Notes under the pieces: model-generated
The model's input: only the letters and a program-made list of their open reading frames with translations
Told to the model about the DNA's origin: nothing
Databases searched by the model: none
Program-made: the position numbers and the translations under genes
Shown here: in pieces, positions 1-10,057 of the stretch
How positions within the stretch are numbered: position 1 is the stretch's first letter
How the letters are laid out: each line of letters opens with the position of its first letter
From: a virus
Strand: one strand, 5' to 3'
Virus genome (UHGV): UHGV-1651400
DNA length: 10,057 bases

Positions 1-2450
1 ATGCTGGCCTGTCCTCGCACCCATTCTGTGTACCCTGATTCGTTGCCGCTGCGATCCACCAGCTGCGCGCGGTACCAGAAAATCTGCCCAGCCTTAAGGC
101 CCATCTGTTGATATTTGCGCTGCGGGTAAGGCACATCGGCCAGCAGCATCGCATCGTCTTCGGTACCGGTCAGGCTGTACTGAATTTCGGTCTTCAGCGT
201 GTCGTCGGTATTCGCCGGGAATCCCCAGTTCAGCTCGATACCGAATACCACGTTTTCAGAAGCGATAAAGCCAACCGGCTTCGGTGGATTGCCCACTTTA
301 CCAGTAAGATTTACTTCTGGTGATGTCGCCCACACTGATGAAACGTCGCTGGCGTTCACCGCCCTGACGCGGACCAGATAGCGACCAGAGTAGATACCCT
401 GCACTTCAAAGCCGAGAGAAGACGTTCGGGGCACACTAATCCAGTTGCCGCTGTCACGCCGCCATTCCGCCTCGTACGCAACTGCACCCTGAACAGCATC
501 CCAGGCAACGCGCATGGTGGTAATCGCAATGTTCTGGTTAACCGTAGAGTAACTGTCTACGACGATATTTCCTGGTGGAGCCTGAACCCCTGGCGGAATG
601 ACACTGACTGGCCGCTCGTCCAGTCTTGCGCCGGTATCAACAGCGGAATAGATATCAGGGTTGTAAGTCGTCCCGGTGACCTCGAAAGTACCGTCGTTGT
701 TGTCCCGCGTTCCCGTAACACGGAAAAGCGCTATAAACAGATCGTCAGAGTCCACACCCCAGTTACATTCAGCCTCCGGCGTTTCGCTGTAGGGTGTGGT
801 GACAGTGACTGTGTTTCCGTTAACGGCCTGGACCGTTCTGGCCTGAGCTGTGCCTGACGGAAGATTCAAAAACAGCCGGTTCCCGGCCTTCACATCAGCG
901 GCTCGATCGAGGGTTATGTTGCGGCCGTTAACCGCACTCACCCTGCCACCGATAGTTCTTCCGGCCAGCTCGTTAGCTGCCACGCCGATCACCTCACCAA
1001 CGGGGGGAACGTCCATGCCCGTGCTGAAGGTCACCACCTCGCCGATACCGTTAGTGAGCAGCGCCCAGCGCCCCCGCCGGTTTGCCTCTGACTGCCTGGT
1101 GCAGCCGATCGCAGTCATTTCGAGCTGACGATAATCGAAGCGCATGGCCAGATCGTTATCGTAAACAGGCTCAGGCGTGTCTTTATAGTGGTTGGCTGGG
1201 TCTGACCAGTTCACCAGCGCGGCAGTGTTTCGGGTGGTTTCACTCGGATCCGCAAAGGTAAATTTTCCTTCAACAACGCTGGCGTGGTTATAGATGTGCC
1301 ACACATCCCGTGGCATATCAGCCAGGACATACATCTTATTGTCGCCCCAGTACGTCATGCCGCGAAATATACCCGCCAGGTCACGAAGTACGGTCCAGGC
1401 GTCATTACGGTCCTGGATATAAACGTTGCAACGAAAACGAGGCTCCGTCCCGCTGCCGCCCTTGCCGTCTGGTACCAGTTGATCGCAATACTGGGCGATG
1501 CGATAAAGTTCCCATTTGTCTATCTGAGTCGCATCGATTCTTTGACCCAGCCCGAAGCGCTCGTTCAGAATGATGTCGTAATAAATCCAGGCAGGGTTAT
1601 CCGTCCACGCCCATTTAAATACGCCCTCCCATGTACCAGAATAAGTGCGGGTTTCGGGATCATAAGTATCAGGTACACGGATGATTCGCCCTTTCGGATT
1701 GCACACAACCTGAGGAATGCCATTAGGGAACTGCTTTGCGTCAAACTCTACATACAGCAGCGCTGTGTTAACGTAGCGAAGTTTGGCGTCAATAATTTCA
1801 GTAACGGCCACAACGCGCATGGTGTCGACGATATTCACGCTCGTGGAATCCGGCGTGATTCTGCGAACCCGCAACTGCCATCCAGTCGAGGCTTTCGGAA
1901 GATTGACGCGGTGACTGCGCTCATAAAGCGACGTGGTTTTGTCATCAACAGCACCGTTAACCACCGTTTCATACGGCCCGCCATCGACCGACAGATCGAT
2001 AGCATACTCGACGCGGGTGCCGACTTTATCACCGTTGTTTTTCTGGAGTAAAAGAGTTGGCCATCCCAGGCGAATTCGCAGCGCAGAGAGCTGCGTGTTG
2101 GATACCGCCCGAACATACGGTACAGCCTGTTTCAGCTCATATGAAACCTGAAGTTCGTTTTCAATGCCCGGAAAGCCCTGAATGTAATCCTGGTCCTGAG
2201 TACCGGAACGGAACTCGTATTTTACATTATTGAAATTGTAACTTCCGTCGGCGTTCTGGAGAGGGGTGTATGAAGATGAGTCGCCAAGGAAAATATTTTT
2301 ACCATCAAGCCCGCCGGCGAACTCCCCCTCCCCAAGAGCAATCAGCACCTTTGCCCTTGCAATGGACTGAATGCTGTCTGGTGCCTCAACAGGCGTACGG
2401 GTCTGATTGCTGCCACCTTTGCCGCGGCCTTTGATGATTGTCGTCGTCAT
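1..2450 (-). CDS. J: Host specificity protein / central tail fibre J, N-terminal ~816 codons; 3' end lies beyond the left edge of the window
   Basis: Manual minus-strand translation from ATG at 2450..2448 is open to position 1 (MTTTIIKGRGKGGSNQTRTPVEAPDSIQSIARAKVLIALGEGEFAGGLDGKNIFLGD...TEPRFRCNVYIQDRNDAW...WELYRIAQYCDQLVPDG...). These motifs match remembered lambda gpJ (TEPRITCNAY, WALYVIGQYCDQSVPDG). Position immediately downstream of I. Absent from ORF track because no stop occurs inside the window. Confidence 0.88.
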   Translation of the reverse strand, partial: MTTTIIKGRGKGGSNQTRTPVEAPDSIQSIARAKVLIALGEGEFAGGLDGKNIFLGDSSSYTPLQNADGSYNFNNVKYEFRSGTQDQDYIQGFPGIENELQVSYELKQAVPYVRAVSNTQLSALRIRLGWPTLLLQKNNGDKVGTRVEYAIDLSVDGGPYETVVNGAVDDKTTSLYERSHRVNLPKASTGWQLRVRRITPDSTSVNIVDTMRVVAVTEIIDAKLRYVNTALLYVEFDAKQFPNGIPQVVCNPKGRIIRVPDTYDPETRTYSGTWEGVFKWAWTDNPAWIYYDIILNERFGLGQRIDATQIDKWELYRIAQYCDQLVPDGKGGSGTEPRFRCNVYIQDRNDAWTVLRDLAGIFRGMTYWGDNKMYVLADMPRDVWHIYNHASVVEGKFTFADPSETTRNTAALVNWSDPANHYKDTPEPVYDNDLAMRFDYRQLEMTAIGCTRQSEANRRGRWALLTNGIGEVVTFSTGMDVPPVGEVIGVAANELAGRTIGGRVSAVNGRNITLDRAADVKAGNRLFLNLPSGTAQARTVQAVNGNTVTVTTPYSETPEAECNWGVDSDDLFIALFRVTGTRDNNDGTFEVTGTTYNPDIYSAVDTGARLDERPVSVIPPGVQAPPGNIVVDSYSTVNQNIAITTMRVAWDAVQGAVAYEAEWRRDSGNWISVPRTSSLGFEVQGIYSGRYLVRVRAVNASDVSSVWATSPEVNLTGKVGNPPKPVGFIASENVVFGIELNWGFPANTDDTLKTEIQYSLTGTEDDAMLLADVPYPQRKYQQMGLKAGQIFWYRAQLVDRSGNESGYTEWVRGQAS

Positions 2451-2460
2451 ATCGCGTCCA

Positions 2461-2485
2461 TAAAAAAGCCACCGTCAGGTGGCTT
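2461..2485 (-). terminator. Intrinsic-terminator-like hairpin between I and J (minus-strand RNA: GCCACC-UGAC-GGUGGC followed by UUUUUUA)
   Basis: Seen in sequence: plus strand 2466-2485 AAGCCACCGTCAGGTGGCTT preceded by AAAAAA (2462-2467). On the minus-strand transcript this is a GC-rich 6-8 bp stem, 4-nt loop, then a U6 tract ending 11 nt before the J ATG. Confidence 0.5.
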
Positions 2486-2502
2486 GCAGTACGTGGTTTT
2501 GT

Positions 2503-3087
2503 TTATTGCTGATCTTCTGCATAAACCCCGGCGGATATAATGGCGCCGCCAATTTCCCGTTGCCCATAAAGCAGGGGGACGGGATTGCCAGATGCCGTCG
2601 TGTTAACGGGACCACCAAACGCATAGGAGGGTTTGTTATCAGGTTCCTGACGCATTCGCAGACCTGAAACCTGAGGAGAGAGCATTTGCACTACACCGCC
2701 AACGGCCATTGCGGCACCAACGGAAAACATGAGGTTACTTGCTGCGATACTAACTCCCGGCATCCATATGGCAGCAGCGACCAGAGCCGTTCCGAGCAAC
2801 GCCTGGAAAACTCCAGCTCTTTTACTACCCCTTATCACAGGGATTATTCTTAACTCATCACCCGGCCCCAGGAGTTCAAACTCTTCGTGCCCGATATTGC
2901 GACGATCCCGGAAAATAACAAAATCCAGTCCCTTTGCCCGAGCTTCACGCAGATAAGCATCAAAGCCGTCAATGGTGTTAGAAAGCGCCCTGAAAACTTC
3001 GCTGGCGGACGTTAGTGCACGGCGATGTGTCCTGCCAAATCGCTGAGCCATTGAGCCGCTGAGTTTGATAACGGTTTTTCTTTCCAT
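2503..3087 (-). CDS. I: Tail assembly protein I
   Basis: 194-aa ORF. Glycine/alanine-rich hydrophobic C-terminal half (GVFQALLGTALVAAAIW...SVGAAMAVGGVVQMLSPQ) resembles remembered lambda gpI (GGVFQIVLGAAAIAG...LGASMVLGGVAQMLAPK). ATG 3087..3085 overlaps the K stop TAA (3089..3087) by 1 nt. Confidence 0.85.
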   Translation of the reverse strand: MERKTVIKLSGSMAQRFGRTHRRALTSASEVFRALSNTIDGFDAYLREARAKGLDFVIFRDRRNIGHEEFELLGPGDELRIIPVIRGSKRAGVFQALLGTALVAAAIWMPGVSIAASNLMFSVGAAMAVGGVVQMLSPQVSGLRMRQEPDNKPSYAFGGPVNTTASGNPVPLLYGQREIGGAIISAGVYAEDQQ

Positions 3088-3797
3088 TACATCAAATCCT
3101 TATAACGCAGAATTTTGATGGTACGGTCACGGTAATAGCCACCGTAGGGAATACGCTGGCTTAGCTGGCCATACATGTGATGCAGTAGCATGTTGCCATC
3201 AAGCAAAATCCCGGCATGGTTCGGGACGGTGGACTGAACCTGCATGATAACCATGTCACCTGGCTGAGCGGGACCGTCGTACTCACGGAAACCGCATTCC
3301 TGCCAGTTATCCATATAGAGGTTTTCACCCTGCTCCCACCAGTGGCGATCTACGCTGTAGTTGGGCAGTTCAATGCCGTGCTCGATGCGGAAATAGTCCA
3401 TGATGAGAGACCAGCAGTCTGCATACCCGAGTACAAACTGGCGCCCTGTGAGGGGACGGTCTCCGCGAGGCATGACGGTGCGAATGTCGCCCTCCGGCCA
3501 CGATGCAATAATCCAGGGCAGTTCCGTGGCATCACACATCAGCATGTCGAGCTCGCTCGGCTGAGTTGTTGCCCCGTCGCCGGGATGGCTGTGGACGATC
3601 GCCACCACAGTGCCCTGCTCTTCGGCGGCCGCATAATCCTCAGGATTAAGTTCAAATTGCTCAGTCGGCGACTCAGCATTATTTTTGCAGGGGATGTATT
3701 TCTCCACCCGCCCCTTCTGAATAACCACGCCACAGCACTCCTCGGGGAAGGATGCGGCGGCATGGGCCAGAATGGCGCTAACTGTTTTGTCGCGCAT
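3087..3797 (-). CDS. K: Tail assembly protein K (N-terminal MPN/JAMM-like domain plus C-terminal NlpC/P60-like cysteine peptidase domain)
   Basis: 236-aa ORF. SAILAHA, VHSHPGDG (JAMM-like HxH), YADCWSL (Cys) and PNHAGILL...LLHHM (His) match remembered lambda gpK. Shine-Dalgarno GAGAGGA 6-7 nt upstream of ATG 3797. Confidence 0.88.
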   Translation of the reverse strand: MRDKTVSAILAHAAASFPEECCGVVIQKGRVEKYIPCKNNAESPTEQFELNPEDYAAAEEQGTVVAIVHSHPGDGATTQPSELDMLMCDATELPWIIASWPEGDIRTVMPRGDRPLTGRQFVLGYADCWSLIMDYFRIEHGIELPNYSVDRHWWEQGENLYMDNWQECGFREYDGPAQPGDMVIMQVQSTVPNHAGILLDGNMLLHHMYGQLSQRIPYGGYYRDRTIKILRYKDLM

Positions 3798-3799
3798 GA

Positions 3800-4558
3800 T
3801 TATCCTCTCAGAAGTGAAGCGCCTGGGAACCCGCCATAATCCAGCTGTTCATTCTCTCCGAAGCGAGGTTTACAGCCCGTTGACAGCAATCCGGAGCAAA
3901 CATCCTGTGAAGGATCGTCCACCCGATTGCCGTCTTTATCGAACCAGCCGTTTTGCCCGGCGTAGGTGCAGCCGTTCCCGGTTTTGTACCAGCCCCGCAT
4001 GCACCACGTGCACATTGGCTGAATTTGCCGGGTCGGAATGAGTTGCCCTCGCAAATCGGCTGGACTTGAAAGCTCAAACTCTACGGTTTCATCGTCTGAC
4101 CCTGATTTACGGTCGATGTAATAAACCTGTTTGCGCTCCTCGTTGGGATTCGCAGTCGGGTTCCCGCCAGGAAAATTTCTTGCGTCCAGGTAGTGAGCGA
4201 AGGTGTCATGGATGATCACCTTTGCTTTAGCCATCCCCTGAAACCTGCGGCACAGCGCGCCAATCGTACCGCTGATGTTTGCAACAGTGAGTGACGGCCG
4301 TGAACTCTGGCCGTCACTGCTTACAGATATGCCGGTCAGTTCATACGGCCACGCGCCATACTCCTGCCCCTGCCACCACACCGACTTCGGCTCAAGTTTT
4401 GACTCGTCGCCGCCTGCGGCGATGATTTCCGCCTCGGTATGCGGGATTGTCTCGTTGTGAAAGCGAAGAATACCCGCACCGAACGCTGAGCCGTCCACCT
4501 CGATCAGGCGGACGCGCTTACCCGGTTCCAGTTTCTGGACATCAGATGAAATACTCAT
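3800..4558 (-). CDS. L: Tail tip assembly protein L (cysteine-rich, Fe-S-cluster type)
   Basis: ORF track gives 3800..4642, but similarity to lambda gpL begins at the internal ATG 4558..4556 (MSISSDVQKLEPGKRVRLIEVD...RPSLTVANISG...CTWCMRGW...C...C...C). That ATG overlaps the M stop as ATGA. C-terminal cluster of 5 Cys. Confidence 0.85.
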   Translation of the reverse strand: MSISSDVQKLEPGKRVRLIEVDGSAFGAGILRFHNETIPHTEAEIIAAGGDESKLEPKSVWWQGQEYGAWPYELTGISVSSDGQSSRPSLTVANISGTIGALCRRFQGMAKAKVIIHDTFAHYLDARNFPGGNPTANPNEERKQVYYIDRKSGSDDETVEFELSSPADLRGQLIPTRQIQPMCTWCMRGWYKTGNGCTYAGQNGWFDKDGNRVDDPSQDVCSGLLSTGCKPRFGENEQLDYGGFPGASLLRG

Positions 4559-4893
4559 GGATGGTATGCCTGTATGAATGTGCTGCTGAGGGTGTATTTT
4601 TTGTTGCCGTGGGTAGATATCTGGAAGGATTCCGCGCGCCATAAACCTGAAGGATCAAGCGGTGGCTTCCAGATAAATGACTTCCACCCTGCATGTCTGT
4701 TCAGAAAGTTTTTAATGGCCTGAATGTAAGCCTCGTCGCCGGTAAAGCTCACGCTCCACTGAGGTGTTACCGGGTTGATGCCGTCCCCGGCCACCTGTGT
4801 ATAGCCATCGCCAAACTGCGCCTTTCGGGTACGAAAACTTGTATCAACCTGAGAGGCAACCTTTGGGCACCAGCTGAAGGTTTCGACTGCCAT
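4555..4893 (-). CDS. M: Minor tail protein M
   Basis: FGDGYTQVA and GWKSFIWKPP match remembered lambda gpM (FGDGYSQRA, GGWKSFLWTPP). The track start at 4920 is a GTG; the ATG at 4893..4891 has Shine-Dalgarno AAGGGAG about 7 nt upstream and lies 2 nt after the H stop TAA (4898..4896), giving a lambda-M-sized product of 112 aa. Confidence 0.82.
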   Translation of the reverse strand: MAVETFSWCPKVASQVDTSFRTRKAQFGDGYTQVAGDGINPVTPQWSVSFTGDEAYIQAIKNFLNRHAGWKSFIWKPPLDPSGLWRAESFQISTHGNKKYTLSSTFIQAYHP

Positions 4894-4895
4894 GG

Positions 4896-7800
4896 TTAAA
4901 CTCCCTTGATTAATCGCCACAGAGGCGAGCCCGGCATGCTGGCCTGCTCGTTAATAACGCCAGTGATGGCATCTTTCAATTGTCTGCCAGCGGCACCGGC
5001 TGTTCCCTGACTGGCCGCCTGGGATGATCCGCCCTGAATATTGATATCGCCAAAGTTAACTGAAGGCACGCCACCAGAAACCTGCGGCATCCCCACTGCG
5101 CGAACGGCAAGATCACCATTAGGTGCCCGCGTGAGGGGCATGATTGCTTCAGGACCTGCCTCGCCGAAAATCCCTGCGCCTTTAGCAAAAGCAAACAGTT
5201 GAGGTGTCTGAAAAACGCCATTGCTGTAAGCGCTCAGGGACGGAGAGTCGTAAACATTACCCTTTGCATTAAAGGTAAAGTTCGCGCCAGCATTCTGAAT
5301 AGCGGTACCGCTGCTGGCGGTTGCGGCTGACGAGGCACCAAAACTGAACAGTGATCCAATTGAGCTGACGCCATTAGCAACAGCCATGTTCACCAGAACG
5401 TTCTGGATAATCTTCAGTACGCTCACGCCCCAGTCCTTCCAGCTGTCAACGTTGCCATTGAGCATGTCGGTGATCGTGGTGACCGCGCCACCCATGGCCT
5501 GCTTCATGCCGTCAGCGGCCATGGAAGAATAATCAGTAGCTTCGTCCACCCAGTTCGCATAACCCTCAGACAGTCCCGTCATCCAGTCGTCACGCTGCGC
5601 ATCAGAAGCTGCGTAATATCCCTCCTGGTCGCGCAGGCGCTCTTCGAGGTAGCGCTTATTAAGTGCCAGCCCCTGCTGATAGAACGTCTCGTCGATTTCA
5701 CCAGCCTGACGCTGGCGGAGAAGATCGGTATTCTTCTGCTCGAACTCCTTACGCAGATTGAACTGCTCCTGAAGTCTTTCACGGAACCTGGTTCCCTGCC
5801 CGTATCCCAGCAGTTGCGCTTCATTGGCTGCGCGGGCGCTGGCGTTACTGTCGGCAAGGTTGGCTTCGTAATTTCGCAGTTGCTCACGTAATTTAACCTG
5901 GTCAATCAGCGTAGCATTCTGCAATACCGTCTTTTTCTGGGCTTCTGTCAGAGAAGCAAGTTCGCCCTGGCTGACCTGGTATTTAACCTTCGCCAGTTCA
6001 GTATTCTGGCCTTGCAGGGCAATCTGCTCTTTTTGCTGTTTGATCAGCTTGTCATAGGCATCAGCTGTTTTTTCCGCCTCGGATTTCCCGCCCTTATGGC
6101 GGCTTGAGTCACGAATAGCTTGCAACTGCCTGGCTGACTCAACTTCCATGCTGACATACTTCTCACGCCAACCAGCAGGGAGATTAAGGTCAGATGCATC
6201 GAATTCCGCCTGCTTGCGGGTTTTGTCCAATCCCTTAAGACCGGACAACTCAAGCTGTCGCTGCGCCTTGTCTATAGCTTGCTGCTGCTTATTATCAAGT
6301 GCAGGAAGTACAGGCCCTGCATATTTTGGTGGGGACACTGCTGTAGACTGTCTGGAAACCTTGTTCAGACGGTCATACATCTCTGTAAGAGAACTTACGG
6401 CGCCAGCCATTTCTACTGTTTTATTTATAGCCTGATCAGTTATGTCGTTTATTAACTGTTGTGTTTGCTTTCTTTTATTGAGCATTTGCTCAAGTCGGCC
6501 TTCTTCAACCGCAAGTTCTGAAGCAAACTCTGCTGCTTTCTCAACCGCATCGTTATACAGCCATGTTCCCTCTGAAGCAGAATTGGCTGCTAATTTTGCG
6601 TTATAAAGTTGATTGGATAATTCAGCAACTTTCTGCTTCTGCTGTTCAATCGCACTATTTTGAGCATCCAGTGAAATATTCGCCTGTCCAAGGTTGGCGG
6701 ATATCTGCGTCTGAGACATTGATTTCAGATTATCTCGTACCTGCTCGATTGTGTCCGCATATTGGATTGCAGATTCCCTGGCTTGTTCTTGGCGTTGATA
6801 CATCATGTACCACGCCCCAGCACCCAACATTAAAATTCCTGGCAAACCACCAACTAACGACAAAAGCCCCGTAGCGCCAGACTTGAATAAATTCATTACC
6901 GATGTTGATCGGTTGAGTGCTTCTTGCGACGCTGATACTGCTTTATTTGACTGAACGAGAGTGGCATTGGCGGCTATCATTTCGCGCCGTTTGGCAATAG
7001 AATTTTGTGTAGCTGTCGCTTCTGCATTTGTGTTTTTTGCAAGTTCCAACTCGGATAGCGAGAGCTGATAAGCACGCTCGGCAGCAATCGCATCTGCTGC
7101 CGCCTTTCGTTGTGATTGGGTAGCAGATTCAGCCCTTGCAGATGCGAGCGCAATTTCGTTCTTTCTGGCATCTATTAATTGCGCCGTTTGGTTCCCAAGA
7201 TCGCCAAACATCCCTCCAAGATAGCGAGCTCCACCTATTGCAGCCAAAGCTCCGGCAGCCGTAGCCACAGTGTCGATATTGTCAGAAACTGTATTCAATA
7301 CAGCAACAAGAGCACTTGTCGCACCAGTAGCTTCATTAGCTCCACCTACCCATGCCATGAAAGCATTTTCGACTTTCGTCGTGGCAGCAGAAACGGTCTG
7401 CGGCATTGCCTCAAATTCACCACGCATAGTGCCAAGTTGACTTATCAGGGCCGGGACAACTTTATCTGCGGTTAGCATCCCCTGATCGGCCATTGCCTTC
7501 AGATCTTTACGAGCTACACCCATCCCAGCGGCCAGCGCACGGATAACTCGATCACCGTTTTCGTTAACAGAGTTGAATTCCTCGCCCCGCAGAACGCCCT
7601 GAGCTAATGCCTGACTAAACTGGGTGATAACAGAACTTGCCTCTGCCGTGCTGGCGCCGGATAGCTTTAGTCCAGTAGAAATGGCCTCGGTTACATCCAG
7701 AACTTGCTGCGAACTGTATCCGTATTCACGCATTGATGCGGCGGAACGCGCAAAAAGACTCGCATTATCAGAGAAGGCGGTTCCGGTTCGTTGGCTAATA

Positions 7801-8162
7801 TCCATCAGCGCCCGCTGAGACTCCGTGAAATCATCAGACGATTGGGAAGCCTGCTTTAGCCTGGCATTAACAGAGCTCCATTCATCGGCCAGCGATATAA
7901 GATGACCAGTCGCAAATGCTCCAGCAAATGCACCTGCCATTCCCAGCGCTGAGGCCTTCGCGGTGTTTATTTGACTAGTTACCTCAGCTAAGGCACGCTG
8001 AGTTTCACGCGAAGCTGCGGCCGCTTGGCGTCCTCCAGTCTGCATTACCCGGTAATAGTCATTCCCCATTCTTGAAGCACGAGAAATTTCAGACTGAAAT
8101 GACTGAGAGTTTGCAGATATTTTGATGATCAGTTCGCGCAACGTAGCCATATTTTCACCCAT
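4896..8162 (-). CDS. H: Tail tape measure protein (lambda gpH analogue), 1088 aa
   Basis: Single very long ORF sitting between the G/T chaperone pair and M. Ala/Gln/Glu-rich, predicted helical/coiled-coil, with an internal hydrophobic segment (LLSLVGGLPGILMLGAGAWYMMY) and a Gly-rich C-terminal region. An alternative start at ATG 8150..8148 is preceded by GGTGA; the first ATG at 8162 abuts a U8 tract. Confidence 0.9.
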   Translation of the reverse strand: MGENMATLRELIIKISANSQSFQSEISRASRMGNDYYRVMQTGGRQAAAASRETQRALAEVTSQINTAKASALGMAGAFAGAFATGHLISLADEWSSVNARLKQASQSSDDFTESQRALMDISQRTGTAFSDNASLFARSAASMREYGYSSQQVLDVTEAISTGLKLSGASTAEASSVITQFSQALAQGVLRGEEFNSVNENGDRVIRALAAGMGVARKDLKAMADQGMLTADKVVPALISQLGTMRGEFEAMPQTVSAATTKVENAFMAWVGGANEATGATSALVAVLNTVSDNIDTVATAAGALAAIGGARYLGGMFGDLGNQTAQLIDARKNEIALASARAESATQSQRKAAADAIAAERAYQLSLSELELAKNTNAEATATQNSIAKRREMIAANATLVQSNKAVSASQEALNRSTSVMNLFKSGATGLLSLVGGLPGILMLGAGAWYMMYQRQEQARESAIQYADTIEQVRDNLKSMSQTQISANLGQANISLDAQNSAIEQQKQKVAELSNQLYNAKLAANSASEGTWLYNDAVEKAAEFASELAVEEGRLEQMLNKRKQTQQLINDITDQAINKTVEMAGAVSSLTEMYDRLNKVSRQSTAVSPPKYAGPVLPALDNKQQQAIDKAQRQLELSGLKGLDKTRKQAEFDASDLNLPAGWREKYVSMEVESARQLQAIRDSSRHKGGKSEAEKTADAYDKLIKQQKEQIALQGQNTELAKVKYQVSQGELASLTEAQKKTVLQNATLIDQVKLREQLRNYEANLADSNASARAANEAQLLGYGQGTRFRERLQEQFNLRKEFEQKNTDLLRQRQAGEIDETFYQQGLALNKRYLEERLRDQEGYYAASDAQRDDWMTGLSEGYANWVDEATDYSSMAADGMKQAMGGAVTTITDMLNGNVDSWKDWGVSVLKIIQNVLVNMAVANGVSSIGSLFSFGASSAATASSGTAIQNAGANFTFNAKGNVYDSPSLSAYSNGVFQTPQLFAFAKGAGIFGEAGPEAIMPLTRAPNGDLAVRAVGMPQVSGGVPSVNFGDINIQGGSSQAASQGTAGAAGRQLKDAITGVINEQASMPGSPLWRLIKGV

Positions 8163-8186
8163 AAAAAAAACCCGCTTGATAGCGGG
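8163..8186 (-). terminator. Intrinsic terminator downstream of the small membrane-protein ORF (minus-strand RNA: CCCGCU-AUCA-AGCGGG followed by UUUUUUUU)
   Basis: Seen in sequence: plus strand 8163-8170 AAAAAAAA, 8171-8176 CCCGCT, loop 8177-8180 TGAT, 8181-8186 AGCGGG. On the minus strand this is a perfect 6-bp GC-rich stem followed directly by eight U, then the H ATG. Confidence 0.65.
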
Positions 8187-8193
8187 TCGTGAG

Positions 8194-8382
8194 TTATAAA
8201 CTGTCTTTTCTTTTGTGAGCGACTTGTATTAATAAATCTATTTGCGCATCTTGTTTTTTATTTATCTCTTTAAGGGCTTCAACTTGTTCATTTGCCCTTG
8301 TGCTAAACCGTATTACATAAAAAATCACAATTAGATTTATCAACCAGCCGAATATTCCAAACACTACTACCAGTGGTTCCAT
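8194..8382 (-). CDS. Hypothetical small single-pass membrane protein (62 aa), candidate moron
   Basis: ATG 8382..8380 is preceded by a strong Shine-Dalgarno (AAAAGGAGG, 4-nt spacer). Product MEPLVVVFGIFGWLINLIVIFYVIRFSTRANEQVEALKEINKKQDAQIDLLIQVAHKRKDSL has an N-terminal hydrophobic helix and a charged amphipathic C-terminus. DNA is visibly AT-rich relative to flanking tail genes and is followed by a terminator. No homolog recognised from memory. Confidence 0.55.
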   Translation of the reverse strand: MEPLVVVFGIFGWLINLIVIFYVIRFSTRANEQVEALKEINKKQDAQIDLLIQVAHKRKDSL

Positions 8383-8439
8383 AACGCCTCCTTTTCTTAA
8401 GGAAAGAGCGTATCGCCACATTGATGACATGTGAAGCAA

Positions 8440-8718
8440 TTATTGTGTCGCAGCTGTTAGCGCCGCTTCAAGCCCTGCAAACGGGTCATTCGGTTCTGAT
8501 TGCTCCTCACCACCCCAGCGCAGGATCGCATCGTCCAGCGGTACTTTTGCCCCCTGCGAACCGTAGATGGCAGAGACGATCTGGGCGGCCTGAATGTCAC
8601 CGCGAATATCGCCAACCGGACTTTGCCTGTCGTACTCAATCCACATCAGAAGCTCGCTTGCCGTCATATTCTGCCGAAGCTCTGAGAGCGTGCGCCCCAT
8701 CCGGAGCGCAAGCGACAT
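8440..8718 (-). CDS. T: Tail assembly protein T domain, expected to be expressed as a G-T fusion via -1 frameshift
   Basis: -1 frame relative to G. Product (MSLALRMGRTLSELRQNMTASELLMWIEYDRQSPVGDIRGDIQAAQI...) has the character of the phage minor-tail-protein T family. No Shine-Dalgarno before ATG 8718. The T frame is open upstream to a TGA at 8781..8779, so it overlaps the last ~17 codons of G. Confidence 0.78.
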   Translation of the reverse strand: MSLALRMGRTLSELRQNMTASELLMWIEYDRQSPVGDIRGDIQAAQIVSAIYGSQGAKVPLDDAILRWGGEEQSEPNDPFAGLEAALTAATQ

Positions 8719-8726
8719 CAGAAACT

Positions 8727-9110
8727 TTACGCCGGGGGTTGAGACTTTTCCCGCGCTTCGTCCGCGTTGTTGATCAGGTCAAGCGCCTGTTTGAGCAGGC
8801 GTGAATGGACGGGGCCGTAGATTTCACGCACCTGCTCTTCTTCGTCTACGCTGAATACCGGTTGCTTATCGGTGTCGCACAGGACGTCAATGAAGAGCAC
8901 CACGTCAGCGCAAAGATTACGGTGTGCCTTTTCCGATACCGACACATTTTCATCATCAGCACCCGCTTTCACCACCTCCTGCCAGCGCAGCCAGGCTTCT
9001 CCAGACGGCTCACGGAGAACCACTTTGACGCCTTCCCACTCAGGAACGGCGACCATCTTATGACGAAATCCCGACATCTTAGCCAGGGCGAGATTTTTAA
9101 TATTCTTCAT
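8727..9110 (-). CDS. G: Tail assembly chaperone (lambda gpG analogue)
   Basis: 127-aa acidic ORF directly downstream of the major tail protein gene and overlapped at its 3' end by the -1 frame T ORF. Shine-Dalgarno GAGAGG about 5 nt before ATG 9110. Assignment is positional and architectural; no sequence similarity to lambda gpG recognised. Confidence 0.65.
   Translation of the reverse strand: MKNIKNLALAKMSGFRHKMVAVPEWEGVKVVLREPSGEAWLRWQEVVKAGADDENVSVSEKAHRNLCADVVLFIDVLCDTDKQPVFSVDEEEQVREIYGPVHSRLLKQALDLINNADEAREKSQPPA
8745..8752 (-). other. Candidate programmed -1 ribosomal frameshift site (GGGAAAAG on the minus strand) within the G/T overlap
   Basis: Minus strand 8756->8727 reads GCG CGG GAA AAG TCT CAA CCC CCG GCG TAA in the G frame; the -1 (T) frame reads GCG GGA AAA GTC. 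The register differs from lambda's canonical G GGA AAG, so the exact slip position is uncertain; a CCCCC run at 8738-8734 is an alternative. Confidence 0.4.
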
Positions 9111-9118
9111 GCGACCTC

Positions 9119-9562
9119 TCAGGAGCCAGACTCGATGTTTTCAGGCTTACCTTTCAGGCGCAGGGAGAACGTTGCCGCCACTACGCCGTTGGTACCTGAA
9201 GACCAGGTGTGCTGGCGGATTTCAGCCAGGAACTTAAAGCCCTTGCCGGACGGGAAGATAACCTGGAAAGCGTAGGTCGTATCGTTGTCATAGGCCTCAC
9301 GCAAGGCGTCCTGCGCCGGATTCTTGTAGAAGTTGCCGGACAGAGAGATTTCTGACGGAGAAGGCAGGCCGTTGATGTTCTCCTGCTCGGTAGAGCAAAG
9401 TGTTGTTACGTCGATATCCTGCTTCTGACCACCGGTGAACTGAATTTCTTTGATGGTGCAACTCAGATCGAGGAAGGTTGCGGAATCCATCGTTTCTTTG
9501 GTAGCTGGCAGGGAGGAAATAAGGATCTTCGTCAGCTGCGATTTTTCATAAAGTGCAGACAT
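9119..9562 (-). CDS. Major tail (tube) protein, short form without a C-terminal Ig-like extension
   Basis: 147-aa ORF immediately upstream of the G/T pair. Strong Shine-Dalgarno (CAGGAGA, ~6 nt spacer). Not recognisably similar to lambda gpV from memory and markedly shorter; the call rests on position and size. Confidence 0.7.
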   Translation of the reverse strand: MSALYEKSQLTKILISSLPATKETMDSATFLDLSCTIKEIQFTGGQKQDIDVTTLCSTEQENINGLPSPSEISLSGNFYKNPAQDALREAYDNDTTYAFQVIFPSGKGFKFLAEIRQHTWSSGTNGVVAATFSLRLKGKPENIESGS

Positions 9563-9570
9563 AGCTGTCT

Positions 9571-9603
9571 CCTGGAAAAAGAAAACCCGCCATCAGGCGG
9601 GTT
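9571..9603 (-). terminator. Terminator-like or attenuator hairpin upstream of the major tail gene (minus-strand RNA: AACCCGCC-UGAU-GGCGGGUU followed by UUCUUUUUCC)
   Basis: Seen in sequence: plus strand 9584-9591 AACCCGCC, loop ATCA, 9596-9603 GGCGGGTT. On the minus strand the 8-bp stem is followed by a U-rich tract, then the major-tail Shine-Dalgarno and ATG. Confidence 0.45.
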
Positions 9604-9621
9604 CGTTGGGTGAATTAATTG

Positions 9622-9969
9622 TCAGGGGGTAACTTTAAAATCCAGGGTGGCACGGTAGAGCCGATAATCTGGCTCGTAACCGGGGATTTTTACCACCTCT
9701 GTAGGGTTTAAGGGCTTCAGCGAAGCGAGCGCCAAATCTCTCAGGGTGCGTGATTCAGTGATCGTAGTGGAATACACATCTACCTGAATGGAAACCCTGC
9801 TCTCTGCCTGGCCGCACAGCACGTCAGCGGAAACATCATCGACGATGGAAAAAATAATCCAGGGCGGAGAGACTGAAGGCTTTCCGTCACTGCCGAGAGG
9901 CGCAACGTAGGGATAAACCTGCCCTCCGGCCAGCGGCGCCAGCAGAGGATAGAGATCGTCTTCCGTCAT
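9622..9969 (-). CDS. Putative tail terminator / tail completion protein (positional analogue of lambda gpU)
   Basis: 115-aa ORF directly upstream of the major tail gene. ATG 9969..9967 overlaps the stop of the upstream gene as ATGA. No sequence similarity to lambda gpU recognised; the call is by synteny and size only. Confidence 0.5.
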   Translation of the reverse strand: MTEDDLYPLLAPLAGGQVYPYVAPLGSDGKPSVSPPWIIFSIVDDVSADVLCGQAESRVSIQVDVYSTTITESRTLRDLALASLKPLNPTEVVKIPGYEPDYRLYRATLDFKVTP

Positions 9970-10057
9970 TTGCTTAATGCCTCGTCAATGGCCTGGTTCA
10001 TGCGCCTGATCGCAACCTCCGTCGCCTGCTCCTGGCGAACATCGAACGCGGGACGAA
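9966..10057 (-). CDS. C-terminal fragment of upstream gene (positional analogue of lambda gpZ, tail completion/head-tail joining); 5' end outside window
   Basis: Minus-strand frame is open from the window edge to TGA 9968..9966 (...RPRFDVRQEQATEVAIRRMNQAIDEALSK*). Its stop overlaps the next start codon (ATGA), suggesting translational coupling. Confidence 0.4.
   Translation of the reverse strand, partial: RPAFDVRQEQATEVAIRRMNQAIDEALSK

Follow-up and report, generated by a model that had tools for sequence, protein, structure and literature searches.

The first 2450 nucleotides of the analyzed DNA (a stretch of 10,057 nucleotides from virus genome UHGV-1651400, hereafter referred to as the window) almost certainly encode, on the minus strand, the first 816 residues of J (tip attachment protein or central tail fibre), the baseplate hub protein of a temperate HK97-like siphophage (Hendrixvirinae) that is integrated in an Enterobacter genome. 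As the sequence-only reading had claimed, the minus-strand frame runs uninterrupted from an ATG at 2450: Translation from 2450 to 1 yielded 816 codons that were open down to base 3, with zero stops, while bases 1 and 2 form the start of codon 817. The remaining five frames of 1-2450 contained 11 to 51 stops each, and upon mononucleotide shuffling of this region (n = 2000) the longest open run had a mean of 119 and a maximum of 307 codons. The J frame is bounded upstream by an in-frame TGA at 2477-2475, and ATG 2450 is the sole ATG, GTG, or TTG between this stop and the body of J. A weak GGA Shine-Dalgarno motif is located at 2459-2457, 6 nt 5′ of the ATG, and the start base of J is equivalent to 2450 in three annotated relatives, viz., LAU1, AsXd-1, and an Escherichia coli prophage. 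That the gene nonetheless went unlisted had been ascribed to the lack of a stop within the window, and correctly so: J is absent from the list of open reading frames (ORFs) because the lister drops ORFs that run off a sequence end. For annotation, the lesson is that a 2.45-kb gene was invisible to such an ORF caller, which listed seven spurious ORFs instead.

Family searches bore out the earlier assignment of this frame as a lambda-gpJ-like gene. Two Pfam models matched the product above their curated thresholds, namely, FNIII-A_GpJ (PF24801) with 157.6 bits versus a cut-off of 27 (E = 2.1e-46) and Phage-tail_3 (PF13550) with 48.9 bits versus a cut-off of 23 (E = 8.7e-13). PHROG 31, “central tail fiber J,” matched J residues 3-816 (E = 0, 1169 bits), and PHROG 2589 matched the same residues (E = 0). 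The best solved homologue was the central fibre of the F2-pyocin (25vf; E = 1e-278, J residues 10-815), with further solved matches to 9l9p (1.8e-216) and to the “J-like tail tip protein gp24” of 23gd (3.8e-190), and the structure of lambda gpJ (8iyk) matched J residues 10-700 with E = 8.7e-103. BLASTP against lambda J yielded 34% identity over 717 amino acids (E = 5e-106). Two NCBIfam models scored below their curated cut-offs: NF049904 lambda_TipJ, which is an exception-level model for lambda J itself, reached 406.8 bits (E = 1.6e-121) versus 1950, and attach_TipJ_rel reached 50 bits versus 140. Scores below the cut-offs are to be expected of a fragment so divergent (34% identity to lambda J) and are not informative. 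Because the lambda_TipJ score of 407 bits lies far under 1950, the gene in the window ranks as a J-family homologue, not as an equivalog of lambda J.

The J frame also showed the substitution pattern of a protein-coding gene. A search via the exact gpI and tape-measure proteins of the window yielded no contig with complete identity to it; the closest one (L014; GCA_032987405.1), found among the contigs that encode the exact tape-measure protein, was 99.56% identical to the window over 1-10001. J differed from that of L014 by nine nucleotides, and all nine differences were synonymous. Against eight relatives besides L014, the dN/dS of the J frame was 0.012-0.037, and when the nine close relatives were pooled, 30, 18, and 654 differences fell on J codon positions 1, 2, and 3, respectively (i.e., 654 of 702 at the third position). 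J is thus under purifying selection.

The seven ORFs that were listed for the same region were all present, at 108..323, 199..381, 850..1128, 1284..2051, 1310..1573, and 1933..2151 on the plus strand and at 1835..2116 on the minus strand, where the latter is read in a different frame from J (phase 1). The sequence-only reading had dismissed them as antisense or out-of-frame artefacts, and our data agree. A Pfam search of all seven yielded no match at E ≤ 1, and four of them had, in one or more of the close relatives (94-99.6% identical), either no start or a newly acquired stop, with nonsynonymous change predominating in these four. We consider it exceedingly improbable that even one of the overlapping ORFs is a real antisense or embedded gene. 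The plus-strand ORF at 1284-2051 is, with 255 amino acids, long for a noncoding frame, but it displayed 5 synonymous versus 89 nonsynonymous differences and sits in the codon-aligned antisense frame of J, which is stop-poor (only 11 stops over 2450 bases). The ORFs at 199-381, 850-1128, and 1933-2151 were open in all nine close relatives, with mostly synonymous change in their own frame; this apparent conservation is, however, inherited from J, because their wobble position coincides with that of J. As the shared wobble renders dN/dS uninformative for these three, we used a stop-codon test in diverged homologues instead. Across 17 such homologues, including lambda, the frames equivalent to these three ORFs and to 1284-2051 almost always contained at least one stop, whereas the J frame was open.

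J closes a canonical same-strand tail module with the order U-V-G-T-H-M-L-K-I-J, as identified by Pfam and PHROG matches (Table 1). The order M-L-K-I-J was the same in annotated relatives. By the coordinates of these relatives, L (252 amino acids) starts near 4558 and M (112 amino acids) near 4896, and the longest ORFs listed for L and M are therefore over-extended. Across the G/T overlap (8778-8727), we found no canonical X XXY YYZ heptamer in the G frame; the overlap does contain a GGGAAAA at 8752-8746, in the phase CGG GAA AAG.

Table 1. Features of the window, listed in the direction of transcription of the tail module, with the domains of J at the end.
Feature	Coordinates	Strand	Evidence
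Tail terminator / completion	9622-9969	-	Pfam / PHROG
Tail tube	9119-9562	-	Pfam / PHROG
G-like chaperone	8727-9110	-	Pfam / PHROG
T-like ORF in -1 frame	8440-8718	-	Pfam / PHROG
YebO-like small gene (ORF)	8194-8439	-	Pfam / PHROG
Tape measure	4896-8150	-	Pfam / PHROG
M, L, K	3087..4920	-	Phage_min_tail, Phage_tail_L, Prok-JAB + NlpC/P60
K	3087-3797	-	Prok-JAB + NlpC/P60
I, immediately 5′ of J	2503..3087	-	PF06805 Lambda_tail_I, 7.3e-8; PHROG 32, 2.5e-71
Terminator-like hairpin AAGCCACC-TGAC-GGTGGCTT, then T-run	2466..2485	-	Consensus scan; fold z = -2.5
J, 5′ 63% (codons 1-816, no stop)	1..2450	-	Open frame; Pfam, PHROG, and PDB matches; L014 identity; dN/dS
FNIII-A_GpJ (hub insertion domain), J residues 97-222	1785..2162	-	PF24801, profile positions 2-126 of 126
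Phage-tail_3 hub-domain core, J residues 348-479	1014..1409	-	PF13550; aligned to lambda gpJ and PyoF10 hub
FNIII-1, J residues 617-702	345..602	-	FN3con chain 4u3h match, 1.2e-4; domain order from PMC11101478
FNIII-2 and start of exchangeable distal module, J residues 715-816	3..308	-	Aligned to PyoF10 720-815; HK446 identity

The relatives of the window place this module in a phage of Enterobacter. Megablast aligned all of 1-2450 to Enterobacter phage LAU1 (95.3%) and to “Aeromonas” phage AsXd-1 (96.6%), and window positions 1-6095 were 96.8% identical to LAU1 and AsXd-1, both of which are filed under Hendrixvirinae. The label of J varied among these entries, from “tail tip attachment protein J” in LAU1 to “hypothetical protein” in AsXd-1 and “host specificity protein J” in the E. 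coli prophage. In a scan of species-representative genomes, 99% matches occurred in Enterobacter, and relatives at 53-66% in Enterobacter, Pseudocitrobacter, Dryocola, Buttiauxella, Pantoea, and Serratia. Relatives matched HK97-gp10_like, Phage_HK97_TLTM, and Hendrixvirinae_terminase_S, such that placement in Hendrixvirinae draws on both close nucleotide identity to classified members and the HK97-type head and tail genes of the relatives.

The top PDB match was the tail fibre of an F2-pyocin, and the window contains only tail genes, without a single complete gene for head or packaging functions. We therefore weighed whether J could be part of a phage-tail-like bacteriocin (an F-type tailocin) and not of a phage. 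The near-identical loci argue strongly against this: In L014 and L011-L013, the genes that directly precede the same tail module on its upstream side encode HNH, small and large terminase, portal, protease, major capsid, and head-tail connector proteins. Furthermore, LAU1 and AsXd-1 were deposited as phage genomes, and the last 56 bases of the window enter an HK97-gp10-like head-completion gene that is known from relatives. An F-type tailocin is a locus without head, packaging, and replication genes, and the terminase, portal, protease, and capsid genes of L014 and L011-L013 do not fit that description. Because near-identical loci carry these genes upstream, we read the locus as a prophage, and a tailocin origin of J as highly improbable.

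The window carries about 63% of J, as deduced from the J of L014, which is 1303 amino acids long and 100% identical to the product of the window over its first 816 residues. Past residue 816, the L014 protein continues with a coiled-coil-like segment and a Phage_Tail_Tip domain (PF09327) at residues 1027-1164, and it ends in some 140 further residues. These C-terminal 487 amino acids matched the fibre region of lambda, the F2-pyocin, and 9l9p, and were 56% identical to HK97 J across all 487 residues. Among relatives, J measured 1152-1303 amino acids, or 1152-1293 when L014 is set aside, and the relatives diverged from each other past residue 816; 3′ of J, they usually carried two small ORFs, cor, a side tail fibre gene, and dinI. 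Hence, the C-terminal part of J and any genes downstream of it do lie beyond the window, as had been anticipated. The L014 contig itself stops 844 nt past J, and a PHROG search with a 219–amino acid ORF in these 844 nt yielded no match. The 3′ part of J is probably intact and similar to its L014 proxy. A decaying remnant, in which J would be truncated or pseudogenised within a cryptic prophage and the open frame would be a surviving piece, appeared very unlikely to us. The 3′ end of J does fall outside the window, and decay does occur among relatives: Locus L010 has its J, tape measure, and T-like assembly genes in pieces, and the tail tube gene of E. coli SZQ1 is a pseudogene. Against this stand the 816 stop-free codons, the all-synonymous differences from L014 together with the low dN/dS versus the eight other relatives, and the finding that every tail gene in the window was full length with family matches. 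An intact gene of which the window captured the 5′ part is thus the reading that we retain.

Within the window, J comprises hub domains (about residues 1-600) and two FNIII domains (about residues 617-816), and the alignment to lambda gpJ stops within FNIII-1, at residue 697. Megablast with window positions 1-308 returned short 95% matches to the J genes of HK446, mEp234, mEpX2, and HK633. When compared with HK446 J, residues 1-714 were 54-74% identical at the DNA level and about 47-76% at the protein level, whereas residues 715-816 were 94-97% identical in DNA and 100% identical in protein. The change is abrupt and marks a mosaic junction at J residue 714/715, between FNIII-1 and FNIII-2, and because the identity to HK446 is low before it and high after it, the hub module is of a different lineage from the distal module. 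Modular exchange of this kind, in the distal part of J, is well known.

The 52-nt gap between I and J contains the terminator-like hairpin of Table 1, which is short and GC-rich and sits about 10 nt upstream of the ribosome-binding region with the weak Shine-Dalgarno motif, and 10-20 nt from the ATG of J. The hairpin was kept in every relative examined, including those in which J is just 53-66% identical, and its carriers included prophages of Enterobacter, Dryocola, Serratia, Pantoea, and Buttiauxella as well as HK446 and lambda, where the equivalent in the I-J gap reads AACCGCC-TGCG-GGCGGTT. Covariation analysis found 84% of the cells to be paired, as compared to 26-56% in slid controls, and in seven cells the stem had changed on both sides in a compensatory manner, a number reached by none of 500 shuffles. 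Similar hairpins were seen ahead of the tape-measure and tail-tube genes. A limited literature search returned no described terminator between lambda I and J. J is present in three copies per virion. The I-J hairpin might conceivably act as a conserved attenuator, or as a 3′-end or processing element, that would set a low dose of J relative to the upstream tail genes and would be read through only by antiterminated polymerase, a speculative reading that we consider rather unlikely.

The sequence-only reading had named the gene “host-specificity gene J.” Its membership in the J family stands, but the in-window part consists of the structural hub and FNIII domains and is not the determinant of specificity. 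The window encodes the conserved structural half of J, while the helical shaft, the straight fibre, and the receptor-binding tip, and with them the host-specificity determinant itself, are encoded off-window; as long as that C-terminus is missing, the window says nothing about host range or receptor. The likely function of the encoded half can be outlined by analogy. In lambda gpJ, the hub domains and two FNIII domains lead into an alpha-helical shaft, which is followed by a beta-prism straight fibre and, at the C-terminus, the receptor-binding domain; a J trimer with L sits beneath the M ring and closes the tube (PMC11101478). Upon receptor binding, the fibre is twisted and the shaft flipped, the FNIII strings come apart, the hub domains turn outward, and the gpI plug is freed (PMC11101478). 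If J of the window works as its homologues do (PMC11101478, PMC13455828), it would likewise form a trimeric tail tip that determines host range and opens upon receptor binding. Its hub domains would adapt the six-fold symmetry of the tube to three-fold symmetry and close the tube, and its FNIII domains would seal the tube and join the hub to the alpha-helical shaft, the straight fibre, and the receptor-binding domain. Once the tip meets its receptor, a twist running up the fibre would dissociate the FNIII strings, upon which the hub domains would rotate outward and release the gpI plug, leaving the tube open for the exit of DNA.

Set against known systems, the J gene of the window is an ordinary and already known one, with a protein sequence that is public and with DNA that is, over 1-2450, 95-99.6% identical to that of annotated phages and prophages, such as LAU1 (QHR63317.1, 1281 amino acids), AsXd-1 (AXC33163.1), and L014. 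The relatives compared agree with the window in 807-816 of the 816 residues, use the same start codon, and have J next to the same genes in the order M-L-K-I-J. Lambda gpJ (1132 amino acids; PDB 8IYK, 8XCG, and 8XCI) is homologous in its hub domains and FNIII-1 (window residues 13-700 versus lambda 4-697), is encoded in the same place after I, and has the same hairpin in the I-J gap; it differs in that its sequence is distant and its FNIII-2 could not be aligned by phmmer. The receptor of lambda is LamB, from which the receptor of the phage in the window cannot be inferred. PyoF10 of the F2-pyocin (PDB 25VF) has the same hub as J of the window; in the tail tip complex, its structure is reported as far as residue 819 (PMC13455828), about where the window breaks off. 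Unlike the window, of which near-identical loci have head and packaging genes, the F2-pyocin is a headless Pseudomonas bacteriocin. Finally, the J/gp24-type central fibres of the E. coli HK97- and HK022-like phages (HK97 J, HK446 HK446_020, mEp234, mEpX2, and phi80; PDB 23GD) have the same architecture as J of the window.

The J gene, which encodes the tail tip on the minus strand, was found to contain a sharp mosaic junction at window position ~306–308, corresponding to J residue 714/715. Distal of this point, the DNA is 94–97% identical to the J genes of the E. coli lambdoid phages HK446, mEp234, and mEpX2, while proximal of it the identity is only 54–74%. The position of the junction coincides with the boundary between the first and second fibronectin type III domains of the protein.

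Breaks in similarity were also seen elsewhere. Across 6095–8444, which spans the moron slot and the N-terminal and central parts of the tape-measure gene, megablast similarity was lost in most close relatives (loci L001, L002, and L004–L010) and retained in L003 and L011–L014. At the far end, the 99.56% match of L014 (GCA_032987405.1, an Enterobacter prophage) ends at 10001, whereas L011–L013 match on to the window end. Regions 6095–8444 and 10001–10057 count as further mosaic breakpoints. A small YebO-like gene occupies the slot that separates the tape-measure gene from the T-like chaperone gene here, and the cargo of this slot varies among relatives (a 111-aa Zn-ribbon protein, YebO, or unknown 78- or 113-aa proteins). 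The slot has the look of a moron insertion hot-spot.

One of these relatives, L002 (MH178096.1, Aeromonas phage AsXd-1), was deposited with Aeromonas salmonicida as its host, with every gene annotated as “hypothetical protein.” Across 6 kb, it is 96.8% identical to Enterobacter prophage tail genes. The host assignment looks doubtful, or it would point to a very recent cross-order transfer.

Features of the tail module (all coordinates in the window)
Feature	Position	Strand	Remark
Terminator-like hairpin + T-run	2466–2485	minus	within I-J intergenic gap 2451–2502, close upstream of J start
L, longest-ORF call	3800–4642	minus	280 aa
M, longest-ORF call	4555–4920	minus	121 aa
Terminator-like hairpin + T-run, intergenic	8169–8188	minus	inside tail operon, immediately before tape-measure gene
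Small YebO-like gene	ORF 8194–8439; likely gene 8194–8382	minus	PF13974, 3e-9
G/T overlap	8727–8778	minus	T-like ORF open back to 8778
Terminator-like hairpin + T-run, intergenic	9583–9604	minus	inside tail operon, immediately before tail-tube gene

The longest-ORF calls of L and M overlap by 88 bases, and relatives are annotated with proteins of 252 and 112 aa, respectively, and overlaps of 4 bases; both calls are over-extended. The tape measure probably starts at 8150 (MATLREL...) rather than at 8162, and the protein starting at 8150 is exactly the one recorded in public contigs.

Relative to the G-like chaperone gene, the T-like ORF is in the −1 frame. Within their overlap, no canonical X XXY YYZ heptamer occurs in the G frame, and GGGAAAA at 8752–8746 is phased CGG GAA AAG. 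Hence, the frameshift site is either not lambda-type or in a different phase.

A scan for terminator-like sites returned 17, versus 10.0 ± 3.0 in shuffles. The hairpin before the tape-measure gene is followed by TTTTTTATGG, the same arrangement as at the hairpin between I and J, where the motif T6-8-ATGGGCGCAATATG is conserved on the 3′ side. This I-J hairpin, for which a literature search yielded no description, may be an attenuator or a processing/3′-end element. It is conserved even where the J of a relative is only 53–66% identical, the stem showing compensatory changes, and it is also found in HK446 and lambda.

What the first reader, a model, noticed from the sequence alone, without database searches (positions are those of the whole stretch)
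8163..8439. AT-rich moron-like insertion between T and the tape measure gene, encoding a small membrane protein
In lambda, T is followed directly by H. Here about 280 bp of visibly AT-rich DNA sits between them, carrying a 62-aa ORF with a strong Shine-Dalgarno (AAAAGGAGG), a predicted N-terminal transmembrane helix and a charged amphipathic C-terminus, and ending in a textbook intrinsic terminator (6-bp GC stem plus U8). Composition shift, own translation signals and own terminator are the classic signature of a moron. The architecture (one TM helix plus short coiled-coil-like tail) loosely resembles small envelope-stress or superinfection-exclusion membrane proteins, but I recognise no homolog.
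Basis: partly seen in the sequence, partly recalled or inferred. Interest (0 to 1): 0.68.

Follow-up and report, generated by a model that had tools for sequence, protein, structure and literature searches.

The report
HK97 gene 15 moron (known)

Summary
On the minus strand, between the T stop codon (8440-8442) and the tape measure gene, lies a 36% GC segment; the flanks are 51-56% GC. It carries AAAAGGAGG, a 62-aa ORF (8382-8194) with one transmembrane helix, and a hairpin plus eight-T terminator (8188-8163).

It is not novel. The DNA is 96.8% identical to phage HK97, and the protein matches HK97 Gp15 at 58 of 62 residues. GenBank labels Gp15 "moron product". It belongs to Pfam family YebO. 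Published work shows Gp15 is expressed from the prophage, sits in the inner membrane and blocks genome entry of HK97 and HK75.

Relatives confirm an insertion: HK022 has a 19-bp T-to-H gap and lambda's T and H overlap. Diverged copies in Citrobacter, Raoultella and Klebsiella prophages occupy the same junction and are under strong purifying selection.

Corrections:
- A homolog does exist.
- The tape measure gene more likely starts at 8150, not 8162.
- The promoter is only a weak consensus match.

In passing, all 79 analysable viral contigs with this T gene carry some AT-rich cassette at this junction. There are at least seven cargo types, all small envelope proteins, including a Cor homolog.

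Verdict: already known, low interest.

The parts
8440..8442 (-). Stop codon (TAA) of tail assembly gene T. This is the left boundary of the insert.
   Evidence: T ORF 8718-8440 matches PF06223 Phage_tail_T. Relatives without gene 15 stop aligning to the window at 8444-8446.
8407..8435 (-). Candidate sigma-70 promoter TTCACA-17-TACGCT (8 of 12 matches). Inferred only.
   Evidence: A relaxed scan found it, but it falls below the standard scan threshold, which found none. The same position in the Citrobacter copy reads TTCACA-17-TACGAT, and the Raoultella copy has GTGACA-17-TAGGAT (alignment). Expression from the HK97 prophage is reported in PMC3594210.
8387..8395 (-). Shine-Dalgarno AAAAGGAGG, four bases upstream of the ATG.
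   Evidence: Read directly from the sequence. GGAGG or GGGGG is conserved in diverged copies.
8194..8382 (-). Gene 15 ortholog: a 62-aa YebO-family single-pass inner-membrane protein (superinfection exclusion protein Gp15).
   Evidence: 58 of 62 residues identical to HK97 Gp15. PF13974 YebO scores 40.2 bits against a cutoff of 27. phrog_5031 at E 2.5e-28. Purifying selection. An identical allele occurs in IMG/VR contig L017.
8311..8373 (-). Codons for the transmembrane helix (residues 4-24, LVVVFGIFGWLINLIVIFYVI).
   Evidence: Hydropathy peak of 2.57. Helical in the AlphaFold2 model.
8215..8265 (-). Codons for the tail motif specific to the phage clade, INKKQDAQIDLLIQVAH (residues 40-56).
   Evidence: Invariant or nearly so in 20 phage-type homologs. 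It differs from E. coli YebO at the same positions.
8163..8188 (-). Intrinsic terminator: hairpin 8188-8169 plus an eight-T run at 8170-8163. It ends 12 bases before the tape measure start.
   Evidence: HK97 annotates a putative terminator here. Diverged copies keep a hairpin plus U-run with different stem sequences.
8148..8150 (-). Most likely start codon of the tape measure gene (4896-8150), preceded by GGTGA. This is the right boundary of the insert.
   Evidence: ATGGCnAC is conserved in all aligned relatives, whereas the upstream ATG at 8162 is not. HK97's annotated H start corresponds to 8150.

Best explanation
The segment is the HK97-type gene 15 moron, a self-contained cassette of weak promoter, strong ribosome-binding site, 62-codon gene and intrinsic terminator. 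It is inserted exactly between the stop codon of tail chaperone gene T and the ribosome-binding site of the tape measure gene. In a lysogen, where the late operon is silent, the cassette makes a single-pass inner-membrane protein. The positive-inside rule predicts the N-terminus outside and the helical charged tail in the cytoplasm. This protein stops superinfecting phages with an HK97-type tail from passing their DNA across the inner membrane. It acts after adsorption, at the step where the ejected tape measure protein engages the membrane and PtsG. During lytic growth, antiterminated late transcription reads through the terminator, so the tape measure and distal tail genes are still expressed.

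Shown here: the anatomy, orthology, family membership, insertion status, conservation and selection.
Taken from the literature on HK97 Gp15: expression from the prophage, membrane location, the block to genome entry and its dependence on the tail region.
Inferred: that this allele, with four conservative substitutions, behaves the same way; the promoter position; the topology; and read-through by antitermination.
For: - Identity: DNA 8100-8500 is 96.8% identical to HK97 and to HK75, HK633, mEpX1 and others. The ORF is annotated 'Gp15, moron product' and is followed by 'terminator, putative'.
- Protein: 58 of 62 residues identical. The differences are M14L, L23V, L24I and Q57K, written HK97 to window.
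- Family: Pfam YebO is above its gathering score. RefSeq names the prophage copies 'YebO family protein'. Identity to K-12 YebO is 38% over residues 15-59.
- Composition: GC is 36% against 51-56% in the flanks, here and in every diverged copy.
- Insertion status: HK022 has 19 bp between gp14 and the tape measure gene, and lambda's T and H overlap.
- Position: copies 72-83% identical in Citrobacter, Raoultella and Klebsiella prophages always lie between a Phage_tail_T gene and an HK97-type tape measure gene.
- Coding and structure: dN/dS well below 1. Transmembrane helix and all-helical model. Terminator hairpins are conserved in structure but not in sequence.
[quoted passage not shown] Exclusion is lost when the tail region is swapped with HK022's. 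YebO itself has no effect (PMC3594210). [quoted passage not shown] A review describes the action as being on the tape measure-PtsG complex (PMC12939059). HK97 needs LamB, FkpA and PtsG, and its tape measure protein interacts with PtsG (bioRxiv 10.1101/2025.12.01.691526).
Against: - No experiment exists for this particular allele or for this mosaic phage. Its distal tape measure half and tail tip genes are like Enterobacter phage LAU1 rather than HK97.
- No promoter reaches the standard consensus threshold. The candidate has only 3 of 6 matches in the -10 hexamer.
- The primary papers (Cumby 2012, Cumby 2015, Juhala 2000) are not in the held library, so functional statements come from the authors' own commentary and from later papers that cite them.
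- The molecular mechanism of Gp15 is described there as unknown.
- PADLOC and NCBIfam have no model for it.
Confidence: 0.9

Rival explanations
1. The protein does the as yet unknown housekeeping job of chromosomal YebO, for example an envelope or stress role next to mgrB. It would benefit the lysogen in that way rather than by excluding phages.
For: It is a Pfam YebO family member. It shares the transmembrane helix and the R-x-S-x-R-x-N-E-Q motif with K-12 YebO. K-12 yebO lies beside mgrB and is annotated as uncharacterized.
Against: The phage clade has its own invariant tail motif, INKKQDAQIDLLIQ, and lacks YebO's C-terminal 30 residues. The literature reports that overexpressing or deleting YebO has no effect on HK97, whereas Gp15 excludes it. 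The gene is always tied to a phage tail module.
Confidence: 0.05
2. The segment is mainly a regulatory spacer whose terminator lowers tape measure and distal tail gene expression relative to the upstream genes. On this view the ORF is incidental or plays a role in tail assembly.
For: The terminator ends 12 bases before the tape measure start. Similar terminators sit between other late genes at 9604-9583 and 2485-2466 and in HK97. Six of the seven alternative cargo types at this junction also end in a terminator just before the tape measure gene.
Against: The ORF is under strong purifying selection. Relatives with an almost identical T gene replace it with unrelated genes, and HK022 and lambda have nothing there, so it cannot be needed for assembly. 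Every cargo is an envelope protein, not a virion or chaperone protein.
Confidence: 0.03
3. The ORF is a chance open frame in AT-rich intergenic DNA.
For: It is short and its DNA is AT-rich. No NCBIfam, PADLOC or PDB match was found.
Against: Pfam and PHROG matches. 32 homologs in the protein database. Synonymous sites are near saturation while the protein is conserved. The Shine-Dalgarno sequence is conserved.
Confidence: 0.01

Closest known systems
Phage HK97 gene 15 / Gp15 (AAF31105), the archetypal moron and a superinfection exclusion protein (Juhala et al. 2000; Cumby et al. 2012)
   Same: Same position between gene 14 (T) and H. Same length of 62 aa, with 94% protein identity and 96.8% DNA identity. 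Identical Shine-Dalgarno core, identical terminator and the same low GC.
   Different: Four conservative substitutions (M14L, L23V, L24I, Q57K, written HK97 to window). The surrounding phage is a mosaic: window 1-6095 is 96.8% identical to Enterobacter phage LAU1, which lacks gene 15. Its major tail protein also lacks HK97's C-terminal Ig-like domain.
E. coli YebO (b1825) and Pfam PF13974
   Same: N-terminal transmembrane helix followed by R-x-S-x-R-x-N-E-Q and a helical tail. 38% identity over 48 residues.
   Different: YebO is 95 aa and chromosomal, next to mgrB. Its tail sequence differs, and it is reported not to affect HK97.
Cor (phages HK022, phi80, N15), an outer-membrane-acting exclusion lipoprotein
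   Same: A small prophage-expressed envelope protein that excludes related phages. A Cor homolog occupies this very junction in six related viral contigs.
   Different: Unrelated in sequence. It is a lipoprotein that inactivates the FhuA receptor, whereas Gp15 leaves receptors functional and acts at the inner membrane.
P22 SieA, TP-J34 Ltp and Tuc2009 Sie2009 (membrane proteins that block injection)
   Same: They work alike: prophage-expressed membrane proteins that block DNA entry after adsorption. Escape from Ltp maps to the tape measure protein.
   Different: No sequence relationship, different sizes and anchors, and different hosts.

Membership tests
Moron (as defined by Juhala/Hendrix) | Extra DNA between two genes that are adjacent in related phages. 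| tested here: met
   HK022 has a 19-bp gap between gp14 and the tape measure gene, and lambda's T and H overlap by 8 bp. The window has 289 bp between the T stop and the tape measure ATG.
Moron (as defined by Juhala/Hendrix) | Nucleotide composition differs from the neighbouring genes. | tested here: met
   36.3-36.5% GC against 51% and 55.5% in the 1-kb flanks, 4.3 SD below other windows.
Moron (as defined by Juhala/Hendrix) | Own terminator. | tested here: met
   Hairpin 8188-8169 plus eight T. Structure is conserved with different stem sequences in diverged copies.
Moron (as defined by Juhala/Hendrix) | Own promoter. | tested here: inconclusive
   The standard scan found none. A weak TTCACA-17-TACGCT at 8435-8407 is conserved in position in the Citrobacter copy. 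No transcript data are available here.
Moron (as defined by Juhala/Hendrix) | Expressed from the repressed prophage. | not testable with these tools
   Reported for HK97 Gp15 in PMC3594210, but not measured for this sequence.
YebO family (Pfam PF13974) | Score above the Pfam gathering threshold. | tested here: met
   40.2 bits against a cutoff of 27, E 3.9e-10, residues 14-58.
YebO family (Pfam PF13974) | N-terminal transmembrane helix followed by a conserved basic and polar motif. | tested here: met
   Hydropathy 2.57. R25, S27, R29 and N31 are invariant across phage copies and K-12 YebO.
HK97 Gp15 superinfection exclusion proteins | Close sequence orthology and the same genomic position. | tested here: met
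   94% identity. Located between T and the tape measure gene, as in HK97.
HK97 Gp15 superinfection exclusion proteins | Blocks genome entry of HK97-type phages without blocking adsorption. | not testable with these tools
   Known only from the HK97 literature.
Catalogued anti-phage defence systems (PADLOC) | Match to a PADLOC model. | tested here: not met
   No family at E <= 0.01. Gp15 is simply not in that library.

The most novel reading that the evidence does not exclude
The gene itself is known. What may not be described is that, in phages carrying this T gene, the junction between T and the tape measure gene is never empty. It behaves as an exchangeable slot for one small AT-rich cassette of the form 'ribosome-binding site, small envelope protein, terminator'. 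At least seven unrelated cargo types occur. Two are proven exclusion proteins (Gp15 and Cor) and five are uncharacterised: a two-helix zinc-ribbon membrane protein, a signal-peptide protein, two lipoproteins and a reverse-oriented tail-anchored protein. These five could be new exclusion proteins that act on DNA injection. Gp15 is also found only with one N-terminal allele class of the tape measure protein (13 of 13), whereas the other cargoes are shuffled across two other classes. That linkage could reflect the specificity of exclusion, or it could simply reflect physical linkage in a clonal group.
Probability: 0.35. Interest if true: 0.45.

Novelty: already known. Interest (0 to 1): 0.1.

Why it matters
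For the finding itself there is little at stake. It re-identifies the textbook moron, HK97 gene 15, in a mosaic HK97/LAU1-like prophage or phage. It is, however, a good positive control for the first-stage reader, who recovered moron status, membrane location and even the exclusion function from raw sequence alone. The side observation could matter more. One fixed junction in the tail operon hosts many alternative small envelope-protein cassettes, which offers a cheap way to find new superinfection exclusion proteins and to map which tail components they recognise.

Tried and rejected
- The primary papers could not be read: PMC3430355 and PMID 25532427 are not held. Function was taken from the authors' commentary and from citing papers.
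- A full-text search for 'YebO' returned only unrelated hits, mostly surnames.
- These searches for gp15 gave no match: NCBIfam, PADLOC and PDB sequences (only noise at E about 0.5). Rfam on the whole window also found nothing.
- The genome-contig scan with the gp15 alignment found only one species-representative genome, Klebsiella spallanzanii, with the same context. The gene is accessory and sporadic, so this gave no wider phylogeny.
- No fold search was run. The model is a single helix and matches would be meaningless.
- I considered whether the ORF could start at the upstream TTG (81-aa ORF 8439-8194). I rejected this because the Shine-Dalgarno sequence and the conserved MEPL start lie at 8382.
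- I considered 8162 as the tape measure start and rejected it in favour of 8150.
- dN/dS between the window and HK97 alleles is about 1, but it rests on only 5 differences and is not interpretable.
- A search for literature on a moron hotspot at this junction found nothing specific. That is absence of evidence only, within an open-access library.

Full report
**1. What is in the sequence**

All genes in this part of the window run on the minus strand.
- ORF 9110-8727 is a Phage_TAC_1 chaperone, the lambda G equivalent.
- ORF 8718-8440 is Phage_tail_T.
- ORF 8162/8150-4896 is a 1084-1088-aa tape measure protein.

Between the T stop codon (TAA, 8442-8440) and the tape measure gene lie three features:
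- AAAAGGAGG at 8395-8387.
- An ATG at 8382 opening a 62-codon frame that ends at 8194.
- A hairpin at 8188-8169 followed by eight T at 8170-8163.

The hairpin folds at -14.7 kcal/mol, z = -3.6 against shuffles.

The segment 8163-8439 is 36.5% GC and the ORF is 32.3%. The tape measure gene is 50.7% and G/T 55.6%. The segment lies 4.3 SD below all other 277-bp windows.

The protein has a hydrophobic stretch at residues 4-24, with a Kyte-Doolittle peak of 2.57. Its tail has 8 basic and 6 acidic residues. AlphaFold2 with 20 homologs predicts one continuous helix over residues 3-61, pLDDT 82.5. E2 precedes the helix and R25 and R29 follow it, so the positive-inside rule predicts the N-terminus outside and the C-terminus inside. 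That topology is an inference.

**2. What it is**

A blastn search of 8100-8500 against the phage collection gives 18 full-length hits at 96.5-96.8%. All are HK97-like coliphages: HK97, HK75, HK633, HK106, HK446, HK544, mEp234 and mEpX1.
- In the HK97 record the ORF is gene 15, 'Gp15, moron product', followed by 'terminator, putative'.
- The two proteins differ at 4 of 62 positions: M14L, L23V, L24I and Q57K, written HK97 to window.
- The terminator and the start of the tape measure gene are identical base for base.
- An identical allele is present in IMG/VR contig L017.
- Pfam places the protein in PF13974 YebO, 40.2 bits against a cutoff of 27.
- RefSeq calls the copies in six E. coli prophages 'YebO family protein'.
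- PHROGs has it as phrog_5031.
- Against K-12 YebO (b1825, next to mgrB) it is 38% identical over residues 15-59.

**3. Is it really an insertion, and a real gene?**

HK022 has 19 bp between gp14 and its tape measure gene, and lambda's T and H overlap.

Relatives with nearly the same G/T genes but no gene 15 are Enterobacter phage LAU1 and the E. coli ET5 and ECONIH5 prophages. On the T side they stop aligning with the window at 8444-8446. They resume only at 8138-8175, at about 68% identity, inside the tape measure gene.

Copies of the gene that are 72-83% identical at protein level occur in Citrobacter, Raoultella and Klebsiella prophages. They always lie between a Phage_tail_T gene and a tape measure gene with the HK97_TLTM domain. 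These copies are also 34-36% GC in flanks of 47-54%.

Comparing them with the window, about 26 of 36 synonymous sites differ but only 12-17 of 135 non-synonymous sites. Where it can be estimated, dN/dS is 0.03-0.17 for the distant pairs and 0.31 for the closer Raoultella/Klebsiella pair.

The Shine-Dalgarno sequence and the hairpin-plus-U-run are kept, while the stem sequences differ: ACCCGCT/AGCGGGT, CCUCGC/GCGGGG and CCCUGC/GCAGGG.

The alignment also shows that the conserved tape measure start is ATGGCnAC at 8150, as annotated in HK97, and not the ATG at 8162.

**4. How it works**

The authors' commentary (PMC3594210) makes the following points:
- Gene 15 of HK97 was the first element called a moron.
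- Gp15 is expressed from the prophage and inserts into the inner membrane.
[quoted passage not shown] - Homologs are the enterobacterial YebO proteins, similar at the N-terminus and diverged at the C-terminus.
- Overexpressing or deleting YebO does not affect HK97.

Later papers add more:
- HK97 needs LamB, FkpA and PtsG, and its tape measure protein interacts with PtsG.
- A review describes Gp15 as acting on the tape measure-PtsG complex (PMC12939059).

My alignment agrees with neofunctionalisation. The phage clade has an invariant tail motif, INKKQDAQIDLLIQ(V/I)AH, where YebO reads LLDQQKRQNALLRRLCE, and it lacks YebO's last ~30 residues.

I therefore take the mechanism to be prophage-expressed, membrane-level blocking of tape-measure-mediated DNA entry. 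Antiterminated late transcription would read through the terminator during lytic growth. That last step follows from established knowledge of lambdoid late operons and is not tested here.

The weak point is the promoter. The standard scan finds none. A relaxed scan gives TTCACA-17-TACGCT at 8435-8407. It is matched in position by TTCACA-17-TACGAT in Citrobacter and by GTGACA-17-TAGGAT in Raoultella.

**5. Rivals**

- A YebO-like housekeeping role is unlikely, given the distinct tail motif and the reported lack of effect of YebO.
- A purely regulatory spacer or an assembly role is unlikely. The ORF is under selection, yet it is replaced by unrelated genes in phages with the same T gene.
- A chance ORF is excluded by the conservation pattern.

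**6. Context and things noticed**

The window is a mosaic. Positions 1-6095 (J, I, K, L, M and the distal 60% of the tape measure gene) are 96.8% identical to Enterobacter phage LAU1 and similar to Aeromonas phage AsXd-1. Positions 6600-9089 are 92.5% identical to HK97.

I surveyed 80 IMG/VR contigs whose T protein is at least 95% identical to the window's. In all 79 analysable contigs, the gap from the T stop to the tape measure ATG is at least 276 bp. The gap sequences fall into eight clusters, with GC between 33% and 44% except for the insertion-sequence-disrupted copy (50%):
- A 111-aa protein with two transmembrane helices and a zinc ribbon (27 contigs).
- Gp15 (12 contigs plus the window).
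- A ~98-aa signal-peptide protein (12 contigs).
- A 113-aa lipoprotein (10 contigs).
- A 121-aa lipoprotein (10 contigs). LAU1's annotated 55-aa ORF at this junction hits the same PHROG family (phrog_27124), at profile positions 57-109 of 110, and so is probably a fragment of this type.
- A 78-aa lipoprotein that matches phrog_1119, 'Cor superinfection exclusion protein', at E 2e-30 (6 contigs).
- One copy of that Cor type split by an insertion sequence.
- One reverse-oriented 145-aa tail-anchored protein.

All forward-oriented types end in a hairpin plus T-run 10-20 bases before the tape measure start.

Gp15 occurs only with its own allele class of the first 300 tape measure residues (13 of 13). 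The other cargoes are distributed over two other classes.

I found no open-access paper describing this slot. That is not proof of novelty, and mosaic moron positions are a well-known concept.

**7. Verdict**

The novelty rating is 'already known': this is the archetype of its class, and its function has been published since 2012. Interest is 0.1. The only reading with some novelty is the cassette-slot pattern described in section 6.

Noticed in passing
window 8151-8439; loci L016-L095, L002, L003, L004: In all 79 analysable viral contigs with a T protein at least 95% identical to the window's, the junction between T and the tape measure gene holds an AT-rich cassette. At least seven unrelated cargo types occur, all small predicted envelope proteins. 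One is a Cor superinfection exclusion homolog (phrog_1119). Five have no known function.
   Followed up: partly
window 7263-8162 (first 300 codons of the tape measure gene) against L016-L095: Gp15 cassettes are found only with one allele class of the tape measure N-terminal 300 residues (13 of 13). Other cargo types are shuffled over two other allele classes. This may be plain linkage, or it may relate to the specificity of exclusion.
   Followed up: partly
window 8148-8162: The longest tape measure ORF starts at the ATG at 8162, immediately after the terminator's T-run. The start conserved among relatives and annotated in HK97 is the ATG at 8150, preceded by GGTGA.
   Followed up: yes
window 1-6095 against 6600-9089: The window is a mosaic. 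J, I, K, L, M and the distal tape measure gene are 96.8% identical to Enterobacter phage LAU1 (and similar to Aeromonas phage AsXd-1). The proximal tape measure gene, gene 15, T and G are 92.5% identical to HK97. The recombination joint lies inside the tape measure gene at about 6100-6600.
   Followed up: partly
window 9119-9562: The major tail protein is only 147 aa. About 342 bp encoding HK97 gp12's C-terminal Ig-like domain are absent (HK97 locus L001 2491-2832 has no match). RefSeq annotates the same short form in E. coli prophages as 'tail tube protein, incomplete'.
   Followed up: no
window 8745-8753 (minus strand CGGGAAAAG): The T frame is -1 relative to G. The likely slip site lies just before the G stop codon, as in the HK97 gp13/gp14 frameshift annotated in GenBank. 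With the zero frame reading CGG GAA AAG, the heptamer is not a canonical X XXY YYZ.
   Followed up: no
window 9583-9604 and 2466-2485 (minus strand): Two further strong intrinsic-terminator-like hairpins with T-runs lie between late genes: one before the major tail gene and one between I and J. Terminators inside this late operon are therefore not confined to the moron.
   Followed up: no
L069 (IMG/VR 2872117924_000003), junction between T and the tape measure gene: A Cor-type cassette at this junction is interrupted by an insertion sequence encoding a 322-aa transposase.
   Followed up: no

Follow-up and report, generated by a model that had tools for sequence, protein, structure and literature searches.

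A near-canonical −1 frameshift site predicted to join tail chaperone genes G and T in an HK97-like prophage

Introduction

The heptamer G_GGA_AAG is the experimentally established shift site of phage lambda, in which it is phased TCT GCG GGA AAG TGT (NC_001416). A ratio of 30:1 has been quoted for lambda in a review (PMC5009743). In E. coli, no tetramer is more prone to shifting than A_AAG, and G_GGA_AAG ranks with the best heptamers (PMC4066793). The tetramer is shifty because AAG is read by a single tRNA-Lys (mnm5s2UUU), whose pairing is poor with this codon but perfect with AAA (PMC4066793, PMC5009743). According to Sharma et al., sites made up of the tetramer only require a strong stimulator (PMC4066793). 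Sites intermediate between hexanucleotides and heptanucleotides, including the "G_GA" type, have been recognised in the review of Atkins et al. (PMC5009743).

The closest described system to the locus studied here is the gp13/gp14 pair of phage HK97 (AF069529, AAF31103/AAF31104). For this phage, GenBank lists gene 14 as a CDS in two pieces that begins at the start of gene 13 and carries the remark "translated due to a -1 frameshift". HK97 may also, reportedly, be among the five phages tested by Xu, Hendrix and Duda in 2004. For HK97-like tail chaperone cassettes, 6–7% frameshifting was obtained with an E. coli reporter, in relatives chosen for A-rich heptamers and not for G_GAA_AAG (PMC3711429). 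A text search of the literature for GGAAAAG or "GAA AAG" together with frameshifting returned nothing relevant.

We investigated the corresponding locus in a 10,057-nucleotide stretch of viral DNA (UHGV-1651400), referred to below as the window. An earlier note on this DNA had proposed a programmed −1 frameshift between G and T, and had suggested that the shift site and mechanism may differ from those of lambda.

Results

The window is the tail module of an HK97-like prophage, with the genes discussed here all on the minus strand, in the order tail tube, G, −1 T frame, gp15-like ORF and tape measure. The tail tube (major tail) protein gene (9119–9562; Pfam Phage_TTP_11, Phage_tail_3 and Phage_tail_2) lies directly upstream of G, the slot taken by the major tail subunit genes in HK97-like phages. 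The G gene (8727–9110, with a TAA stop at 8729–8727) encodes a zero-frame tail assembly chaperone of 127 aa, identified from the ORF and its translation, that matched Pfam Phage_TAC_1 (PF06222; E = 4.9e-59, 198 bits against a cutoff of 25) and the HK97 tail assembly chaperone structure (PDB 2OB9; E = 1.4e-72). The T reading frame, −1 relative to G, spans 8440–8778; it is open from 8778, after a TGA, to a stop at 8442–8440, and it matched Phage_tail_T (PF06223; E = 3.4e-20, 72.7 bits against a cutoff of 25.9). The 1088-aa tape measure protein gene (4896–8162; Pfam TMP_3, Phage_HK97_TLTM and Tape_meas_lam_C) encodes what is presumed, by analogy, to be the partner bound by the G domain. As in the lambda paradigm for G and G-T, an overlapping pair of ORFs sits between the tail tube and tape measure genes, and T lies in the −1 frame across the 3′ end of G without start signals of its own. 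The two Pfam domains and these neighbours agree with the G-T frameshift layout that the earlier note had described.

By megablast, the G/T region was 93–96% identical at the nucleotide level to HK97, HK75, HK633, mEpX1, AsXd-1, LAU1 and SaltyDalty, and the nearest genome and virome loci were Enterobacter prophages with protein identities of 98–100%. T and the tape measure gene are separated, just as they are in HK97, by a 62-aa ORF (8194–8382; MEPLVVVFGIFGWLINLIVIFYVIRFS...) with an AGGAGG Shine-Dalgarno sequence and a YebO-like Pfam match. This ORF is identical at 58/62 positions to HK97 gp15, which is annotated there as a "moron product", and it is followed downstream by a terminator-like hairpin and T-run at 8169–8188 on the same strand.

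In the G frame, the end of G reads GAC GAA GCG CGG GAA AAG TCT CAA CCC CCG GCG TAA, and contains GGGAAAAG at 8752–8745 and CCCCC at 8738–8734. The register of the slippery heptamer G_GAA_AAG (8745–8751) was read directly and gives GAA (8750–8748) as the P-site codon and AAG (8747–8745) as the A-site codon; after a −1 slip the codons are GGA and AAA. The coordinates and the phasing as CGG GAA AAG, unlike the G GGA AAG of lambda, were as first described when compared with NC_001416. The −1 frame had been put as open across the last 17 or so codons of G; it is indeed open, and the G/T overlap measures 49 nt, or 16 codons plus 1 nt. Within the 20 nt upstream of the T-frame ATG at 8718 (AACCCCCGGCGTAAAGTTTCTG-ATG) no GGAG- or AGGA-type Shine-Dalgarno sequence was present, consistent with the view that T lacks its own ribosome-binding site. 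The heptamer departs from the canonical X_XXY_YYZ pattern in that A_AAG is canonical and G_GAA has one mismatch, and the same holds for HK97. This departure is real, yet it is no ground for excluding the site from the G/G-T family.

GGAAAAG was observed three times in the window against 1.55 expected. The heptamer by itself is no more than chance, and its significance is carried by conservation. A second in-frame G_GAA_AAG occurs within G at 8934–8928 (codons Glu60-Lys61), where a −1 slip leads to a stop after three codons; if the heptamer alone were shifty, some truncated G would be expected from this internal copy.

Comparison with HK97 was carried out by aligning 141 nt around the overlap in the window, HK97, AsXd-1, SaltyDalty and LAU1. 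All bases were identical from the Asp codon GAC (8762) to past the T-frame ATG, and the G/T overlap of HK97 is thus the same base for base. HK97 gp13 (the protein of PDB 2OB9) is 91% identical to the window G, and HK97 shares the gene order, including the small ORF before the tape measure gene. The differences are scattered substitutions outside the overlap, a window G that is one residue shorter at the N-terminus, and a tail tube protein that is not of the HK97 gp12 type but of the short one (147 aa) known from AsXd-1, LAU1 and SaltyDalty.

Three fusion models of HK97 were used for an exact-sequence lookup: AREK|VSTPG (slip on GAA-AAG), AR|GKVSTPG (one codon earlier) and AREKSQP|PGVK (slip on the C run). 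Only the AREK|VSTPG model is deposited (AAF31104.1 / NP_037707.1; junction ...AREK|VSTPGVKFLM), and the other two had no exact match in the same protein collection. The HK97 annotators therefore placed the shift on the GAA-AAG heptamer. Both domains and the HK97 shift site and junction are found in the window, which makes its locus a member of the gp13/gp14 group. The window site is the HK97 site, and as such it is already annotated and adds no new kind of mechanism.

Comparison with lambda showed that its T frame, C-G-K-V-FDGELS-FALKLAREMGR, aligns without gaps with A-G-K-V-STPGVK-FLMSLALRMGR of the window. The window heptamer is therefore the positional homologue of the lambda site. The two heptamers differ by one base (GGGAAAG in lambda and GGAAAAG here), which changes Gly to Glu in the G frame and is silent in the T frame (GGG to GGA). 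Shared with lambda are the location between the tail tube and tape measure genes, the −1 direction, the AAG to AAA change at the A site, the post-shift G-K-V, the Pfam family of the T domain and the spacing to the F.(L/M)..LA(L/R).MGR motif. At the P site, lambda GGA re-pairs perfectly, whereas GAA to GGA in the window leaves a G.U pair in the middle position. The G proteins of lambda and the window fall into separate TAC Pfam families, and by eye they cannot be aligned. Given the homologous position, the same A-site slip and the single base of difference, the suggestion of a possible departure from lambda in site and mechanism was overstated.

Conservation within the HK97 clade was assessed in 93 loci picked by a downstream anchor that excluded the heptamer, a comparison of the kind that the earlier note had put forward as a check. 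The last 12 codons of G occurred as 12 haplotypes in these loci, and all seven heptamer bases were invariant (7/7). The flanking codons vary: GAC/GAA/GAT/GGC, GAA/GAC/GAT, GCG/GCA and CGG/CAG before the site, and TCT/TCG, CAA/CTA, CCG/CTG/CCA and GCG/GCA/GGG after it. The variant with CGG changed to CAG (L020) still has G as the first heptamer base. The internal copy (8934–8928) served as a control in the same genomes, where it drifts through TCG/TCT/TCA, GAA/GAG and AAG/AAA or encodes Glu-Arg. Since it varies synonymously, the internal copy is not under selection as a shift site. In one variant (L021), the T frame opens just 28 nt before the G stop, which narrows the permissible window to the equivalent of 8756–8730, and within that interval G_GAA_AAG is the sole conserved slippery motif. 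Substitutions between the heptamer and the G stop were of six types, split 3:3 between T-frame-synonymous and G-frame-synonymous, so that the switch point is not locatable from them.

The survey was extended to 16 phage relatives (G identity from 98% to 27%) and 70 species-level genome loci, the latter found from an alignment of the enterobacterial subset. For each relative, we determined where G stops, how far the −1 frame extends and how the sequence is phased. Interpretable sequence was obtained for 67/70 genome loci; two with disrupted genes and one pseudogene were left out. In Leclercia adecarboxylata (L024), Serratia sp. L9 (L057) and Ca. Symbiopectobacterium (L061) the frames are broken, with a −1 frame lacking a T domain or a shifted G, and these are probably decaying prophages.

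Every interpretable locus (67/67) contained an in-frame A_AAG, and the T-frame L-A-L-R codons (LALR.G motif) follow it 35 or 38 nt downstream. The codon before AAG was AAA in 42, GAA in 10, GCA in nine, GGA in five and GTA in one. As full heptamers, A_AAA_AAG was found at 42 loci, G_GAA_AAG at eight, A_GCA_AAG and G_GGA_AAG at five each, G_GCA_AAG at four, A_GAA_AAG at two and G_GTA_AAG at one. The post-shift peptide was kept at fixed spacing as (G/K/S/R)-K-(V/A)-x-x-P-x-x-x-F-(L/M)-M-x-L-A-L-R-x-G. At eight loci (L027, L029, L043, L054, L062, L084, L086 and L087) and in the phages Evi, FSL SP-016, VIPKPNMC05 and Kp4872-1, the overlap of the two frames is limited to 7 nt. In these 12 relatives, heptamer position 1 is also the start of the open T frame, and G terminates directly after position 7, leaving no other place for the shift there.

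In a neighbour-joining tree of G-T proteins, G_GAA_AAG appeared in two separate clades, the HK97 group and a group formed by ENT39118, L038 and L051 in which the flanks differ (GTG GAA AAG CCG TAA). The variant therefore arose or was retained more than once.

RNA elements that could stimulate the shift were sought on both sides of the site. The 121 nt around it folded no better than shuffled sequence (z = +0.51), the 60 nt on its 3′ side gave z = −1.22 with 22/200 shuffles at least as good, and Rfam returned no match at E ≤ 1. Among the 93 HK97-clade loci there was no conserved purine-rich element that could act as a Shine-Dalgarno-like upstream stimulator, and the upstream codons vary. A pairing of CCCCCGG with CCGG-AU-GGGG, 6 nt after the site, was rejected, having no covariation support and being weakened in variants L143 and L145.

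A 7-bp GC hairpin, GCGCUCC-GGAU-GGGGCGC, was also seen at 8710–8691 on the minus strand, 35 nt 3′ of the heptamer within the T codons for A-L-R-M-G-R. Its codon choice is unusually uniform (CTC 57/85, GGG 65/85, GCG 71/85, and also CGC). Covariation in the hairpin is weak, with 75% of cells paired, two pairs with double changes and similar values in slid controls, and the hairpin is lost in Gly-Lys variants. At 35 nt it is too distant, and its covariation too weak, for a conventional stimulator, and it was rejected as such.

Discussion

These comparisons indicate that a programmed −1 ribosomal shift at G_GAA_AAG very probably joins G and T. A small fraction of ribosomes translating G would slip back one base at 8751–8745 and go on in the T frame, yielding a 223-aa G-T protein (...DEAREK-VSTPGVKFLMSLALRMGRT...) with the junction peptide ...DEAREKVSTPGVKF. 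In the model built here, the predicted fusion is encoded by 8440–9110 and consists of G residues 1–122 (...NNADEAREK) followed by the T-frame sequence ending in ...TAATQ. Ribosomes that do not slip would terminate at 8729–8727 and give the 127-aa G. Ribosomes would then read the T frame solely from 8745 on, as the C-terminal part of G-T. In the essential step, tRNA-Lys, a single E. coli-type species with the anticodon mnm5s2UUU, would exchange AAG for the overlapping AAA. Peptidyl-tRNA-Glu would most likely move along with it from GAA to GGA, keeping Watson-Crick pairs at the outer two codon positions (1 and 3), with a G.U pair (G opposite U35) between them. If the proteins act as in lambda, the tape measure protein would be bound by G and by the G part of G-T, and the tail tube protein would be recruited by the T part. 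The sequence comparisons show the frames, the domain identities, the match to HK97 and the position and conservation of the site; from these we infer the occurrence and efficiency of slippage, the P-site re-pairing and the protein functions.

Two of the options raised in the earlier note, tRNA-Glu re-pairing from GAA to GGA and slippage on the A-AAG lysine codon alone, fall on the best-supported site and differ in what happens at the P site. If only the A-site tRNA-Lys slipped on A_AAG and tRNA-Glu stayed, the G before GAA would be irrelevant. Relatives with A_GCA_AAG, G_GCA_AAG, G_GTA_AAG or A_GAA_AAG at the same position, in which P-site re-pairing is impossible or minimal, argue for such a reading, and single-tRNA slippage on A_AAG is documented in IS1222 (G_CGA_AAG; PMC5009743) and Bacillus cdd (A_CGA_AAG; PMC10861913). 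Speaking against it, a stop codon directly follows AAG at 12/12 loci with a non-re-pairing P site (GCA, GTA, A_GAA) but at 0/8 G_GAA_AAG and 0/5 G_GGA_AAG loci (Fisher p = 0.003 when compared with all others, 8e-6 when compared with G_GAA_AAG; neither value allows for phylogeny, and the non-re-pairing cases fall in about 5–6 lineages). An adjacent stop codon is a classical promoter of P-site slippage ("shifty stops"), and the pattern suggests stop-assisted single-tRNA slippage in the non-re-pairing relatives. G_GAA_AAG shares its stop pattern with G_GGA_AAG and so behaves as a member of the canonical heptamer class. Of the 10 GAA loci, eight have G directly before this codon, and the L020 variant retains that G. 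Tetramers are barely shifty without a strong stimulator (PMC4066793), and since none was found here, low efficiency would be expected if the P-site tRNA did not re-pair. Slippage of the A-site tRNA alone is the main alternative, possible although rather doubtful, and we lean somewhat towards tandem slippage with a tolerated G.U pair. The adjacent-stop pattern and the preceding G suggest that G_GAA_AAG works as a true heptamer and not as a bare tetramer. The site is most likely a near-canonical tandem-slip heptamer, one base from that of lambda. Loci recorded as non-re-pairing were L009, L011, L028, L037, L039, L042, L043, L046, L047, L052, L060, L062, L065 and L076; each of them has the G stop codon right behind AAG, and several have frames that overlap by 7 nt alone.

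The other explanations place the event elsewhere or dispense with a ribosomal shift. A third option of the earlier note, the C run, would have tRNA-Pro move from CCG to CCC on A_CCC_CCG (8739–8733), giving ...AREKSQPPGVKFLM with the junction ...AREKSQPPGVKF. The run is inside the overlap, C_CCG permits A-site re-pairing, and C_CC.N tetramers are weakly shifty in E. coli, but C_CCG reached just 1.8–3.6 fold over background even with a pseudoknot (PMC4066793). Among HK97-clade variants, L145 and L167 have a broken run (CCC CTG) and L143 an altered one (CCC CCA) while G_GAA_AAG never varies, in most relatives G ends before any such run, and among deposited proteins the corresponding fusion model is absent and the AREK|V model present. 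Not being conserved, the C run was rejected as the shift site, and a shift there has a very remote chance of being correct. Independent initiation of T at ATG 8718, as a 92-aa protein and with no frameshift, would agree with the automatic calls of "phage tail assembly protein T / DUF4035" in hundreds of genomes and several phage records. It is nevertheless highly improbable: this ATG has no Shine-Dalgarno sequence, the T-frame peptide K-V-x-x-P-G-x-x-F-L upstream of it is conserved family-wide at fixed spacing, the Met is replaced in L040 and L045 (FLL), KS9 (LEL) and L084 (FFKL), and the HK97 authors annotated the fusion. RNA polymerase slippage on the A run, producing a −1 subpopulation of mRNA, could be imagined from relatives with 8–9 consecutive A (Evi, GTT AAA AAA AAG), a length that can support realignment (PMC3711429). 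The window, however, has four A (8749–8746) against the seven or more linked to such slippage, and the family invariant is the phased A_AAG and not run length, which leaves polymerase slippage with a close to negligible probability.

Among known single-tRNA sites, those of IS1222 and Bacillus subtilis cdd also rely on shifty tRNA-Lys on A_AAG, but their CGA P-site codons cannot re-pair, whereas GAA in the window keeps two Watson-Crick pairs plus G.U; IS1222 in addition has a downstream stimulator (PMC5009743). Set against the hexanucleotide class, whose sites usually have help from a 3′ stimulator or a neighbouring stop codon, the window has A_AAG, a GAA codon that can partly re-pair as GGA, no adjacent stop and no significant 3′ structure; the relatives with GCA or GTA do belong to that class. 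The same departure from the canonical heptamer, a match at position 1 and a mismatch at position 2 for the P-site tRNA, is known from the eukaryotic "G_GA" heptamers (G_GAU_UUU-like) of insect-specific flaviviruses, dianthoviruses, umbraviruses and mesoniviruses (PMC5009743). Those sites work on eukaryotic ribosomes, with a UUU A-site codon and strong RNA stimulators, and are unrelated to the window.

Annotations of this prophage should list G and a G-T fusion with its junction at 8745 instead of a pair of separate genes. In databases, a stand-alone T of 92 aa ("DUF4035 / tail assembly protein T") has been called in hundreds of entries. Public annotation of the G/T locus is inconsistent, with the fusion CDS missing from most genomes, and in one 90% protein cluster, G proteins of 128 aa and the HK97 fusion of 224 aa are grouped with "T / DUF4035" calls of 92 aa.

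What is added to the HK97 annotation is modest, namely that A_AAG is invariant, that the P-site codon is non-canonical in about 30% of lineages, and that an adjacent stop accompanies codons unable to re-pair. It is conceivable, although unlikely, that only A_AAG is obligatory in the HK97-type family and that the G:G-T ratio is tuned by swaps of the P-site codon (AAA, GGA, GAA, GCA, GTA) and by a stop after AAG. If so, G_GAA_AAG would represent a tandem-slip heptamer of bacteria at which a G.U pair in the middle of the P-site codon is tolerated with no help from an RNA stimulator; alternatively, an unrecognised stimulator may contribute, for which the GC hairpin at 8710–8691, acting from afar, is a candidate. 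The family constitutes a natural series of P-site codons before an invariant A_AAG, and this series could be used to measure the separate contributions of P-site re-pairing and an adjacent stop in bacteria.
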